A stretch of 64,000 bases of DNA from an uncultured virus (IMG/VR IMGVR_UViG_3300037189_026208) (lineage: Duplodnaviria; Heunggongvirae; Uroviricota; Caudoviricetes). This document shows, in pieces, positions 1 to 64,000 of the stretch (the first letter of the stretch is position 1; the number at the start of each line of letters is the position of its first letter). The DNA lies in IMG/VR virus record IMGVR_UViG_3300037189_026208, positions 1-64,000 of that record; one strand, written 5' to 3'. The notes under the pieces are model-generated. The model ran no database searches. It had not been told where the DNA came from and saw only the letters and a program-made list of their open reading frames with translations. Position numbers and translations under genes: made by a program.

Positions 1-145
1 CCTTCTTTTTCAGCAACTTTTTCAGCTGTTTTTGCACCTTCTTTTTCAAGAGCTTTTGCTCCTTCTTTTTCAGCAACTTTTTCAGCTTCCTTTTCGGCTG
101 CTTTCTCGGCTTCCTTTTCGGCTGCTTTTTCAGCAGTTTTTCCTT
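1..145. repeat. Degenerate 12-nt coding tandem repeat (AEKA/AEKE/AEKV units)
   Basis: ccttctttttcagcaactttttcagct occurs at 1 and 61; gcttccttttcggctgcttt is repeated at about 84-128. Confidence 0.8.
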
Positions 146-1037
146 TATTCTTAAAATGGTCCCATAGCTCTCCTAAACCACCTAATATACCTGCTCCTGC
201 AAGAGCTGCAGCTGCGTTGTTATTATCTTTTTTATCTTCGGTAGGTTTTTTATTATTATCTGTTTTATTAAACCAATTTTTTAAAAGCTCTAAAATACTA
301 TGCGTGTCTTTTGCTTCTTGATCTTCGTCCTTTTCAAGCTGACTTTCTTTTGAAATAAAAGATGTCTCCCCGGGTTGTAGTGTTGTTGTAGTAGCAGGTG
401 CTCCCGGGGGATTACTATTGGTATCCTTTGGCTGTTGTAGAATTGATGATGCTTTTGGATCAATTACCGTAGCTACTTTAATTGTAAATTCATTTAATCT
501 GTTAATTAACTTATCAATTGATTCTTTAGATGCTTTTTCGAAGCCTACTTCATTTTTACGTTCAACAAAATCTTTAACTTTATTAGTAGCTTTTTCACCA
601 GCTTGTTTACCTAAACCGGTAATCTCTTTTCCAAAATCAATAATAGCATCTACACCGAAATGCTTTGCTAAGTTAAACTTTTCTCCGTCTTCTTTTTTAT
701 CGCCATGCTCTTTCTTATCAGTATCTTCTTTCTTTGCTTTATCTGAAACATCTGATTGTACTGATACAGGTACTGCAGGGGTTGGTGTAACTTCTTTTTT
801 AGTCGGTAAAACTAGTTGTACATTATCTAAACCTGTATTGTCTTTTTTTGCTAAGGAAGGCTGAGATGGAATAGCGTTTCTTTTTAAATCAAAAATCTTT
901 GAGATATTACCTACAAATTGTTCTAACAATCCTTGAGATTTTACAATAGGTTCCTTATAGGTCTCAACAGTAGGAGAACTCTTTAAATCAGGAGAAGACA
1001 GTACATCCTGTACAGGTTTTTCCGGAGTTTCAGCCAT
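1..1037 (-). CDS. Partial (runs off the window edge) low-complexity structural protein, possibly tape-measure or baseplate-hub related
   Basis: Not in the ORF track. Read by hand from ATG at 1037 (MAETPEKPVQD...), open to position 1, ending in AEKA/AEKE repeats. TAAATA lies 6 nt upstream; baseplate-gene context. Confidence 0.6.
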   Translation of the reverse strand, partial: MAETPEKPVQDVLSSPDLKSSPTVETYKEPIVKSQGLLEQFVGNISKIFDLKRNAIPSQPSLAKKDNTGLDNVQLVLPTKKEVTPTPAVPVSVQSDVSDKAKKEDTDKKEHGDKKEDGEKFNLAKHFGVDAIIDFGKEITGLGKQAGEKATNKVKDFVERKNEVGFEKASKESIDKLINRLNEFTIKVATVIDPKASSILQQPKDTNSNPPGAPATTTTLQPGETSFISKESQLEKDEDQEAKDTHSILELLKNWFNKTDNNKKPTEDKKDNNNAAAALAGAGILGGLGELWDHFKNKGKTAEKAAEKEAEKAAEKEAEKVAEKEGAKALEKEGAKTAEKVAEKE

Positions 1038-1056
1038 ATATATTATTTAAACTACA

Positions 1057-1788
1057 TTACGTAGTAAATAACCTTAGGTCATAATCGATTTTACTGTTTT
1101 CGTCTATCGTTAAAAGCTTAGTCTTTATCTGCTTAATGCTATCAATATATGAAATAACTCTATTTAAAATACTTACAGGTAATGTTGAGATTGTAGGTAT
1201 CCAGTTTTCTTTATTATTTTCCTGAGTATATGTATTAGCATCAACAACTATACTATCTATATACTTTGATAACTCAGCAACAAAAATAATATTTAAAATA
1301 CTCTTTAGAGCTTCAACGTCAGTAACTTCTTGATCCAAGGTATTACAGGAATAACTAATATAATTTTCTTCTGTTAAAAGATTCGGTACCTTACAAACTA
1401 CCTTAATACCTCCTTCTTCTATCTCTAAAAGATCTGGATGATTTAGTGCTTTTATTTCATCAATTTTTGAAGATATATCCTTATCGTTATAGGTAGATGA
1501 TATATCATTAATTCTTATTTTTAATGCAATACAAAGTTTGTCTAGTTCTGTTAAGGTATTAACATCAAAATTATCTGTGATTATATTTTTACGTATAGTG
1601 TTTGTTAGTTCTTGCTGAAAACCTAAATCAAAATACGAATTTTTTGCTACGGTATCTACAAAATCACTAAATTGTGCAATAATAAGAGGTTTAAATTTTA
1701 AATTTGACTTAATAGATGGAACATATACCTCATACGCCCTCGAAGCGTTTATTTCATTTAGTGTATCAATTAAATTATTTGTTTCCAT
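1057..1788 (-). CDS. Baseplate hub subunit, T4 gp26-like
   Basis: N-terminal YEVYVPS..LKFKPL pattern typical of the gp26 family; size and tail-gene context. Confidence 0.55.
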   Translation of the reverse strand: METNNLIDTLNEINASRAYEVYVPSIKSNLKFKPLIIAQFSDFVDTVAKNSYFDLGFQQELTNTIRKNIITDNFDVNTLTELDKLCIALKIRINDISSTYNDKDISSKIDEIKALNHPDLLEIEEGGIKVVCKVPNLLTEENYISYSCNTLDQEVTDVEALKSILNIIFVAELSKYIDSIVVDANTYTQENNKENWIPTISTLPVSILNRVISYIDSIKQIKTKLLTIDENSKIDYDLRLFTT

Positions 1789-1799
1789 GTTAATATATA

Positions 1800-2672
1800 T
1801 TATATTGTCGGGAAACTTGCAAATTGTTCGTCTCCGGTATCAGTTTGTTCTTCAGAGGGTGAACTCTCTTTTATACTAGCTTCAAGATTTTTAGCAAAAA
1901 TTTTAAATTCACCTGGTGTACAGTTTTCTAAATACTCTAAAGAAATATTAGCGTATTTTGCTAGATAAAACATATCACTATAAAATACACTTAAATCATC
2001 TCCGAATAGAAGTTGTATTAAAAAATACTGTTCATCTAATTTTATATCGTAAGGTATACAAAACTGCTCAACATTAGTCTTAAAAAAGAAAATATCTTTT
2101 AATATTTTAGCAATTTCTTTTTCGTAATTTCTAATATTTGTTAAAGCAGATGGTGTTAGTATTTTAACAATTTGTAAAATATCATCTGATGTGGTAAACA
2201 CATTATCGTTAATAGTAATTTTTTTAATAAAAAATGTGTAACTAGATGTATCTTCAATTATTTTTTTATAGTTCGGCAAACCAACAGTCAAAGCAATACC
2301 ACCGTCAAAAAATAATGTATCTTTATTTGTTAATAGCTTAGATAAGCTTTCTAATGTATTATATAAATTAACAGACAAGTTTGTTTTTTTATCGCTATCT
2401 TTATTAGACATAATAAGTGGTAGATAACCGCTTACATTGATAGCTCTTATATAGATTAAAAGAATAAAATACTCTACAAAATTTAAGTTATTAACTTCAT
2501 CTAAGGTAAGATTAGTAATCTTACTAATAACGTTATTTAAATTATTTAAAACTTCTAAATCAAATGTATCACTAAGTAATGCTTTAAGAATTACTTTATA
2601 AAGTCTAACAGGTAATTCATAGCAGTATATATCCTTTTCTATAAAAGGAACTTTACTGATATATTTTTCCAT
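1800..2672 (-). CDS. Baseplate hub assembly protein, gp26-like with a C-terminal gp51-like segment
   Basis: Central FVEYFILLIYIRA resembles gp26; C-terminal FYLAKYANISLEYLENCTPGE resembles gp51. Confidence 0.5.
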   Translation of the reverse strand: MEKYISKVPFIEKDIYCYELPVRLYKVILKALLSDTFDLEVLNNLNNVISKITNLTLDEVNNLNFVEYFILLIYIRAINVSGYLPLIMSNKDSDKKTNLSVNLYNTLESLSKLLTNKDTLFFDGGIALTVGLPNYKKIIEDTSSYTFFIKKITINDNVFTTSDDILQIVKILTPSALTNIRNYEKEIAKILKDIFFFKTNVEQFCIPYDIKLDEQYFLIQLLFGDDLSVFYSDMFYLAKYANISLEYLENCTPGEFKIFAKNLEASIKESSPSEEQTDTGDEQFASFPTI

Positions 2673-2688
2673 TTTCTATTTATTAGAA

Positions 2689-4344
2689 CTACTTTGAAGA
2701 TGCTAGAAAAGCGTTCTTACTCGAATCAATTGTGTAGTAATAATATGTAAATGTAGCATTCTTTCTTATAGCTTGAGTATAAGGAGCGTATGTAAACTCG
2801 TGACCATCAACAGAAACAGGACAAGCACCGTAAAATGTTATTGTTTCTAAAATAGTAGGAGGGTTATCTTTTGTTGTGATACCTAATTTATAAAGAACCA
2901 TATTTGTTCTATACGTCTGTTCAGGTGGACGAGCAATTAACCCTAAATGGCTTGTCATTATTACCCAAGGTCTAATAACATTATCAACGAAATCGACATT
3001 TGTCTCAAGAAATGATACTGTTACTTGTTGAGGGTCATTTCTACCTAAACCAATGTAGCTACGTATTAAACCGTTTCTCTGTACACCTTCACCTTGAAGT
3101 GTCATACTTTCGTTAGGTAATAGTATACTCTGGGCAAACATACAACAAACTTTATTATAGTTATCACTAGCAACTGTATCAAATGCTTTATCTATCTGCC
3201 AGTTATTGCTATTGGGTTCGTATTTATTAACCTGTTTAATAACCGACGGAATACCGTTTATATAATATGAATTGGATTTACCGCTTGTATCGTCACTATT
3301 ACCACTCCACACAAGTACCCATTGAGCTCCCTTAGGCAACGTACCTGCTGGAGAAGTTAATACATTTTGAAAAAACGTTGGTACTAAACCTTTATATGCT
3401 TCACTTGTATTACTCGTGTTAATTTTTTTATCACTAACTTGAGGTGTGTTGTTATCGGTTAGTTGTAATTGGTTATTGGGTTTGGCTGAAGACGTCTTTT
3501 TTTCAGTAAAACTAATATCTTTATTTTGAGTAGCGTCTGTAGGTGGTACATTAGTACCAGTTAAAGATATTTGTGAAGTAGGTATACTTGCAGTTGGTAT
3601 TTCACCGTTAGTTACCGGTGTAATATCATTTAATTTATTAGGCGGTATACTTGCAGATGTAATACCAGGTGGTACCGTTTCGGTGGCCGAGGCTGTAGAG
3701 GGTACAACGTTACCATGTAAAGGTGTACTATTATTAACAGGTCGTTTAGCCTCTAAATAGGTACTGGACTGAAAGGATGTTGTTGAGGTTGTAGCTGGAG
3801 CTAATTGTAAAGACTTTGTTACAAAAGAATCAGGAGTAACAGCACTTCCTCCAATTACAGGTGGTTTAGTGTCTATTAATGTCTGCTGTGCATTTTGAAT
3901 AACTACCGGCGGAACAGGGGTAGTGGGTATATTACTTGTAAATAATATATCGTTAGGGGTTACCGGTATTAAATTTAACGCAATATTGTTTCTTGCGATT
4001 TCGTACGAATTAGGTAGCGGTAGGTTGGTAGTTTCTATTTTATCAGATAAATTACCTACCGGTGGTGTACCTACATACTGTAATGGTGTTTTTGAGTGCT
4101 GTACCCCTATTTCGTTAATAGCGGGGTTTAATATACTCGGCGGAGTAGACGTATAATACGCTGAAGATGTTCCCTGAATGTCAGGAGGGGTAACTTTCTG
4201 AACAGGTAGCGGTATACCGGTAATTAAAAGGTCTGGTACCACAACAGGTGGTACGTTAAACTCGTCTGTTACCGGTACGTCTTTCTTAGTCTGAGTACTA
4301 AGAAAGTTAGGATCAATAATATTGATTGACGGATCTACTGACAT
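2689..4344 (-). CDS. Tail-tube-like (gp54/gp19-fold) protein with a long Pro/Thr-rich N-terminal extension
   Basis: C-terminal ~210 aa has tube-family patterns (AQSILLP, VTVSFLET, FYGACPVSV, TFTY); N-terminal ~320 aa is low complexity. Confidence 0.6.
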   Translation of the reverse strand: MSVDPSINIIDPNFLSTQTKKDVPVTDEFNVPPVVVPDLLITGIPLPVQKVTPPDIQGTSSAYYTSTPPSILNPAINEIGVQHSKTPLQYVGTPPVGNLSDKIETTNLPLPNSYEIARNNIALNLIPVTPNDILFTSNIPTTPVPPVVIQNAQQTLIDTKPPVIGGSAVTPDSFVTKSLQLAPATTSTTSFQSSTYLEAKRPVNNSTPLHGNVVPSTASATETVPPGITSASIPPNKLNDITPVTNGEIPTASIPTSQISLTGTNVPPTDATQNKDISFTEKKTSSAKPNNQLQLTDNNTPQVSDKKINTSNTSEAYKGLVPTFFQNVLTSPAGTLPKGAQWVLVWSGNSDDTSGKSNSYYINGIPSVIKQVNKYEPNSNNWQIDKAFDTVASDNYNKVCCMFAQSILLPNESMTLQGEGVQRNGLIRSYIGLGRNDPQQVTVSFLETNVDFVDNVIRPWVIMTSHLGLIARPPEQTYRTNMVLYKLGITTKDNPPTILETITFYGACPVSVDGHEFTYAPYTQAIRKNATFTYYYYTIDSSKNAFLASSK

Positions 4345-4391
4345 GATATGTAATAATATTTATATTACATATCCTATGTAATACCTATCAA

Positions 4392-4964
4392 TTAAACTAC
4401 TACACCACCGGGAAGACCGGGTGTTGTATTACCTGCAAGGGAAACAGGGCGTAGCTGCCAATACTGATATGCAAGGGTAGCTGTTACTGTTTGAATTGTA
4501 CCTGTGTCACCGATGTTGTAAGCCATTTCACCGATATTCTGTACATATGCACCTACAAGGTTGTAAACACGGATACCGTTATTTTGCTTATCAAGTAGCT
4601 CTAATGTAATGACGGAATCAGGTCCAGGGGTATTGTAGTTACCTGTGCTTGTACTTTCGTCAAACGTATTTAGAGTTACCTGCTCAAGTACACCACGAAT
4701 ATCGTAGTTAGCATCACTTCGGAATGTAACATTCCAAGCAGCAGAATTAGGGTATGAAGCAGTACCGGGTACGTTAAACTGAAGTCCCATGAAAGGAACC
4801 TGTACGTTGTTAATTGTACGGCCTGGTAGAGCAGCTGACTCAACATAAACGAGAGCGTTTTCGTTGAATTGTGTGTTAGCTAAGGTATGTACACGAAATT
4901 GGAATTTACGTGCAAAGTCTTTAGCTGTTGCTACTCTATAGAAATCGGAGATGTTTTGGCTCAT
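4392..4964 (-). CDS. gp19: Tail tube protein
   Basis: FARKFQFRV, SAALPG, VPFMG, WNVTF, TLAYQYW; directly downstream of the sheath gene. Confidence 0.9.
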   Translation of the reverse strand: MSQNISDFYRVATAKDFARKFQFRVHTLANTQFNENALVYVESAALPGRTINNVQVPFMGLQFNVPGTASYPNSAAWNVTFRSDANYDIRGVLEQVTLNTFDESTSTGNYNTPGPDSVITLELLDKQNNGIRVYNLVGAYVQNIGEMAYNIGDTGTIQTVTATLAYQYWQLRPVSLAGNTTPGLPGGVVV

Positions 4965-4982
4965 ATGTTTAAATTATTTATA

Positions 4983-7370
4983 TTAGATTAACTCAGAGAA
5001 GTTTTGACCTGTTCTAGTTGCGATAAAGTTAACTAAGATAAATTCTGCAGCCTTGACGGGCTTGAGGTAAATATCTACTGCTAACTCGTTACGATCGATA
5101 ACGTCAGGTGTATTGTTTCTGGTATCGCAAACAATTAGGTAATCATAAAGACCCTGTGTGTTCTTTGCTAAGTTAAAGATTGGCGAGATTGTATTTATAA
5201 CACGTGTACGTGTGTAATCTGTATTAGGTTCAAATACGAAGTACTTGATTGTATTTTGTACAGCACGTTCAAGTGTTAAGAATAGACGTCTTACGTTTAC
5301 ACGGTCAAACGCTGAGGGCTTAGCCTGCTGTGTCTTCTGACCGTATACAACATAACCTCCACTACTAAAGTAAGCGATTGGGTTAACAGAGATTAGATAG
5401 AGGTAATCTCTTTGCTTCTGGTTCGGATTAACAGCAATGTCTGTTACCCCTGTAAGTATACCGCGATTTAGACCAGCTGGCGCAAACCAAGGCTGTGTCG
5501 CAGCGTCACTTCTGGAGTAGATTGCACTTACGAACCCAGATGCTGGTAACCATGCGAAGGTATCAGAATAGGAATCGTAAGATTTTAACCAGTTACCGTA
5601 AACGGCGGAGTAATTACTATCAGCTCTGCTAATTGCAGCTTGTAGAGGGGTATATACATTCTGTGTAAATGTATTACCTTTGATAGATAATACCTTAGTG
5701 TCCTTACCTGTTACGAAGATCTGACGTAGAGGATCAGCAATAAACATACAATCCTTACGAGTCTGTTCACAGAAGTCGTTAAACAGTCCCCAGAGAGCTA
5801 ACCATCTTTGTGTATATTGATCCTCACCTGTGTACCCGAAGTCTGAAATGTACTTAGTGTCATCAAAGTCTTGTGCAGTATCAAATGTTGTAGTATGTTG
5901 ACCTGTTGCTGTATTAGCAAAAATGGTACTAAGACCAGCATCAGCAATAAGATCTACTTTAATATCTTCTGGTGAGTTAATTAAACGTAATGCGTTGTTT
6001 ACCTTAGTATAAACATTACCAATGTGCTTATTATCTTGATTTAGATAACTAGGTAGATACACACCAACAGGGTATACAGCGTTCGTATTTGCTTGTAATT
6101 GAACATTACCTTTTGTAATATCAGTTTGTGTACCCCATAGATTTGTACGTGCAAATGCTGGATTTACATGTAATGTGATATTTGCAGAGCTACCATCGAT
6201 AATATCTTGTAGATAGAAGGATCTTAGGTTACCGCCCTTGGAATCAGCTATCTTACGGTTTTGGTTGAAAGACCCTACATAGGTTTCAACAGGGGAGATA
6301 ACTAGCTGAGAAGGATCGTAGATAGAGCTACGTACCTTGAAAAGATTAATAGTTACGCAATCGTTGTAACCTGCTTGACTAAAGTCAAAGCTAAAAGCAC
6401 GCTCAATTTGCTGTGATACACTCTGCGAGCCAGGTGAAAGTTGACCTGCAGATAACTCAAAACCTAAAGAACCACCTTGACTCTTTGGTAATACAGGAGC
6501 AAAAGCATCTGCACCTGTTAGTGTATTAAAAGATGTAACAGCAACGAAATCGCTATTAGGACCAAACTGAGTATTATCTGTTACAGTTAGATAATAACCT
6601 TGGAACTGTTCGTCAATTGTAGTCTGGCTATTATTGAGAACGATGAACCCTGCATTAGCTACATTTGTTGTAGATGACCAACTTGCTGTTGCTGGAGCAA
6701 ATGTCTGAGTTGTTGATAAAGTTGTTGAAGTAACAGATTTATTGAATGTAAAGGTATATGTACCGCTTAATGCGCCTACGTTGAACACTTCTGTGAATGA
6801 TTCAGGAACAATATTTGCAGCTAATTGAACAGCAGTTATTGCTCCGATTGTGGACATCGCAGCTGATGTTGGAACTGTTACTGATGAAACAGAATAACCT
6901 GTTGTTGTAGTTACTGTTGTAACAGGTGCTTGACCGTTGTTAAATCCGCTCCAATTAACATTACCGTTAAGAATATCAGTATGTTCTTTTTCAGTTAATG
7001 TAACGTGTGTAGGTGTACCAATTGTAAAGGAACCGTTGGCAGAAGCTACAGGGAAGAATAAAGCACTATATGTTGAAGCAGCAAAACCGTAACCGCTACC
7101 AGAACCATAAGGAAGACGGGTTGTTAATAGGTTACCTGGTGAATTTAAAACTTGCTTACAGGAATAATAGAAATAACGCTCAGCAGGTGTAGTTGGGGTA
7201 CCGAAAATAGTATCTAAATCGGCAGCTGTTGTAACCTGAATGACTTCGTCAGTAGGTCCTTGAGGAGCAAAACCGGCTATAAATGTAGTTGTACCGTTTA
7301 CAATGTTTTGATAATTAGATAAATCTGTTTCAATTATCTGTACACCAGGTGAGTTAATAGTTAGTGCCAT
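4983..7370 (-). CDS. gp18: Contractile tail sheath protein
   Basis: SPGVQIIETDLS start; PWFAPAGLNRG, GQKT, SAFDRVNVRRLF, FEPN, IYLKPVKAAEFI. Confidence 0.97.
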   Translation of the reverse strand: MALTINSPGVQIIETDLSNYQNIVNGTTTFIAGFAPQGPTDEVIQVTTAADLDTIFGTPTTPAERYFYYSCKQVLNSPGNLLTTRLPYGSGSGYGFAASTYSALFFPVASANGSFTIGTPTHVTLTEKEHTDILNGNVNWSGFNNGQAPVTTVTTTTGYSVSSVTVPTSAAMSTIGAITAVQLAANIVPESFTEVFNVGALSGTYTFTFNKSVTSTTLSTTQTFAPATASWSSTTNVANAGFIVLNNSQTTIDEQFQGYYLTVTDNTQFGPNSDFVAVTSFNTLTGADAFAPVLPKSQGGSLGFELSAGQLSPGSQSVSQQIERAFSFDFSQAGYNDCVTINLFKVRSSIYDPSQLVISPVETYVGSFNQNRKIADSKGGNLRSFYLQDIIDGSSANITLHVNPAFARTNLWGTQTDITKGNVQLQANTNAVYPVGVYLPSYLNQDNKHIGNVYTKVNNALRLINSPEDIKVDLIADAGLSTIFANTATGQHTTTFDTAQDFDDTKYISDFGYTGEDQYTQRWLALWGLFNDFCEQTRKDCMFIADPLRQIFVTGKDTKVLSIKGNTFTQNVYTPLQAAISRADSNYSAVYGNWLKSYDSYSDTFAWLPASGFVSAIYSRSDAATQPWFAPAGLNRGILTGVTDIAVNPNQKQRDYLYLISVNPIAYFSSGGYVVYGQKTQQAKPSAFDRVNVRRLFLTLERAVQNTIKYFVFEPNTDYTRTRVINTISPIFNLAKNTQGLYDYLIVCDTRNNTPDVIDRNELAVDIYLKPVKAAEFILVNFIATRTGQNFSELI

Positions 7371-7416
7371 AAAATTATATTGTTGTAATAATATTTATGC
7401 TAGACCTGGATATTTT

Positions 7417-8031
7417 TTACGGTTGGGCTATCTCAGGATTTAAAATATTTATTTCAAATTCACTGTATTGAAACGAAACAGATGAATTTAATAAGGTAGC
7501 GTCTTGATAACTATAGTTTATACTACCTAAAGTTGTAATAAAAGCATTGTGGTATATAAATTGTATCGCTTTTTGGTTGTATTCGTTTAAGCCGTAGATA
7601 GTTAGATTAGTCTGGTACTCAGTTAACGTACCGTTTTTAAGCGCATTAGCATTAATATTCGGCGGAATATCAAATAAATTACCTCCATAGATACTTTCAT
7701 CGAAAGTATTTAAAACATTTAACCATAACCACATTGTGTAATAGTTTGCGTATGCGTTATCTACAATAAAATTAACTGCGAGAGGTGCATATTGTGGTCG
7801 AGCATGACTCGAAACATTATAATTTTGGCCTGAGTATGGTATTGTTACAGCAGGTACATTAATATCCGGTACAACAGCTCCGAATACACTAATCTCCAGA
7901 GGTTCGATAGATAGATTTTTTGCTTTAAACTGTTTTTTTAAAATACTGGGTAGATCTAGTACTAGTAAAAATTTATCTTTACTAGATCTATTTAAAACAG
8001 ATTGCTGTGTTGGATTTGATGTATATTGCAT
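7417..8031 (-). CDS. Tail completion / tube terminator protein, gp3-like
   Basis: Tube-fold patterns (VPDINVP, LAVNFIVD..YANYYTMWLW, AFITTLGSINY, SFQYSEF). Confidence 0.65.
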   Translation of the reverse strand: MQYTSNPTQQSVLNRSSKDKFLLVLDLPSILKKQFKAKNLSIEPLEISVFGAVVPDINVPAVTIPYSGQNYNVSSHARPQYAPLAVNFIVDNAYANYYTMWLWLNVLNTFDESIYGGNLFDIPPNINANALKNGTLTEYQTNLTIYGLNEYNQKAIQFIYHNAFITTLGSINYSYQDATLLNSSVSFQYSEFEINILNPEIAQP

Positions 8032-8034
8032 TTA

Positions 8035-9768
8035 CTAAAAAGGCTTCCAACCATCTGCTAATAATGACTCAAAACTATGATCATCTAAATAGTATGAATC
8101 ATCATCAGAAATTAACGGTTTGTAGCCATTAGTATTTATATCAGATAATGATGCACTTAACCTTGATGTTATATCTCTTAAAATATAGAGATCAGGATCG
8201 GGATCATAGTATTGCCCGTAGCTTAATTCAGATGGTTTATTTTGTTCATCAAAATTATTAACTGTAAAATACTGCTGACAGATATCTGGTTCTAGAATAA
8301 AAAGAGCCCAAACAAGAGACATTACACGGTCATCAAAAAATTTATCACTTTGTTTTCTATACGTTCCGTTTGGATATCTAATAAACGTTTCTAGTTCTTT
8401 AATTGTATCGACATCGTTTATCTTTACAACCTGTAGAAAGTTTAACCAGTATCTCATATTTGATACTGCTGCAAATCTTAGATTATTATGACTTAGTACA
8501 CCGAGATGCCTAGTTGTACCAGCTGAGCCTGTATTTGAAAGCTTAGAGTAACTTACGATTTTTTCATATTGTAAGTTATTGTATAGTGCATCTATTACCT
8601 GAGCACCACAGTTATTACGTTCAATAAGGAGCGGTGGTCTTCCCCAAGAATCTGATAAGTTAAAAAGCTTATTAGCAAAATGATACGGCTCAACAATATT
8701 TGTACTGTAAACCGCAACCTGTTTTATGTTTGTAAGATCAGTAACATCCAGTATTTGTGCAACGGAAGCAGCACGACCTATACCCTCACCTACGTCAACA
8801 CCTACAACGTATAGCTTTGTTGGATCTGGTAGCTCAAATACTTTATACGCACCTGACTCGCAATCCCATATTACAGGTTTTTTTGTTTCTTTGTATTGTT
8901 CAATTACTGAAGCACCTACTGCAGAGTTTGCAGCGTCTAAGAATGTATTACCAAACTCTTGTTGAAAAGCTTCTTCAGAACCTAAAGCAGAAATCATCTG
9001 CTTCTTCCATTTCTCACCTCGACCTGGTACATCCCACCAGTCAATTCTTTCAGCATGCCAACCGTTTGTGCCTTTTTCAGCTTCAGAATAAATTTCATAA
9101 AACTTATTACCTGTACCGTTAGGGGTACTAACCATAAAGATCTTAGTTGTTTTACCTGATGAAATAATAGGTATAACAGACTTCCAAAACTCTTCCATGA
9201 AGTTTTGATCAATAAATGCAGCTTCGTCAATACAGAGAATGTTAGCAGTATCACCTCTTGCTGCTGTAGATGTTGTAGTACTGATACCGATACTCGAACC
9301 ATTATCAAATGTTACACCTGTCTTACCGTACTCTTTAACACCGGGTTTAAGATAGTTTGGTAATAACTCGTAAGCGAGACGTATTTTTTTAAAAATATTA
9401 ATTGCTGTTGACTCTTTGTTAGCAACAATCATTACTCTTTTATCAGGCTGAAAGCAAGTATTCCACAACGCGTAAATAGTAGTAATAGTTGTTTTACCAA
9501 CCTGTCTGGAAGCTAGTACACAAACAAAACGATTATCTGCGAGACTCTTAAGAGCTTTTTTCTGTGCTTTGTAAAGCTCAATTTTTTGTTTACCACGATC
9601 AGCTTCTACTATATAGAAATGATTTTCAGCAAAATGAATTATGTTTTCAGAGCACTTCTTAATCTCTCTGATCATTGTCGGTGTAAATTCAAACACCGCA
9701 TTTTCTTTTGGTATGTTTTTATCTCCGCGATAAAATTGACTTTCGTCTATTGGATCTCCTTCTGTCAT
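8035..9768 (-). CDS. gp17: Terminase large subunit
   Basis: SRQVGKTT Walker A, CIDEAAF Walker B, VSTPNG motif III, VGVDVGEG nuclease motif, DDRVMSL. Confidence 0.97.
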   Translation of the reverse strand: MTEGDPIDESQFYRGDKNIPKENAVFEFTPTMIREIKKCSENIIHFAENHFYIVEADRGKQKIELYKAQKKALKSLADNRFVCVLASRQVGKTTITTIYALWNTCFQPDKRVMIVANKESTAINIFKKIRLAYELLPNYLKPGVKEYGKTGVTFDNGSSIGISTTTSTAARGDTANILCIDEAAFIDQNFMEEFWKSVIPIISSGKTTKIFMVSTPNGTGNKFYEIYSEAEKGTNGWHAERIDWWDVPGRGEKWKKQMISALGSEEAFQQEFGNTFLDAANSAVGASVIEQYKETKKPVIWDCESGAYKVFELPDPTKLYVVGVDVGEGIGRAASVAQILDVTDLTNIKQVAVYSTNIVEPYHFANKLFNLSDSWGRPPLLIERNNCGAQVIDALYNNLQYEKIVSYSKLSNTGSAGTTRHLGVLSHNNLRFAAVSNMRYWLNFLQVVKINDVDTIKELETFIRYPNGTYRKQSDKFFDDRVMSLVWALFILEPDICQQYFTVNNFDEQNKPSELSYGQYYDPDPDLYILRDITSRLSASLSDINTNGYKPLISDDDSYYLDDHSFESLLADGWKPF

Positions 9769-9777
9769 AACCTTTAA

Positions 9778-10113
9778 TTAATCGTTGTTATTACTAACAA
9801 TATTAATTAAGGTAGTTCTTAAATGCTCAACTAATGCATCTCTATCATGCGGATTATTTGCATGAAATATATGAACTTTTTCACCGTTAAAATCATAACC
9901 TAAAATAATAAATGCTTTTAGATACTCAGTAGCAATATTATCTAAGTGCTCAAGATCTTGAAGCTTGTAAAGTTTGGACGATTCTGTTTCTCCAAACCTC
10001 GCGAAGGCTTCCTTTATAACATCTTGTATATTTACACCGCTAAGATTAGGTAGAGTAATCTCTTTTTTCTTAGCAGAAGATTTTCTTTTCTTGGGTTGAT
10101 CTTCTGCAGGCAT
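9778..10113 (-). CDS. Hypothetical protein
   Basis: ORF tightly packed in the operon; TAAATA upstream. Confidence 0.7.
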   Translation of the reverse strand: MPAEDQPKKRKSSAKKKEITLPNLSGVNIQDVIKEAFARFGETESSKLYKLQDLEHLDNIATEYLKAFIILGYDFNGEKVHIFHANNPHDRDALVEHLRTTLINIVSNNND

Positions 10114-10122
10114 TTTAAATAT

Positions 10123-10467
10123 TTAACTAACCTTTTCTATTTTACCAACTCTATCATGGTAGCCTGCAGCCTTGTTGTTAATGTTATACTTAACAAGTTG
10201 TTCAATTAGGATCTCGAAAGAGCTAGTCTTAATCTTAAGACGTCCAGGTATAAACTGACCTCCATCATACAGCTCAAAGTATGACTCACCAATAAAAGGA
10301 TCATTAATGTAGCAAGTACAAAATATAGATGCAACACCTGGGTCAATGACTATTGTCCAAGCACGAGGATCAGTATCTGCATAATCATTAAAAAGTTTAT
10401 GAGCATAATATCCGTTGTCACGAAATCTCTTTAATGTGTAACCTAGTGTGGTGAGTTTGTTTGACAT
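10123..10467 (-). CDS. Hypothetical protein
   Basis: ORF tightly packed in the operon. Confidence 0.7.
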   Translation of the reverse strand: MSNKLTTLGYTLKRFRDNGYYAHKLFNDYADTDPRAWTIVIDPGVASIFCTCYINDPFIGESYFELYDGGQFIPGRLKIKTSSFEILIEQLVKYNINNKAAGYHDRVGKIEKVS

Positions 10468-10490
10468 ATTGTAATTTATGGTATTGTTTA

Positions 10491-11231
10491 CTATTTTACC
10501 AGCGCAGAAATAATAAACTTAATAGAAGTATTTTCGTCTTCAATTTCAAAGAGTGAAATCTTTAACGTGTTGTTAACTTTAACAACAAAATGATCTGCTT
10601 TGATACCTGCTAGCATTCTAATACTTTCTAGATTGAACGGTAATGAGTTTTTAATAGGTTCACCTTCGAAGTCATTAGTTACAAAATATGTAATACTGTT
10701 GATATTTTGTCTCTCGTGATCATTAAGCTCTGCGTATACTTGATTATCTTTGCTATAAAAGTATACCTTTTCAGAATCTGTAGCAATAGAACTACCTTTT
10801 AGTATTTCATTAAATCTATTAACAGGTAATTTAAATGTAGAATCAAACTTAAGATTTTTAATCTTTTCAGGGTTAAGACTATTTTTTTGTATATAACTAT
10901 CCTCTAAAAGATAATACTTAAATCTGATATTATTAGTATCGTAAACAAGATGATTATCTTGTAAAGTTAATCTAATAATTTTATCCTCAATACAATCAAT
11001 AAGTCGTACAAATTTTTTAACATCAGGTAGATTGAGTCTTAAAATACCCTTTAAGAGGCTCGGTAGGCGTAGTTCAGCATAAAGCACTACACTACTACCA
11101 TCCTGAGAACTACACAACGCATATAACCCTTTTTCATTAGGATATATTGCTACCGTGTCAGCCAACTTACTAATTGGCTGTAAAAATTTTGTAACAAAGA
11201 CTTCTTTGTCGAGGATCAGGTCGTTGGCCAC
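10491..11231 (-). CDS. DNA polymerase sliding clamp, gp45-like
   Basis: 246 aa; VVLYAEL, LNLPDVKKFVRLI, IRFKYY, FKLP..FNEILKGS patterns of the gp45/PCNA fold; replication context. Confidence 0.75.
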   Translation of the reverse strand: MANDLILDKEVFVTKFLQPISKLADTVAIYPNEKGLYALCSSQDGSSVVLYAELRLPSLLKGILRLNLPDVKKFVRLIDCIEDKIIRLTLQDNHLVYDTNNIRFKYYLLEDSYIQKNSLNPEKIKNLKFDSTFKLPVNRFNEILKGSSIATDSEKVYFYSKDNQVYAELNDHERQNINSITYFVTNDFEGEPIKNSLPFNLESIRMLAGIKADHFVVKVNNTLKISLFEIEDENTSIKFIISALVK

Positions 11232-11710
11232 TTTTCTTCTAGAAGTTTGACAATTTCTCTTAAAGAGAGATCAATTGAGTTTAATACTTTATCTAGACCT
11301 GTATCAATTCTAGTAATTTTTTCACTATACTCTTCAAATGGTAAACTCATCTGAGGATCTGGAGGTATAGGCGGTAATACTTGTTGTACTGGTACGTAGT
11401 TTGGAATTTGTTGAGGTGTATTATTTACTTGAGCAGGTACTTGACCTGAAGAAAATATGTTTGAATGAGGCATTTCAATAGCCTGAGCTTCTCTCAAAGA
11501 GAGAGCTACTGCAGCTGCTACTTCCGGGGACGACGGTGTACCTACTACTGGTTTTGCAGAGTGCGACCCTCTAATAAAGCTTAGAGGGTCGATTTTATTC
11601 GCAGGTCCACCAGCTGGAAGAGATGTAGTATTTTCGTCTACTCTCTTAAGCTCAGAGCCAAATATCTTAGCAATAGTAGCTGTAGCTAATTGCTCGTCAA
11701 ATGTGCTCAT
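11216..11710 (-). CDS. Hypothetical Pro/Gln-rich protein
   Basis: ORF overlapping both neighbours; contains QMSLPF. Confidence 0.65.
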   Translation of the reverse strand: MSTFDEQLATATIAKIFGSELKRVDENTTSLPAGGPANKIDPLSFIRGSHSAKPVVGTPSSPEVAAAVALSLREAQAIEMPHSNIFSSGQVPAQVNNTPQQIPNYVPVQQVLPPIPPDPQMSLPFEEYSEKITRIDTGLDKVLNSIDLSLREIVKLLEEKWPTT

Positions 11711-12543
11711 TACTTAAGTTCTCTTCCAGCGTTAATAACGGCTACTGCAACCGCAGTATGAATGGATTCGTAGTGATTAACAACTACTGAGTAGTCCTTA
11801 ATACGGTTATCAAGCTCCTTATCGAGTTCTACGGCTACCTTACGTACCATATCCTCAACAAACACCGGATTCTCATACATGAGCTCGGTCTGATAAGCCT
11901 CATCAACTCGCTTAAGGGCGTTAATAATAGGTGCTGAAGCACTCTTCTCAACAATATCAATAAGATCTTCAATCCACATGATACCCTTTGACTCGTCAAT
12001 CTCAACTGTAACATCAGCTACAGAACGTTGATTATGGGCGCCGTAATCAGAGATCTCCTTAGAGCAAGGACAGAGTGACGCGTACATTACATTAACAGTT
12101 AGGTACAGACGCTCCTTACCATCAATAAGACGACCTTCCATATTACCGCGGTAGTCCATATGAGATTCAATACCAGAGACAGGAGCCTTACGCTTAAGGA
12201 AGTAATCAAACTTAATCTTGACGTACGCATTATCTGACTTCAGACGAGACTTACACTCGTGAAGAAGATCCTTAATAACCTCGTGTACGTAATAACCGTC
12301 TTTCTGTAGTACCTCTTCAATAAGGATACGATAACGGGACATATTAGTACCTTTATTCTCTGAAGTAAGATCAGTATACATACTGAACTTACCTGAACCT
12401 TCATTAACAGTACCGTCCTTTCTAATAATCTTTACAGGCAACGTAGCGTCGCGTGTACCTACCTTAGGGATGTACTTGTTAGGGAACCCGTCCTTAGTAT
12501 TCTGGATGTCGGGGATATCAGCGTTAGTTTTGATTCTAGGCAT
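11710..12543 (-). CDS. folE2: GTP cyclohydrolase IB (FolE2)
   Basis: PDIQ, KGTNMSR, KAPVSG, SLCPCSKEISDYGAHNQRS, LKRVDE, NPVFVEDMVR, ESIH. Confidence 0.96.
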   Translation of the reverse strand: MPRIKTNADIPDIQNTKDGFPNKYIPKVGTRDATLPVKIIRKDGTVNEGSGKFSMYTDLTSENKGTNMSRYRILIEEVLQKDGYYVHEVIKDLLHECKSRLKSDNAYVKIKFDYFLKRKAPVSGIESHMDYRGNMEGRLIDGKERLYLTVNVMYASLCPCSKEISDYGAHNQRSVADVTVEIDESKGIMWIEDLIDIVEKSASAPIINALKRVDEAYQTELMYENPVFVEDMVRKVAVELDKELDNRIKDYSVVVNHYESIHTAVAVAVINAGRELK

Positions 12544-12549
12544 ATGTGT

Positions 12550-12577
12550 ATTATAGGTTAAAATTAGAGACCGGCAA
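12550..12577 (-). promoter_or_regulatory. Sigma70-like promoter with a 16-nt spacer, upstream of folE2
   Basis: TTGCCG-16 nt-TATAAT, then 6 nt to ATG. Confidence 0.7.
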
Positions 12578-13442
12578 GCAATTCTTTGAGTTTCGCATCA
12601 GTATCATCTTCAACAGGAGCTGAAGCAGTTTCAACACCCTTGAAAATATCTTCAACGTCTGCTTTCTTCTTTTCAACAACCGGGACAATTGGCTCATCTG
12701 CGATGTCTTCAATATCCTCATCAGCAACATCCTGTACGCAGAAGAAGTGCTGCTCAAGCATACGTTGAAGTTCTGCTGATGACTTAGGCTTATTAAGCTT
12801 CTCAAGATCAAAGATGTTCTTGTGAATCTCTTCGAGTCTCTTAGACTCTACACCTTCTAGCTTTGAAGGTGAGGTAAATTTAGAAGAGGTATATGTAGTC
12901 ATCATACGATTACTACCTGTACCTGTACGGGATTCACACTTAATCTTGAAGGAACAACCTTCACCGACGTTAAAGATCTTAACACCGAACTCGTCAGCAT
13001 CATCACCGTCGATTGCACTATTGATGATCTTCGCAAGCTCCTTACCGTAACGGATGATCTTAACCTTGCCTTCATTATCAGGATTAGTAGGATCTGAGAT
13101 TACGTACGCGTTAACCATCCAATACTCCTTACGAGAAACGTCTCGAAGCTTATTCTTTTCTTCTTGTGTACCGGTATTGTATGTCTTGAGTACATAAGAG
13201 TCAATAGGGCAAGACTCACCGTAGGTAGAAGGACAAATGCCTGTAGTAAACTGGCCGTTGGCGTGACTCTTCCAAGAGTGATGATAGTAGTGATGAATTG
13301 TCTTCTTAGGTTCAAGAAGATTTGGTACAAGACGTACAACGTATGTCTTGCCTGCTTCGAACTTCATAATGTCCTTGTAGGGGTTATCCTTCTTGGAGAT
13401 AGAAGCTTTGATTTCGTTGAATATATTATTATTGAATGTCAT
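12564..13442 (-). CDS. gp32: Single-stranded DNA-binding protein
   Basis: VVRLVP, HYYHHSW, CPSTYGESCPI, VISDPTNPDNEGKVKI..YGK, YTSSKF, acidic tail ending LKELLAGL. Confidence 0.93.
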   Translation of the reverse strand: MTFNNNIFNEIKASISKKDNPYKDIMKFEAGKTYVVRLVPNLLEPKKTIHHYYHHSWKSHANGQFTTGICPSTYGESCPIDSYVLKTYNTGTQEEKNKLRDVSRKEYWMVNAYVISDPTNPDNEGKVKIIRYGKELAKIINSAIDGDDADEFGVKIFNVGEGCSFKIKCESRTGTGSNRMMTTYTSSKFTSPSKLEGVESKRLEEIHKNIFDLEKLNKPKSSAELQRMLEQHFFCVQDVADEDIEDIADEPIVPVVEKKKADVEDIFKGVETASAPVEDDTDAKLKELLAGL

Positions 13443-13450
13443 ATGGTGTA

Positions 13451-14119
13451 TTATACTAGTTGTTTTGTTTTGTTCAAGTTTTTATCTATAAAAAGTTTAA
13501 TTTTTATAAACGCTTCCTGAAGAAAAGGTCTTAATTTACTTGAGTTCAAGTACTTCGATTTATAGTCAAAGTATCTTAATGCGAAATCACCTAAAAGTAA
13601 TTCCTGTTCATCAGAAGGTATTTGATTTATTAAATCAGAAATGTTGGAAAATTCCATTAAAGAATACAAATTAATTTGTTTTTTCTTTATATGATACATC
13701 CATTCAGGCTCTATACCTTTTAAACAGAATGTAGGATACTCAGTTAAGTCAATACTATTATCAATACAGAACTTCGCTATAAATCTTAATGAGTCAGTTA
13801 CATCTTCAATTTGACTATCAGGGGATTTATGCAATAGTTCTTGTTTATAAATTGTATACGATTTTAAAGCTCTGGGAGATGCAAAATAGCCCAAATCAAA
13901 ATATTCTACATCCGGGTAAAGCTTATACGGAGCCATAAAATATGTATCAAGATCCAGATCTGGATATTTTGTAGCTAAAACAGCTATACGTTTTACAGAG
14001 ATATATTTTGAATCATCCTCAAAACCTGTAAAATTATTTTTTAGCTTAAAAGGTTTATTTCGTAAAGAACGAGATACCGCTAAATGTTTGTTGTAAATTC
14101 TTTTTTCTAGTTCAGTCAC
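13451..14119 (-). CDS. Hypothetical protein, possibly the helicase loader (gp59-like)
   Basis: 222 aa, aromatic/basic, immediately upstream of gp32 as gene 59 is in T4; no decisive motif. Confidence 0.4.
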   Translation of the reverse strand: MTELEKRIYNKHLAVSRSLRNKPFKLKNNFTGFEDDSKYISVKRIAVLATKYPDLDLDTYFMAPYKLYPDVEYFDLGYFASPRALKSYTIYKQELLHKSPDSQIEDVTDSLRFIAKFCIDNSIDLTEYPTFCLKGIEPEWMYHIKKKQINLYSLMEFSNISDLINQIPSDEQELLLGDFALRYFDYKSKYLNSSKLRPFLQEAFIKIKLFIDKNLNKTKQLV

Positions 14120-14424
14120 TTTTTAATCGATTTTTTAAATAGTTTTTTTGTATTCTTCGATTTTATAAGCGCCGGGTAAAGTTGCAAGAGTCCTAATAGA
14201 GCTTCTTTAGTATTTTCTGAGCCTGTAACTTCTATAAAAAGTTCTCTTAATTCTAAATTCTCTAAAATTGAATTAAAAAATGTTGATGGGTTTATTCTTT
14301 TATTATGTAAAATAGAAAGATAAGAACCGAACACCAATACACCTCTAATGTATTCCTGAGAACATATCTGTTCAAGAGAGTTATTTTGAAATACAAAGTT
14401 CTCTAGGGTTTGTTCTGTTAACAT
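14116..14424 (-). CDS. Hypothetical protein
   Basis: ORF with ATGA overlap to the next gene; TAAATA upstream. Confidence 0.65.
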   Translation of the reverse strand: MLTEQTLENFVFQNNSLEQICSQEYIRGVLVFGSYLSILHNKRINPSTFFNSILENLELRELFIEVTGSENTKEALLGLLQLYPALIKSKNTKKLFKKSIKK

Positions 14425-14467
14425 ATAATAACAACTATTTACATCAAAGTTGTTACTAAATCCATTT

Positions 14468-15814
14468 TTATGTTAATTGCTCTTCTAGCTTTTGTAATGC
14501 ATTTTGAGCTTCAGATACTGCTAATTGAGGATTGTCTGTGCTAAAGAAATCAGGGTTAGTTTCAGTAAGAGTTAAGGTTTCATATTTAACCTTAAACGCA
14601 CAATGACCGTAATTAGCGCCGAATCTGTTTTTAGTCATACCGAGCTTAATAACACCTAATTCTTTATCTTCATCTTCTTGCCAAAGCGAGCAAATAACAT
14701 CACAGGTTGCAGCAAGACCAATACTCTCAGAAATGCCTTCCATACCTGGAGAAGATGTATTAAAAGCACCTCGATTAAGCTGCGATGCAGTAACAAACGG
14801 TATATTATATTTGAATGCTAGTGCACGTAATTGCTCTGCAATCTCTTTTACAGTTTCGTACGAGTTTTGGTTCTTTGTAGTTGGTTTAAGCAAGTTGATA
14901 TAATCAATTACAACTACATCGGGTTTAAAATTATGATGTTGTAGTTTTGTCATATAACCGTCAATTTGACGCACGGTTACAGTTTTAGGAGGAAACTCCT
15001 TAATAACAAGCTTACTATCTAGCTGTGCTTTAATATTACGTACCTGATCTTTAAGTTCATCAGTATACATTTTTAATTCGTTGTGCGGTATCTGAGTAAT
15101 CTGAGCACTAACCCTCTTAGCATACATATGCTCAGACATTTCAAGAGATATAAGAAGTACGTTCTTGTTTCTAAGAACATAATTAGCTGCTATATTACCT
15201 AAGAAAATACTCTTACCAATATTAACTTGACCTACTAAACAGTAGAGAGATTTAGGAAATAACCCACCTTCTATTTTCTCATCAAGAAACTTCCAACCTG
15301 TAGGAATAGGGTTATATATGGTGGTTAGCTCTTTAATATGTTCATCAATATCGTCAAAATACCAATGACCTAAATTCTCTGTTAAACTTATATTATAAGC
15401 TTTTTCAAATTGTTGTAAGATTTCTGCAGTGTCAGCTTTACCTTGTGCAAACTTATCTGCAGTATCAACAATAGTGTTATACAGACAACGCTCTTTTAAG
15501 AAATGCTCTGTATTAGCAAGCAATTCGTCTCGATTAAACTTATTATCGATACGCTTTAACTTATCTGCTACCTCGTTAAACGCTCTCTTCTCTTCATCAG
15601 AAGTTAAGCGAGTTTTAATTTCAGTGTGATTAGGTACTGCACCTCTTTCGGTAAAGAAAGAGGTTACTACCTTAAAAATAGTAGCGATATTTTTATCACT
15701 AAAATACGTAGGATCTACGTATTCTATAATAGTAGAGAGATATTCCTGACTTACTAACGAATTATATAGAATGATATTTTCGTAATAGTCAAGGTCGAGT
15801 TTGCTATTAGACAT
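14468..15814 (-). CDS. gp41: Replicative DnaB-like helicase
   Basis: IPTGW, GQVNIGKS Walker A, ISLEMSE, IKEFP, VIDYINL, TASQLNR, KNRFG. Confidence 0.95.
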   Translation of the reverse strand: MSNSKLDLDYYENIILYNSLVSQEYLSTIIEYVDPTYFSDKNIATIFKVVTSFFTERGAVPNHTEIKTRLTSDEEKRAFNEVADKLKRIDNKFNRDELLANTEHFLKERCLYNTIVDTADKFAQGKADTAEILQQFEKAYNISLTENLGHWYFDDIDEHIKELTTIYNPIPTGWKFLDEKIEGGLFPKSLYCLVGQVNIGKSIFLGNIAANYVLRNKNVLLISLEMSEHMYAKRVSAQITQIPHNELKMYTDELKDQVRNIKAQLDSKLVIKEFPPKTVTVRQIDGYMTKLQHHNFKPDVVVIDYINLLKPTTKNQNSYETVKEIAEQLRALAFKYNIPFVTASQLNRGAFNTSSPGMEGISESIGLAATCDVICSLWQEDEDKELGVIKLGMTKNRFGANYGHCAFKVKYETLTLTETNPDFFSTDNPQLAVSEAQNALQKLEEQLT

Positions 15815-16920
15815 TAGCTATCGATATTATCGACTTCCTCTTCGAGATCTACTGTAGAACTCGTACCGTAACAAAGTTTTTCTTGAAGAGCCTTTTCAAT
15901 GTCTGGCATAATCTTTTCCCAGAATTTAGCATCCTTTTCAAGATCTTTACGGTAACCAAGGCTTTCACCTTTATACAAAACAGTACGACCTGGCTTCTCA
16001 ATAACTCCAAAAGCTTCTGCAATCTCAAAAAGACCAGCATGCTTATCAAGACCTGTCTTAAAGTTGAGATACAACTCAGTTTTAAGGTAAGAAGGCACAA
16101 AGCGGTTTTTTACTGTTAATGCACCTAGTGTAACACCTGAGATGTTGTGAGCAATAGCTACAGACTCTTCATTTGGATTATCACTCGCTTTTTCATTACG
16201 GGTGCTAAGTTGTACAAGCACAGAAGCAAGATAGATCGGGCCTTTACCACCGCTCTGTGTTTTAACAAGTGTCGGAAACATTTCCATGCCTTCATAGATA
16301 TGGTTACTAAAGAGAATAGGTACTTTAGCTTTAGCAGCTTTATACGTAAGAATACGCATCATTGATTTAATAGCTTTTGCTCTTTGTCCTACATCTGCTG
16401 CATCCTTACCGGCTGCGGAATCTTTAATTTCTTTAGCACTAGCTAGATTACCTAGTGAATCAATAGCTACAATAAATTTTAAATCGGGGTTATTAGCCTT
16501 GATAACGTTATCAAGGAATGCGCACATTTGATTACGACAATCTTCAATTGTCTCAACAGGGTAATACTTAACTCGGGAAGTATCCATACCAGCGCCTTCA
16601 GCACTTTTCTTATCTACGGCAACCTCAGAGTCCCAAATAACAGGGATATAACCTTTCTTCTGAGCGTTAGCCATAATCTTATTCATAATAAGGGTTTTGC
16701 CAGCCATCGAGGGACCAGCAAAACCCGTAATACGTCCTCCAGGTATACCTTTATACATGGAGCCTGAAATAATAGCATTTAAGGCAAAAGACCCTGTATC
16801 GATCCAATCTTCTGCAGTTGATAGAGTTGCAGCATCGAGTACTGCAGCGTCTGGATTTAAATCATCAACAGATTTAAAAATATCTTTTAAATTCGAGAGG
16901 TCGTTTTTGTCTTTTGCCAT
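15814..16920 (-). CDS. uvsX: RecA-like recombinase
   Basis: IDTGSFALNAIISG, GPSMAGKT, WDSE, IDSLGNL, SGGKG. Confidence 0.95.
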   Translation of the reverse strand: MAKDKNDLSNLKDIFKSVDDLNPDAAVLDAATLSTAEDWIDTGSFALNAIISGSMYKGIPGGRITGFAGPSMAGKTLIMNKIMANAQKKGYIPVIWDSEVAVDKKSAEGAGMDTSRVKYYPVETIEDCRNQMCAFLDNVIKANNPDLKFIVAIDSLGNLASAKEIKDSAAGKDAADVGQRAKAIKSMMRILTYKAAKAKVPILFSNHIYEGMEMFPTLVKTQSGGKGPIYLASVLVQLSTRNEKASDNPNEESVAIAHNISGVTLGALTVKNRFVPSYLKTELYLNFKTGLDKHAGLFEIAEAFGVIEKPGRTVLYKGESLGYRKDLEKDAKFWEKIMPDIEKALQEKLCYGTSSTVDLEEEVDNIDS

Positions 16921-16961
16921 AATGCGATATAATAGTATATCTTTAGATTAAGTCAATACTA

Positions 16962-17330
16962 TTAATCCTCGAATAGCTTTACTACCTGAGGTTCACCCTG
17001 AGCAGGCTGAGGTGCTGCAGGAAGAGCAGCAAAGATCTGCTTATACTGAGCATCAAGCTTAAAGTCAAAGGCAATATCCTCAGACTCCGTAATAAGATTA
17101 CGCTGATACTTCCAGTATGTAGCTTCTGTCTTATCAGCCTGAAACTCTCTAAAGAAGAGAGGCAGAATCTGAAGAGCCAGCTGACCGGTTTGCTGATTAG
17201 GCATTACCTGTACTACTGCGGGATTCTTGACTGTAAGAACAGCATCGGTTGTTCTCTCATCAACGCGCTCTGCAATAACAGTGCGGCCAATTGTGTCAAG
17301 GAATGTGATTAGTTTTGTTGTTTCGCTCAT
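16962..17330 (-). CDS. Hypothetical small beta-rich protein
   Basis: Strong codon bias; own TATAAT upstream; resembles small Sm-like proteins near T4-like replication genes (weak). Confidence 0.65.
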   Translation of the reverse strand: MSETTKLITFLDTIGRTVIAERVDERTTDAVLTVKNPAVVQVMPNQQTGQLALQILPLFFREFQADKTEATYWKYQRNLITESEDIAFDFKLDAQYKQIFAALPAAPQPAQGEPQVVKLFED

Positions 17331-17365
17331 ATCGTTAATATATTATATTGGTTTGTTGTGTAATT

Positions 17366-18295
17366 CTACTGCCCCATTGCTTTATTTGTGTATTTGTTCA
17401 CGTTGAACAAAGCTTCGGGTAGTAGATCGGCTCTAGAAGCTCTTGCAGGATTAATATCCAGTGAACCTCTACGGGAGTAAAGAAGAGTAACACAGCAATC
17501 AGTTACTTCAGGATGCTTCATAATAGTTGTAAATAGTTTCTCAGCACAAAACTCATGAAATTCATTAACTTCACGGAGAGATACAATCTGCTTAAAAAGA
17601 GACTCCGGATCAACTGCCATGCCGTCTTTTGTCTTAATAAGAATATATGCTGCACCTGTATCCTTCTGTTTAGTATGACGGCAACGTGAACGAAGAGCAT
17701 TAGTAAACCAGCGACTTGTTACGGGCTGATTGTCTTCTGGATGCAACTTATAAAACTTAAGATGATCTACCTGAGAGGAATAGTCAGTTATTTCAATAGA
17801 ATCTGCTTTACCGTAGAGTTCCCAATAAAGATCGAGATATTCATCTTCGAACGCATTATACGAATTTACATCTGAACCTGACGGAAAGAAGCAAACATGT
17901 ACAGGTGTCTGTAGAGCAGCTTCAAGATCTTTCTTAACTTGCTCTTCGTAGTTAACGATAGCTTCCTTAATAGAACTACCCATCTTACACATATCAAAAG
18001 AATTGAGATAGAGTTTAGCAGACTTTGACTCTACCATAAACTTTGACTCAGCAGGGTATGTATACTTTAACGTACCTGCTACAGGGTAGCCGTTATCGAG
18101 GAGAAATGTTGCTTCGTGGCAATGCCATGTATCAAAACCGACAAATTCATTGCCGGTAATACCGTGATCAGCTCTCGCTAATTCTCTTGGCATTGGATTA
18201 AGCAATGATGGATCAAATTGCTCGGTATAAATTGCGTACGAAGCTGAAGATCCAAGTGTCTTCGACGCAATATCAGTTAGGTTTGTTGTACTCAT
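17366..18295 (-). CDS. queF: NADPH-dependent preQ0 reductase, bimodular (type II) QueF
   Basis: VESKSAKLYLNSF QueF motif; LRSRC...QKDTG (catalytic Cys/Asp); EFHEFC; YSRRGSLDINP. Confidence 0.93.
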   Translation of the reverse strand: MSTTNLTDIASKTLGSSASYAIYTEQFDPSLLNPMPRELARADHGITGNEFVGFDTWHCHEATFLLDNGYPVAGTLKYTYPAESKFMVESKSAKLYLNSFDMCKMGSSIKEAIVNYEEQVKKDLEAALQTPVHVCFFPSGSDVNSYNAFEDEYLDLYWELYGKADSIEITDYSSQVDHLKFYKLHPEDNQPVTSRWFTNALRSRCRHTKQKDTGAAYILIKTKDGMAVDPESLFKQIVSLREVNEFHEFCAEKLFTTIMKHPEVTDCCVTLLYSRRGSLDINPARASRADLLPEALFNVNKYTNKAMGQ

Positions 18296-18852
18296 AATTC
18301 GTAAGGGTTGTTATATTCGTATTTTTGTGTTTCCCAGCGTTCAATAGAATTAAGCACTTGCATAACTCTATTTTCAACTGAACCTGAAATTCTAATAACA
18401 GGAACTTTATACGATTGTATAATAGCTTGAAACGATTGCACTACACATTCAAAGAAATCTCTATTAACAGTTCGTTGACCGTCTTCTACTAACGGCAATT
18501 CCGGTTCAACATAAAAAATAATATCATATCTATCAATCATTGCATAAAACAATTCTCTAATAGCACTCAGCACTTTTAAGTCTTTAACCAAAGACATTGA
18601 GTATGCATAACCATCTAAAGCACAACGATCGTAAATAATATTACCGTCTTCATTAAGACGCTGAAGATGTTTAGTCATAATAGCTAATTGAGTTACCTCA
18701 TCACCATCCTCATTTATATTATAACCTGCCTCCTGCATACCTCTTGTTAAAGAAGTTTTAAAAGAAAAATCATCTAATAAACCGCTATCTTGTAACGCAT
18801 TTACAAGAGTAGTTTTACCTTGACTATGAGCTCCTGAAATAGCTACCTTCAT
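18292..18852 (-). CDS. P-loop nucleoside/nucleotide kinase-like protein (AAA_28/NadR-type)
   Basis: ISGAHSQGKTT, IYDRCALD, YDIIFY, EDGQR. Confidence 0.85.
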   Translation of the reverse strand: MKVAISGAHSQGKTTLVNALQDSGLLDDFSFKTSLTRGMQEAGYNINEDGDEVTQLAIMTKHLQRLNEDGNIIYDRCALDGYAYSMSLVKDLKVLSAIRELFYAMIDRYDIIFYVEPELPLVEDGQRTVNRDFFECVVQSFQAIIQSYKVPVIRISGSVENRVMQVLNSIERWETQKYEYNNPYEL

Positions 18853-19388
18853 GCTGAATATAATAACCTCTTATTCAAAAATGTAAACCATAAATTTGTA
18901 GCATCCTTATGAAGTTTTTCTAAAACTTCAAACTCAAGTACCCCTTCTATAAGAATTGTACTATACTCTTCTATTTTACCGCCATCAAGTTCGGCAGTAC
19001 AGCGATGAATTGTATTACCTGACCATTTCTGAAGTTCTTGTACAGCTCTTTTTTGAGGGTCCTTGCCTTTAAGATGAGGATGAAGCAAGAGATTAGCAGG
19101 ATGTAGATTATATATTTCATACTCTTCACATATTTCACCCGGTATAATCCTCAACCATCCGTGTAACGTAACGAATGCGTTTTTAGGTATATGATGTTTA
19201 TACTCTTCTATAGAAGGCGATTTACTAATTTGAAAAATTCTAGCTCCAAACTCGTTAATAAGTTTTTGATTAACGCCGTTTAAATCCTGTCTATTGGTTA
19301 TAATAAGATCAGGTGTACGGTTAAGTTTCTTTGAAAGATTGTAAATCTCACTACCTGTTTGACTAAAAAAAGTTACCCAAGGTCTCAT
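18849..19388 (-). CDS. PurN-like formyltransferase, candidate preQ1 formyltransferase (DpdN-like)
   Basis: FFSQTGS, LHGWLRII, YNLHP, GNTIH, LDGGKI match formyltetrahydrofolate-dependent transferase motifs; lies between the dpdA-like gene and queF. Confidence 0.85.
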   Translation of the reverse strand: MRPWVTFFSQTGSEIYNLSKKLNRTPDLIITNRQDLNGVNQKLINEFGARIFQISKSPSIEEYKHHIPKNAFVTLHGWLRIIPGEICEEYEIYNLHPANLLLHPHLKGKDPQKRAVQELQKWSGNTIHRCTAELDGGKIEEYSTILIEGVLEFEVLEKLHKDATNLWFTFLNKRLLYSA

Positions 19389-20239
19389 GATACGAACGTA
19401 CAGAGCTTTTTAAATACGTGTGTGTTGTACAAAACATCAGTAATTTGTTCAGATGTTAATGTAGAGCTAATAAAATCAACAAGCTTTACTGACCATTTTT
19501 CATCTAATCCTCTAAGAAGACCGTAACGCTTACCTAAGATAGCTGCAACAATTGGGTTCGATGTGTCAATTGTTTCAATACATTTAAGATTTTGAAATCC
19601 AAACTCCCAGGGTACACTACATCCTAGTAGATGATGAGGTTTATCATGATTAATAATGCCGTCTCTATACAACCTTTCAATAAGACATATACGACCTAAA
19701 GCATAATTTGACCATTTATTAAATTTAAAATCTTTTAAAACGTCAGGTATCATATCTCCCCAGTCAAGTTCCTTTTGAACGCTCGCAAGATCAGGCCATT
19801 CGTTAAGATAAAAACTATAATCGAATGAAATAGCGATCTTATCTGCTATACTCGACATAAAACGATAACATTTTACAATCTCCTCATATGTCTTACCTTG
19901 AACAACACCTATTGTCTTACCTGGTAGTACAGAATATTTCTCAGTAAATTTTGCGTAGCTTTCGATTGTTTCTTCAGTATTTTCAAGTACATCTGGTACA
20001 ATGTATTCAGTTGGTTTAAGACGAGATACCCAATAAGCGAATTCGTCAGAATCATATGCTGTACCTAACTCAAAAATTGAGTTGTCAAGAAGAACATGTC
20101 TGCCTTCTTTAACTGAATCTTCAAAGAACTTATAATATTCAGGATGCTCTTTAAATAGATGTACAAGCGCATAATCATAATCATTATAAGATTTTGATAC
20201 ATCTAGGAAAGATATAGGTGTCTCGTGGCTAATTAACAT
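19385..20239 (-). CDS. dpdA: TGT-fold 7-deazaguanine transglycosylase/ribosyltransferase (DpdA-like, probably DpdA3 type)
   Basis: LLDNSIFE, IVPDV, GVVQG, HHLLG, DTSNP correspond to TGT/DpdA motifs; deazaguanine operon context. Confidence 0.8.
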   Translation of the reverse strand: MLISHETPISFLDVSKSYNDYDYALVHLFKEHPEYYKFFEDSVKEGRHVLLDNSIFELGTAYDSDEFAYWVSRLKPTEYIVPDVLENTEETIESYAKFTEKYSVLPGKTIGVVQGKTYEEIVKCYRFMSSIADKIAISFDYSFYLNEWPDLASVQKELDWGDMIPDVLKDFKFNKWSNYALGRICLIERLYRDGIINHDKPHHLLGCSVPWEFGFQNLKCIETIDTSNPIVAAILGKRYGLLRGLDEKWSVKLVDFISSTLTSEQITDVLYNTHVFKKLCTFVS

Positions 20240-20257
20240 AAATATTGATCAATAATA

Positions 20258-20497
20258 ATGTCTAACGAAGAAGATATCCAGTATATAATTGTAAAAAAAT
20301 TAGTCTACGTGATAAAAGTAGGGCCTATTTATTTTTGGGATACAGCTGCTACAAATAAAGCTGAATGTCTTAGAAAAGGTTTACAGTTTTTTAAAGTAGA
20401 AAGTGAACATCTTTTAAAAATTAAAGGTGCTGAATTAATACGTTTATTTACAAAAGAAATTATAGCTCAAGATAATAAATCAAATAAGTCTGTTTGA
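20258..20497 (+). CDS. Hypothetical protein
   Basis: Only ORF filling the gap between dpdA and the polymerase gene. Confidence 0.5.
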   Translation: MSNEEDIQYIIVKKLVYVIKVGPIYFWDTAATNKAECLRKGLQFFKVESEHLLKIKGAELIRLFTKEIIAQDNKSNKSV

Positions 20498-23010
20498 ACC
20501 TCTTTACCTATTTGTGGTAGTCTCCAACCGATAGCTTCATAAACACTTTCAATAGGTGGTACTACAATCTTACTAAACATCTTATCGTAATCAATTTTAA
20601 TTGAATTAAATTCCTCTGGATATTCACTTGTAAATGCTATTGCATCTAACCCATACTTATTTTTAGAAGCGTAGAAGTATTTTATCTTTTGTCCTGATTT
20701 AATAGTCTCGTATTTGGTTTCGAGCTCTAACTCATTTAAAAGTAAATTATACGCAATAGATGCTTTTACGTGACAAGGAGTTGCTTTGTTAAATTTTGAT
20801 AGAGATGCACCTTGTGAATACTTTTCGTATTCTTTTACAGATTTTCTAAAAGCAGCTTCTGCAACACTGAGTGTCTTAAACGTATCGTAAGCTTCTCTAA
20901 AAACTTCATTTGTCTTCTTAACATCTCTAGACAGGAAGGCTGTATTTACGGTTTTCTTAATTACCTCTTTTACTTTTTGAGGTGTTGTTGAGCGTGCAAG
21001 CTCAACACCTACATATTTAAATTTACTAACAGGTACCCCTTCATCATCAAGAATATGTAAGATATATCGTTTCTTTTGTAAGAAAGCTCCTACGTCAGCA
21101 ATGGCTTCTCTCTTGAATACAAATCTCGGATCTGCTGAATTTAATTCTTCTCTAGCCCAGTCAAGAATTTTTGTACCTAAATGCTTATCAATTGCGTTGA
21201 TAATTGTATGAGATTGCTCAGTAACAATATTATTGTCAGCAAGTTTGATATTAAGTTTATCAAGAATTGGCTGAATTGTAATGTATAACGAGTCAGTATC
21301 ACCACTTAAGATTAATGAATTATCTGTTTTAAAAGTTTCTTTTGCAAATTCGTTAATAATATGTCCACCTGCTTTAGCTACAGCTTGACCTGTAAGTGTA
21401 ATAGAGGATGCATTATCAATATCCATGAAAGCAGAATGCTTATTTGCAAACGTACCATAGATAGAATTTAGAAGAATTTTTAACGTATACTGTAGGGTAT
21501 CGAAGTATTGTATAGAGGATGTTGTTTCTTTATCTTGCTTCTTTGTTTTCTTAAGCTCAAGCATTCTCTTACGAGCATAAACTCGCTCATCATAAATACT
21601 ATTAATCAAATTAGGACAAACACCTTTAAACTTTTGAGAATATAGTACACCAGCTTTTGAAAGTGATACGTTTTCTGCTTTTAAGAATTGCTTGAGTTTA
21701 TCAACAGTGATAGTAAATGTACCACCGTTGACAAGTTTAATTTGAACTTCTTTATCTACTTCAACATCTCCTGTTACTATTTTACCTAATTTAGTTTCAG
21801 GTGAAATGTTTAAAGTAATAATAGTGTTAGGGTATAGGGAGTTAACGTCAAAACTTACAATAGCTTCTTTGAGACCTCGTTCGGGATCTCTTACATAACC
21901 TCCTTCAAGAGCCTCTCTTTCAATTTCGTTTTTAAATGTAGGTATAATGTATCCTTGTTTTTGGGCTTGTAAAGTCATTGCACCTGTAACAATAGATACT
22001 TTACCGAGTGCGCGTTCAAAGTTTGTACATCCTTTGTATGCTAGTAGACGAATGATCTTAAGATAGTTAAGCTTATCTTCCATTTTACGTAGAAGATCGA
22101 CGTCCTGAATATTGTAATCAACGAAGTTTTCCCAATCTGTTTCAGCTAATGTTGAAAGGTTTGTAGCGTTAATTGCAAGCTTACCTTCACCTAACTCGTA
22201 TTCGGCAATATAATTCAACGAAAACGACTCTCTATCTCCTTTAGAGTAAGTCTTATAAATTTCCATGTAGTCTAAACAGCTAATACCTGTAATGTACCAG
22301 CGACCTACATCTTTACCGAACTTAGCAAAATTAGAACGGTAATTAAGTTCTCTTACTGGTGATAATTGTTTAATAAACTCTTCACCTAAGAGGTTTTTTG
22401 CTCTATTAATAATATACGGCACGTCAAACTGCTCGGTATTCCATCCTGTTAGAATATCTGGTGGATCCTTTTTCCAAAAATTAACAAACCGTTCAAATAG
22501 TTCTTCCTCGTTACTACACTTATAATATGTAACGTTATCTAGTTTAGGTGTATAGTCGTTCTTTAACCCCCAAGTGTGTATTTTACCTGTAATTGTATCA
22601 AGAATAGTAATGAGGGTAACAGGGTCTTTTGCTCGTTCGGGTATAGGAAATTCATTCGGTGAATACGTTTCAATATCGATAAAATAAACCTTAAGAGGAA
22701 ACTTACTGAATTCCTCTTTATGTACATCCTCTTTGAAGGTTTCGATAAGAAACTGCTGATCTACAGGTAAATTACCAAAGAGTCTTGGGTTACCTGTATC
22801 TTGAACGAACTTATTACGTTCAAAAGAATTTCTAAATGAATGTCTTTTTAAAGGGGTTTTAAAAATAGAAACACCATCCTGAGCGCCTTCTTTTTCTGTA
22901 TATAAGAACGGTATAAACGGTACTTCAGTATCTATACGCTGACCGTCTTCTGTCCAAGTTCTAAGATATACTAAACCGTCTTTAGGGTTATAAGATGCGT
23001 TTCTATACAC
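20467..23010 (-). CDS. gp43: Family B DNA polymerase
   Basis: Exo DIET, GWN..FD..YI, YNIQDV; Pol SFDVNSLYP, KILLNSIYG, GDTDS, KKRY; C-terminal clamp-binding-like DLFDLLS. Confidence 0.97.
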   Translation of the reverse strand: MYRNASYNPKDGLVYLRTWTEDGQRIDTEVPFIPFLYTEKEGAQDGVSIFKTPLKRHSFRNSFERNKFVQDTGNPRLFGNLPVDQQFLIETFKEDVHKEEFSKFPLKVYFIDIETYSPNEFPIPERAKDPVTLITILDTITGKIHTWGLKNDYTPKLDNVTYYKCSNEEELFERFVNFWKKDPPDILTGWNTEQFDVPYIINRAKNLLGEEFIKQLSPVRELNYRSNFAKFGKDVGRWYITGISCLDYMEIYKTYSKGDRESFSLNYIAEYELGEGKLAINATNLSTLAETDWENFVDYNIQDVDLLRKMEDKLNYLKIIRLLAYKGCTNFERALGKVSIVTGAMTLQAQKQGYIIPTFKNEIEREALEGGYVRDPERGLKEAIVSFDVNSLYPNTIITLNISPETKLGKIVTGDVEVDKEVQIKLVNGGTFTITVDKLKQFLKAENVSLSKAGVLYSQKFKGVCPNLINSIYDERVYARKRMLELKKTKKQDKETTSSIQYFDTLQYTLKILLNSIYGTFANKHSAFMDIDNASSITLTGQAVAKAGGHIINEFAKETFKTDNSLILSGDTDSLYITIQPILDKLNIKLADNNIVTEQSHTIINAIDKHLGTKILDWAREELNSADPRFVFKREAIADVGAFLQKKRYILHILDDEGVPVSKFKYVGVELARSTTPQKVKEVIKKTVNTAFLSRDVKKTNEVFREAYDTFKTLSVAEAAFRKSVKEYEKYSQGASLSKFNKATPCHVKASIAYNLLLNELELETKYETIKSGQKIKYFYASKNKYGLDAIAFTSEYPEEFNSIKIDYDKMFSKIVVPPIESVYEAIGWRLPQIGKEVQTDLFDLLS

Positions 23011-23016
23011 ACGCTA

Positions 23017-23044
23017 ATAATAGACCGGTTTTAATTTGTTTCAA
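23017..23044 (-). promoter_or_regulatory. Sigma70-like promoter with a 16-nt spacer, upstream of the DNA polymerase gene
   Basis: TTGAAA-16 nt-TATTAT, then 6 nt to GTG. Confidence 0.65.
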
Positions 23045-24294
23045 GATAATTTTGGATTTGTCTCAAGAAGATATGTTCTTTCATTAGAACCAAACGGCGT
23101 AAAATATGCTTCGTGATGTTTTCCGAGATTCTTTTCATCTTCAAGCCAGTAGTTATCAGTAAACGCACGTGACTTCTTACAAAGATCAGCATAACGAGTT
23201 TGATCTTTAAGAGCATATTTAATTTGATCAATAAACTCATCACCTGTCTTATACTTTAAGAGAGCATCCTTATATGTTACCATATCTGGACAAACACAAG
23301 GTAGACCCATTGCTCCTGCTTCTAATAATTTAATATTAGATTTAGCACGATTAAAATTATTATCTTGTAGGGCAGCGAATGTTAGCTGTGTACCTGACTC
23401 TGCCATAGAAGCCGGGAAGTCTGGTAACTGTACCCACTCCTTGTAAATAATTTCACCTGAATCAACAAACGGTTTTAACGGTAGGGGGTAGCAACCGTAA
23501 AACTGCCATTGATAATCCTTACGGGTCTTCATTACAGCATTAACTACATGTGCAAAATCGTCTGCTTGATTAACACGGTTAACTACGTCTACGTGTGTAC
23601 CTGAAGCAAAAATTGAAATAACGGGTTTCTTTTTATTCTTTTCGTATCCTTTGATAAGCTTATCGAGGTTGTAATAGCGATCAAACCACCATTTCAATAG
23701 ATAGTTCGGTATTACAGTCGTAGCTTTATTACCTGTTTTCTCAATAAAATAATCTCTCATGAAATCACATGTAACAGTAACCTCATCACACATGTTCATA
23801 ATATCGAGAATAGATCCTCGAATCTCATCGCTCGTAAATGCATCTTTATTACGGTTGTAATCTGGAATATCTTCTCTAAAGACAATATCGTCGATTTCGT
23901 AAATAAGCTTAAAGCCGTTTTGCTTGGAAAGCTCTTTAAGAACTTTAACAAACTCTTTTTGAATTGGTGTTGCCTGGCGTTGAATTTTAACTGCCTGAAT
24001 GCCCTGATAAAATCTAGGATCCAGAACCATCGTTGTTAATTCTAACACAACAGCTTTATTATAGAGATTAAGCATGGAGTTAGGAGCCATACAACGATAA
24101 AAACTACAGCCACCGTAATCAGCTAAATAATTTACAGCTCTTGGTAGATTTGCCCCAGGTATTTCAGGTGGAGGTAATTCAAAAGAACCTCTTGTAGGTA
24201 CAGCACAAAATGTTGAAGGCATACCTAAAGGTAGGCCAACAGGTGCACCTATTGTTGTGTCTAAGCTAGTTCGTACGAGATTATAGTTGCTCAT
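23041..24294 (-). CDS. GT-B fold glycosyltransferase
   Basis: GCSFYR, QRQ, IYEIDD, DEVTVT, VIPNY, FNRAKSNIKLLEAG..GLPCVC. Confidence 0.85.
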   Translation of the reverse strand: MSNYNLVRTSLDTTIGAPVGLPLGMPSTFCAVPTRGSFELPPPEIPGANLPRAVNYLADYGGCSFYRCMAPNSMLNLYNKAVVLELTTMVLDPRFYQGIQAVKIQRQATPIQKEFVKVLKELSKQNGFKLIYEIDDIVFREDIPDYNRNKDAFTSDEIRGSILDIMNMCDEVTVTCDFMRDYFIEKTGNKATTVIPNYLLKWWFDRYYNLDKLIKGYEKNKKKPVISIFASGTHVDVVNRVNQADDFAHVVNAVMKTRKDYQWQFYGCYPLPLKPFVDSGEIIYKEWVQLPDFPASMAESGTQLTFAALQDNNFNRAKSNIKLLEAGAMGLPCVCPDMVTYKDALLKYKTGDEFIDQIKYALKDQTRYADLCKKSRAFTDNYWLEDEKNLGKHHEAYFTPFGSNERTYLLETNPKLS

Positions 24295-26092
24295 TGTTGT
24301 TTAATATATATGTAAAACCGTTTCTTTTTTCAAGCTGAATAATACTATCAACTTTACTGTTAATAGCGTTACTACGATGTGTTATAATATAACATCCTTC
24401 ATTATATTTTTCAAGACGTTCACGTAATACTTTCATTACTAATTCAACACCTTTGTCGTCTAAAGAGGAATCGAGTAGTTCATCATAAAAAATAGTACTA
24501 AAATTAATATCGCCCTGTAAGCGTCTAATGTCTAGAAAAGCAAATAAACAGGCGAGGTCAATTCTTTTACGTTCACCACCAGAGAAGTTAAAATAAGATT
24601 TAACTTCGTTATTTTCATCGATAATTTGCTCATCAAAAAACTCGTTAAACTGACATAAGCAATTTGCATGTAGTGCATTTAAGTAGTGAGCTAATCTAGC
24701 ATTCAATAGCTTTAATATTTTTTTTACAATATAAGCTTTAACTCCTTCCTCTGAAACAACAAATTTAACACTATCCAATACGTTTAAATTTAAATCTAAC
24801 GCATCTATTTGTTGGATGTAGTTATTTTGCTCTATTGTTAAATTTTTAACGTTTTCTTCTAAAGAAGTGTTAGTTTCTTGTTTAACAGATTCGATATCTC
24901 TTAGAATCTCGTTATTACTTTCTTCAATAATATTAAGCTTATTTGTACAGATAATATTTTTATTTTTAAGATCTTTAATCTTATCTTTTTTATCTTGTAG
25001 TTCTCTAAATTGCTGTTTAATATACTTAATGTTTTCTTTAACATTATCGTATTGCTCTTGCCACTTGCTTACGTTTTTAGTGTACTGTACTTCTTTTTCT
25101 TTTAACTTATTAATAGCATCAGTTCTATGTGTCGTATCTTCTTCAGAGTATGGTCGTTGACACAGCTTACACGATGAACCTACCTTTTCAATCTCTTTAA
25201 TATTGTTAATATTTGTTTCTAATTCGAACTTAGCAGTAGTTAACTGCTGTAATGTATTTGTATGCTCAGTATCTGCTGCAACTTGAAGCTCGTTTAGTTC
25301 TGTTTCTTTATTTGAAATAAGCTCTTCAATATTTACTGGTACATCAATTATACTATTTTTAAGTAGGGTATAATTGCTGTTATTGTTTTCAATTTTAACC
25401 TCAAGATCTTTTATTTTGTTTTGTTTATTAACATTGAACTGATTAAGTTGTACTAGATTAAATTCAAGAGTTTTATCAATTGTTGTTTTTTTAGCAAAAA
25501 CTACATCATACTCTCTCTTCAACTCATTGTATTGCTCTCTAGCTTTTAAAAGCATCTCTGAAAACACTTCTAGATTAAGCGTGCTTTCGATAAATTTTCG
25601 TTTATCAACTTTAGACTGTGCCATAAAAGGTACAGTATTATTAATCGTCATTACAACAGTATTTTGAAATATTTTGCTAGTAGAGTTTACTAACTGTTGT
25701 ATATACTCGTTTGTTTTAGGTAAAGTTGAACGCGTGACATCAACACCATCTTTTAAGATGGAACATTTTGTAGGTCCTAAGGACCGTGTTACGGTATAAT
25801 TGTTTGTTATACCGTTTACGCTTATTTGTAATTCGAGTTTAACTTCGCAATGTTTTTTATTATAAGAGTTAACAATAAGATCTTTACTTAGTTCTCTAAT
25901 CGTTGAACCGAATAACGCAAAATGCAATGCATCGACGACTGTCGATTTACCTACACCGTTTTTAGAATCTTCCTTATCGTAGTTAATGCCTGTAATGACA
26001 TTAATACCTGATTGAAAGTTAATAACTATCGGTTCACTACCTACCGATAGAAAATTACGAACTGTAAGTGTTTTAAAGCTTATTACCCGCAC
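24281..26092 (-). CDS. gp46: Recombination ATPase, Rad50/SbcC-like
   Basis: NFLSVG, NGVGKST, CKLC zinc hook, FSGGE signature, DELLDSSLD, ITH. Confidence 0.95.
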   Translation of the reverse strand: MRVISFKTLTVRNFLSVGSEPIVINFQSGINVITGINYDKEDSKNGVGKSTVVDALHFALFGSTIRELSKDLIVNSYNKKHCEVKLELQISVNGITNNYTVTRSLGPTKCSILKDGVDVTRSTLPKTNEYIQQLVNSTSKIFQNTVVMTINNTVPFMAQSKVDKRKFIESTLNLEVFSEMLLKAREQYNELKREYDVVFAKKTTIDKTLEFNLVQLNQFNVNKQNKIKDLEVKIENNNSNYTLLKNSIIDVPVNIEELISNKETELNELQVAADTEHTNTLQQLTTAKFELETNINNIKEIEKVGSSCKLCQRPYSEEDTTHRTDAINKLKEKEVQYTKNVSKWQEQYDNVKENIKYIKQQFRELQDKKDKIKDLKNKNIICTNKLNIIEESNNEILRDIESVKQETNTSLEENVKNLTIEQNNYIQQIDALDLNLNVLDSVKFVVSEEGVKAYIVKKILKLLNARLAHYLNALHANCLCQFNEFFDEQIIDENNEVKSYFNFSGGERKRIDLACLFAFLDIRRLQGDINFSTIFYDELLDSSLDDKGVELVMKVLRERLEKYNEGCYIITHRSNAINSKVDSIIQLEKRNGFTYILNNNEQL

Positions 26093-26128
26093 ATGAATAT
26101 TGTATATGATACATTAATCATTGCTACT

Positions 26129-26737
26129 TTATTTTTTTACAATGTATGATGTAATACTTTGTCCGTTGTTTGTTGAATATACTTCACAAAATTCTATTTG
26201 GTTTTTTAAATTCAAAATTTGTTCTTCGGTTACATAAAAATTTTTATAATCTGAACAGTTAATGTTTTTAATATCTTTTAAAAGGCTTAAAGTTGTGCTT
26301 TCTGTTTTAGTTTCTAATAGACTTGTGTGTAAATCTTCTAATATGTAAATTCCTCCGCTTTTAAGTCTGTTAAAAATATTAACTATTGATACTTGCTGCT
26401 GAAGCATCGTATGACCTCCATCATCTATTATAAGGTCAAATTCTACTCCGTTAAAAACACTCTGTAAAAAATTAATATCTGTTTGATCGCCCTGTTCAAT
26501 TACAATACGATCCTCTTGTAGGTATTTTCGATCTTCTATATCGAAACCGTATATTGTTGCTTTTGGAAAGTATTCTTTCCACATACGTAACGATTGGCCT
26601 AAGAAAACACCTATTTCTAAAATAGAAGTGTAAGTATTTCTAAAATTTGAAAGTTTTTCATTATATATTTGTGTAAAGTGATGGTTTACAGCTTTATCTG
26701 TACTACATTTTAGTCCTATTTCAGTTAATATGTCCAT
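26129..26737 (-). CDS. Class I SAM-dependent methyltransferase, sugar O-methyltransferase-like
   Basis: TDK...HHF, ILEIGV..GQSLRMW, GDQ, FDLIIDDGGH, GGIYILEDLHTS. Confidence 0.88.
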   Translation of the reverse strand: MDILTEIGLKCSTDKAVNHHFTQIYNEKLSNFRNTYTSILEIGVFLGQSLRMWKEYFPKATIYGFDIEDRKYLQEDRIVIEQGDQTDINFLQSVFNGVEFDLIIDDGGHTMLQQQVSIVNIFNRLKSGGIYILEDLHTSLLETKTESTTLSLLKDIKNINCSDYKNFYVTEEQILNLKNQIEFCEVYSTNNGQSITSYIVKK

Positions 26738-26740
26738 AAA

Positions 26741-27448
26741 TTATACTATTTTTGTAAATCCTTCGGTGTTCCATTTTCTATAAAATACTTCTTGAGCATC
26801 AAGAAGTTTCTTTCTTACCTGATCTGATGTCTCTTCAGATTCGGGTTTATTTAGCCCGTGTTCAATTTGGGATGCTGTATTTAAAGCATGCGGTAATTTG
26901 TTTGCCTGTAGACAGCGTTCATAATCGTTATCTTGAAAATAAAAATCAAAACGCTCATCAAATTTACCAATAATATCAAAAACCTGTTTACGCATAAACA
27001 AACAAAAACCTAATAAAAATTTTGTTGTTTCATAACCAAAATATAAAGTATTATCTTCTGGGAAATCATTATATGTATTTCTATGCCAGGAACGATCTAC
27101 CGGGCTTGCAGACATGAGAGTGTTAATTTTATTAAACGCAAATACCATGTTCTCAAGGCATTTTGGTTTTGTTATAACATCGTTATTTGAAATACAAATA
27201 AACTCTGATGTACAGTATGTCAAAGCTATATTAAGAAATTTGTTGTAATTGAAATCGTAAGGCGGTACAACACTAATAATTTTATTAGAAATATTTTTCC
27301 AAATAGAGTTATCAAAGTCTTTATTACTCTCAACCAGAATAATATTATTAATATACTGTTCTTCTTTAAGGTAAGACGTAATACATCTTAATACCATTTC
27401 ATAATACTCACTATTTTTTGTATATGTAAGTATAATAATATCGATCAT
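26741..27448 (-). CDS. GT2-family glycosyltransferase
   Basis: IDIIILT, FNYNKFLN, ISNNDV, GFCLF, FDERFDFYFQDND. Confidence 0.88.
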   Translation of the reverse strand: MIDIIILTYTKNSEYYEMVLRCITSYLKEEQYINNIILVESNKDFDNSIWKNISNKIISVVPPYDFNYNKFLNIALTYCTSEFICISNNDVITKPKCLENMVFAFNKINTLMSASPVDRSWHRNTYNDFPEDNTLYFGYETTKFLLGFCLFMRKQVFDIIGKFDERFDFYFQDNDYERCLQANKLPHALNTASQIEHGLNKPESEETSDQVRKKLLDAQEVFYRKWNTEGFTKIV

Positions 27449-28164
27449 AGAGTTATACCTTCGAGGTGTTTTGTTTCTTGTGCGTATATACGCTGTACGT
27501 GCTGACCATGCATTAATATACCGACATTATTATGTGTTGCAGTACTACTTACGTCTATATCTTCATCCTTTTCGCCGTATTTACTAACATGCCAGGACAT
27601 ACCTTCGTAGTGTTTATATAGTACTCCGCTACCGTTATAGTTACCAATTTTTAATTTATGTTTTCTAATATCTTCGAAAAACGAAGAACCGATATCGTAT
27701 CTCTTTTCTCCTCTACTCTTTTGTCTTTCAATATCAAAGAAATTAATATTATGATCTTTTACATGCTTAACGTTTATAAAACAATGCCAAGGATGTACTC
27801 TATTATATAGTTTTTTACCTGCACGGTCTCCTACTATTTCTCCCATTAGTGTTAAATCCATCTCTTTAAATTGTCTAAAGATTTCATCATGATTTGATAG
27901 AAAAATAACATCCGTATCTACTAGTAAAGCATAATCTGTTTTTACGTTTTTAAGTAAAATATCAACCGAAGGTCCGTGTATACCTCCTTTATTTTCAACA
28001 AATGGTATATTTGCTCTTTTGAGAATATCTTTTGTAAGATTATCTATAGAATTTTCACATATTAATATATTACATTCTGGGTGAAACGCTCTAAATGTTT
28101 TTAACATATTAGACGTAACAACAGGAGTGTTATATGAGCAAGATATAAGAGTTAAATTATCCAT
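27445..28164 (-). CDS. GT-A fold glycosyltransferase
   Basis: CSYNT, ICENS, HG, YALLVDTDV (DxD), HPW, YDIG. Confidence 0.8.
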   Translation of the reverse strand: MDNLTLISCSYNTPVVTSNMLKTFRAFHPECNILICENSIDNLTKDILKRANIPFVENKGGIHGPSVDILLKNVKTDYALLVDTDVIFLSNHDEIFRQFKEMDLTLMGEIVGDRAGKKLYNRVHPWHCFINVKHVKDHNINFFDIERQKSRGEKRYDIGSSFFEDIRKHKLKIGNYNGSGVLYKHYEGMSWHVSKYGEKDEDIDVSSTATHNNVGILMHGQHVQRIYAQETKHLEGITL

Positions 28165-28966
28165 TTTGCTTATAAATTTCTTTTAAGGATTTTTTTACTA
28201 AATCAAGCGGGGTATCAGGTATGCCACCAGGTACGGTGCCATGCTTTTTAACAAAAATTTCATCAGCTGCTCTAACTATAGTTTGATGATCGCTTCTTGA
28301 ACTAATTGTACTTGTTTGAAGAGTCCAAGGAATATCCTCTAGGTATTGATTTGAGTTTGCAATATCTGCAAAATACCAGAATGGCGGATGCATTCCTTTT
28401 TGTATAATTCTATAAGTGTGTTCTACGTGTTCACACGCGTTAAAAAATAACTCATCAATTAACCCTACTTCTTCAAGACACTTACGCGTATAAAAAGAAA
28501 ACGCACCCACACAATGTGGATATAATGCAATTGAAAGATCCTCTGAATAGCTTATAACAGTTCTAGGGTTAGGGGTTTCGGATCTAAACATTTTATTCAT
28601 AAGTCCGTGCTGACTATAATTAAAATGCTGTATACCTGTGCCTTTTGAAGCATCTATATATCTCTGAAAAACACTTTCATCCTTAATAAGGATATCATCT
28701 TCTATTAAGAAAATGTAATCGCAACCTTTTTCTAATAAAAGCTTTGTAGCATCATTTTTACTAATACCAACACCCTTATTGGTTTTATGCTGTATTAATG
28801 TAAAATTATCTTTATTCGGGTATAGATCATCACTGTAAGGCGTACCGTCATTTACAACTACAACATGTTGTATCTTATCAACAGGTATAGTTTTAAAACT
28901 CTTTTTAAAGTAATTCTCTCTATTGTATGTTACAATACCTATACCTATTTTATTATTTGTTTCCAT
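28157..28966 (-). CDS. GT2-family glycosyltransferase
   Basis: IGIVTYNR, VVNDGT, NKGVGISKN, FLIEDD, VGLIDE, EHVEH. Confidence 0.9.
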   Translation of the reverse strand: METNNKIGIGIVTYNRENYFKKSFKTIPVDKIQHVVVVNDGTPYSDDLYPNKDNFTLIQHKTNKGVGISKNDATKLLLEKGCDYIFLIEDDILIKDESVFQRYIDASKGTGIQHFNYSQHGLMNKMFRSETPNPRTVISYSEDLSIALYPHCVGAFSFYTRKCLEEVGLIDELFFNACEHVEHTYRIIQKGMHPPFWYFADIANSNQYLEDIPWTLQTSTISSRSDHQTIVRAADEIFVKKHGTVPGGIPDTPLDLVKKSLKEIYKQNG

Positions 28967-29612
28967 TTTTAATTTCTTTTAGTTGTGGTTTAAGATCGTC
29001 AATACTAGGTATTAGCTGATCCCAGGGTAGTACATTATATTTGTATTTGTACCAGCCACTAGAGTACATCTCTAGAGTTTGTTTAGCAACTTTATCGTCC
29101 TTTTGAACGATATCAAATAACCAGGGTGTAGTCTTATCAATACTTGAAGGGTATAAGTTTGTACTTCCTAATCTAATTGCATAATCCATTGAGCATAATG
29201 AATCGTTAAGTCTTACATCTAAATAACCAATTTTATCTATTGCTTGTCTTGTAAAAACCTCTAAAACAACTTTTTGCTCGCTACCGTTGCTTACATTTAT
29301 CTTAACACTACCATAATCTATAACAGTACCTGTTTTAAGAGGCCCTGTGAGGTAGTTGATACCAGTTGAAATAATAGTATTTACGTACTGTTCAGCTACA
29401 ATTCTCAATGAATTAACAGATAAGGGAGGTAGTTCATTGTTTGTGTTGTATATAACAAAATACTGATACTGTTCGTTATCAATAAAGCGTCGTAGAAAGC
29501 TATTTTTAGTAGCGGTAACATTTTTACCTATAGAGGAAAAAAATATACCTGGTTCTTCTTCATTTTGAAGAGATGGCTTTGTAATAATACCAATTGCTAT
29601 TTGATTATTCAT
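28953..29612 (-). CDS. Degenerate GT2-like paralog
   Basis: Shares IAIGII.., KN, IGYLD, WLFDI and the C-terminal LKEI pattern with 28157..28966, but has no clear DxD. Confidence 0.55.
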   Translation of the reverse strand: MNNQIAIGIITKPSLQNEEEPGIFFSSIGKNVTATKNSFLRRFIDNEQYQYFVIYNTNNELPPLSVNSLRIVAEQYVNTIISTGINYLTGPLKTGTVIDYGSVKINVSNGSEQKVVLEVFTRQAIDKIGYLDVRLNDSLCSMDYAIRLGSTNLYPSSIDKTTPWLFDIVQKDDKVAKQTLEMYSSGWYKYKYNVLPWDQLIPSIDDLKPQLKEIKNGNK

Positions 29613-30660
29613 TTGTTTGTTGTGATATTTTATATAGTTCTAAGCATTTATCTAGTATACTTCTTTTATCTACATCAGTTGTTAATAAATTAACAAATTC
29701 TTGTAACGCTGTTTCAATGTCGAAACTTAAATTTTCTAATTCTTCTCCTTCAACTTGTTTTTCTTCTAAGAGATTAAATTCAGTTCTTAAAGAGAGAGGT
29801 TTATACTGCGATATTTTTGTAATAATAGAATCAATATGTTGAGCGGTTAATTTGTTATCAACATAAAGACTAACTATATTGTTTCTTACTATCTCCTCAA
29901 CATTCTTTATAGAACCGTCAAATATTTTTGCAGTATTAATTCTCTTATGCTTAGGTGAAAATGTATTTTCAATAAATTCAACATCTAGCGTATCTACATC
30001 TAATATCGAAACACCTTTTTGTTGATCTCTGTCTCCAAAATCTAACTCATGAGGTGAACCTAGATATAATATACTTTTACCACCAGGGTAGAACCTATGC
30101 TCTCTAAAATGAAAATGACCTGATATAACTAAATCAGCCTTATCATGTAAAAAGGTATTTTCAAAACCATGCTCACATACTTTATGTTGGTTCATTCTAA
30201 AATTAATAATATCAAAATGTCCAACTATAACATCACACTTAGGTATACTCTTAGCTTCAGTACCCCAAGGGCAAAATGTAAATGATTTATCTCTAATTTT
30301 AAAATTACGTAACTCTTCAAAAACTGTTACGTTCTTATTATTAAGAATAGAAATCGAATTAACGTCAGATTTATCTTTATAGAAGCAATCATGATTACCA
30401 GTTATTGCTACAATATTAAAATCTTCTAATATATTAAAAAATCTATTCGCAGCATGTATTGTGTTAACACCAATTAAATGTCTATCATGAAAGATATCTC
30501 CTGCAATAATAATATCTTTAATATTGCGTTCAAGTAATGTCGATTTTAACCAATAAGCAAATTTGATAGCTATATCATGCCAGGTCTGCGAGTTTTGATG
30601 TACACCTAAGTGTATATCACTTATACAGGCTATTTTTGGACCTGTGATATTATTCATCAT
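29605..30660 (-). CDS. gp47: Recombination nuclease, Mre11/SbcD-like
   Basis: SDIHLG, GDIF, GNHD, GHF, SGHFH, YLGSP. Confidence 0.95.
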   Translation of the reverse strand: MMNNITGPKIACISDIHLGVHQNSQTWHDIAIKFAYWLKSTLLERNIKDIIIAGDIFHDRHLIGVNTIHAANRFFNILEDFNIVAITGNHDCFYKDKSDVNSISILNNKNVTVFEELRNFKIRDKSFTFCPWGTEAKSIPKCDVIVGHFDIINFRMNQHKVCEHGFENTFLHDKADLVISGHFHFREHRFYPGGKSILYLGSPHELDFGDRDQQKGVSILDVDTLDVEFIENTFSPKHKRINTAKIFDGSIKNVEEIVRNNIVSLYVDNKLTAQHIDSIITKISQYKPLSLRTEFNLLEEKQVEGEELENLSFDIETALQEFVNLLTTDVDKRSILDKCLELYKISQQTNE

Positions 30661-31210
30661 TTGTTGCTAGTGAATCGTCATAGTGATCACTACCGTCATC
30701 TTCTCTGTGAGCATTTTTCTGATAGGGTATCTGACCACTCTCTGCTAGTAGTTCATAAACTTCATTTTGATATCTATGAATAGTTTCATGTTCTTTCTTT
30801 TCTTTTTTAATTCTATTTTGAAATGCTCTATAAGCTACTTTTGTAAAGTAAGAAAAAGGATTATACCCGCTATCACACTTAAATCTCTTTCTAGTTAAAG
30901 CAGTCATCATCTTAATGATCGCGTCCCCAATCATTTCTTCCTTATATGAATAGTTAATAAAGTTCTGTGCGTACCCTAGACGTGTACCGATCTTTTGAAT
31001 CATGTCGGCTAGTTCATTCTTAAGATCGTTAGTTTTGTAGTACTCCTTTATAAGATTTTCCATCTCAATCGGGTCAACGTAATTTGGCTTAAGCTCTTCT
31101 TTAGTACGTCTGACTCTCTTCTTACCTTTTGTAATAGCTTTATCGTCTAGTATTTCATCTAGATCTGGCTCTTCGAATCCGACGAACGCATCTTTTTGTT
31201 TTTTAATCAT
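30650..31210 (-). CDS. gp55: Late transcription sigma factor
   Basis: NYVD, NFINYSYKEEMIGDA, NPFSYFTK..Y.AF..RIKKEKK. Confidence 0.95.
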   Translation of the reverse strand: MIKKQKDAFVGFEEPDLDEILDDKAITKGKKRVRRTKEELKPNYVDPIEMENLIKEYYKTNDLKNELADMIQKIGTRLGYAQNFINYSYKEEMIGDAIIKMMTALTRKRFKCDSGYNPFSYFTKVAYRAFQNRIKKEKKEHETIHRYQNEVYELLAESGQIPYQKNAHREDDGSDHYDDSLATNDE

Positions 31211-31246
31211 AAAATTTAATCAATAATATACGATTGATATGTTTAA

Positions 31247-32695
31247 TCAACTCTCCAGTAGCTCTTTTACAGTAAAATCTATACTTTCATTTGTGTATAG
31301 TTCTATTCTTTCCTGTAAATGAGAATTACCGTAACGTAGATTATCTCCTATATCAAAAATTGTAGCACGTTTTTTATTAGCGTGTAGACGAAGACTTCTA
31401 CCTATGGATTGAATAATTTTTATCCTAGCTTTTCCAATAGCTGCAAACACAACATAGTGTAAGTTTTTAATATTAATACCGGTACTAAAAATTTTAGATA
31501 TAGCAATACATACGATATTGTCGCTTGTCTCCATAAGTTCGCGTATTTTTTCTCTTTCATCTACCTCTACACCTCCATGTACAAAATAAACCATTTTATT
31601 AGTATTATTATAAAGTACGTTGTGTAGTTCTTCACCATGTGCGATACGATCAACCATAATGAGAATATTGTTTGATACACCATTAACGAGTTTAGTTATT
31701 ACCTCATTACGAAATTTATTAGTTTGTAAAAATTGTATTTCTTCCTCATACCCTGCGGTAGGGTTAGACATAGACGGTGTTGTGAATGCAGGTAGATTTC
31801 TATAGTGTAACTTAAGTACAGCAACAGTAACGTCGGTTATATATTTTTGTTCTCTTAAATCTATCGACTTCTTTGTGTATATAATCTTACCTATCTTACC
31901 AAAAATATTCCATTGGTCCATTTTATTGTCGGGTAATGTACCTGTTAAACCGTAGCGAAACTTAGCAGGTATCTTGTCGATAACTTTATTTACTTTATTA
32001 CCATGTTTAATCTTATGTACCTCATCAACAATAAGAAGGTCTATATCTTTAAGAGCTGATAAATCTTGTTTTTCAGATTGTAATATCTGAGCATTTGAAA
32101 TAATAATTGAAGCGTTTGGATCTGGTTCATTACTACCTGTCCATTTTGTTACACTACTTTCTGGTATTCCGTACTCAATAAAATCACTAGATGTCTGAGT
32201 AGCTAACTGTAGATCAGGTACTAAAATTAATGTTTTACATTTATTAACTTGCTCCTGTATTGTACTAACAAGAGTAGCCATAACAAGAGTTTTACCTGCT
32301 GACGTAGGTAGAATTATAACACCACCTCTATTTTTTATAGCTGCTTTAATAGTTTCTTCCTGATAATCTCTTAATGGTAGATTAAGTTTTGCAATTTTAT
32401 CCTCAAATAAAAAAGGCGGTTCGTACGCTTTCTTAAAAGCGTCACTTATTGTGATATCAAATTTAATTTCTAAACTTTGTAGATATTCAATTATTGTTGG
32501 TGCTAATCTAATCTCAAATCTACCTTGAGGTGTAATTACGTATTGTCTTGTTGAGGGACGATAACCTACTGCAAAACGTCTCTTAAAAGCTTGGTTTTTA
32601 TCTTCAACAGAAAAATATTCTCTTATGTTAGGTAGATAATCAGTTGTAATTACACCCTTCTTTCTACCAAAATCATAATCAAATAAAACCTTCAT
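31247..32695 (-). CDS. uvsW: SF2 DNA helicase
   Basis: LRDYQ, PTSAGKT, DEVH, GLTGT, FSTGINIKNL, QSIGRSLR. Confidence 0.95.
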   Translation of the reverse strand: MKVLFDYDFGRKKGVITTDYLPNIREYFSVEDKNQAFKRRFAVGYRPSTRQYVITPQGRFEIRLAPTIIEYLQSLEIKFDITISDAFKKAYEPPFLFEDKIAKLNLPLRDYQEETIKAAIKNRGGVIILPTSAGKTLVMATLVSTIQEQVNKCKTLILVPDLQLATQTSSDFIEYGIPESSVTKWTGSNEPDPNASIIISNAQILQSEKQDLSALKDIDLLIVDEVHKIKHGNKVNKVIDKIPAKFRYGLTGTLPDNKMDQWNIFGKIGKIIYTKKSIDLREQKYITDVTVAVLKLHYRNLPAFTTPSMSNPTAGYEEEIQFLQTNKFRNEVITKLVNGVSNNILIMVDRIAHGEELHNVLYNNTNKMVYFVHGGVEVDEREKIRELMETSDNIVCIAISKIFSTGINIKNLHYVVFAAIGKARIKIIQSIGRSLRLHANKKRATIFDIGDNLRYGNSHLQERIELYTNESIDFTVKELLES

Positions 32696-33108
32696 TATGT
32701 TGTTTCAAGCTTAATAATTTCTATTAAGTTTTTTATATCGTAACTAACACTTCTAAAATTTGTTTCAACTTTACCTAGATACTCGACAAGTAATTCATTT
32801 TCTGCTATCTGATGATCTATTTTTGTAATAATTTCGTGATTGCTAGCTGCAATTTCCGCAGTCTTAGCAGTTATACCGACGGGTGATTCAGCTTTCATTT
32901 TTTCGCTAATTTTAGCGAGAGCTTGTTGGCGTAACTTGTTTAGCTTTATAACTTCCTGTTTATGGAACATAAGCCTACCAACCCAGTAATGTCTCGTAGC
33001 AGGTAGGTCTAACTGAACTTGCTTCATATTAAATTCATCAAGAGCGATCGATTTTTTAATCGCTTCCTCGTATGTCTGTAAAAGAGAGATAGTACTTTCC
33101 TGTTCCAT
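32695..33108 (-). CDS. uvsY: Recombination mediator
   Basis: Helical 137-aa protein ending SYDIKNLIEIIK, next to uvsW. Start moved to ATG 33108 because a TATTAT box lies 7 nt upstream. Confidence 0.8.
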   Translation of the reverse strand: MEQESTISLLQTYEEAIKKSIALDEFNMKQVQLDLPATRHYWVGRLMFHKQEVIKLNKLRQQALAKISEKMKAESPVGITAKTAEIAASNHEIITKIDHQIAENELLVEYLGKVETNFRSVSYDIKNLIEIIKLETT

Positions 33109-33144
33109 CTCATTAATAATATGTGCTTTTAACCTTTTTACCAC

Positions 33145-33150
33145 TAAATA
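33145..33150 (+). promoter_or_regulatory. gp55-type late promoter core TAAATA
   Basis: TAAATA 6 nt upstream of ATG 33157; the same geometry recurs at many genes. Confidence 0.65.
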
Positions 33151-33156
33151 TTATAT

Positions 33157-33423
33157 ATGTCTTTGTTTGACAACATTGTTAATTCTATTTTAAAAGAAAG
33201 TGCTAATATATCTGGTGGTATTGGTAGTGCGTTTGGTCCGGGTGTAGGAGCGGAGGGAGCAACACAATTTTCAGCTGATACCTACGCAAGAGGAGATGCA
33301 CGTATAGTTAAACCTTTAAGTAAAGGTGTAATCACTCGTAATGGAGTCGTAAAAACTGTATTTTCAACAGGTAAAAAAAGTAAAAAGAAACATTCCAGGC
33401 GCCGTAAACATAAAAGAAAGTAA
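33157..33423 (+). CDS. Small late protein with a capsid-targeting-like leader
   Basis: MSLFDNIVNSILKE leader, Gly-rich middle, basic tail. Confidence 0.7.
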   Translation: MSLFDNIVNSILKESANISGGIGSAFGPGVGAEGATQFSADTYARGDARIVKPLSKGVITRNGVVKTVFSTGKKSKKKHSRRRKHKRK

Positions 33424-33839
33424 TGGAATACGGACATTGGATTGTAAGAGAAGGTGTTAGTATATCTGAGGGTACTTTTGGGTTTATATATGAAATTACC
33501 AATACTGTTTTAAATAAAAAGTATATAGGTAAGAAGCAGTGTACAAGTCGTATTAAACGTAAACCTCTTAAGGGTAAAACACGTAATAGAATAGAACATA
33601 AGGAATCTGATTGGAAGTTATACACAAGCTCCTCAAATGAACTAAATGAAGATATAGCAAAGTACGGAAAAGATAAGTTTTGTTTTGAAATTATAAAAGA
33701 ATGTAATTCGAAGTGGGAATTAGCATATTATGAAATTAAAGAGCAACTCGATAAACAGGTTCTTTTAAGGGAAGACTACTATAACGGTATAATAAATGTA
33801 AGAATAGGTAGACCTCCTAAAAGTGCTAAGATTAAATAA
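33423..33839 (+). CDS. GIY-YIG family nuclease
   Basis: GFIYEITN....KKYIGKK, conserved E, YYN. Confidence 0.88.
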   Translation: MEYGHWIVREGVSISEGTFGFIYEITNTVLNKKYIGKKQCTSRIKRKPLKGKTRNRIEHKESDWKLYTSSSNELNEDIAKYGKDKFCFEIIKECNSKWELAYYEIKEQLDKQVLLREDYYNGIINVRIGRPPKSAKIK

Positions 33840-33844
33840 AAGAC

Positions 33845-34429
33845 ATGAAGCAGGTTAATAGATGTATGTATTGTCAGAGTACGAGTTACGGTAGAGGTTG
33901 TAACTACGGTCCTCACGGTATACACTTTCATCCTGATGACACCAAGCTTTGTTCATATTGCGGTTCAACCAACTACGGTAATGGCTGCTTAACAAACCCT
34001 TTTGGTAAAGTACATATTCACGGAATAATGTATAATAATATGTTAAAAGAATCACTAGTTAACGGGTTTTATATGCACGAAATGTTTAAAGATCTTAAGG
34101 AATACCGAGCATACAAGTTAGGTATTATTGACGAGAGCGGAAATAAAATTAAAGAACCTATAACGGAAGAGGAGCGTGCTGCTTTCTCCCCTATAACCAA
34201 AAACTTTATTAAAATAAAGCGTTATTTGGGATCTAAGTTAGATCTTATTAACCGTGCAACAATCCTCGAAAAAGAAACAAAATTAAACTATAATAAGGAA
34301 GATCATAAAAAGCTGTTAAAGCATACAGATGAGTTTGAAAATGTTTTTGAACAGTTACATAGAGCAGTAGATGCAGCTCTAGAGGATGGTTTAACCCACG
34401 AGCAAATTGAAAGCTTGTTGCAGAAATAA
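33845..34429 (+). CDS. Hypothetical protein with two Cys/His repeats and a T4-like conserved domain
   Basis: Two CxYC.ST.YG.GC...H.H repeats, then AYKLGIIDESG.KIK.P.T.EE.AA. Confidence 0.75.
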   Translation: MKQVNRCMYCQSTSYGRGCNYGPHGIHFHPDDTKLCSYCGSTNYGNGCLTNPFGKVHIHGIMYNNMLKESLVNGFYMHEMFKDLKEYRAYKLGIIDESGNKIKEPITEEERAAFSPITKNFIKIKRYLGSKLDLINRATILEKETKLNYNKEDHKKLLKHTDEFENVFEQLHRAVDAALEDGLTHEQIESLLQK

Positions 34430-34443
34430 ATTTACATTATAAT

Positions 34444-34947
34444 ATGGGTATGAAAATAAAAGAATACCCTGATAAGAGGATTTGTACTATAGATTTCTAT
34501 CCTCTATTAGAACAAGCTACTAAAGAAGTATTAACGGCTTGTAAGCGTTATAACATACCTCTTAATACTACCGGAAGGGGTTCAACAGATGTGTCCCGCT
34601 TTTTTTATCATTTTTGTTTAGAAAAGTTTCTAGAAGGGTACAAGAGCTGTAATTCAAAGTACCCTAAAGTACTGGTTTTTTACCCTATTACTAATGGTGT
34701 ATTGAAGAATTTTGTTGACAAGGGACTTGATAAGGTCCTTAAGATATTACCCGTGCCTTGGTGTAAGGTAAAGAAGTTTGATTCACCGGATACGTCAACA
34801 GCTGCGCTAGGTGCAATTGAAAAGAATCGTAACGTAGCACAGAACTTAGACAAGTTTGCTAGATCGAATGAACTGTTTTCCTTCCTGAAGAAAAAATATA
34901 AAGTTTTTTTAAATGGTACAGTTGATTTAACTGAAGACCCCCAATAA
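34444..34947 (+). CDS. Hypothetical protein
   Basis: ORF; TATAAT upstream suggests the true start is ATG 34450. Confidence 0.7.
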   Translation: MGMKIKEYPDKRICTIDFYPLLEQATKEVLTACKRYNIPLNTTGRGSTDVSRFFYHFCLEKFLEGYKSCNSKYPKVLVFYPITNGVLKNFVDKGLDKVLKILPVPWCKVKKFDSPDTSTAALGAIEKNRNVAQNLDKFARSNELFSFLKKKYKVFLNGTVDLTEDPQ

Positions 34948-35001
34948 GTGAATTAAAGACCCTTTAAGCCCCCTGAACAATTGTTTTTATGGAACTTTCA
35001 A

Positions 35002-35007
35002 TAAATA
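35002..35007 (+). promoter_or_regulatory. Late promoter core TAAATA
   Basis: ATAAATA, 6 nt before ATG 35014. Confidence 0.65.
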
Positions 35008-35013
35008 TATTAT

Positions 35014-35355
35014 ATGTCTAAATTCGCATCTGCTCTAAAATCTGTTTTTGAAGATATGGCTCTAGGAACACCTGCTCCTCAGGCCGGAAACTCTGCTGCA
35101 ACCGCAAGTGCTCCTACTGCTACTGGTCCTGTTGCTACTTCTAATCCTCCTAATCAAACTTTAACTCCTAGTCCTTCTACTGGAGCACAGCCTAACCCTC
35201 TTAAAGCTGCAGCTGCTGTTACTGGTGCTAAGCCTAATTTACAAGCTAACGATCCTAACCTTTTAGCTTTTGCTAAATCTCAAAATTTAAATCCTCAAGA
35301 TGTTTATAAAGCTTTAACATCTTCTGCTACTACCCATCAGCCTAACGTTCCTTAA
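35014..35355 (+). CDS. Ala/Pro/Thr-rich late protein with a capsid-targeting-like leader
   Basis: MSKFASALKSVFE leader; late promoter. Confidence 0.7.
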   Translation: MSKFASALKSVFEDMALGTPAPQAGNSAATASAPTATGPVATSNPPNQTLTPSPSTGAQPNPLKAAAAVTGAKPNLQANDPNLLAFAKSQNLNPQDVYKALTSSATTHQPNVP

Positions 35356-35723
35356 TGCACGAGGCTGTAATCAATCTGCTTAAGCTTCAGAACCAATTAC
35401 GTATTTGTCATTGGCAAACGGATTCTTTTTCTGAGCACAAAGCTCTTGATAAAGCTTATAACGGCTTAAATGGTGTTATTGATGATCTTGTAGAAGTTTA
35501 TCAAGGTAAGCACGGAAAGCTAAAGTTTAACGATACTATTGATTTAACTTTAGTTAACTATGAAGAGATATCTCTTCAGGATATCCTTCAAGATGTTTAC
35601 GAGTATCTTCAAACAACATTTGTTGATGATATGGATCCAGAAATGGATACCGATCTTTTGAATATAAAAGACGAAGGTTTAGCTGTTATCAATCGTTTAC
35701 GTTATCTTCTTACGCTTAAGTAA
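35355..35723 (+). CDS. Ferritin/Dps-like four-helix protein
   Basis: HWQT.SFSEHKAL...Y......D.LVE.YQG and C-terminal YLLTLK, as in phage Dps-like proteins. Confidence 0.8.
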   Translation: MHEAVINLLKLQNQLRICHWQTDSFSEHKALDKAYNGLNGVIDDLVEVYQGKHGKLKFNDTIDLTLVNYEEISLQDILQDVYEYLQTTFVDDMDPEMDTDLLNIKDEGLAVINRLRYLLTLK

Positions 35724-35733
35724 TAGATAACAT

Positions 35734-36696
35734 ATGCTTTCTGAATCTTTTTTAAGTTTTTATAAAAACGGTTCGTATATTACCGAGGGAGGTAATGTAT
35801 TCGGTACTACTCATCCTATTAAGAAAGAATATATTGATTCTACTTTAAAAGAATTTTATAAACAACTTATCGGTATTTTTCCTGAGGCTGATATTCATTT
35901 TAAAAGTATTCGTACTTTAGGTTCTGTTGGCAAGAAGCCTGAATCTGGAGATATTGATCTTGCTTTATCAGAAGATTCATTTAAAAATATTGATGATTGG
36001 GGTCTGAATAGATCTGAAGTAAAACATCTTTTTGATTCTTTTAAAAAGAAATCTAGAACCGCAACTGATGAACTTCTTCTAAAGAGAGCAGTTATTGTAG
36101 CAATTGCTGAAAAAATAAACGAAAGCGAATGTGATATAGTTACTGATATTAAGGGTTCCTCTGCAGGATCTCTTTTTTGTCAATTTCCACAATTTGATGA
36201 TCAAGGTAACAAACTAGAAACATTTGTTCAAATTGATATTAATGTAGGAAATCTAGATTGGTTATCCTTTGCTTATCATTCTGCTACATATTCTGGTAAT
36301 GTTAAAGGTTTACATCGTACCCAGCTTCTTGTTTCCCTCTTTTCACATAAAGGTTATACATTTTCACACAATTACGGTGTAAAAGATAGAGAAACTCAAG
36401 AAATTGCAGCCTCTACTCCTCAAGAAGCCATCGAACTTTTAAATAAACTATACAATATTGAGTTAACTCCTGATATTGCTGGAGATTACTTCAAATTAAT
36501 GAATTATCTAAAGTATGAACTCTCACCTGAAGATCTTCATGCTGTATACGACACTTACTTACGAATTTTAGATAGTACAAGAGCTGATATACCTGAAGAT
36601 TTACAGGAATATTGGAAAGAACATCAACAACGCTTAGGTCTTAAGGGTAAATTCTTACCTAATGAATCAAACCTAGCAAAATATAAAACAACATAA
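35734..36696 (+). CDS. Pol-beta superfamily nucleotidyltransferase
   Basis: LGSVGKKPESGDIDL (GS..DxD) plus QIDIN third acidic residue; leader ending ITE before GGNVF. Confidence 0.82.
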   Translation: MLSESFLSFYKNGSYITEGGNVFGTTHPIKKEYIDSTLKEFYKQLIGIFPEADIHFKSIRTLGSVGKKPESGDIDLALSEDSFKNIDDWGLNRSEVKHLFDSFKKKSRTATDELLLKRAVIVAIAEKINESECDIVTDIKGSSAGSLFCQFPQFDDQGNKLETFVQIDINVGNLDWLSFAYHSATYSGNVKGLHRTQLLVSLFSHKGYTFSHNYGVKDRETQEIAASTPQEAIELLNKLYNIELTPDIAGDYFKLMNYLKYELSPEDLHAVYDTYLRILDSTRADIPEDLQEYWKEHQQRLGLKGKFLPNESNLAKYKTT

Positions 36697-36697
36697 T

Positions 36698-38113
36698 ATG
36701 TCTGGAGTAGCAGGAGGTAATAGAATCAAAAGACAAGACGTATCTGATACGTTCAATGACTATGTTAGAAGGGTTTTGACAAGAATTCCTTCTTTTGTTA
36801 ATGCTTCCTTATCAGGTAGTGTAAAAGTAGGTGCAAAAGATGATTACGGTGATCTAGACCTTATTGTTTTGTTTAAAGGTAAGGATAAAAAAGTGGTAAA
36901 ACAGCAAATTATTGATGTTGTTCAATCTTTACCAGATGCCGTTATTGTACCTTTCAAAAATCCTCGCTATCAGGGTAGAAAATACTATAATGCTGGGGAA
37001 TTAATATCCGTATTATTCCCTATTACAGGCCGTCCCGGAGAATTTATACAGGTTGATAATAATGTAGCTTTATCAGTTGAAGAGCACACATTTAAAAACA
37101 ATTTTTTAGATTTACCTGCTGAAATTCAAGGACTTCTTATCGGTCTTACAAAAGTAGTAACACTCGAAGAAAAGCCTTCTGAGATTTTTAAAAAATTAGG
37201 TATTACAAATTTACCAAAATTAGCTAGTAATCAAGAATTTGAGTTTAATTTAAGCTCGGTCAATCTTTCTCTTAGAAAAGTTACTCTAGATGGATACAAA
37301 GAGTTATCCAGGGAAGTAGTTTGGAGTTCATCTGATTGGGAAAAAGTAAAATTACTTCTTAGTAAGTTCAATATCAATCTACCTTTTGAAGAGTTACTGA
37401 ATAGTATTGCCAGACGCTTAACAAATCCAAGATCCAAAGCAAGAATTGCAGGAATCTTTAAGAGTATGGTGAGTGTTAAGTCAGGGGAGGTAGGTACCGC
37501 TAAGGGAGCAGGTAAAGAAAAAGCACTTCTTGCTGTAGCTCAAAAGCTTGCTGAATCTGTTGAAGAAAGTCAACAGGTTGTATCAATTTATGCCGGGGGG
37601 TTTAAACCACCTCATAAAGCACATTTTAGAAACGCACAAATTCTTGCAAACAAATCAAACAAATTAATAATTTTCATTGGACCGAAAATACGGGAAGGGT
37701 TAACAATAACACCTGAGCAATCTAAATCTATTTGGGAGGTATACACCAAGTATATTGATGTACCTACCGAGGTAAGTATTAGTAGTATCACACCAATTAG
37801 AGATACATACGAATGGATTGACTTAAATCAGTCAACTGTCAAACAGATCATTACCGGTACAACAAAAGAAGAGATGGGTAAGTTCTCAAGTATAGCTAAA
37901 AACGCTGAAAAATACCCTAAAGTTACCGTAGTTGAGTTACCGGTAATAACATACGGTGAAGATGAAAAATTCTCTGCAGGAGATATTAGAAAATCAGAAG
38001 ATTATATCAAATCCGGTAGCTGGATACCTGCTGAGCTTAGTGAAGAGGATAAGAAAAAAGTTATTAATATAGCTCTACCGAAACAAGCGTTTAGAGAATA
38101 TTTTAAGAAATAA
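36698..38113 (+). CDS. Pol-beta nucleotidyltransferase fused to a HIGH-type cytidylyltransferase-like domain
   Basis: LSGSVK...DYGDLDL and QVDN; C-terminal YAGGFKPPHKAH and FSAGDIR. Confidence 0.82.
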   Translation: MSGVAGGNRIKRQDVSDTFNDYVRRVLTRIPSFVNASLSGSVKVGAKDDYGDLDLIVLFKGKDKKVVKQQIIDVVQSLPDAVIVPFKNPRYQGRKYYNAGELISVLFPITGRPGEFIQVDNNVALSVEEHTFKNNFLDLPAEIQGLLIGLTKVVTLEEKPSEIFKKLGITNLPKLASNQEFEFNLSSVNLSLRKVTLDGYKELSREVVWSSSDWEKVKLLLSKFNINLPFEELLNSIARRLTNPRSKARIAGIFKSMVSVKSGEVGTAKGAGKEKALLAVAQKLAESVEESQQVVSIYAGGFKPPHKAHFRNAQILANKSNKLIIFIGPKIREGLTITPEQSKSIWEVYTKYIDVPTEVSISSITPIRDTYEWIDLNQSTVKQIITGTTKEEMGKFSSIAKNAEKYPKVTVVELPVITYGEDEKFSAGDIRKSEDYIKSGSWIPAELSEEDKKKVINIALPKQAFREYFKK

Positions 38114-38119
38114 CTATAG

Positions 38120-38147
38120 TTGATAAAGAAATACGAGGTTATATAAT
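38120..38147 (+). promoter_or_regulatory. Sigma70-like promoter with a 16-nt spacer, heading the queD-queE operon
   Basis: TTGATA-16 nt-TATAAT, then 8 nt to ATG. Confidence 0.7.
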
Positions 38148-38155
38148 AACCCGTA

Positions 38156-38437
38156 ATGAACACCGCAGAAACGTTTTCTTTTACAAAAGATGAACTAAAT
38201 CTTATTACTGAATCTCTCTTATTTTCATCATCTGTTAATATCTGTGCAGATTGGGATGAAAATTCAATTACTAGTATGCTAGAGCTCGCTAAGAAGATTA
38301 AGAAGCATACAAAAACTGATACTGATCTTAAAAATATTTACTTCTTAGAAGAAGAGAATTACGAAGAAAAGTGGACCGGTGATATTATTAAAAACTTTAA
38401 GGGAAAAATTAGAGTACTGGATTTAAGTAAAGCATAA
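38156..38437 (+). CDS. Hypothetical protein
   Basis: First ORF of the queD operon. Confidence 0.7.
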   Translation: MNTAETFSFTKDELNLITESLLFSSSVNICADWDENSITSMLELAKKIKKHTKTDTDLKNIYFLEEENYEEKWTGDIIKNFKGKIRVLDLSKA

Positions 38438-38438
38438 T

Positions 38439-38957
38439 ATGTCTCAATACACATCTACTAAATTAATCGAGCTAGGCTCTTGTGCTTTTCGTCAATGGCG
38501 TGCTACCCACAGTCATTGCCAATATATTCACGGATATCGCTTAATGGCTAAGTTTTGGTTTGGTTGTGATTCTCTTGATGAGAAGAACTGGGCAGTTGAC
38601 TTTGGAGGTCTTAAGGAGCTTAAGAAGATTCTTAACAATCAGTTTGACCACACCCTTTGTGTTGCTCAGGATGACCCTCTCCTAGAGGAGTTTAAGAAGC
38701 TAGATGATATTGGAGGTGTTCAACTCCGTATTATGGAATCAGTCGGTGTTGAAAAAACAGCCGAATGGTGCTTTAAAACAGCTAATGAGTTTGTAAAAAA
38801 CCTAACACAGAATCGTTGCTGGGTAGAGAGTGTTGAAGTGTTCGAACACGAACAGAATTCTGCTATCTATTCTAAAGAAGATTTAACACTTAAAATAACA
38901 CCTTCAGTAACTTCAACATCAAATACATTTTATGCCTCAGACCGACCAGGAGTCTAA
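38439..38957 (+). CDS. queD: 6-carboxytetrahydropterin synthase
   Basis: HSHCQYIHGY, WAVDFGGLK, FDHT, EKTA, VEVFEHEQNSA. Confidence 0.93.
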   Translation: MSQYTSTKLIELGSCAFRQWRATHSHCQYIHGYRLMAKFWFGCDSLDEKNWAVDFGGLKELKKILNNQFDHTLCVAQDDPLLEEFKKLDDIGGVQLRIMESVGVEKTAEWCFKTANEFVKNLTQNRCWVESVEVFEHEQNSAIYSKEDLTLKITPSVTSTSNTFYASDRPGV

Positions 38958-39147
38958 ACCTCTACTACTTAAACCTTACGCACCTGTAACAGGGGATGTA
39001 TTTACAGAAGGTGAGTTCGGGTTTACTAAACTCGTAGCTTTACTTAGTGTACTTGTATATGCACTCATTTATAATATTATTTGTACACCTTTAGGGTGGA
39101 TTGGTATTGTAATATCTGCAATTGGGTATAAACTGATATCAAAATAA
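38932..39147 (+). CDS. Small membrane protein
   Basis: Two hydrophobic segments; fills the queD-queE gap. Confidence 0.6.
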   Translation: MPQTDQESKPLLLKPYAPVTGDVFTEGEFGFTKLVALLSVLVYALIYNIICTPLGWIGIVISAIGYKLISK

Positions 39148-39148
39148 T

Positions 39149-39979
39149 ATGGAAAATAATACATTAGAAATTTCAGAGCACTTCTACTCCGTACAATGTG
39201 AAGGTATCTCCACAGGTGTACCGGCGTATTTTATTCGTTTGAAAGGTTGTAATCTATCCTGTGGTTTTTCAGGTAAAGCTATTGTAGATCTTAAGCGTAA
39301 TCTTGAAGAAGTTGAAGGTTATGTAGTAGGTGGTAATATAACTGGTGATTTACACAGTGAAGGTAAGGCAACATGGACATGTGATTCAGCACCTGTCTGG
39401 CTCAGAGGTGCTCATACTACATACGAGCAGCTAGTACAATCTTGGGTTGATCAAGGTATCCTAGATTGGATTCTAGATGGTACAATTCATCTTATCTGGA
39501 CAGGAGGTGAACCTACAATACCTAAGCATCAAAAAGCAATTGTCGGTTTCTTGAAGTGGTTTGCTGACAAATATAAAACAGAAAAAGTTTATAGTGAGAT
39601 TGAAACTAACGGTTCAATTGTTATTGAAGATAGTCTTCTTACTTGGCTAGATCAGATTAATTGCTCGGTTAAGCTTCATAATTCAGGCATGGATAAAGAT
39701 AAGCGTATTAATGAACAGGCACTTCGCCGTATTAAGCTTCATCGCAATTATTCATTTAAGTTTGTAATCTCTGACGAGGAAGATTTAGTAGAAATTATTA
39801 GAGATTTTGTAGTACCTTTTGAAATACCTACTAACAGAATCTGTATGATGCCCGGACTAGATAGTCAAGAACATTACCATGAAAGGACACGTTTTGTTTT
39901 AGAGATGGCTAAGAAGTATGGTTTTAGAGGTTTATCACGTTTACATATTAGTGCTTGGGATCAAGCAACAGGTGTATGA
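39149..39979 (+). CDS. queE: 7-carboxy-7-deazaguanine synthase (radical SAM)
   Basis: EHFYSVQCEG, FIRLKGCNLSC..CDS, TGGEP, EIETNG, SVKL, KFV, RLH. Confidence 0.93.
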   Translation: MENNTLEISEHFYSVQCEGISTGVPAYFIRLKGCNLSCGFSGKAIVDLKRNLEEVEGYVVGGNITGDLHSEGKATWTCDSAPVWLRGAHTTYEQLVQSWVDQGILDWILDGTIHLIWTGGEPTIPKHQKAIVGFLKWFADKYKTEKVYSEIETNGSIVIEDSLLTWLDQINCSVKLHNSGMDKDKRINEQALRRIKLHRNYSFKFVISDEEDLVEIIRDFVVPFEIPTNRICMMPGLDSQEHYHERTRFVLEMAKKYGFRGLSRLHISAWDQATGV

Positions 39980-40605
39980 AAATTGCTATAATAGGTACAC
40001 ATTGTAACGGTAAGACAACTCTTATTGAGGAATTTCTAAAGCGCTGGCCAATGTATAAGAAGCCAGCGAAGACGTATAGAGATTTCTTAAATGATAAGAA
40101 AATAAAAATTAATCAAAAAGGCACTAAAGAGAGCCAGAGAGCGATACTTGATGCACTTATTGATGAAGTACAAACGGCTTGCGGATCAGGAGATGAGTTT
40201 CTTATCTTTGATCGTTGTGTATTAGACAATCTTGTTTATTCACTTTGGCTTAATGCAAAAGGTAAAGTTGATGATAACTTTATTATGGATTGTAAGTTTC
40301 TAGTATCTGAAACAATTAAGCTTTTTGATATTATCTTTTACATACCTTTAAGAGAAGAAATTAAATTAGAGAAGAGAAAACATAGAGATATTGACCCTGT
40401 TTATCGAGAGGAAATTGATAATATATTCTCAGCGGTTATTGGTACATATCTTACTGGGTCAGGTATTTTCTTTCCGTTAAGTGATTGCCCGGCTGTTATT
40501 GAAATTGAAGGTCCGCCGGATCTAAGATGCGATCAAATACAGCTCTATATTAAAGATACAGGAAAAACGTATACAGAGGAAGATCCATCGTTAATTTATA
40601 CATAA
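39976..40605 (+). CDS. Second P-loop nucleotide kinase-like protein (AAA_28 type)
   Basis: IIGTHCNGKTT, FDRCVLD, FDIIFY; ATGA overlap with the queE stop places the start at 39976. Confidence 0.85.
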   Translation: MKIAIIGTHCNGKTTLIEEFLKRWPMYKKPAKTYRDFLNDKKIKINQKGTKESQRAILDALIDEVQTACGSGDEFLIFDRCVLDNLVYSLWLNAKGKVDDNFIMDCKFLVSETIKLFDIIFYIPLREEIKLEKRKHRDIDPVYREEIDNIFSAVIGTYLTGSGIFFPLSDCPAVIEIEGPPDLRCDQIQLYIKDTGKTYTEEDPSLIYT

Positions 40606-40623
40606 TCATATTAAATATATGAT

Positions 40624-41625
40624 ATGTTGGATTTTAGGTCAATAGTACATGAAAAGCTCTTTTTAGAAGAAGAAGAGATAGCTTCGCCTCCTACCAGTAC
40701 TGCAAGTGATGCTGAGATAACTTTTTTTAAGAAAATTAACACAGCTAATAGTTCAATTCCTCAAAAACAAGAAGATGTTAGGAAATTTGTACAAACACTT
40801 TTAAGTAAACAAAGCGATTATCAGGCTGTAAAGGATTTTATTCCTTATGAGGATTATCTACCTATAATAGACATTATCTATACCAGTCTAGGTAGTAAAG
40901 CAGGTTTTTTAGCAAGTAAAAGCCCAGATGGTACCTTAGATAAACTTTGGAATAACGTTAATGCTGCGCTAGATGCAAATCCTACTATTTTAAATAAACT
41001 TAAAAATAAAAATATTGATACGTACGTATATCAGGATACTGTTATAGAAGGAATGGCCAAGAATATTCTAGATTTTAAAAATAAGAGCTTAATAGCAGCA
41101 GCAGCTTATCAAACAATAGGTCCAATGTTTATTGTACCGGCCTTAGAATCAATTTTCGAAAAAAGACTTAGCGTCGAAACACAGTTAAAAATTTCAGGTA
41201 ATAAAACAGGCTATGTAACACCGGATATTTACAGAAGCTTTATACAGGATATTTTTACACACTACACTGAATACAGTACAGGCGGAAAAAAAGTAGATGA
41301 TAAAATACTTTCAGGTTTAACAGAAGCAGGTATAAACTATCAAGCTTTAATTTATATAGCAATTTCTACTATAAAATTTTATAATAACCTATTAGTAGAT
41401 TTATTAACTAAATCGTTTGCAGAAGATGATCCTAAGCAAGATATAATCGGTAAATATCTAGAAAAGGAATTAGTAGATAACACTAATGCAAAAAAATATG
41501 CATTTCAGTTAGCGTTAACAGGTAAATTTAACTCTGATTTTGGAGTCAAAACCTCTGATATTGAAAAATCACCTGCTGGTAAACAACAATTTCCAGCATC
41601 ACCAACACCAACACCAACTGCGTAA
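40624..41625 (+). CDS. Late protein with a capsid-targeting-like leader
   Basis: MLDFRSIVHEKLFLEE; TAAATA 6 nt upstream. Confidence 0.7.
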   Translation: MLDFRSIVHEKLFLEEEEIASPPTSTASDAEITFFKKINTANSSIPQKQEDVRKFVQTLLSKQSDYQAVKDFIPYEDYLPIIDIIYTSLGSKAGFLASKSPDGTLDKLWNNVNAALDANPTILNKLKNKNIDTYVYQDTVIEGMAKNILDFKNKSLIAAAAYQTIGPMFIVPALESIFEKRLSVETQLKISGNKTGYVTPDIYRSFIQDIFTHYTEYSTGGKKVDDKILSGLTEAGINYQALIYIAISTIKFYNNLLVDLLTKSFAEDDPKQDIIGKYLEKELVDNTNAKKYAFQLALTGKFNSDFGVKTSDIEKSPAGKQQFPASPTPTPTA

Positions 41626-41633
41626 ACATATAT

Positions 41634-41972
41634 ATGAGTAATTTATTTGATAAAATTATAAGCGAAATTTTGTTAGAAGGTAACGGTTATAATCGCGCCG
41701 CGCGAGGTGCCGGAGGCGGTAATCGCTCTAAGCAAAAAAGATACGGTGTAAAAAAATTCACACCGCCTGCTCCTGAGACTCCAACAGCACCTGTACAGGA
41801 AATTATCGATTATTCTAAAAATTTATACACACTTAACTTTATTGAAAGCTTAAAAGATACTGATGGTAATGTAATTATTACTAAGTTTAAAGAAATATGT
41901 TCTGGTGTTCAAGCTAAACCTGAAACACCAGGATTTGATTTTGGCATTTTCGGTAAAGGTTTAAACTTCTAA
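41634..41972 (+). CDS. Late protein with a capsid-targeting-like leader
   Basis: MSNLFDKIISEILLE leader. Confidence 0.7.
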   Translation: MSNLFDKIISEILLEGNGYNRAARGAGGGNRSKQKRYGVKKFTPPAPETPTAPVQEIIDYSKNLYTLNFIESLKDTDGNVIITKFKEICSGVQAKPETPGFDFGIFGKGLNF

Positions 41973-41973
41973 T

Positions 41974-42213
41974 ATGAGCAAAAAATTTAATACATTAGTA
42001 GAAAGCTTTTTCCCTACAACACTTAAGTTGGTAACAAGGGTTCGCTACCCGAAACAAATACAATTTAGTCAGGAGTTTCATGAAGCTTTAAAGAAAGAGT
42101 ATCAGAGACTTCAAACAATTGAAGAAAAAGAAACCGAGCAGCAAATCGCTCCTATTAGAAATTACAGAGATAAATTTCTTAAAGCAGTAAATTTTTGTAT
42201 TAGAGCTCTTTAA
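41974..42213 (+). CDS. Small protein with a capsid-targeting-like leader
   Basis: MSKKFNTLVES leader. Confidence 0.65.
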   Translation: MSKKFNTLVESFFPTTLKLVTRVRYPKQIQFSQEFHEALKKEYQRLQTIEEKETEQQIAPIRNYRDKFLKAVNFCIRAL

Positions 42214-43211
42214 CGTTTAAGCTTTAACTTAGCCTCGATACCTGAGTAAGCGTTATCAACGATATATTTGTACGGAAATTCGTTAAGTTGTAAACTCGTA
42301 CATACTTCATTTATATCTTTAAATTTACTAAACTCTTTCGGCCAAATAAAGATCTTCTTACCAGAGTCAACAACTGATAATATCTTCTTATCTACTTCTT
42401 TATTATCTTTATCGTTATCGTAGACGTATATAAGCTCATGACCAAAGCAAGTATTGAGAAATTGTTCCTGCTTTTCTGTCGTTGATGTACCACCCATTGC
42501 TACTGCATTTCTAACAAACATAGCATCAATAGGTCCCTCAAAAATAAAGATATACGGTATATCTGAATCAATATTATTTTCGCCGTACAAACATTTTTCA
42601 CCATACTTAGTTAGGTATTTTGGAAATGCATCACCGCACAATACTCTACTCTGATAGCTTTCTATTTTATTATTTTTAGAGTAAAAAGGTATAATAAGTC
42701 TATTCTTATGTACCTTGTCATCAAATGACATATAAAGAGCCTTAGGTCTATTTACTGCAGTTGTTAATCTTCTCTCTTGACAGTACGTTAACGCACTTTC
42801 AATTAACGGCCACTGACTCGTATCTTTAAAGAAATTACATTGATAGTCTTCAAACAAATTTATACTATCCTCCGGTATTGAAGGAACAGATTTAGTATAT
42901 GTATTACTATTTTTTGAACTTACCGGGTCGGTAATTGTGTCATATGTTTTAGATTCTCTTAGAATCTCACTATAGCTTTTTTTACTTACCTCTTGAATCC
43001 AAGAAGACTCTTGCCAAGATCTACTACAGTTAAAGCAGTAAAAATACCTATCATTAGTAAAATAAAACAAACGCCGCTTACTGCCAGCCGAAGAGCCTTC
43101 ATTACATATACAACATTCTGCATTGTAGCACCCCTGGTGTTTTTTGTAAGTAGGTCGCTTGCAGTAGGTATAGATGTTTTGTACAACATAACTTTGAGGT
43201 AGTAACTCCAC
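42210..43211 (-). CDS. gp61: DNA primase
   Basis: CCIC...CFNC zinc ribbon, RLIIPF, YQSR, PKYLT, EGPIDAMF, YDND, KDINE. Confidence 0.94.
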   Translation of the reverse strand: MELLPQSYVVQNIYTYCKRPTYKKHQGCYNAECCICNEGSSAGSKRRLFYFTNDRYFYCFNCSRSWQESSWIQEVSKKSYSEILRESKTYDTITDPVSSKNSNTYTKSVPSIPEDSINLFEDYQCNFFKDTSQWPLIESALTYCQERRLTTAVNRPKALYMSFDDKVHKNRLIIPFYSKNNKIESYQSRVLCGDAFPKYLTKYGEKCLYGENNIDSDIPYIFIFEGPIDAMFVRNAVAMGGTSTTEKQEQFLNTCFGHELIYVYDNDKDNKEVDKKILSVVDSGKKIFIWPKEFSKFKDINEVCTSLQLNEFPYKYIVDNAYSGIEAKLKLKR

Positions 43212-43238
43212 CTCAATAGTATACTATATTTTTATAAC

Positions 43239-43712
43239 TTATCTACGGGGAGCAGGCTGATTACCAGCTCCAGAAGCTAGATCACGAGAGCGCTTTGAGG
43301 AATTAATAAGATAACCATTTAAAACCTCTATAAGACTACGAACTTGTTCTGCAATCTTGATAATATCTGTGGATGTGTCTCTAGAGATACCAGCAAAAAG
43401 GCTACCAGCAACATCAATATCATTTACAAATTTCTGTAATGAATCACCTTTAGGGTTGTTTAAAGCATCAGCAAATTGTTCGAGCTTCTCAATCTGGGAG
43501 GAAAGATTACCAGCGTGCTCACCTGTACCGGTAGCAACAGGAGCAGGTTCTACACCATAGTTATCAGGAACAGGTTCATTTGTTGTTGAATCGTCTCCCT
43601 CTGAAGGTACCTGACCGTCGGTAGGAGGAGGTACATCTGTAGGAGCTGGAGCAGGAGGAGCAACTGTTTCATCTGCTTCAATTAATAGTGTATAAAGCTT
43701 CTTAAAGTCCAT
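43239..43712 (-). CDS. Late protein with a capsid-targeting-like leader
   Basis: MDFKKLYTLLIE leader, Pro-rich linker, helical C-terminus; CATAAATA upstream. Confidence 0.7.
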   Translation of the reverse strand: MDFKKLYTLLIEADETVAPPAPAPTDVPPPTDGQVPSEGDDSTTNEPVPDNYGVEPAPVATGTGEHAGNLSSQIEKLEQFADALNNPKGDSLQKFVNDIDVAGSLFAGISRDTSTDIIKIAEQVRSLIEVLNGYLINSSKRSRDLASGAGNQPAPRR

Positions 43713-43728
43713 AAATTATATAATATTT

Positions 43729-44079
43729 ATGTTATTATTTATTAATCTTGTTTGTATTGTAGTGAGTATTTTGTTTATTTGGAACAAGACAGATGCTTTT
43801 ATAAGTTATTGTGAGTTATTAGGATGGTTTAAAACTACCATAAACAACTATAATTTAACATCTAATTTAAGTTTTCCACAGTTTTTATACGTTACCTATA
43901 AGCATAGTATGAAAAACAAATTGACGCTGTTCTCCCTAAAGCTAATAACTTGTCCTATATGTCTAGGTCTGTGGTTAAGCAGTATACTATGCTTACTTAC
44001 AGGTGTATTTGCATACACGTTAATAGTTTTTATATTATCCGTAATACTATATTCTATTTTAGAACGCCTGTACTCTTAA
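43729..44079 (+). CDS. Membrane protein with a CxxC motif
   Basis: Three hydrophobic segments; LITCPICLGLW. Confidence 0.65.
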   Translation: MLLFINLVCIVVSILFIWNKTDAFISYCELLGWFKTTINNYNLTSNLSFPQFLYVTYKHSMKNKLTLFSLKLITCPICLGLWLSSILCLLTGVFAYTLIVFILSVILYSILERLYS

Positions 44080-44854
44080 TATGTGTTAAAATATTCTCGA
44101 TACGTTCCTGCATCGGGTTTAACTTAATGAGCTTATATTCAGTATTAATTACGTTAAACCAAATTACATAGGTATTTTTAATTTCTATTTTAGAATACTT
44201 TTCTATGAAATTTTTATACGCTGCAAGCTGCAAACTATAGGTATTAAATTCACAAACTTGTAGATCCGAAATAGGGTCATGATAAATTTCGTCAAATTTA
44301 TTTGTAAAACGAATATCTTTATTTGTTTTATAGTCGTATATTTCAAAACCATTTACCTTTGGATTATACACTAATAAATCCATCATACCGCAAATACCTG
44401 TATCGTTAATATCACCGACAACTAATTCGTTTTTAATTGGCAGTAGATAGTTGTAGTCGTCGTAAAATTTATGAAACTGTTTAACCAGCTCTAATACTTC
44501 TTTGTTAAGATTTTCATGAACCTCTTCACCAATTTCTTTTATTACAGCGTCTCTATTATAAGGTATAACCTTATTATTGTAATAATTTTCAATATAGTTA
44601 TGAAGAATTGTACCTTTCCATGTGGAGTACAAATTATTAATTCTCCACGTTTCTAAAATCTCTTCAGGTGTAACGCCGAGCTGTTGCGCTTTAATATTTG
44701 ACCATTTTACTTTATCGAACTTAGGCTTATACTTTTCTAGTAATCCTGTTACAGATAAAGAAGGCGCAGGTCTTCCTTTAATTAGATATCTATGATTGTG
44801 ATGTAAAAATGTAATTGCATCAAATACACGCAAGCTTTGTAGTTCTTCAAACAT
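44054..44854 (-). CDS. PD-(D/E)XK RecB/Cas4-like exonuclease
   Basis: SVTGLL, GTILH, E..V, GMMDLL, IYDYKT, YSLQLAAY. Confidence 0.88.
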   Translation of the reverse strand: MFEELQSLRVFDAITFLHHNHRYLIKGRPAPSLSVTGLLEKYKPKFDKVKWSNIKAQQLGVTPEEILETWRINNLYSTWKGTILHNYIENYYNNKVIPYNRDAVIKEIGEEVHENLNKEVLELVKQFHKFYDDYNYLLPIKNELVVGDINDTGICGMMDLLVYNPKVNGFEIYDYKTNKDIRFTNKFDEIYHDPISDLQVCEFNTYSLQLAAYKNFIEKYSKIEIKNTYVIWFNVINTEYKLIKLNPMQERIENILTHIKSTGVLK

Positions 44855-45465
44855 TATTTTAATCTCTTAATAGGGCAGCAACAATGCTTGTATATATTAC
44901 AACCACCGCAATGACGACCGTTATCAAGGTAGATATGAGGTCTTGCGCATGCAAAATGAGTAATTGACTTTACATCATCCGGGTTTGTCATATCCAAAAA
45001 CTTAGGATCACCTTTAGGTTTTAGGATATATTTCGAGGGATTAGGATCATTAATAAAATCGTTCAAAGCTTTTCTTTGAGCTCTCCTCTTAGCTCGCTCT
45101 CTATTTTTAATCTTAGGAGCATAACATTTCAAATACTTAAGAGGTAGCTCGGTATTATCCCTGTATTTGTATTTGTTACGAATTTCAATATCTGTGAATC
45201 CGTCTTTAAGCATCTTTCTTGCATCCTTACAAACGTAGTATTGTACATACTCAGACGAAGAAGGAAACTTAAGCTTAATAGCCTGCTTCTCAAGCATTGC
45301 TTTACTAATTTTAAATTCCTGACCAGTAAGAATACAAATAACAACTGGCTTACGAGGACGCTTGAGCACTCTCTCTTTTTTAACCTTAACTGGTTTTGTT
45401 TTAACAGGCTTAGGCTTAACAGTCTTAACCTTCGTAGGTTTAACTTTCTTTTTCTTTTTAATCAT
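44854..45465 (-). CDS. Basic hypothetical protein with a Cys-rich C-terminus
   Basis: KPxKVK repeats, CILTG, C...CGGC....CCC. Confidence 0.7.
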   Translation of the reverse strand: MIKKKKKVKPTKVKTVKPKPVKTKPVKVKKERVLKRPRKPVVICILTGQEFKISKAMLEKQAIKLKFPSSSEYVQYYVCKDARKMLKDGFTDIEIRNKYKYRDNTELPLKYLKCYAPKIKNRERAKRRAQRKALNDFINDPNPSKYILKPKGDPKFLDMTNPDDVKSITHFACARPHIYLDNGRHCGGCNIYKHCCCPIKRLK

Positions 45466-45476
45466 AAATAAAATAT

Positions 45477-45662
45477 ATGCCCATCATTAAAGGAAATAAA
45501 GCAAAAAGTAAAAAATCAATTGCTAAAAATATTAAAACCGAGCTAAAAGCAGGTAAGCCTAAAAAACAAGCAGTAGCCATTGCTTTAAGTTTAGCGGGTA
45601 AAAAGAAGAAAACTGTCAAGGAATCTTTTGACAGTGTAGTTGCTTCTATACTTGGTGAATAA
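45477..45662 (+). CDS. Small basic late protein
   Basis: SKKSIAKNI..E..AGKPKKQAVAIALS, a peptide common in phages; TAAATA 6 nt upstream. Confidence 0.75.
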   Translation: MPIIKGNKAKSKKSIAKNIKTELKAGKPKKQAVAIALSLAGKKKKTVKESFDSVVASILGE

Positions 45663-45696
45663 AAGAAAAACGGCCGGATTTCTCCGGCCGTTTCTT
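45663..45696. terminator. Bidirectional intrinsic terminator
   Basis: A-tract, CGGCCGGA-TTTC-TCCGGCCG, T-tract, between convergent genes. Confidence 0.88.
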
Positions 45697-45709
45697 AAGT
45701 TAAGAACAA

Positions 45710-45940
45710 TTAGCGATTACCCTTAACGCGTGCCCAACGACCCTTGTTGTCACGTACGTTGTAGTAGCGTGCACGGAGGAGGGCAGTATTGGTACGATCA
45801 ACGAAACCAAGGAACTCGTACTTGGAAGGGTTGATGTAGTTCTCCACGATGCTCTCCCTCATGGTACGAGGCATTGCGGAATCGACGTCAAAGTTAGCAA
45901 TCTCGCTAACATTCTTTGTTGTGATGGTGTTGTTTGTCAT
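45710..45940 (-). CDS. Hypothetical protein
   Basis: Biased codons; own promoter TTGAAT-16-TATTAT; C-terminal RDNKGRW. Confidence 0.7.
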   Translation of the reverse strand: MTNNTITTKNVSEIANFDVDSAMPRTMRESIVENYINPSKYEFLGFVDRTNTALLRARYYNVRDNKGRWARVKGNR

Positions 45941-45970
45941 AACGATTTTTATAATAGAAGCTGCTTTCTA

Positions 45971-47137
45971 TTATTCAACTGAAAAACCAATAATTCTTTT
46001 TTCACTCTTAACGTCACCATGTACGTTTTCTACTTCGGCATTGTAAATTTCAGCCAAAGACATAGGCTCTGTAACTTTAACTTTAAGCTTCATCTTCTTA
46101 ACAAGCTTTTGTGCTGTTTTTACAGAAAGTTTATCAAATTGATATTCTTTCTTAAGTCTTCCCTTACGTAAGAGAGCTTGATCGAGTTCATGTCTCGGGT
46201 TATTGTAAGTTGCAATAATTGAGATATTAAAAATATCCCCCATCATACCGTCTGTAAGGTTTAGAATAGTAGAAACTAGGGACGATTGATCACCACCCTC
46301 TCTTTGAAGAAGTGCTTTCTCAGCATCTTCAATAATTAGAATACTAGATTTTTTATCAAGAAGTGCAGGTAGAAAGGACGGATCAACAATTGCATCAATA
46401 AAGTTTGTCGGTACGTAAATCATATTACGCTTAACAACTGATGAAAGGTATTTGATATAAGTTGTCTTACCTGTACCAGGGTCGCCATGAAACAAATACA
46501 AACCGCTTTTGTTCTTGTTTAACTCTTCAACGATCTCATCATGCACTTTTTCTAATTCTGGCTCATAATGAGTTGTAATATCATATGTTTCAGGTAAAAC
46601 AACTTCAAAAGGTTCAAAATTAAAACCACTAGCTGTTTTTATAATTGTATGAATTACAGCTTTATAATTTGGTTTATAGATAAATTCTTCAAAGTCTTCT
46701 AAAGGCGGACGAACACCTGGAGGATGATAAAAACGTAGAACATAATACTGTTCTTTAGTGTTATTAACACTTCTTTGTTCAGCCATTTCAATTTCAATAA
46801 CAATATTTTCTTTGTATAGATATGTACCTCTGTATTGTGCATCCCCATCTTCTTCCCACGTTAAACCTCCGTCATCTACATAACCTGAAGCTCCTTTACT
46901 AAGTTCATTAGGTACAAAAATCCAATCAGAAATTAGCTTACCTTTTTCTTTAATTATTTCTACTGCATTAAAACTATATTGAAATGAAGAGTTGTACACA
47001 CAAGGACAGCATTTAAATCTTTCCATAAAGAAAGATCCAACAGGCAATATATGGGTTGTGTGACTTTTTGTAAAAAAATCATGAGACTTATCAAAGATTA
47101 AAGGATCGCCGTCTCCTGAGATGGTAATTTTTTTCAT
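45971..47137 (-). CDS. AAA+ ATPase
   Basis: HGDPGTGKT, IIEDAE, ILNLTDG, ATYN, ALLRKGRL. Confidence 0.92.
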   Translation of the reverse strand: MKKITISGDGDPLIFDKSHDFFTKSHTTHILPVGSFFMERFKCCPCVYNSSFQYSFNAVEIIKEKGKLISDWIFVPNELSKGASGYVDDGGLTWEEDGDAQYRGTYLYKENIVIEIEMAEQRSVNNTKEQYYVLRFYHPPGVRPPLEDFEEFIYKPNYKAVIHTIIKTASGFNFEPFEVVLPETYDITTHYEPELEKVHDEIVEELNKNKSGLYLFHGDPGTGKTTYIKYLSSVVKRNMIYVPTNFIDAIVDPSFLPALLDKKSSILIIEDAEKALLQREGGDQSSLVSTILNLTDGMMGDIFNISIIATYNNPRHELDQALLRKGRLKKEYQFDKLSVKTAQKLVKKMKLKVKVTEPMSLAEIYNAEVENVHGDVKSEKRIIGFSVE

Positions 47138-48075
47138 TTTAATGTAACGTAGTTGATATACTTTAAGGACGATAAATCATTACCGCCAGCGTAACTTATA
47201 GAAGACTGTAGTGACTGTTTAATTTCTGCTAAACGTTGCTCAAGGGTAACTCCCTGCTCAAGCTCTAACAGCGTACCTTCAATATGTTTATTTTCTTTCT
47301 TTGCTGAAAAACTTGCAGAACCAAAATACACTTTACGTCCATTTACAGTAGGAGCAGGAGAATCAGCACATGATGCAAATAATGAACCTGCCATGGTTAT
47401 TGTAGCACCAGCGGAAATAGCTTTAGCAATATCACCGTAATATCTAATACCTCCATCTGCAATAATAGGAATACATGCTTCCTTGGCACAATTTTGTACA
47501 GCCGTGAACATCGGTATATGAAAACCGGTTTGCAGTCTTGTGGTACATGCTCTACCAGGCCCGATCCCTACTTTCAAGGCATTAGCTCCCCAATTAGTTA
47601 AATCAGTTACTGCTTCAGGAGTAGTAATATTACCTGCTATAATAAAAGTATTCGGAAAAAATAGTTTGATATAATCAATCATCCTACGAACTTTTTCGTG
47701 ATGACCGTGAGCTACATCAATAGTAATATAATCGACCCTTAATCTATCATCGTAAATTCTATTTAACTCATCGTAACTATCCTGATTAACACCAGTACTG
47801 ATACTAATAATATGATGACCTAAATCATTAAATTTTAAAACAAACGGGTAGGTAATCTTGTTAAAACGATGCATTACATAAAAGTAATTGTTTAAACTCA
47901 TCCATCCTGCCCAGTCCTCACTTATTACCGTTTCCATATTTGACGGTACAATAGGAAGTTTGAAATTGTAGTTTCCTAATCTTACAGATGTATCAGCTAG
48001 AGATCTACTCTCAAGTTGAGAGTATTGAGGTACGAGGTAAACATCGTCGTAACAGAGAGCTGGCTTAACATTCAT
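47134..48075 (-). CDS. guaC: GMP reductase
   Basis: YDDVYLVP, PSNM, MHRF, TIDVAHGH, KVGIGPGRACTT, IIADGGI, SSISYAGG; no CBS domain. Confidence 0.9.
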   Translation of the reverse strand: MNVKPALCYDDVYLVPQYSQLESRSLADTSVRLGNYNFKLPIVPSNMETVISEDWAGWMSLNNYFYVMHRFNKITYPFVLKFNDLGHHIISISTGVNQDSYDELNRIYDDRLRVDYITIDVAHGHHEKVRRMIDYIKLFFPNTFIIAGNITTPEAVTDLTNWGANALKVGIGPGRACTTRLQTGFHIPMFTAVQNCAKEACIPIIADGGIRYYGDIAKAISAGATITMAGSLFASCADSPAPTVNGRKVYFGSASFSAKKENKHIEGTLLELEQGVTLEQRLAEIKQSLQSSISYAGGNDLSSLKYINYVTLK

Positions 48076-48095
48076 AAGTGTGTAAAATTACACCT

Positions 48096-48290
48096 ATGAT
48101 TTTACGTACAATAATCATATTATCAACCTGTTTATTAACAGGCTGTCTTTCACTACAAAAAGATGATTACGGTAACACTTGCTTAGGAAATAAAATACTT
48201 ACACTTAAGGGAGTAGTCAATACAGAAGATTACAGAATAACCCCTCAAAAACCTCCAGGTCTAGATAACACAGTTACAATATTTTTTTAA
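48096..48290 (+). CDS. Small lipoprotein
   Basis: MILRTIIILSTCLLTG-C lipobox; start moved to ATG 48096. Confidence 0.6.
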   Translation: MILRTIIILSTCLLTGCLSLQKDDYGNTCLGNKILTLKGVVNTEDYRITPQKPPGLDNTVTIFF

Positions 48291-48296
48291 GAAAAA

Positions 48297-48324
48297 AAAA
48301 AAGGGCCCGTAAGGGCCCTTTTTT
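48297..48324. terminator. Bidirectional intrinsic terminator
   Basis: A-tract, GGGCCC-GTAA-GGGCCC, T-tract, between convergent genes. Confidence 0.9.
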
Positions 48325-48337
48325 AGGTTATATGTTC

Positions 48338-49420
48338 TTAGGCTCCTACGGGAGTAAGAAACGGGTTAGGCGCCATTGAAGCAAGATCCGGTCCAGAGAA
48401 GAACAGATCGGATGCAAGACGGTTGATCTCCATACGTGTAGCAATCTCCTCATCCGTAAGCTTATGAGTAGCCGTATGGGTGAGCTGATTGAACAGATCG
48501 TAACTGTTAATGTTTGAGTTAGCAGATGCCAACCAGCGATTGTTTTGCTTCTTAACATCCACCCCGATTGAAGCATAACGAGTCTTGATAACTTCGTCGT
48601 TAAAGACTTCTGCAGCGAGTTCCTTATCGTAGTTTGCAACAACAGCCTTAGCAGCATAAAACTCCCTCAAAGAGGCGTTATTGCTACGAAGACGGTTACA
48701 ACCCTGTTGAATCTCTTCCTTGTACCCTTCACCGCCTAGGTAACGTCCAATCTGACGATCGAAAGTCTTCTGTGTGAGTTCAGTGCTTGAAACAAAACGC
48801 TGAGCCATACGATGAACAGCTTGCATGCCGTTCGAGCAAACAAGTCGCAGAAAGTAAGGATAGGATTGAAGTTTATTGAGTGACATACTCAAGCCAAATC
48901 CGCCTTTCCAGAGATCTTGACCGTCACCGAAGACGTCGATATCAGCGTTAGGGTTCTTAAAGTCAATATTAATTGAAATATTAACAGGGTCAAAGTTCAT
49001 ACTACGAAGTTCTAGATCTACGTTTGTACCTCGAAGATACTCCTCAGTAAAGCGAAGACCGTTAGTAAGATCTACCGGTTTCTCTTCGGTAGACTCATGA
49101 TTTAGGATGCGAGTAATATATTGATCTTTATGATTTACTACTGCAGTTACAACTTTATTCTCTTTAATATTTGAGAGAGCGTCATGCAAAGGAGCCCACT
49201 GAGAGGCATCATCTTTAATTTCATTAACCAAATCGTCCTTAATTCCAAGGACACCAAGAAGGTTACTTAGAGAAGTCTCTCCGAGCCTGTTTCCATTAGC
49301 GGAAAAAGAGTTTCCACTCTTTTCGATGTCTTTGACGGCGAGAGGCACCAACGAATAACCGTTCAATGTCTCTTGAATGCTGCTACGATGAGCTACGTAT
49401 TTTTCTAGTGTTGTTGTCAT
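48338..49420 (-). CDS. DUF932-like protein
   Basis: RLVCSNGM and C-terminal YDLFNQLT..ATH. Confidence 0.65.
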   Translation of the reverse strand: MTTTLEKYVAHRSSIQETLNGYSLVPLAVKDIEKSGNSFSANGNRLGETSLSNLLGVLGIKDDLVNEIKDDASQWAPLHDALSNIKENKVVTAVVNHKDQYITRILNHESTEEKPVDLTNGLRFTEEYLRGTNVDLELRSMNFDPVNISINIDFKNPNADIDVFGDGQDLWKGGFGLSMSLNKLQSYPYFLRLVCSNGMQAVHRMAQRFVSSTELTQKTFDRQIGRYLGGEGYKEEIQQGCNRLRSNNASLREFYAAKAVVANYDKELAAEVFNDEVIKTRYASIGVDVKKQNNRWLASANSNINSYDLFNQLTHTATHKLTDEEIATRMEINRLASDLFFSGPDLASMAPNPFLTPVGA

Positions 49421-49465
49421 ACCCCTACATTATACGGGATATAATTTTGAACTCCAGCAATTTTT

Positions 49466-49747
49466 TTAATCTTCCGGAAATTCTTTTTGCTTCCTAAAAA
49501 CTTCTACAGTTTTAAGTAATTCTGCTTTATCGTTTGTGTTGAGAAGTCGATGTAGCATATCACTCTCTTCAATTAGTGTTTTTATTTTACCGGCAAGTAA
49601 GTCAGGAGCTTGAACACCTGCAATATGTTGACAGGAACGTAAAGATGTATAAGCCTGTCTGTATTTTTCGTTTTCTTCAACGAGTTTTTGTATGTCACTA
49701 TTAAACTGTATCGTAACGCCCTGTTTAAGTCTAGTGTGCGGTGTCAT
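49466..49747 (-). CDS. Hypothetical protein
   Basis: ORF with TATAAATA upstream. Confidence 0.65.
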   Translation of the reverse strand: MTPHTRLKQGVTIQFNSDIQKLVEENEKYRQAYTSLRSCQHIAGVQAPDLLAGKIKTLIEESDMLHRLLNTNDKAELLKTVEVFRKQKEFPED

Positions 49748-49801
49748 AGCTAAAATATTTATACTTGATAAGGTACTTTTACAAAAATAAATAAACCGAT
49801 T

Positions 49802-49990
49802 ATGCCAAATACATCAAACACAATAATTGAACTTGTAAATACTTTTGCTGCTGAAGCAGGTAAATTTTACGAGGGTAACAATGCCGCCGGCGCAAGAGCC
49901 CGGAAAGCTCTTCAGGAAATAATCAAGTACGGTCGTGACGAACGCAAGAGAATTCAGGAAGAGAAAAACGCACGTAAAGCTGCAAAGTAA
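49802..49990 (+). CDS. Histone H1-like (Hc1 N-terminal type) DNA-binding protein
   Basis: KFYEGNNAAGARARKALQEI......RK. Confidence 0.82.
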   Translation: MPNTSNTIIELVNTFAAEAGKFYEGNNAAGARARKALQEIIKYGRDERKRIQEEKNARKAAK

Positions 49991-49992
49991 AA

Positions 49993-50631
49993 GTGTCAGT
50001 TAAACTCGTATCGGTTACAAAACCGGTTATTGAGGGAATCACGAGCGCAGAGGATTTAATTTCTTACTGCGCTCGTGTCAGTAACCCTACTAATCAGTTT
50101 AATACAGAAACAGCTCCTAAGCTTCTTGCTTATCTTATAAAGCATAAGCATTGGTCACCATTTGAAATGGTATCTATGACCGTGGAGATTAAAACTTCTA
50201 GAGCTATTGCTGCTCAAATTCTTCGTCATCGTAGTTTTTCTTTTCAAGAGTTTTCTCAAAGATACTCTACAGCGACAGAACTCGAAGATATTGAATGGAG
50301 ACTACAAGGTAAGACTAACCGTCAAGTAGGAGATGAAAAAGTCGATCTTAGTATAGGTGCATTAACAAAATTACATTTTTTACAAACAAAGTCTAAAGAA
50401 TTGTATGATGAACTAATTAATTCAGGTATTGCAAAAGAATGCGCTAGAATGGTATTACCACTCAATACATCAACTACTTTATATATGAGCGGTACAATTC
50501 GTTCATGGATACATTATCTACAAATACGTAGCGACGAAACAACTCAAAAAGAGCATAGAGTTATTGCTATTAAAATTAGAGAGCTGTTTAACCAACAATT
50601 CCCAGTTGTTTCAGAAGCATTAAATTGGTAA
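49993..50631 (+). CDS. thyX: Flavin-dependent thymidylate synthase
   Basis: YCARVS, HWSPFE, QILRHRSFSFQEFSQRY, KECARMVLP, TQKEH. Confidence 0.97.
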   Translation: MSVKLVSVTKPVIEGITSAEDLISYCARVSNPTNQFNTETAPKLLAYLIKHKHWSPFEMVSMTVEIKTSRAIAAQILRHRSFSFQEFSQRYSTATELEDIEWRLQGKTNRQVGDEKVDLSIGALTKLHFLQTKSKELYDELINSGIAKECARMVLPLNTSTTLYMSGTIRSWIHYLQIRSDETTQKEHRVIAIKIRELFNQQFPVVSEALNW

Positions 50632-50632
50632 G

Positions 50633-50704
50633 TGGAATCGATGGGACTCGAACCCATAACCAATAGATTAAAAGTCTACTGCTCTACCATTGAGCTACGA
50701 TTCC
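50633..50704 (-). tRNA. tRNA-Lys(TTT), CCA not encoded
   Basis: Cloverleaf GGAATCG../..CGATTCCA; anticodon loop CTTTTAA; TTCGAGT T-loop. Confidence 0.93.
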
Positions 50705-50708
50705 AAAA

Positions 50709-50783
50709 TGGTGCACGATGAGGGGATCGAACCCCCGACCTTGTCCGTGTAAAGGACCTGCTCTACCGCTAAGCTAATCGTGC
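50709..50783 (-). tRNA. tRNA-Val(TAC)
   Basis: GCACGAT../..ATCGTGCACCA; loop TTTACAC. Confidence 0.93.
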
Positions 50784-50789
50784 TAAAAG

Positions 50790-50869
50790 TGCTCATGGAG
50801 GGACTTGAACCCCCACCCTTACGGACTAGATCCTAAGTCTAGCGCGGCTGCCAATTACGCCACATGAGC
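50790..50869 (-). tRNA. tRNA-Leu(TAG), CCA not encoded
   Basis: GCTCATG../..CATGAGCA; loop CTTAGGA; small variable arm TCC-GTAA-GGG. Confidence 0.92.
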
Positions 50870-50876
50870 TTTAAAA

Positions 50877-50952
50877 TGGTACATCGGGCAGGGATCGAAC
50901 CTGCGACCAAGGGTTTAGAAAACCCCTGCTCTATCCACTGAGCTACCGATGC
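50877..50952 (-). tRNA. tRNA-Arg(TCT)
   Basis: GCATCGG../..CCGATGTACCA; loop TTTCTAA. Confidence 0.93.
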
Positions 50953-50956
50953 ATAT

Positions 50957-51127
50957 TTAAGGAAGTTCCTCCTTTGGAGGGTCAATAATATCTTTAATCT
51001 CTGCCTGAATACGTTTGATTTCTTCGTTAAAAGCTTTTGCAGACTGCTTCTTACGATTTTTCATATCGTCAAGATCCTGTACTAGTTGAAATACTCTTGC
51101 TTCTTTTGTTGTGTTTGTTTCTTCCAT
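50957..51127 (-). CDS. 56-aa coiled-coil protein inside the tRNA cluster
   Basis: Hand-read ORF MEETNTTKEARVFQLVQDLDDMKNRKKQSAKAFNEEIKRIQAEIKDIIDPPKEELP. Confidence 0.7.
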   Translation of the reverse strand: MEETNTTKEARVFQLVQDLDDMKNRKKQSAKAFNEEIKRIQAEIKDIIDPPKEELP

Positions 51128-51137
51128 AATTTTAAAG

Positions 51138-51213
51138 TGGTGCGCCCGGAGGGATTTGAACCCCCAACCAATCAGTTATGAGCCGACTGCTCTGACCATT
51201 GAGCTACAAGCGC
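51138..51213 (-). tRNA. tRNA(CAT), probably Ile2 (lysidine type); Met not excluded
   Basis: GCGCTTG../..CGGGCGCACCA; anticodon arm GTCGG-CTCATAA-CTGAT resembles bacterial Ile2; no initiator features. Confidence 0.88.
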
Positions 51214-51223
51214 GTTGTTAAAA

Positions 51224-51299
51224 TGGTACTCCAGGTCGGATTCGAACCGACACTTGAGGGATTTTAAGTCCCTTGTCTCTGCCGTTGGACTACTGGAGC
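51224..51299 (-). tRNA. tRNA-Leu(TAA) with a short variable loop
   Basis: GCTCCAG../..CTGGAGTACCA; loop CTTAAAA; 5-nt variable region CAAGT. Confidence 0.9.
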
Positions 51300-51313
51300 G
51301 CATAAAAGACATA

Positions 51314-51436
51314 TTAATTACAAAGCCAAAGGCATTCAAGAAGAAAAATAATAAAACTCAAAATAACTACAATAGTAATAGTCTTTTCGTGATTCCAAAA
51401 ATTTTGAAACGCAATATAGAGCTGATTATTTTTCAT
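51314..51436 (-). CDS. 40-aa single-TM peptide inside the tRNA cluster
   Basis: Hand-read ORF MKNNQLYIAFQNFWNHEKTITIVVILSFIIFLLECLWLCN. Confidence 0.5.
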   Translation of the reverse strand: MKNNQLYIAFQNFWNHEKTITIVVILSFIIFLLECLWLCN

Positions 51437-51444
51437 ATCAAAAA

Positions 51445-51539
51445 TGGTACTGGGTGTGGGAATCGAACCCACGCTCGGCCCTCATCTAGGGCGCCACGAT
51501 TATAAGTCGTGCGGTGCTCTCCAATTACACTAACCCAGT
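51445..51539 (-). tRNA. tRNA(TAT), nominally Ile, with a long variable arm
   Basis: ACTGGGT../..ACCCAGTACCA; CACGA-CTTATAA-TCGTG; variable stem GCCCT-AGATG-AGGGC; T arm GTGGG-TTCGATT-CCCAC. Confidence 0.88.
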
Positions 51540-51545
51540 ATAGAA

Positions 51546-51761
51546 TTATTTGTTCTTGTTATACTCGTTTTGAGCTTTGATTTGCTTACTCTTACGAACT
51601 TTGATTTTTTCTTTAGCTTTCTTTTTTTGGTTAGGTGTGAGAAAATTACGGTGTAACCTTACTTCATCAAGAATACCTTCTCGGTCAATCTTTGTCTTAA
51701 GCTTCTTAAGTGCGCGTTCTAGGCCATTCGGCTCTCTGTTGTTTACGTATACTTGTACCAT
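51546..51761 (-). CDS. rpsU: Ribosomal protein bS21
   Basis: VQVYV...LERALKKLK.K..REGIL.EVR..R.F..P..KKK. Confidence 0.88.
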   Translation of the reverse strand: MVQVYVNNREPNGLERALKKLKTKIDREGILDEVRLHRNFLTPNQKKKAKEKIKVRKSKQIKAQNEYNKNK

Positions 51762-51816
51762 ATTTAGAATTATACCTTTTTAAGTTAAAATAGCAAATGA
51801 AAAAATAAATATTATT

Positions 51817-52128
51817 ATGAAAGACTTTAAGAGATTTAATAGAGAAGAACCTTGGTATACAAAAGTATATGTAAAGTTAATAATATATATTGTTATATCT
51901 TGTATTACTTCTCTTATAGCAGATCTTTCACACTATACATGTCACGATTCAGGGTTTGGAGATATAACCCCTGTGCATTGGATTGTAATAGGTTTAAATT
52001 TTATATTACAAGGGGTAATAGCTTGGAGAGCATTTATTGACGAATCTTCTGCTAAATACAGAGAGTATTTAGAAAATTACGAAGATAAAGAAGAAGAAAA
52101 AATTGAGAAAGTAGCAGCTATTAGGTAA
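51817..52128 (+). CDS. Two-TM late membrane protein (holin candidate)
   Basis: Two hydrophobic helices, charged C-terminal tail, TAAATA upstream. Confidence 0.55.
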   Translation: MKDFKRFNREEPWYTKVYVKLIIYIVISCITSLIADLSHYTCHDSGFGDITPVHWIVIGLNFILQGVIAWRAFIDESSAKYREYLENYEDKEEEKIEKVAAIR

Positions 52129-52435
52129 TTTCCCATTCGTCATCCCAATTGTCTAATGTAACATCATTGGATTTATTTTGCTGCCATTGATCATCAGATA
52201 CAACTTTCTTATCAAGAATATATTCAATTGTACTCTGTAGCTCTTTCTGATTAAAGACTTCGTAACTAAAAGTGTTACCTCTGGTATCGTTATGAATAAC
52301 TTCAGCAGATTCATCATCAATGCTAAGCTCAACGAGTACTTCACCTTTATTCTTATCTACGGTTGAGTAGGTATAAAACCTTTCGTCAATAACTCCGTCG
52401 AACTTAAAGAATGTATTATCTAGGTATTTTTTCAT
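52121..52435 (-). CDS. Hypothetical acidic protein
   Basis: ORF in a packed operon. Confidence 0.65.
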   Translation of the reverse strand: MKKYLDNTFFKFDGVIDERFYTYSTVDKNKGEVLVELSIDDESAEVIHNDTRGNTFSYEVFNQKELQSTIEYILDKKVVSDDQWQQNKSNDVTLDNWDDEWEIT

Positions 52436-52436
52436 A

Positions 52437-52625
52437 TTATGGATGGATGTATGTTAGTAGTGTAATGTATATAAAAAGGAGCATTAGAGCATCTAGATTA
52501 ATAAAACCTAAACAATTAAGCACGCAAGCAGTAAATAGAGCTGCTACACCGGTAAACCCTGTTTCAGACTTAGTCTTATTAAACCAAATATAGGTAAAAA
52601 TAAACAAAAACAATAACGCTATCAT
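52437..52625 (-). CDS. Small membrane protein
   Basis: Hydrophobic ORF; start moved to ATG 52625, just after the upstream stop. Confidence 0.55.
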   Translation of the reverse strand: MIALLFLFIFTYIWFNKTKSETGFTGVAALFTACVLNCLGFINLDALMLLFIYITLLTYIHP

Positions 52626-52626
52626 A

Positions 52627-52809
52627 CTAGTATACAGGATCACCAAGACCGTACTCTTCTTTTTCTAGAGCAATAATAATCTGCCCGTAATTGTAAAACT
52701 TACCATCTATCTCTACATCATTTGATGTAACTTTTTCCGCTGTAAAATGTACGTTTTCTTTTATAAACTCCCTTGTTACAGGGTTATTAATATCGAAGCT
52801 GAATTTCAT
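52627..52809 (-). CDS. Hypothetical protein
   Basis: ORF in a packed operon. Confidence 0.6.
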   Translation of the reverse strand: MKFSFDINNPVTREFIKENVHFTAEKVTSNDVEIDGKFYNYGQIIIALEKEEYGLGDPVY

Positions 52810-52814
52810 AACTA

Positions 52815-52964
52815 CTACACAGAAGCCTCTGTCTGTTCAGTACTGTCAATAATATCTACTACAGTAGCGCTCTTTTCAGTATGCTGACCTCCGGGTAGAC
52901 CAATATCATTATTGGTAGAGGTAGGATCAATATAGGCGTTTACTGGTAGTTCCGTATTTGTCAT
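52815..52964 (-). CDS. 49-aa hypothetical protein
   Basis: Hand-read ORF MTNTELPVNAYIDPT...EASV with TATAAT 8 nt upstream. Confidence 0.55.
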   Translation of the reverse strand: MTNTELPVNAYIDPTSTNNDIGLPGGQHTEKSATVVDIIDSTEQTEASV

Positions 52965-53003
52965 ACCTGAATATTATAATATTAGAAATTATAATCCAGC
53001 TTT

Positions 53004-53399
53004 TTATATACCTTTTGCAGCAGCGTGGTAACGAGCTCTCTTAGCAACGTCACAAATAGCACTAGAAGCTACAGCAATCTTTTGTAACATCCAGGGCTCA
53101 ATACTCTCACCAGAAGAGAGAATATCATGAAGCTCTTTAGCGTTTGTAAAGAGATCAAAAAGGTTTGTCTTGGCCATTTCTAATTCCTCGCTTTCATGCT
53201 CTTCCGGAGACTCTTCACATTCACAACCTTCTTCTTCAGGTTCTTCACCTAAATCCATAACAATTACACCAGCATCCTTGCCTTCATCATCCGTTACTTC
53301 AACAGGTGTTGTATCATGCTCAATATCTGTAGGTTCATTATGATCTTTTTGTCTTGAGGAAATATAAGCCTCAGCAATTAAGCGAAATTCCTTGTCCAT
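53004..53399 (-). CDS. Acidic late protein, probable internal head protein
   Basis: MDKEFRLIAEAY leader; EMAK..L......EL...L.....IEPWMLQKIAVA domain resembling T4-like phage virion proteins. Confidence 0.7.
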   Translation of the reverse strand: MDKEFRLIAEAYISSRQKDHNEPTDIEHDTTPVEVTDDEGKDAGVIVMDLGEEPEEEGCECEESPEEHESEELEMAKTNLFDLFTNAKELHDILSSGESIEPWMLQKIAVASSAICDVAKRARYHAAAKGI

Positions 53400-53400
53400 A

Positions 53401-53766
53401 TTAAGCTACGCTTCCGTCCTCTGGACAATTTCCTGTCTCGTGATCTCCGCCACAAGTCGTACAGACCTTAGCGGTTACTTTATCATCTTCGCCGGCTGTA
53501 CCAGCAACTTCTTCTTTTTCTTTCTTTGTAAGAAGAGCGTCAAGATCAGCGATGGTCTTACCGTGGTCGTTAACAATCTTAACAATATCTTCTTTTTCGT
53601 CCTTAAGCTTTAGATAGTCCTTAGAACCGTGCTCAGCTTTAAGTAAGGAACGAACTACTTTGTAGTAACGTCTTGCAAGCTTTTTGTTAACAACTTTATC
53701 AGTAGCTGTACCTTCGAGGATGCGCTGATAAGCTTCCGCTAATAATACTTCATCTTTATTGATCAT
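53401..53766 (-). CDS. Late protein with leader and a C-terminal zinc knuckle
   Basis: MINKDEVLLAEAYQRILE; CTTCGGDHETGNC. Confidence 0.7.
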   Translation of the reverse strand: MINKDEVLLAEAYQRILEGTATDKVVNKKLARRYYKVVRSLLKAEHGSKDYLKLKDEKEDIVKIVNDHGKTIADLDALLTKKEKEEVAGTAGEDDKVTAKVCTTCGGDHETGNCPEDGSVA

Positions 53767-53775
53767 ATATTATAT

Positions 53776-53997
53776 TTAATCTTTCCTATGGGACTTCTTC
53801 CACCATTTGCACCAGGCACTAGGCTTAATGTCCCCGCTAACAGCAGAACATTTATTTGGTGATCTCCACATTGTACATTGATCACATCGCTGTCCCTTAA
53901 CAGTGTGAGCTACATAACCCGCTTCTGCTTTAGAGTGTTTTGCTTTAGCTTCACTTAACATCTCTAAAGCTAATTTTATAACTTTATCGAAGCTCAT
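53776..53997 (-). CDS. High-potential iron-sulfur protein (HiPIP)-like
   Basis: SKAEAGY....KGQRCDQC..W..PNKCSAVSG.I.PSAWC..W matches the HiPIP four-Cys pattern. Confidence 0.85.
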   Translation of the reverse strand: MSFDKVIKLALEMLSEAKAKHSKAEAGYVAHTVKGQRCDQCTMWRSPNKCSAVSGDIKPSAWCKWWKKSHRKD

Positions 53998-54428
53998 CCG
54001 CCTTGCTGTGCTGCCTTCATATATGAATGAAGTTGTTCGATATCCTTAGGTATAGCTTTTTTAATAACTTCAGGAATTGGTTTACTTAATAACAATAATG
54101 ATTGTGCGTAATCTTTAGCTGTATCTCTATCTTTTGAAATAGCTATAATTTCGTGTGTAGTAAGTTGAGCACCATTTATATATTTACGATACGCTCTTTC
54201 AGCGTCATAACGTGTATTATCTTCTTTTGGTGTGTGAGGTTTGGCAACTTCTTCTGTTTCACCTGGACCTCTAGGGTTAGGCTCTTCAGGGTTTCCAGCA
54301 GGTCTAGCTTTAGCAGGATGTGCTAAACCTAATGAAGCAGCCATGGCTGCAGTTGCCATAGCTTTTGAAAAAGGTCCTTCTTGAACCAATTCATATGCTT
54401 CTGTTATTTTTTGTATATCTTTACTCAT
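53994..54428 (-). CDS. Late protein with leader followed by a signal-peptide-like stretch
   Basis: MSKDIQKITEAYELVQE then GPFSKAMATAAMAASLGLAHPAKA. Confidence 0.7.
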   Translation of the reverse strand: MSKDIQKITEAYELVQEGPFSKAMATAAMAASLGLAHPAKARPAGNPEEPNPRGPGETEEVAKPHTPKEDNTRYDAERAYRKYINGAQLTTHEIIAISKDRDTAKDYAQSLLLLSKPIPEVIKKAIPKDIEQLHSYMKAAQQGG

Positions 54429-54429
54429 A

Positions 54430-54684
54430 TTAATCTTTATTTACTACGCTGTCAAAACCTGCACTCCAGAGATCAGCAGCTTTTTTATTACCGCCTTTAT
54501 GAGGATTTTCAGGCATAACACCATCTCTGAGATATCTTCTTCCAGCTAAAGCGCCATGGGCAAAATGATCAGATGCATCTGAGGCTGCGTGATAATCAGT
54601 AGGAGTTCTTGACATAAGTTTTTCGTATTCTTGTCTACTAATAGTATCGTATGCTTCGTTTAAAGCGGTTTCGAATTTCGACAT
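54430..54684 (-). CDS. Late protein with leader and a ribosome modulation factor-like motif
   Basis: MSKFETALNEAY; G..AG........NP........W..GF. Confidence 0.6.
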   Translation of the reverse strand: MSKFETALNEAYDTISRQEYEKLMSRTPTDYHAASDASDHFAHGALAGRRYLRDGVMPENPHKGGNKKAADLWSAGFDSVVNKD

Positions 54685-54707
54685 ATAATATATTTAAGGT
54701 TTAATAT

Positions 54708-54757
54708 AAAAAAAGAGACGGTAGATCAAGAGGCGACCAAGCCCTCAACCTACCGTC
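54708..54757 (-). terminator. Long hairpin followed by a U-tract
   Basis: GACGGTAG...CTACCGTC outer stem with inner pairing, then TCTTTTTTT on the minus strand. Confidence 0.65.
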
Positions 54758-54803
54758 ATTTTGCTCTTGTTTAACGTCGTAGCGCTAGCCAACTCAGACG
54801 GGT

Positions 54804-55025
54804 CTAAGTACGCTCTATGTTTTTGTAACGTACCCCTCTGCGTTTCCTTAGTAAAGGCTCCGGACTTGAGACCGGCTTAGTAGCATTAATACGATGTTTT
54901 AATCTACACATGAATCTATATACAGTATCCGGATCAGGCAAGCAAAGAAATAAAAATATTATTAATGGAAACCCCATAAAAACCGCTATACCTTCCAGAT
55001 ACTGTAAAATAGCACTCACTAGCAA
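54804..55025 (-). CDS. Small membrane protein
   Basis: N-terminal hydrophobic segment and basic tail; start uncertain. Confidence 0.5.
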   Translation of the reverse strand: MLVSAILQYLEGIAVFMGFPLIIFLFLCLPDPDTVYRFMCRLKHRINATKPVSSPEPLLRKRRGVRYKNIERT

Positions 55026-55034
55026 ATAACGATT

Positions 55035-56000
55035 TTACGTTATAGCATCAATTAATCCACCGAAATTTTCTTCGGTCTCCGGATCAATTATACCTTTTAG
55101 TAAATCAGATTCTATTGGATAAAGATCATTATACTCGACTACATATTTTTCACTTTTATCTTTAGCAAAATCAGGCTCAACAAGAGCTTGTCGTACGCGA
55201 TGTCTTGCCCAAGGACTCATTTCCACAGCTGGTTTAATGTATGTAGCAAGTTCACCTTTCCATAAATTATCTCTATCACTTCTTAAACAAACTCTATCTC
55301 CCTCTTTAAGGTTGTTTCTCCATGTTTCTAAATCAAAATCCTTACTCTCTGTAACACTTAGTAAATCACTAAATGAATCTTTAGTATCTTTTGTTAATGA
55401 CTTTCTTAATTCCCAATCAATAGGAAATAATTTACTTAGATTGTATCTAGTATAGCCTTGAGAGCCATCTATATTGTGACCTTCTTTAACAAGTAAAGCA
55501 ATATCTCTAAAACTATCAACTACTTCTAAATATGTAGCTTTAAATCCACGGACAGTAAAAGGTCTAACTTCTACCTTATCGCCTTTCTTTAAGTTACTTC
55601 GCCAAGTTCTAAGATATTCGTAATCCTCTTGAGTCTCTTCTGATACTATATCGATTAAATCGCTAAATGAATTTTCTGTATCCTTAGATAGAGAGTTCTT
55701 TAATTCATATTTTTTTAAAGCTTTTTGTACTTTATCGGTTACAACCTTTCTAACTGTATAGTAACTATCAGGTACATGTAAGCTTCTATACCATTCATCA
55801 AAATCTTTCATATGAACAAACCAACCATTACCTGATTTAGCATCTCTAGTCCATATAGCAGGTTTTCCGTCTATAATAATATCCCAACAAGGATTCCACA
55901 TCTGACCTCCCATTAAGGTTTCAAAAGGACCCTTAACAATCTCTACTTTAAGATCATTAGCTCTTCTTAATTCCTCTAATATAAGATCATTAAATCTCAC
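55035..56000 (-). CDS. Three-module member of the repeat-tailed gene family
   Basis: MRFNDLILEE leader; three copies of the family motif (ELKNSLSKDTENSFSDLIDIV, ELRKSLTKDTKDSFSDLLSV, LLKGIIDPETEENFGGLIDAI); modules 2 and 3 look SH3/KOW-like (LKKGDKV, LKEGDRV). Confidence 0.85.
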   Translation of the reverse strand: MRFNDLILEELRRANDLKVEIVKGPFETLMGGQMWNPCWDIIIDGKPAIWTRDAKSGNGWFVHMKDFDEWYRSLHVPDSYYTVRKVVTDKVQKALKKYELKNSLSKDTENSFSDLIDIVSEETQEDYEYLRTWRSNLKKGDKVEVRPFTVRGFKATYLEVVDSFRDIALLVKEGHNIDGSQGYTRYNLSKLFPIDWELRKSLTKDTKDSFSDLLSVTESKDFDLETWRNNLKEGDRVCLRSDRDNLWKGELATYIKPAVEMSPWARHRVRQALVEPDFAKDKSEKYVVEYNDLYPIESDLLKGIIDPETEENFGGLIDAIT

Positions 56001-56139
56001 GGTTTATTATTTATCAATATCTGCTCTAGCGCGGCGAGGTTTCTCCTAATTTCCCCGCTTAGTGCATCCGTCTCGGCCCCAAAGTTTTTGAAAATATTTT
56101 ATACTCTAAATTGAATTCCGATTATTAATTCTAGGGAAA

Positions 56140-56424
56140 TTAAAGAATATCTAATAGATCTCCGAACGTCTCGCCTGTCTCCTTGGACAGATGCCGCTTT
56201 ATATTATGATCTTCTATAGCTTTGGCAATAGCGTTCTTTACTCCTTGCTTCTTATAGAGTTCAAGTCCCCAAACAGTGAGGTATTGGTTAGTCTCCAAAT
56301 ATCTAAAACCATCTGGCTCCTCGCCTATTGTTAACTTCTGGCCATCTACCTCCACGTCATAGCCTATATAGCCTTCGTCCTTAAGGTCGTAAGGACCTCT
56401 TAAGAATTTTACTTTATAAGACAT
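56140..56424 (-). CDS. Repeat-tailed family member 10
   Basis: Ends AIEDHNIKRHLSKETGETFGDLLDIL. Confidence 0.85.
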   Translation of the reverse strand: MSYKVKFLRGPYDLKDEGYIGYDVEVDGQKLTIGEEPDGFRYLETNQYLTVWGLELYKKQGVKNAIAKAIEDHNIKRHLSKETGETFGDLLDIL

Positions 56425-56767
56425 CTAAGAACCCTCCGAATGAATCTCTTGTTTCTGGAGACATAGCTTGAAGTGTCTCCCAATTCTTAATAGCTTTAGC
56501 TACCGGACCGTTTTCAGTATCTTTTCCATCCCAAAGGTAAATCTCTGGCATATAAAGAACATAAGGGTATTCACCACGTTCTGGAGTATAAATGACAAAA
56601 CTATTTCGATCTTCCGTATCCTCTTTAATATGCATTAACCAGGCACCTTCTATATCTTCGGGAAGTGTATAGCCTCGCTTTAGATACTCATTGATCTCTT
56701 CATCGGTAGCCCTTCTTAGGACTTTATAGAAGTTACCAGACTCTAGAAAGAACTTGTTAAAGGACAT
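56414..56767 (-). CDS. Repeat-tailed family member 9
   Basis: MSFNKFFLES...AMSPETRDSFGGFLDVL. Confidence 0.85.
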   Translation of the reverse strand: MSFNKFFLESGNFYKVLRRATDEEINEYLKRGYTLPEDIEGAWLMHIKEDTEDRNSFVIYTPERGEYPYVLYMPEIYLWDGKDTENGPVAKAIKNWETLQAMSPETRDSFGGFLDVL

Positions 56768-57131
56768 CTAATAAACCTCCAAATGAATCTTTAGTTTCTT
56801 TGTCTACACTATTTAAAAGATTATAATCTTCTATAGCCTTGTCTATTTGTTCTCTAAACGGATCATCATAGACGTCGGTATGATTGGGGATAATCTTAGG
56901 ATAGGGAGGTAGCCAATGCCCTCTATAATGACCTGGTGGCCAGCAGTAATAGCATATGCACTCCTTGTCCTTATACTTCATTTGTAGCTTATAGACATTC
57001 TCTTCCCAATCTTTTATATCCAGCTCATTACGAAAGAGATGGGTCATTGGTCCCTCAAGTATCTTTACTTCAATTCCTCTATTATCACCGTAATTGATAA
57101 GAGCTTCTTTTATTAATCGATCAAAGTACAT
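56757..57131 (-). CDS. Repeat-tailed family member 8
   Basis: MYFDRLIKEAL...SVDKETKDSFGGLLDVL. Confidence 0.85.
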   Translation of the reverse strand: MYFDRLIKEALINYGDNRGIEVKILEGPMTHLFRNELDIKDWEENVYKLQMKYKDKECICYYCWPPGHYRGHWLPPYPKIIPNHTDVYDDPFREQIDKAIEDYNLLNSVDKETKDSFGGLLDVL

Positions 57132-57537
57132 CTAATAATCCTCCAAATGAATCTCTTGTATCTTTACTTAATCCTTGCTTAAAATTCCATTGATCTATAA
57201 GAGCTGGAACTGTTTCACGTAACATCTTATTAAGGAATTGAGCTCTCGGGGCTGACTTGTGTTGTCTACCGACCATACGTTTAAACCAAGTAGGTGTTTG
57301 AATAACAGTATAATAAGCTGTTGTCTTCTGAAGCTCTCTATCTTTATCCTCTATCTTCTTAACCCACCAAGTACCTCCTTTACTATCCTTTAAACAAAAG
57401 ACCTCTTTATAGTCTTTATGTGGAGGTTGTTCAAGATGAAGCTCACCAGTAAGACTATCCATAAAGCCGGTACCTACAACCTTAAATGTTGTATTCATCC
57501 AGTCCAGTTCTTCTAATACTAATTGATTAAAGTACAT
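57121..57537 (-). CDS. Repeat-tailed family member 7
   Basis: MYFNQLVLEEL...GLSKDTRDSFGGLLDVL. Confidence 0.85.
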   Translation of the reverse strand: MYFNQLVLEELDWMNTTFKVVGTGFMDSLTGELHLEQPPHKDYKEVFCLKDSKGGTWWVKKIEDKDRELQKTTAYYTVIQTPTWFKRMVGRQHKSAPRAQFLNKMLRETVPALIDQWNFKQGLSKDTRDSFGGLLDVL

Positions 57538-57889
57538 CTAATAATCCTCCGAATGTTTTCTTTGTATCATTACTTAATAGCTTTCTAAACTCCCAATCAT
57601 TAATAGCATCAGGAACTAACCCGGAGAACCCCATAAAGGTTACATCTCCGCTATCATGAATGTTGTAGCTAGTATATCCTTCCTTCTCGTTATCTTTAAA
57701 CCGTACAACAAGACGCGGCCAATACCCAGGTCTATTACCATCATCGTCTACCACCCAGGCACCTTTTATATACTCTTCCCTTACCCAGCGATAGCCATAA
57801 CCGTATATCCTCTGAAGATCTTCTTCTGTAGCGTCCCGAACGACGTGATACTTCTCTAAAGCTTCTAATACTATTTGATTAAAGTACAT
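57527..57889 (-). CDS. Repeat-tailed family member 6
   Basis: MYFNQIVLEAL...LLSNDTKKTFGGLLDVL. Confidence 0.85.
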   Translation of the reverse strand: MYFNQIVLEALEKYHVVRDATEEDLQRIYGYGYRWVREEYIKGAWVVDDDGNRPGYWPRLVVRFKDNEKEGYTSYNIHDSGDVTFMGFSGLVPDAINDWEFRKLLSNDTKKTFGGLLDVL

Positions 57890-58220
57890 CTAATAATCCT
57901 CCGAAAGTTTCTCTTGTATCCTTTGATAAGGATTGTTTTAATTCCCAATCTTTCATAGCTTTAATAATAAGGCTATCAAGTGTATCAATATCAATACCGA
58001 ATAGCTTTTTACATTGATCTCGTTCATATACAGCATTATCCGGATCAATTCCTGAAGTATTTAAACCATCGAGATAAAGCATACATTGATCATCTTTGAC
58101 ATAACGAAAGAAACACTTCTTACCATTTACAGTTATATTATAATGAAGGTCTCCGATAGCCCAATCTGGAAGATCTTTGTCTTCTATAACATTAATAATC
58201 TTAATAGAAGGTTGTTTCAT
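57879..58220 (-). CDS. Repeat-tailed family member 5 (no leader)
   Basis: MKQPSIKII...WELKQSLSKDTRETFGGLLDVL. Confidence 0.85.
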   Translation of the reverse strand: MKQPSIKIINVIEDKDLPDWAIGDLHYNITVNGKKCFFRYVKDDQCMLYLDGLNTSGIDPDNAVYERDQCKKLFGIDIDTLDSLIIKAMKDWELKQSLSKDTRETFGGLLDVL

Positions 58221-58228
58221 ATAGGCTA

Positions 58229-58765
58229 TTAGAGGGCGTCTAGGAAGTCCTTAAATGATCCTTGAGTCTTAGTATCGGTTTGTCCTAGAGCTAAGAAGTT
58301 CTTTTCTTTATGTTTTATCCACCAGTTTACTAGCTTATCTAGCTTCTCGGCAAATGCGTAATGATAACCTTTCTGCCTCCATACTGGATCCTCTGTATTA
58401 TTATCATAATGAACGAAGTAACTTATATATGGATATAAAACATTCGGTACCCAAGAGGCAGCTGCAGCAATATGGGTAGGTCCTGTTTCATCTTCAAGTC
58501 TTCTAGTATCATCAATACAAGTCATATAATATGTCTTTGTATCTGTCCATGTAGCAAGCTCCCTAGTCTTATGTAATATACCATTAGGTTCAGCCTCCTT
58601 CGGTAGTCCTTCTTTAATGTCATATATCTCAAAGTTATGAAAGGGCATTGAATCAACCTCATCCGTTGACCAGACCGATCGTTCAAAGCCTTGCTTTCTA
58701 TCGGGGTTTCTTGATCGAGGTACATTAGCTACTAGAGCCTCTTTGAAGTAATCTTTAAATGACAT
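58229..58765 (-). CDS. Repeat-tailed family member 4 (divergent tail)
   Basis: MSFKDYFKEAL...TDTKTQGSFKDFLDAL. Confidence 0.82.
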   Translation of the reverse strand: MSFKDYFKEALVANVPRSRNPDRKQGFERSVWSTDEVDSMPFHNFEIYDIKEGLPKEAEPNGILHKTRELATWTDTKTYYMTCIDDTRRLEDETGPTHIAAAASWVPNVLYPYISYFVHYDNNTEDPVWRQKGYHYAFAEKLDKLVNWWIKHKEKNFLALGQTDTKTQGSFKDFLDAL

Positions 58766-59102
58766 CGATTAAACCTCCAAATGATTGTTCAGTATCCTTT
58801 GATAGATTGTTTTTTAATTCCCAAGATATAAGCTGTTTGTATATAGGAAAGTCCGGATAGATATACCCTTCAAAGCCATAATTAGGTAAGCTATACACCA
58901 TTAAGTTTTCATTGTTAAGATCTTCAAATAAGTCCTTACAACGTATGACTAGAACATCAGATACATCGGTATAGTTTCTAATTACCCATCCTCTAGTTAA
59001 TTTTAAATCCTCATCATATTGAGAAGATAAACCATCGAGTATTTTCTGAGGAGCTAATTCTATCTTCTCCTTCTTTGATTCGTAGAATAACTTAAATGAC
59101 AT
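58755..59102 (-). CDS. Repeat-tailed family member 3
   Basis: MSFKLFYES...WELKNNLSKDTEQSFGGLIDVI. Confidence 0.85.
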   Translation of the reverse strand: MSFKLFYESKKEKIELAPQKILDGLSSQYDEDLKLTRGWVIRNYTDVSDVLVIRCKDLFEDLNNENLMVYSLPNYGFEGYIYPDFPIYKQLISWELKNNLSKDTEQSFGGLIDVI

Positions 59103-59490
59103 CTAGTAGCCCTCCGAAAGTATCTCTTGTCTTATCTGGTAGATGCCTCCTTTGTTCAAAGTCATCTATAGCCTTAACTACTCTCCTACCTTCTTCTCTA
59201 TAGGCTGGTATATCCCGCTCGGTAAAGGCACCACATCTATCCATACCTTCTAAAGTATAAACATCATAACCTTTTACATACGTAATAGATCTTATAGCAA
59301 TATATCTAGCAATATATCTATCAGTTCCTGATTCCTTCTTTATAGTAAGAAGATAGAGAGGGTCATCTTTTCTCCAAGGATACTTCCTACGAAAGACCCC
59401 CTCATACCCCTCAGGCACTGCTTCTACAGTTATATTATCTCTTTGAAGCTTATAAGGCTCTTTAGATTCGTAGAATAACTTAAATGACAT
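59092..59490 (-). CDS. Repeat-tailed family member 2
   Basis: MSFKLFYES...HLPDKTRDTFGGLLDVI. Confidence 0.85.
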   Translation of the reverse strand: MSFKLFYESKEPYKLQRDNITVEAVPEGYEGVFRRKYPWRKDDPLYLLTIKKESGTDRYIARYIAIRSITYVKGYDVYTLEGMDRCGAFTERDIPAYREEGRRVVKAIDDFEQRRHLPDKTRDTFGGLLDVI

Positions 59491-59833
59491 CTAATAGACC
59501 TCCAAATGAATCTTTAGTATCGTCTGATAGATTATTTTTAAACTCCCATTTCTTAATAGCTTTAGCAAGAGGTGAGTTTATATCCTCATGACTAATAAGG
59601 TCAATAGTGTTAGGGTCTAATGTGTAAATTGAATATGTCTTCCAGTCAGGAATATATGCTACAATAACCTGTCCTTCATCATAGTCATCGTTCATATAAA
59701 CGATCCATGCCTGTTCAATATCTCCCTTCTCCGTATCAAGATCTCTTGTAAGATCTTTAAGTTCTTTCTTTGTAAATCTTCTAAGAACTTTGTATGAGTC
59801 GTTTGACTCTGTAAAAAATTGTTTAAATGACAT
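59480..59833 (-). CDS. Repeat-tailed family member 1
   Basis: MSFKQFFTES...WEFKNNLSDDTKDSFGGLLDVI. Confidence 0.85.
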   Translation of the reverse strand: MSFKQFFTESNDSYKVLRRFTKKELKDLTRDLDTEKGDIEQAWIVYMNDDYDEGQVIVAYIPDWKTYSIYTLDPNTIDLISHEDINSPLAKAIKKWEFKNNLSDDTKDSFGGLLDVI

Positions 59834-59853
59834 CTATCTATCTCCTTGATAGA

Positions 59854-60048
59854 TTATTTAAGAGTCTTTATTTCATTCCCTATCTCTACTATATACTCAC
59901 CTATCTTAGACATGCCGAGCTCCTTGGTTAGGCTCTGCTTCTCCCTTAGTATTCTAACGATAGTCTCTAGCTTACCTAGATAGTCTTCTAATGTAAGCCC
60001 GGATAGATCTTCCTTTAGATAGCCTGATACAATTTCATTAAACTTCAT
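59854..60048 (-). CDS. Small leader-bearing protein heading the array operon
   Basis: MKFNEIVSGYLKE leader; lacks the family tail. Confidence 0.65.
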   Translation of the reverse strand: MKFNEIVSGYLKEDLSGLTLEDYLGKLETIVRILREKQSLTKELGMSKIGEYIVEIGNEIKTLK

Positions 60049-60055
60049 AGTCTAT

Positions 60056-60061
60056 TATTTA
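60056..60061 (-). promoter_or_regulatory. Late promoter core TAAATA, probably driving the array
   Basis: TAAATA 7 nt upstream of ATG 60048. Confidence 0.6.
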
Positions 60062-60084
60062 GTCTATGAACAGGTTTAATAGTA

Positions 60085-60636
60085 TTAGGATTCCCTCTTT
60101 ATAATAGTTAATCCGTTGTTGTTAGTGTAGGTACAAACCTCTTTCCATTCCTTATGATTAGAAAGGAAGAGCTTAATAGCTGGTACCAAACCAATCCTTC
60201 CCTCTACAGTTGATCCATCCTCATTAACCGTTCCGAAAGTAATAGTATCATGGAACAGTATATACTTCTTAACCTTACTATGATGTCTCTCAAGTTCTCC
60301 TAATACCTGATCGTATGTATGCAGAGTATCTATAAAGAGCATATCTACTTCCTCTAGATCATACTCCAAGGTACTAGCTTGATCAAAGCGCATATTAACA
60401 TTCTCTCTCTTACATTCTTCCTTAAAGATATCGATATTGTAATTCGTATTAATATCTACGCATATAAGCTTCTTAGGATTAGCCTTAGCTAGGGCATAAG
60501 AGCTAACTACATTACGTACACCAAACTCAGCTATTGTTTCACACTCCCTAGCGTATGTGTAAAGGGTCTCCAGATGTTCATTAATATCTGAAGGTGTATA
60601 TCTTCTTTCGTTGTACCTTGAATCTATAATACTCAT
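60085..60636 (-). CDS. Class I SAM-dependent methyltransferase
   Basis: SDINEHL, AEFGVR..VSS, DMLFIDTLHTY, ILFHDT, NNNGLT. Confidence 0.85.
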   Translation of the reverse strand: MSIIDSRYNERRYTPSDINEHLETLYTYARECETIAEFGVRNVVSSYALAKANPKKLICVDINTNYNIDIFKEECKRENVNMRFDQASTLEYDLEEVDMLFIDTLHTYDQVLGELERHHSKVKKYILFHDTITFGTVNEDGSTVEGRIGLVPAIKLFLSNHKEWKEVCTYTNNNGLTIIKRES

Positions 60637-60692
60637 TTAATAGAATTTATACTAGTCTTTTATATAGTGCTAGTATCTATTAAATGTTTATA

Positions 60693-60881
60693 TTACTTTT
60701 CTTTATCTTGCTTTACAGTTACTACTAAGTTAACCGGCTGGCTATTCTCTTTATCAAATACTATACCACCATGGGTATGATTAAGTCCTGCTACAATTGC
60801 TCCTGTTATATCAAAGAATGTATAAGCTATACAGAAGTAAATTAGGAAGTTCTTTAGCGTTAATTCTCTTAGAAAGTTCAT
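60693..60881 (-). CDS. Small membrane protein
   Basis: One TM segment; TAAATA 7 nt upstream. Confidence 0.6.
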   Translation of the reverse strand: MNFLRELTLKNFLIYFCIAYTFFDITGAIVAGLNHTHGGIVFDKENSQPVNLVVTVKQDKEK

Positions 60882-61268
60882 ATAGAACTATTTAAGGTAT
60901 TTGAAAGGATTTTATTCCGGATTTTGTTCCTTCCTCATCGATAGTCAGGCATGGAGCCTCTTCTACCGACCAGCTCGTGCTTAATCAATACATCAGGATC
61001 AAAGCTTACCATAGGTCTTTGGCTCCCCTGAACTAGATAGAGTCTATAAGCATCACCAACGAGCAATTCGACTCTACCTCCCTCTAGGATTATACCTACA
61101 ACTAGAGGGTATTAATTTGTTTGACCGGGGTGGTTAATCCATCCTGATGCACCGGTTGATAAAGGCCTTTTAGAGCAACCTAGTCACGCGCACGTACGGT
61201 AGCTCTTTCGATCGAGCCTGCGAACGGTCAAAATGTTTTAAAGGCCTAAGCCATCATAGTCCTCCATA

Positions 61269-61472
61269 TTAATATCGTCCATGTCTCTTATCATAGGTAG
61301 CAAAAGGATCAGAGTCTACAATGGTTACCAGGACCCAGGCCGCTATACAATTCCAAAAGGTATAATGAATATTGGTATGGAATAGATAATTGATTGCCCA
61401 GATACCGAGCCAGATGTCTAGAACTCGATAGATGATATAGTAGATGCCTCGTACTAGTTCGTTCCGTTCCAT
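61269..61472 (-). CDS. Two-TM hypothetical protein
   Basis: Start moved to ATG 61472 (MERNELV), just after the upstream stop; WAINYLF...YTFW. Confidence 0.6.
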   Translation of the reverse strand: MERNELVRGIYYIIYRVLDIWLGIWAINYLFHTNIHYTFWNCIAAWVLVTIVDSDPFATYDKRHGRY

Positions 61473-61473
61473 A

Positions 61474-61632
61474 TTACTTCCTCTTCTTACCTGCGTCCGA
61501 TCGTTGGGCACGATAGGCTCCTACCTTAGATCCCTTTGGTACTCCGGCCGATAGTTGAGTACGAAGATACTTGGCCGTATTATAACGAACCAATGATCCA
61601 CCTTTACAGATTTTGTTCTTTGTTGTTGCCAT
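61474..61632 (-). CDS. 52-aa basic peptide
   Basis: Hand-read ORF MATTKNKICKGG...RAQRSDAGKKRK, filling the gap exactly. Confidence 0.6.
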   Translation of the reverse strand: MATTKNKICKGGSLVRYNTAKYLRTQLSAGVPKGSKVGAYRAQRSDAGKKRK

Positions 61633-61637
61633 ACAGA

Positions 61638-61835
61638 TTAGATATTATAGGCGTTATCGATAACGGCAAGGTAATAACCATCTAGATCTACCTCCCACCT
61701 ATCTACCTTTGTATTCTTTACTAGGTTATGAACCTTATACCTATCATCATTAGAGTAGATATTGACAATGACCTCCTTGTCTAGCTCCTCCTCTGGTACC
61801 TCTGAGAGCTTATTCTTTAGATCCCTATAGGTCAT
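61638..61835 (-). CDS. Hypothetical protein, paralog of 63237..63428
   Basis: MTYRDLKNKL..VPEEELD..V.V versus MTYKQLLNEL..LPKERLE..V.V. Confidence 0.7.
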   Translation of the reverse strand: MTYRDLKNKLSEVPEEELDKEVIVNIYSNDDRYKVHNLVKNTKVDRWEVDLDGYYLAVIDNAYNI

Positions 61836-62039
61836 TTAATTAGTAAAGTAGGTAGGGTTGGCTCGGAAGGCTGGAGTAGGTTTAGTAAGCTGGGAATGCT
61901 TTACTGAATCCTTTCCGAGATAATAGACACCAATGATGGCGTAGAGGACAATGTTACAGGTAACATAAGTTATACAGAATAGCTTATAGGTATCCCAGAT
62001 AGCTTCCTTGAGACGATTAGAGGTTATAGTAGAGCTCAT
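61836..62039 (-). CDS. Small membrane protein
   Basis: One TM segment; packed operon. Confidence 0.55.
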   Translation of the reverse strand: MSSTITSNRLKEAIWDTYKLFCITYVTCNIVLYAIIGVYYLGKDSVKHSQLTKPTPAFRANPTYFTN

Positions 62040-62211
62040 ACTTGTAGTTATTAATGTTGTTGTTGTTTGACATACGCCTCAGCCATCCATCCTGGGTAGT
62101 TGATTGTATGTGGTTTAGAAGAAGAGAAGGCTTCCTCTCTACGGAGTACCCGAAGATATTAAAGAAAGCTTCTAGAGGGTTCTTAATGAATGTCTTGATC
62201 TTATTCTTCAT
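62017..62211 (-). CDS. Hypothetical protein
   Basis: Start moved to ATG 62211, 6 nt after the promoter -10 box. Confidence 0.55.
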   Translation of the reverse strand: MKNKIKTFIKNPLEAFFNIFGYSVERKPSLLLNHIQSTTQDGWLRRMSNNNNINNYKYELYYNL

Positions 62212-62217
62212 ACGAGT

Positions 62218-62246
62218 ATTATGAATGCTTTGGTTGGAACCGGCAA
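62218..62246 (-). promoter_or_regulatory. Sigma70-type (early) promoter with a 17-nt spacer
   Basis: TTGCCG-gttccaaccaaagcatt-CATAAT, then 6 nt to ATG. Confidence 0.65.
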
Positions 62247-62251
62247 CTACT

Positions 62252-62380
62252 TTATCGATCAAACGATTTAAATGATTGGCGGTTATAGTTCTTCTTATTC
62301 TTAAAGGCCTTCTGACCCGGGGCCCAATGCCGCCGGGTCTTAATCTCCTTTAGAGAGATGGTAAATGCTTTCGTCTTCAT
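62252..62380 (-). CDS. 42-aa basic peptide
   Basis: Hand-read ORF MKTKAFTISLKEIKTRRHWAPGQKAFKNKKNYNRQSFKSFDR with its own promoter TTGCAG-17-TACTAT. Confidence 0.6.
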   Translation of the reverse strand: MKTKAFTISLKEIKTRRHWAPGQKAFKNKKNYNRQSFKSFDR

Positions 62381-62421
62381 ACTACTAATAGTAGAAGCTT
62401 ATAGAGGCACCTGCAAGTATC

Positions 62422-62586
62422 TTATAGAGCCTCTACCGCTCTCTTCATACTATCTATCTCCATGACGACGTCGGAGTAGGCTACTACTAGCTCTTGGATC
62501 TGCATATCCTTCTGATAGATTTGATCCTTGAGGACGGCTATGAGCTTCTCCATCTCTTCGATCTTGTTTTGTAGGTCTGTTGTCAT
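62422..62586 (-). CDS. 54-aa coiled-coil protein
   Basis: Hand-read ORF MTTDLQNKIEEMEKLIAVLKDQ..., with ATGA overlap to the upstream gene. Confidence 0.65.
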   Translation of the reverse strand: MTTDLQNKIEEMEKLIAVLKDQIYQKDMQIQELVVAYSDVVMEIDSMKRAVEAL

Positions 62587-62873
62587 TTTGTTGTAGGTGG
62601 TTCTTGGCCGGGATTACCATCCGTCCTCCAGGTACTATAGATGCCTTCATTGAGGGCGTCGATATTGGCGTAGTTGTGGATCAGATCGTAGTCATGCTTG
62701 AACTGTAGCGTACCCCAAACCAGAACCAGAGCTACCCAGAGGGCTAGGATCAATGGCCAGATACGAAGGTAGAGCCTATCTACAAACCTTCTTAGACGCC
62801 TCAGTTGTACTTCGATCTCAACTGAGATAGGATACCAATATGTCCATTTGAGCTGTTGGGTCTTGGAGAACAT
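62583..62873 (-). CDS. Membrane protein
   Basis: One TM segment; packed operon. Confidence 0.6.
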   Translation of the reverse strand: MFSKTQQLKWTYWYPISVEIEVQLRRLRRFVDRLYLRIWPLILALWVALVLVWGTLQFKHDYDLIHNYANIDALNEGIYSTWRTDGNPGQEPPTTK

Positions 62874-62880
62874 AATCCTT

Positions 62881-63030
62881 TTAATTCATCATTGTGTTCT
62901 GGGTAATGCATACCCTATAAAGCTTCTCCATGGCGGCCAGGTACTCCTCATCGACTCCCATGAGCCTGGCCGCCATTTGTCGCATGCTATTCATCTCTTC
63001 TTCAGAGATGGAGTCTAAAGCGTTCTCCAT
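62881..63030 (-). CDS. 49-aa Met-rich helical peptide
   Basis: Hand-read ORF MENALDSISEEEMNSMRQMAARLMG..., filling the gap. Confidence 0.6.
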   Translation of the reverse strand: MENALDSISEEEMNSMRQMAARLMGVDEEYLAAMEKLYRVCITQNTMMN

Positions 63031-63034
63031 TATC

Positions 63035-63232
63035 TTATTCGGTTACAATCTCGTAGGTAAGGGACTGGATAGCAAACCCATAGGCGTCGGCGATGGCGTC
63101 GGCCAGATCCTCTTCGAGGTTGCAGCTATCAGGGAACTCAAACTCCAGATCGACTGGAAGGTCACAAAGGTCCTCTTCATTATCGACGACCCAATAGATG
63201 TCGGTTACTTTGATCTTGTTCAGTAGTTCCAT
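63035..63232 (-). CDS. Small acidic hypothetical protein
   Basis: KVTDIYW..D.......LP......LADAIADAYGF pattern common in phage early regions. Confidence 0.7.
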   Translation of the reverse strand: MELLNKIKVTDIYWVVDNEEDLCDLPVDLEFEFPDSCNLEEDLADAIADAYGFAIQSLTYEIVTE

Positions 63233-63236
63233 AGTC

Positions 63237-63428
63237 TTAGATTCCGTAGGAGGTTAATACGAGGTAGAAATGATCGGGGTCGAGAACGTCATTGGCGTCA
63301 TCGGTAGATACTTCGGCGTGATTGATTGAGCAGAAGTCATCACGATCAGGATCATAGACGGTGACTGTGTCTTCAAGACGCTCTTTAGGAAGCTTCTTAA
63401 GCTCGTTGAGGAGTTGTTTGTAGGTCAT
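63237..63428 (-). CDS. Hypothetical protein, paralog of 61638..61835
   Basis: Shared MTY..L...L...P.E.L...V.V start. Confidence 0.7.
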   Translation of the reverse strand: MTYKQLLNELKKLPKERLEDTVTVYDPDRDDFCSINHAEVSTDDANDVLDPDHFYLVLTSYGI

Positions 63429-63433
63429 AAGGG

Positions 63434-63682
63434 TTAGGCGGTTACTTGTTTGTTCTTTAGTTGTTCGATCTCGGCTTTAGAGCTGCTATACCCATCATTG
63501 ATAGCCTCCTGAAGGGTACGTCCGTAGTTGAAGTATCCGCTGCGATCCATCTCCAGGTATGTTTGAATGGATCCGAGGGTGAAGGCGTATCTGTATTCCT
63601 TATTACCTCTGAGTGTCTCAAGCTCCAGAATCAGATCTACGAGCTCCTTGACGGTTCTATCTACTGTGTTCTTATTTTTCAT
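63434..63682 (-). CDS. Hypothetical early protein
   Basis: Own promoter TTGTAG-17-TATACT, 6 nt upstream of ATG. Confidence 0.7.
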   Translation of the reverse strand: MKNKNTVDRTVKELVDLILELETLRGNKEYRYAFTLGSIQTYLEMDRSGYFNYGRTLQEAINDGYSSSKAEIEQLKNKQVTA

Positions 63683-63698
63683 ACGATCAGTATAAGGG

Positions 63699-63899
63699 CT
63701 AGAGGTCGGAACTACAAGCTTCTTCTGCTGGCAACCCTAGAACAATCTCGTTATACTTGCTATGGAATACCTCCTGGATCTGATCTACTAGATTGAACAT
63801 AATATAGGCCTTATCATTAGCCCCGCTACTATATTCATTCTCAAGATCTTTGAGGTAGTCGGAGATGAATGCGATGAATTCTTCGTTCTTATCTTTCAT
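63699..63899 (-). CDS. Hypothetical early protein
   Basis: Own promoter TTGAGG-17-CATAAT, 6 nt upstream of ATG. Confidence 0.7.
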   Translation of the reverse strand: MKDKNEEFIAFISDYLKDLENEYSSGANDKAYIMFNLVDQIQEVFHSKYNEIVLGLPAEEACSSDL

Positions 63900-64000
63900 A
63901 TAATGATTATGATCGGGTTGGAAGGAAACCTCAAGCCAAGAATTTGCCGAATGTCTCCATGCTCAGGTAGTATCGCCTCTGAACGGCCTCAGGCACCCTC

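What the first reader, a model, noticed from the sequence alone, without database searches (positions are those of the whole stretch)
53776..53997. HiPIP iron-sulfur protein carrying a capsid-type leader instead of a Tat signal
Seen: a complete HiPIP-like pattern (Y, CxxC, C..V.G.I.P..WC..W) preceded by MSFDKVIKLALEMLSE and no twin-arginine peptide. Known: cellular HiPIPs are Tat-exported periplasmic 4Fe-4S electron carriers. Inference: a redox or iron-carrying protein packed into the head and delivered at infection, which I do not know as a described phage function.
Basis: partly seen in the sequence, partly recalled or inferred. Interest (0 to 1): 0.7.

Follow-up and report, generated by a model that had tools for sequence, protein, structure and literature searches.

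The report
Head-packed iron-sulfur cassette in phages
A large T4-like phage encodes a tiny protein with the sequence and predicted fold of bacterial iron-sulfur electron carriers (HiPIPs) but no export signal; its leader, and the cut-site motifs that flank the same domain in other phages, suggest it is likely packed into the virus head and injected with the DNA, a role I found no paper describing.

Summary
Confirmed. 53776-53997 (−) encodes 73 aa: a 16-aa leader plus a 57-aa domain with PioC's four cluster cysteines at identical spacing. Its predicted fold (pLDDT 93.5) matches only HiPIPs (18 of 18 Foldseek PDB hits). There is no Tat signal.

A near-identical 218-kb record encodes a T4 gp21-type protease, gp23 and a scaffold rich in [LI]xE sites. 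All 29 close homologues place a [LIVFY]xE motif 20-25 residues before the first Cys behind swapped leaders; one phage homologue's leader matches T4's capsid-targeting sequence at 9 of 10 residues. In fusions and jumbo-phage polyproteins the domain is flanked by such motifs on both sides. In other phages it is fused to portal, MuF or head protease, or to Acb1, InPase or Nudix.

Head packaging is likely (~0.8) and a 4Fe-4S cluster likely (~0.85); neither is shown. Function is open. My best guess (~0.3) is a one-electron redox shield for the DNA; bulk iron delivery is unlikely.

No paper found in my searches; UniProt auto-names the homologue in cultured cyanophage S-SRM01, where it can be tested. 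This scan noted the same thing before in three other genomes.

The parts
53776..53997 (-). ORF, 73 aa (P0001): leader plus PioC-like HiPIP domain
53950..53997 (-). 16-aa leader, predicted capsid-targeting propeptide (F3, V6/I7; ends L14-S15-E16)
   Evidence: compared with the T4 IPII/IPIII leader
53950..53958 (-). L-S-E, predicted prohead-protease (gp21-type) cut after E16, 22 residues before the first Cys
   Evidence: L/I-X-E rule from PMC9026906
53779..53949 (-). predicted mature 57-aa domain, 6.5 kDa, net charge +9, HiPIP fold
53809..53916 (-). cluster-binding core: Y28, C38, C41, W44, C50, W62, C63 (= PioC Y12, C22, C25, F28, C34, W46, C47)
53994..54428 (-). upstream 144-aa gene with an 'EAY'-type leader; overlaps the HiPIP start by ATGA, so likely co-transcribed and translationally coupled
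54438..54443 (-). TAAATA, putative late promoter core of the unit that holds the HiPIP gene
53401..53766 (-). downstream 121-aa gene with an 'EAY'-type leader; its TAAATA (53773-53778) includes the HiPIP stop codon

Best explanation
The gene encodes a minimal HiPIP-fold domain with four PioC-spaced cysteines behind a 16-residue leader; it is likely made late, likely loaded with a [4Fe-4S] cluster in the host cytoplasm, likely docked into the prohead by its leader, predicted to be cut free at L-S-E by the phage's gp21-type protease, and would then travel with the DNA and act as a one-electron redox shield against oxidative damage. Shown: ORF, cysteine spacing, no Tat motif, a gp21-family protease and LxE-rich scaffold in the same phage, flanking motifs and fusion partners in relatives. 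Predicted: the fold. Inferred: cluster (about 0.85), packaging (about 0.8), ejection (about 0.65), redox-shield function (about 0.3, the weakest step). The confidence given is for the whole chain.
For: Cluster: Cys spacing 3/9/13 equals PioC's ligands C22/C25/C34/C47 (PMC7462912) and holds in 147 of 155 domains. Y12, four Cys and V37 are invariant in 81 sequences. The model has pLDDT 93.5; Foldseek gives 18 of 18 HiPIP hits and the top 7 of 11 VIA hits are HiPIPs. Packaging: G001, 100% identical to the window over 20,219 nt, has Peptidase_S77, gp23 and a scaffold candidate (T4_CASP, E=1.6e-4) with 15 [LI]xE in 324 aa against a proteome rate of 1.04%. A strict [LI]xE precedes the domain in 23 of 29 close homologues, a relaxed one in 29 of 29. 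Homologue L132 starts MKSYQEFIAE; T4 IPII/IPIII start MKTYQEFIAE. In polyproteins [ILV]xE sits at −22 in 13 of 15 and +38 in 15 of 15 flank contexts. In fusions with an upstream site, a downstream site follows in 21 of 25, versus 5 of 33 without one. 8 of 56 long Tat-less hits are fused to portal, MuF or XkdF protease, and 2 to DUF2213. Function: the domain recurs in unrelated phages, which suits a universal chemical target, and DNA-bound [4Fe4S]3+/2+ couples are known (PMC7005299).
Against: No virion proteomics, metal analysis or expression data. Net charge of other Tat-less domains ranges from −7 to +9, mean +2.2, so DNA binding is not a family-wide trait. Portal fusions would give only about 12 copies per head, few for a sacrificial antioxidant. 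An Fe-S cluster beside DNA could also cause damage if it breaks down (own knowledge). This protein's leader is 16 aa and shares only a pattern with the T4 sequence. The gene has no TAAATA of its own and no conserved position among relatives. Some stand-alone relatives (L108, L141, L161) lie among genes with no evident head role (judged by eye). Sequences in the counts are related, so the counts are not independent events.
Confidence: 0.32

Rival explanations
1. Packaged and injected Fe-S protein that works like T4 IPI: a small rigid inhibitor or decoy of a host defence protein, the cluster serving for stability or as a mimic.
For: Same packaging evidence. Partners include Acb1, InPase, Nudix, ParB and cytidyltransferase and amidoligase, the kinds of effectors Iyer et al. 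describe as head-delivered. IPI is a small folded anti-restriction protein.
Against: The domain is conserved across phages of very different hosts and keeps the cellular PioC surface motifs, unlike a fast-evolving lineage-specific inhibitor. No target is known.
Confidence: 0.25
2. Structural internal head protein: a small basic module that condenses DNA or fills the core, with the cluster only holding the fold.
For: The mature domain here has net charge +9 and pI 9.8; its clade averages +6.4. Cytoplasmic HiPIP-like Fe-S subunits exist in glycyl radical enzymes (VIA hits 4pkf_B, 2y8n_B at Z 3-4; their role is recalled). The cluster in lambda gpL was hypothesised to be stabilising, and its function is still open.
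Against: Many relatives are near neutral or acidic. Gene position varies widely among relatives, unlike a core head gene. An Fe-S cofactor is a costly way to fold 57 residues.
Confidence: 0.18
3. Not packaged: a cytoplasmic or membrane-side electron carrier used during infection (an auxiliary metabolic gene), the leader being incidental.
For: No direct virion evidence. The S-SRM01 gene lies among small unknown genes, and cyanophage homologues lack TAAATA in the 45 nt upstream. The leader regex also picks up some clearly non-head genes such as nrdB and ssb.
Against: Leaders are swapped yet always end in a cut-site motif at the domain edge. One is a 9-of-10 match to the T4 sequence. Flanks occur on both sides in fusions, and there are portal, MuF and protease fusions.
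Confidence: 0.12
4. Packaged HiPIP-fold domain that binds zinc instead of a [4Fe-4S] cluster.
For: Four-Cys domains often bind Zn (own knowledge).
Against: Spacing and aromatic shell (Y12, W/F28, W46) match PioC exactly. All 18 Foldseek PDB matches are HiPIPs and all 10 profile matches too.
Confidence: 0.08
5. Iron delivery: the virion brings iron to the host as a nutrient.
For: Four Fe per molecule if the cluster is present.
Against: At T4 internal-protein copy numbers (about 360, PMC9026906 table) that is about 1,400 Fe atoms, and about 50 for portal fusions. That is small against a cell's iron quota (recalled, 1e4-1e6).
Confidence: 0.05

Closest known systems
PioC of Rhodopseudomonas palustris TIE-1 (PDB 6xyv), the smallest HiPIP
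   Same: Same length class, Cys spacing 3/9/13, Y12, P31, V37, I41 and W46; VIA Z 7.8 over 54 residues, rmsd 2.4.
   Different: HiPIPs are described as Tat-exported periplasmic carriers. This one has no RR, a cleavable head-type leader, and Met at Cys2+2 (141 of 148 Tat-less domains, 0 of 12 Tat domains; biased by how the set was collected).
T4 internal proteins IPI/IPII/IPIII with capsid targeting sequence (CTS)
   Same: Short N-terminal propeptide ending in L/I-x-E and a small cargo; gp21-type protease in the genome. Homologue leaders match T4's up to 9 of 10 residues.
   Different: The cargo is an Fe-S fold. This leader is 16 aa and only pattern-like. The cargo also occurs as an internal cassette of polyproteins.
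Phage polyvalent proteins and MuF/portal-fused effectors (Iyer et al. 2017, PMC5512222; 2022, PMC9503650)
   Same: Same effector slots and partner domains (portal, MuF, InPase, 2H/Acb1, Nudix, ParB).
   Different: 'HiPIP' occurs 0 times in either main text (supplements not seen). Processing there is proposed to be by embedded metallopeptidases; here the flanks point to the prohead protease.
Fe-S clusters in virion tail tips (lambda gpL, RcGTA gp13)
   Same: Precedent for an Fe-S cluster in a phage particle (PMC10721106).
   Different: A different protein, on the outer tail tip; not described as head cargo.
UniProt A0A879R316, Synechococcus phage S-SRM01 (QPX48026.1)
   Same: Direct homologue in a cultured phage, auto-named 'High potential iron-sulfur proteins family profile domain-containing protein'; leader MKSFQEFLFE.
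   Different: Automatic label only. GenBank calls it hypothetical, and the genome paper's main text has 0 hits for HiPIP, iron or mass spectrometry.

Membership tests
HiPIP (PF01355; PioC-like) | Four Cys ligands in HiPIP spacing | tested here: met
   C38/C41/C50/C63 = PioC C22/C25/C34/C47
HiPIP (PF01355; PioC-like) | Aromatic and hydrophobic shell around the cluster | tested here: met
   Y28, W44, V53, I57, W62 align with PioC and other HiPIPs; importance of the shell from PMC10879576
HiPIP (PF01355; PioC-like) | HiPIP fold | tested here: met
   Predicted model, pLDDT 93.5; 18 of 18 Foldseek hits, best E=4.9e-3, TM 0.78; VIA Z 8.3, rmsd 1.0 over 49 residues
HiPIP (PF01355; PioC-like) | Pfam gathering score of 22 bits | tested here: inconclusive
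   20 bits for P0001; several homologues pass
HiPIP (PF01355; PioC-like) | [4Fe-4S]3+/2+ cluster at +50 to +500 mV | not testable with these tools
   Needs Fe analysis, EPR and voltammetry
Canonical periplasmic HiPIP electron carrier | Tat signal peptide and periplasmic export | tested here: not met
   No RR in P0001; RR in 1 of 29 homologues, in an acidic context. Cellular relatives carry RR
T4-type CTS internal head protein | Short N-terminal propeptide ending in L/I-x-E | tested here: met
   L14-S15-E16; strict motif in 23 of 29 homologues, relaxed in 29 of 29
T4-type CTS internal head protein | gp21 protease, gp22-type scaffold and gp23 in the same phage | tested here: met
   the scaffold hit is below cut-off (E=1.6e-4) but syntenic and LxE-rich
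T4-type CTS internal head protein | Late expression | tested here: inconclusive
   TAAATA precedes the overlapping upstream gene, not this one; it directly precedes homologues L006, L012, L013, L015
T4-type CTS internal head protein | Present and cleaved in virions; ejected into the host | not testable with these tools
   No proteomics for this phage; none in the S-SRM01 paper
Polyvalent protein (Iyer et al.) | Multidomain polypeptide of unrelated effector domains | tested here: not met
   P0001 is single-domain; the feature is met by homologue-bearing polyproteins L035-L061 and several hits

The most novel reading that the evidence does not exclude
Many unrelated tailed phages share a HiPIP-derived [4Fe-4S] cassette that they load into the head by three routes (capsid-targeting leader, protease-cut polyprotein, fusion to portal/MuF/protease) and deliver as a redox-active cofactor protein. 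It would protect the genome by electron transfer or disarm a host defence by redox chemistry, a class of injected effector I found no report of.
Probability: 0.35. Interest if true: 0.85.

Novelty: new variant of a known kind. Interest (0 to 1): 0.62.

Why it matters
Known head-delivered phage proteins are nucleic-acid enzymes, nucleotide-processing enzymes or protein inhibitors. A redox metalloprotein as head cargo would add a new kind of chemistry to virions and could bear on how phage particles survive oxidation or blunt host defence. It would also move HiPIPs outside the periplasm. The claim can be tested directly, because a cultured cyanophage (S-SRM01) carries a homologue with a near-T4 leader and the 57-residue domain can be produced by the published PioC route. 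The flank pattern also suggests that jumbo-phage polyproteins are cut into cassettes by the prohead protease.

Tried and rejected
- First fold from the 29-sequence alignment with leader: pLDDT 51, unusable; replaced by the 81-sequence mature-domain alignment.
- PHROGs: no family for P0001 or its neighbours. NCBIfam: only a weak Iro hit, 26 of 100 bits.
- Cellular genomes: a GTDB scan with the close-family patterns gave 1 confirmed match among 22 candidates, a 19-residue piece at E=4e-4 that I did not examine. It only tests near relatives.
- Locus scans with the broad alignments could not run for lack of conserved stretches, so genomic context of the Tat-bearing relatives is unseen.
- Tree of 160 domains over 47 columns: mostly unresolved, quick method only. 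11 of 12 Tat domains group at support 83; no origin or direction of transfer is claimed.
- No RNA holder was listed; this is not evidence either way.
- The scaffold and S21 had no tblastn match among cultured phages. The host is unresolved.
- Sigma-70 promoter scan: no excess over shuffles.
- TAAATA versus leader association is weak: 16 of 39 against 67 of 278, p=0.03.
- ESM Atlas: three nearest clusters 89-100% viral, scores 0.89-0.90, a lead only.
- No complex prediction was sent, since no specific partner is claimed.
- Literature: search listings for HiPIP+phage, high potential iron-sulfur+viral+virus (42), iron-sulfur cluster+virion+bacteriophage+capsid (37), HiPIP+prophage+portal (112), phage polyprotein/prohead protease (91) and HiPIP+DNA charge transport (101) showed no title or abstract opening on a phage HiPIP. 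The library lacks most subscription papers.

Full report
Observation. The − strand of 53776-53997 encodes a 73-aa protein with the stated leader and Cys pattern and no twin arginine. Pfam HIPIP scores 20 bits, under the 22-bit cut-off. The best solved relative is PioC, E=2.2e-5. There are 28 other close homologues at 57-82% identity and 61 viral loci, so the gene is real.

The phage. The window holds T4-like genes; sheath, tube, large terminase and polymerase were recognised by eye. The IMG/VR record G001 (218,400 nt, CheckV 100%) is identical to the window over the 20,219 nt compared. It encodes a gp21-family protease (E=5.6e-30) and gp23 (E=1.2e-90). Between them lies a 324-aa scaffold candidate (T4_CASP E=1.6e-4, below cut-off). 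It starts M-N-F-K-E-I-L and has 15 [LI]xE motifs where the proteome rate of 1.04% predicts about 3. T4 gp21 cuts after L/I-X-E, shreds the scaffold, and removes 10-19-residue capsid-targeting propeptides from internal proteins (PMC9026906, passages and table; PMC5694885, passages). The host is unknown; a Verru_Chthon-like pilin is a weak hint of Verrucomicrobia (35 of 51 bits).

The domain is a minimal HiPIP. PioC binds its cluster with C22, C25, C34 and C47 (PMC7462912, first third of the text read). Counting from residue 17, the phage protein has cysteines at exactly these numbers. The 3/9/13 spacing holds in 147 of 155 domains collected. In 81 aligned sequences Y12, the four Cys and V37 are invariant, and that profile hits 10 PDB sequences at E<=1, all HiPIPs. 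The mature domain folds at pLDDT 93.5; an earlier run with leader and a shallow alignment failed at 51. All 18 Foldseek PDB matches are HiPIPs, though none reaches E<=0.001. The top 7 of 11 VIA matches are HiPIPs, best Z 8.3 at rmsd 1.0 over 49 residues, followed by small subunits of glycyl radical enzymes at Z 2.4-3.9. The metal itself is untested.

The leader. Among the 29 close homologues the leaders fall into several unrelated types, yet a [LI]xE ends 20-26 residues before the first Cys in 23 of 29, and a [LIVFY]xE in 29 of 29. RR occurs in 1 of 29. In P0001 the site is L14-S15-E16, leaving 57 residues, 6.5 kDa, net charge +9. T4 IPII and IPIII begin MKTYQEFIAE. The homologue in locus L132 begins MKSYQEFIAE, and the one in cultured cyanophage S-SRM01 begins MKSFQEFLFE. 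A loose leader pattern, defined after seeing the data, fits 39 of 317 ORF starts in G001, against 13.5±3.5 in shuffles (maximum 27 in 1000). The 39 include the scaffold and also some false positives such as nrdB and ssb.

The domain behaves as a cut-out cassette. In 26 loci it lies inside ORFs of 675-2845 aa, some cut off by the locus end. The ones scanned carry an N-terminal cytidyltransferase or amidoligase domains. Across 15 distinct flank contexts, [ILV]xE sits at −22 in 13 (the other two read T-N-E) and at +38 in 15, with a background of 1.3% per residue, while the neighbouring modules vary. Two of 4 such records searched, all partial, also hold a gp21-family protease. Among proteins with at least 30 residues after the domain, a downstream [LIV]xE follows in 21 of 25 that have an upstream site and in 5 of 33 that do not; chance is about 21%. 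These sequences are related, so the counts overstate independence. One module is fused behind the HiPIP through L-K-E in P0008. In G001 it is a separate gene with its own leader, 70% identical.

Beyond T4-like phages. The profile search found 1,572 proteins at E<=0.001; I examined the top 150 only. Of 56 longer Tat-less hits scanned, 23 had another Pfam family: 8 portal, MuF or XkdF protease, 2 DUF2213 (head-protease-like, recalled), 1 Acb1, 3 InPase, 1 Nudix alone, 3 ParB alone (below cut-off), 3 GH19 and 2 other. None was a tail family. Viral structure matches add zeta-toxin-domain, SppA and prohead-protease fusions, and show that UniProt auto-names the S-SRM01 protein as a HiPIP domain. Stand-alone copies lie right after a portal gene (L084), between portal and major head genes (L087) or upstream of terminase (L117). 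Others (L108, L141, L161) show no evident head context. These are the slots and partners that Iyer et al. describe for head-delivered effectors (PMC5512222, PMC9503650, passages); neither main text mentions HiPIP, and their supplements were not seen.

Timing. TAAATA lies within 45 nt upstream of 83 of 317 G001 ORFs (background 2.3%). It precedes gp21, the scaffold, sheath and tube, but not polymerase, helicase, RecA, ssb or primase, nor gp23 or terminase. I read it as the late promoter, by analogy with T4 (recalled). The HiPIP gene lacks its own but overlaps by ATGA with an upstream gene that has one. Four stand-alone homologues and seven polyproteins have it directly upstream; the cyanophage homologues do not. 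Gene position is not conserved.

Mechanism. The protein is likely made late and loaded with [4Fe-4S] by host machinery. It is likely docked to the prohead core by the leader and predicted to be cut after E16. It would stay with the DNA and probably be ejected, being small like IPI, which is thought to pass the portal folded. What it then does is not shown. I commit, at about 0.3, to a one-electron redox shield for the DNA. The domain recurs across phages of very different hosts, which suits a chemical rather than a protein target; HiPIP clusters are buried from solvent (PMC10879576, passages); and DNA-bound [4Fe4S]3+/2+ couples are known (PMC7005299, passages). Against this, charge ranges from −7 to +9 outside this clade and portal fusions give only about 12 copies. 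An IPI-like inhibitor (0.25) and a structural filler (0.18) are close rivals. No packaging (0.12), zinc (0.08) and iron supply (0.05) are less likely.

Novelty. By sequence and predicted fold it belongs with the HiPIPs. It fails the Tat criterion of canonical periplasmic carriers and works, by inference, like a T4 internal protein. Fe-S clusters are known in tail tips (PMC10721106, passages). I found no paper on a head-targeted HiPIP (search listings; S-SRM01 paper passages). Earlier agents in this scan reached the same reading on three other genomes. That is not independent evidence, and my own reading was written down before I saw it. Verdict: real, new variant of a known kind, interest 0.62.

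Noticed in passing
L035-L061 (e.g. L039:8921-17458, L046:7211-13558): Large-phage ORFs of up to 2845 aa look like shuffled chains of modules (cytidyltransferase, HiPIP, amidoligase, unknowns) joined at [LIV]xE motifs, with their own leader ending F/L-x-E; likely processed by the prohead protease.
   Followed up: partly
L073:15949-16140 (G001): 63-aa basic gene with a T4-like leader; the same module is fused behind the HiPIP through an LxE junction in P0008/P0009/P0014/P0026. No family match.
   Followed up: partly
window 53004-54684: Four neighbouring small genes share an 'LxEAY'-type leader, which also heads HiPIP homologues P0021/23/24/27: a likely cluster of head-targeted proteins.
   Followed up: partly
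window 55035-59833: Array of about ten genes with MxF...E leaders and a shared C-terminal tail; noted earlier by the scan (e1-8130109).
   Followed up: no
window 51546-51761: Phage-encoded ribosomal protein S21 (Pfam E=8e-11, TIGR00030 above cut-off).
   Followed up: partly
window 11710-12543, 17366-18295, 38439-39979: Genes that look by eye like folE2, queF, queD and queE, suggesting 7-deazaguanine DNA modification; not scanned.
   Followed up: no
L069:1845-2279 (G001): Pilin-like gene most similar to Verru_Chthon cassette protein B (below cut-off); a hint of a Verrucomicrobia host.
   Followed up: partly
window 53884-53869 region (Met43): Met two residues after the second Cys in 141 of 148 Tat-less domains and 0 of 12 Tat-bearing ones; may mark the phage subfamily, but the set was seeded with Met-bearing sequences.
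   Followed up: partly

Follow-up and report, generated by a model that had tools for sequence, protein, structure and literature searches.

What do eleven small and otherwise divergent genes gain from ending in the same stretch of coding DNA? The question is raised by an array (Table 1) in the window, that is, the 64,000-nt stretch of an uncultured virus genome that we analyzed (IMG/VR IMGVR_UViG_3300037189_026208, positions 1 to 64,000); all of its genes and junctions lie on the minus strand. The source is a T4-like myophage encoding gp55, gp17, gp18, gp19, gp43, UvsX/Y/W and helicases. A 218-kb copy of its genome carries portal, head protease and major head protein, indicating T4-type prohead machinery; the predicted core scaffold lacks a family match and is named from gene position only.

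A preliminary description had read eight junctions in the array as compound signals in which an 11-nt overlap joins the end of one gene to the start of the next. Their architecture is as described: the downstream genes start at 59490, 59102, 58765, 57889, 57537, 57131, 56767 and 56424, each ATG lies across the Asp-Val codons of the upstream gene, GGAGG stands 8 nt ahead of it in all eight cases, and the upstream stop falls inside the codons for MSFK (three junctions), MYFN (two), MYFD, MSFN or MSYK. The overlaps were called identical, which holds for their length but not for their sequence (longest identical runs between junction pairs, 6–31 nt), and the estimate of about 40 nt per junction was too short: the direct coding repeat spans about 85 nt, or 28 codons. 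Gly-Gly was said to be usually lost where no gene overlaps; the four copies named are real, but the gene at 55035 ends FGGLIDAIT without an overlap, spelling Gly-Gly as GGT GGA with no GGAGG. Six more tail genes at genome positions 68208–71539 all lack Gly-Gly (0/6), and two junctions of the phage's second array keep GGAGG, the distance to the ATG being 15 and 21 nt. The remnant reported ahead of the first gene is indeed present, with TAAATA (59855–59860) on the stop of the upstream gene and AAGGAG (59842–59847) 8 nt before the ATG. A second type of junction has no overlap and places this putative late-promoter word, TAAATA, on the stop codon, as happens in 15 of 16 gap junctions; intergenic DNA amounts to 7–12 nt there and is absent at overlap junctions. 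Genes in overlap junctions have no promoter word of their own and are therefore not "self-expressing", as each gene had been supposed to be. Neither a shared RNA structure at the junctions nor an Rfam family in the array was found.

Table 1. Features of the tail-gene array. CTS, capsid-targeting sequence; f numbers denote families of protein bodies.
Feature	Coordinates	Strand	Length (aa)	Body family	Junction repeat	Remarks
Tail-gene array	55035..59833	(-)				11 small divergent genes, common 28-residue C-terminal tail, 13 motif copies
Junction remnant	59823..59861	(-)				Degenerate, before gene 1; ATG at 59833
Gene 1	59480..59833	(-)	117	f4		CTS-like leader
Junction repeat 1	59480..59564	(-)				Tail, GGAGG, ATG at 59490, stop
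Gene 2	59092..59490	(-)	132		59092..59176	Body without relative in the set
Gene 3	58755..59102	(-)	115	f4	58755..58839	
Gene 4	58229..58765	(-)	178			Tail degenerate; no overlap, 8-nt gap to next start
Gene 5	57879..58220	(-)	113	f7	57879..57963	No CTS-like leader
Gene 6	57527..57889	(-)	120		57527..57611	Remotely related to f2/f4
Gene 7	57121..57537	(-)	138	f1	57121..57205	
Gene 8	56757..57131	(-)	124	f3	56757..56841	
Gene 9	56414..56767	(-)	117	f4	56414..56498	
Gene 10	56140..56424	(-)	94	f8		Ends overlapping chain; tail without Gly-Gly
Gene 11	55035..56000	(-)	321			Three tail copies, two internal; TAAATA in front at 56008–56013

Is the Shine-Dalgarno (SD)-like word itself under selection? 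GGAG, GAGG or AGGA lies 4–18 nt upstream of only 11 of the 124 ORFs on the 74-kb contig, nine of them array genes; with just two of the 11 outside the array, the rest of the phage's genes are almost without SD sites, and its other overlapping or abutting gene pairs carry the word in 1 of 30 cases. We compared the arrays of five further phage groups, where EE, GE, GD, ED, KE and KD are written at the Gly-Gly position. Of 48 overlap junctions 38 have the word, as against 12 of the 37 copies elsewhere (Fisher p = 2e-5, or 1.6e-5 with stratification by phage); junctions are not independent observations because they are homogenized, and counting each phage-and-spelling once gives 19/26 versus 9/28 (p = 0.003). 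The enrichment is not significant in phages C, D and E taken singly (C, 6/11 versus 2/4; D, 6/8 versus 1/3; E, 7/9 versus 2/5). Seven amino-acid spellings yield the word, with a synonymous bias that emerged from the alignment and synonymous-site check proposed earlier: after Phe, Glu is written GAG in 10 of 11 overlap junctions versus 4 of 14 other copies (background 0.30–0.33) and Gly is written GGA in 25 of 26 versus 7 of 11 (background 0.23–0.32; GGA makes up 23% of Gly codons in this phage); a caveat is that the metagenome search pattern favored purines at these codons. In non-overlap copies, Asp is GAC in 21 of 27 cases (background 0.15–0.21), which abolishes the ATG.

A reading of this purine-rich word as a by-product of acidic or glycine residues and block-wise gene conversion, with starts made through coupling or an AT-rich context alone, would fit the near absence of SD use in the genome and the word's retention in those 12 non-overlap copies. 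It would also fit the ten of 48 overlap junctions that lack the word, an absence that shows it is not essential, and the host, to which the phage's bS21 points weakly: its best bacterial matches are to Bacteroidales (34–49% over about 44 aa, a weak likeness), which hardly use SD sequences according to PMC6728339. We nevertheless consider this reading unlikely, given the synonymous bias across seven spellings, the AAGGAG that the non-coding remnant keeps at an identical distance of 8 nt, and another AAGGAG ahead of the hsp20 gene of the same phage. The idea that Gly-Gly is kept for RNA-level reasons thus holds for the SD-like word, on which the codon comparisons support selection at the RNA level, but not for Gly-Gly as such, which is merely this phage's spelling. 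Whether or not packaging is involved, the array is a clear natural example of gene ends that evolve in concert while an SD-like signal is kept despite changing amino acids.

The array had also been proposed to gain, lose and swap genes at the repeat, and comparisons among relatives support this. The array of one relative (L041) has one gene more than those of two others (L032 and L035); the indel is clean, with both ends inside the repeat, and the single junction of L032 is a chimera of two L041 junctions. This is the only clean indel found, it is in relatives, and it sits in the no-overlap junction type with the late-promoter word. Gene ends track the phage rather than the gene: in 37 of 46 comparisons the 42-nt tail lies nearer to the median of its own phage than to the tail of the orthologue, 8 of 8 close pairs have bodies more alike in DNA than their tails, and for 66 of 80 tails the nearest one belongs to the same phage, compared with 36 of 80 when the 42 nt upstream are used. 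The body of gene 1, for instance, is 77% identical to that of P0002, whose ends differ, and the body of gene 3 is 80% identical to that of a phage D gene bearing another tail; the junction repeat of gene 6 shares 31 identical nt with the preceding one. The next gene is conserved in none of 24 orthologue pairs, so the array order is scrambled; flanking non-array genes are shuffled too (7 of 21 pairs, among them three duplicates, retain the next gene). Strain differences are enriched in junctions between L032 and L035 (33/719 versus 96/4,733) and depleted between L005 and L038 (4/134 versus 70/853). No array showed exact tandem copies of a whole gene. The breakpoint checks suggested earlier were divided: relatives yielded the clean indel, but the assembled contigs of three runs, in which rare variants are dropped, contain no junction-to-junction deletion. 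The one X1 joint lies on a 17.8-kb contig whose matches are confined to two junction repeats and which probably represents the second array of this phage. Assembly is interrupted at the 57524–57904 repeat. The different gene orders and phage-specific ends of the relatives make it likely that the repeat serves both as a recombination handle and as a ribosome signal. T4-type homologous recombination, for which the phage encodes UvsX/Y/W, very probably acts on these 30–85-nt repeats.

What, then, does the encoded peptide do? It also ends two unrelated proteins outside the arrays (a 662-aa protein and a 322-aa nucleotidase), and its Phe and Leu/Ile positions persist while third codon positions are free, in line with the earlier view that the rest of the tail is kept for the protein. 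Tails of phages B–E resemble the leader of T4 internal protein IPIII (median score 22; 99.9th background percentile, 17; 1 of 5,000 shuffles), unlike this phage's own tails, which lack the final Glu (median 2; 361 of 5,000 shuffles). When a tail profile was run over 35,436 nine-mers from 190 ORFs, the best match outside the family fell on residues 9–17 of the predicted core scaffold. The scaffold N-terminus is conserved: of 58 aligned sequences, 56 show the match in the same register. The likeness between tail and CTS was spotted after the fact and rests on nine residues of a common amphipathic pattern. N-terminal CTS-like leaders of about 10 residues, by a pattern that misses T4 IPI itself, occur on 9 of 11 array genes versus 5 of 113 other ORFs (two of the five being tail genes), and on only 16 of 59 genes in phages B–E, where the C-terminal tail is the common element. 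We predict from these resemblances that the tail is a tag that loads proteins into the phage head. No C-terminal capsid-targeting sequence was found described in the literature searched, whose supplements may list internal-protein-like variants or PeSL sequences.

Alternatively, the tail could be a helix that docks onto a partner of host or phage origin inside the cell, such as the replisome, polymerase, ribosome or a chaperone, leaving the DNA and RNA roles unchanged. Its presence on a nucleotidase, the poor match of this phage's tails to the T4 leader, and structure models in which the last helix is free, amphipathic and acidic would suit such a role. The late-promoter word on the stop codon at nearly all gap junctions, the CTS-like leaders on most array genes and the scaffold N-terminus as best non-family match all speak against it, and we regard it as improbable, to the same degree as the by-product reading of the SD-like word.

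A less probable alternative is that the members are old, tandemly duplicated paralogues of one fold, the tail being the best-conserved structural part. Four window genes do fall in one group, and both predicted structures share the order beta-sheet, helix, helix: gene 7 has a beta-sheet body, a long helix and a low-confidence tail helix, and gene 9 a beta-alpha-beta4 body followed by a helix and a similar tail helix, residues 1–10 being disordered. The N-terminus is disordered in both models, and against a common fold, the last helix is not confidently packed, the tail also occurs on unrelated long proteins, and of 357 comparisons of profiles from different body groups, only 1 exceeds a probability of 90. 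Least probable of all is that the tail is kept mainly as DNA and RNA, the peptide being a tolerated by-product of gene conversion: tails are phage-specific and converted, and residues after Phe change along with the SD-like spellings, but the conserved Phe and Leu/Ile with free third positions, and a peptide kept in internal copies and on isolated long proteins with no downstream start, argue otherwise.

Homology searches were largely negative. For the 11 window array proteins and 22 others, neither Pfam nor PHROGs gave a match above curated cut-offs or E 0.001. Fold searches with the two models gave no E below 0.001 in BFVD, nothing clear in PDB (best Z 5.7) and no close cluster in the Atlas. 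Word-index protein searches matched only P0002 and P0003, and neither GenBank phages nor one complete 217-kb relative yielded a match. Among loci anchored on a neighboring small cysteine-rich gene, 1 of 15 others had the tail; whole-record searches, mostly of fragments, gave 0 of 5 and 1 of 29 records with the tail, and this single record is an assembly identical over the stretches that were compared. Three candidate loci (L033, L034 and L039) were dropped as chance pattern matches without tail matches. As regards the host, prepilin-type and PEP-CTERM-like genes occur in a distant relative.

The nearest known parallels are the T-even internal-protein loci and the CTSs of T4 IPI/II/III, as set out in PMC9026906, PMC3012670, PMC9958956 and PMC2839356 (with Repoila 1994 as cited there). 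Like those loci, the array is a variable locus of small unrelated proteins sharing one short tag, with flanking repeats proposed as shuffling sites, in a phage with T4-type head machinery. The motif aromatic-x-x-hydrophobic-hydrophobic-x-Glu of the T4 CTS, whose localization mechanism is called mysterious in PMC9958956, recurs in the leaders and in the relatives' tails. Unlike the T4 CTS, the universal tag predicted here is C-terminal and 28 residues long; unlike the T-even elements, which are intergenic and based on early promoters, the repeat here codes for protein and reaches into the next gene; and array proteins are mostly acidic (net charge −16 to +5), whereas PMC9026906 describes the internal proteins of T-even phages as basic. 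The PeSL cassettes of RB49 and phi1, as presented in PMC2839356, likewise place a repeat between ORFans; it supplies expression signals and marks crossover points at which whole genes are gained and lost, a feature shared in the one L041 case among relatives. They differ in having an intergenic sigma70-like promoter with a stem-loop, whereas the present element codes for protein and offers either an SD word with overlap or, on the stop, a late-promoter word. Mini-circles also form part of the PeSL description. Termination-reinitiation, as treated in PMC6728339, also involves an SD-like word inside the upstream gene before an overlapping start, use of SD for overlaps in genomes that seldom use it, and a variable need for SD; its overlaps are commonly 4 or 1 nt, unlike the 11 nt of this phage, where the arrangement is limited to one gene family. 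In T4 microhomology amplification and deletion, too, recombination between short repeats alters gene content (10.1101/2022.04.14.488369), but the repeats here are dedicated ones of 30–85 nt that keep register with gene ends.

Our best reading, by analogy with T4 internal-protein loci, is an exchangeable array of head-loaded cargo with a C-terminal tag. One repeated coding junction would give each protein the same 28-residue tail, supply the start of the next gene (through GGAGG and an overlapping ATG in this phage), and likely act as the crossover site where genes are gained, lost and homogenized; the tail would dock proteins in the prohead core as injected cargo. We give this whole chain a probability of about 0.5. 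Among its parts, the SD-like word probably assists re-initiation by ribosomes 11 nt behind the stop; the AT-rich context usual for starts in this phage is not available at that place, since the tail is coded there. It is an even call whether the last tail helix is a capsid-targeting-like signal copying the N-terminal helix of the core scaffold, in which case the products would be late-made internal proteins. A further, more doubtful extension is a one-piece cargo cassette, in which the junction would furnish any ORF between two copies with a tag, a late expression signal and a crossover site. The tag would be copied from the scaffold's assembly helix; the late signal would be either the SD-coupled overlap or the promoter on the stop, switched by GAT/GAC and a few bases; and phages would rearrange their arsenal of about 20 injected proteins with no integrase.

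Beyond the preliminary description, the tail emerges as a portable peptide found on unrelated proteins, CTS-like in relatives and scaffold-like in this phage. A tag mimicking the scaffold's conserved N-terminal helix would, if the reading is true, give a handle on what the T4 capsid-targeting sequence binds in the core, and a loading tag at the C-terminus would be of use when proteins are to be packaged into heads. About 30 uncharacterized body types would be candidate counter-defense or host-takeover proteins, and large phages would be building exchangeable payloads from one multi-use sequence.

The array comprises 11 genes and 13 copies of the 28-residue tail, the C-terminal end shared by its proteins. 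Eight junctions with the same 11-nt overlap, each holding GGAGG 8 nt before the next ATG, had been reported in the preliminary description and were confirmed in the window sequence; the dual-coded junction array is a real feature. Of 124 ORFs, 11 have a Shine-Dalgarno-like (SD-like) word in front, and nine of those 11 belong to the array; where other genes of this phage overlap or abut, the word is present in 1 of 30 pairs. GGAGG stands out in the array because such words are so rare elsewhere. Two long proteins of the same phage, both at locus L049, also end in the tail. One of them, a nucleotidase, looks as if fused with an array gene.

Tail genes and arrays beyond the main array (B-F, other phage groups)
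Feature	Locus	Position	Strand
Six more tail genes, same phage		68208-71539	
Five-gene tail array, same phage	L001		
662-aa repeat-containing protein, same phage, having the leader as well as the tail	L049	4946-6934	-
Nucleotidase, same phage, fused to internal leader-like stretch, body and tail	L049	16179-17147	-
B array, 3 genes	L005		
B array, 16 genes	L032		
C array, 15 genes	L036		
D array, 11 genes	L046		
E array, 14 genes	L047		
F array, 3 genes, close to B	L041		

Several features (all minus strand) adjoin or interrupt the array. Directly downstream of its last gene lies a type-P1 twister ribozyme match (window 54830-54892; E 2.5e-6, 35.8 bits, below the Rfam gathering score of 67.2). 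Genes 10 and 11 are separated by 139 nt of non-coding DNA (56001-56139) with predicted hairpins, in which Rfam gave no match at gathering score. Small genes at 53004-54684 lack the tail and have starts like the T4 capsid targeting leader (MDKEFRLIAE, MINKDEVLLAE, MSKDIQKITE, MSKFETALNE); possibly they are a second class of head cargo. L005 has comparable starts behind its array. A 73-aa four-cysteine protein (53776-53997), conserved in 16 viral loci, weakly matches HiPIP (E 8e-4).

The window covers the leading 64 kb of a virus contig of 74 kb. This sequence is 100% identical, over the stretches compared, to a 218.4-kb record (IMGVR_UViG_3300032285_004054) in which the portal, head protease and major head protein were found. 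This phage encodes a T4-type late sigma factor, terminase, sheath, tube, polymerase, UvsX and UvsY, and seven tRNAs. Its ribosomal protein bS21 gene (51546-51761, minus strand) adjoins the tRNA cluster, in a genome nearly without SD sites outside the array. Non-array starts usually have an AT-rich context, and 14 of 60 long non-array genes (4.7 in shuffles) have TAAATA, the T4 late promoter core, no more than 25 nt away; this word also precedes the array itself and the array's last gene.

T-even internal protein (IP) loci and the promoter-stem-loop (PeSL) cassettes of RB49 and phi1 work in like manner (PMC2839356, PMC3012670, PMC9958956, PMC9024508), but the array belongs to neither: its shared element is protein-coding, lies at the C-terminal end and reaches into the following gene. 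Tail proteins are mostly acidic, unlike T-even IPs. The literature searched, which included few subscription papers, yielded no account of this tail family or of any C-terminal capsid-targeting sequence.

Array bodies form 33 groups; of 357 profile pairs, 1 exceeds probability 90, and no known family or fold was found in any group. In two predicted structures a disordered N-terminus is followed by a beta-sheet body, then a helix, and finally a helix of low confidence. T4 IPII and IPIII start with MKTYQEFIAE, a leader in which targeting needs residues 4 and 7 and processing 8 and 10 (PMC9026906). Across phages, tails most often end in K-T-F-x-[DE]-L-I-D-E-L; when scored against the T4 leader, those of B-E far exceed background, whereas this phage's own tails do not. 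N-terminal leaders occur in 12 of 21 genes of this phage versus 16 of 59 in B-E (p 0.02). Over 35,436 nine-mers, the best non-family match to the tail profile was residues 9-17 of a gene flanked by those for the head protease and major head protein, predicted by position to be the core scaffold; it outranks three true tail copies and keeps the same register in 56 of 58 aligned sequences. From this short, post hoc likeness we infer that the tail may be a C-terminal capsid-targeting-like helix copying a scaffold helix. Head loading of tail proteins would be roughly an even bet.

Relatives' arrays were found through protein and pattern searches. Excluding duplicates or strains (L024, L029, L035, L037, L038, L040, L042-L045), loci with no tail hits (L033, L034, L039), a weak copy (70562) and both long tail proteins, 85 tail copies were counted: 48 have the 11-nt overlap, 7 overlap by 4 or 1 nt, 16 have gaps of 7-12 nt, 12 are classed as terminal and 2 as internal. 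Of the 16 gap junctions, 15 carry TAAATA or TAAGTA on the stop codon and 13 are written with GAC, eliminating the overlapping ATG; the tail family therefore has two junction modes. In a distant relative (L020, 4787-8641, minus strand), prepilin-type, autotransporter-repeat and PEP-CTERM-like genes may point to the host group of that relative.

SD-like words occur at 38 of 48 overlap junctions versus 12 of 37 other copies, variously spelled in amino acids (GG 11, GE 7, GD 7, EE 5, ED 5, KE 2, KD 1), and the enrichment persists with each spelling counted once per phage (p 0.003). Synonymous choice also differs by junction type: GAG encodes 10 of 11 Glu at overlaps versus 4 of 14 elsewhere (p 0.004), and GGA 25 of 26 Gly versus 7 of 11 (p 0.02). 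These biases support the earlier proposal that Gly-Gly is kept for an RNA-level signal, but ten overlaps lack the word; GGAGG is likely such a signal, though not a required one. An SD role is probable. Against it, C, D and E are each not significant singly, the distance from GGAGG to the ATG is 15 and 21 nt at two L001 junctions, junction copies are not independent owing to gene conversion, and the metagenome search pattern behind part of the relatives favoured purines at these codons. One study (PMC6728339) reports that SD use at overlaps can surpass that at leading genes, that its contribution there varies, and that Bacteroidetes hardly use SD; because of the last, the weak Bacteroidales match of this phage's bS21 is a real caveat. 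Phages with bS21 are linked to Bacteroidetes hosts in another (PMC9723584). A few strong SD sites do occur in these SD-poor phages (AAGGAGGTGA, L013, L019, L021, L025 near 5000-7250), as does AAGGAG ahead of hsp20 (L049 12701-13186).

Window junctions hold repeats of 29-31 identical bases; T4 recombination is described at 6-10 bp (10.1101/2022.04.14.488369) and under 50 bp (PMC2839356). L041 and L032 align in two blocks (92-517, 822-1207) sharing 3310-3363 of L032, a single junction, and the extra piece of L041 is exactly one gene. That indel bears out the expectation of breakpoints in junctions, with both ends in the repeat, although it is a single case, from relatives, in a promoter-type junction, and strain differences concentrate in junctions in one comparison but avoid them in another. 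In 24 of 28 cross-phage pairs whose bodies are at least 55% identical, both sides have a next gene, which is orthologous in none; non-array neighbours are mobile too, the next gene being kept in 7 of 21 pairs, all of them between B and E, versus none of the four array pairs between those two. Tails track phage rather than gene: in 50 of 51 comparisons the best own-phage tail is closer than the orthologue's (choosing the maximum biases this test), in 37 of 46 the own-phage median is closer, and all 8 of 8 close pairs have bodies more alike than their tails. The body of gene 58755-59102 is 80% identical to one in D, whose tail DNA is just 55% identical. The one-gene indel, the unconserved next genes and tails that follow the phage all agree with the earlier claim that genes are gained, lost and exchanged at the repeat, and comparison among phages gives good support to the junction as a probable recombination handle.
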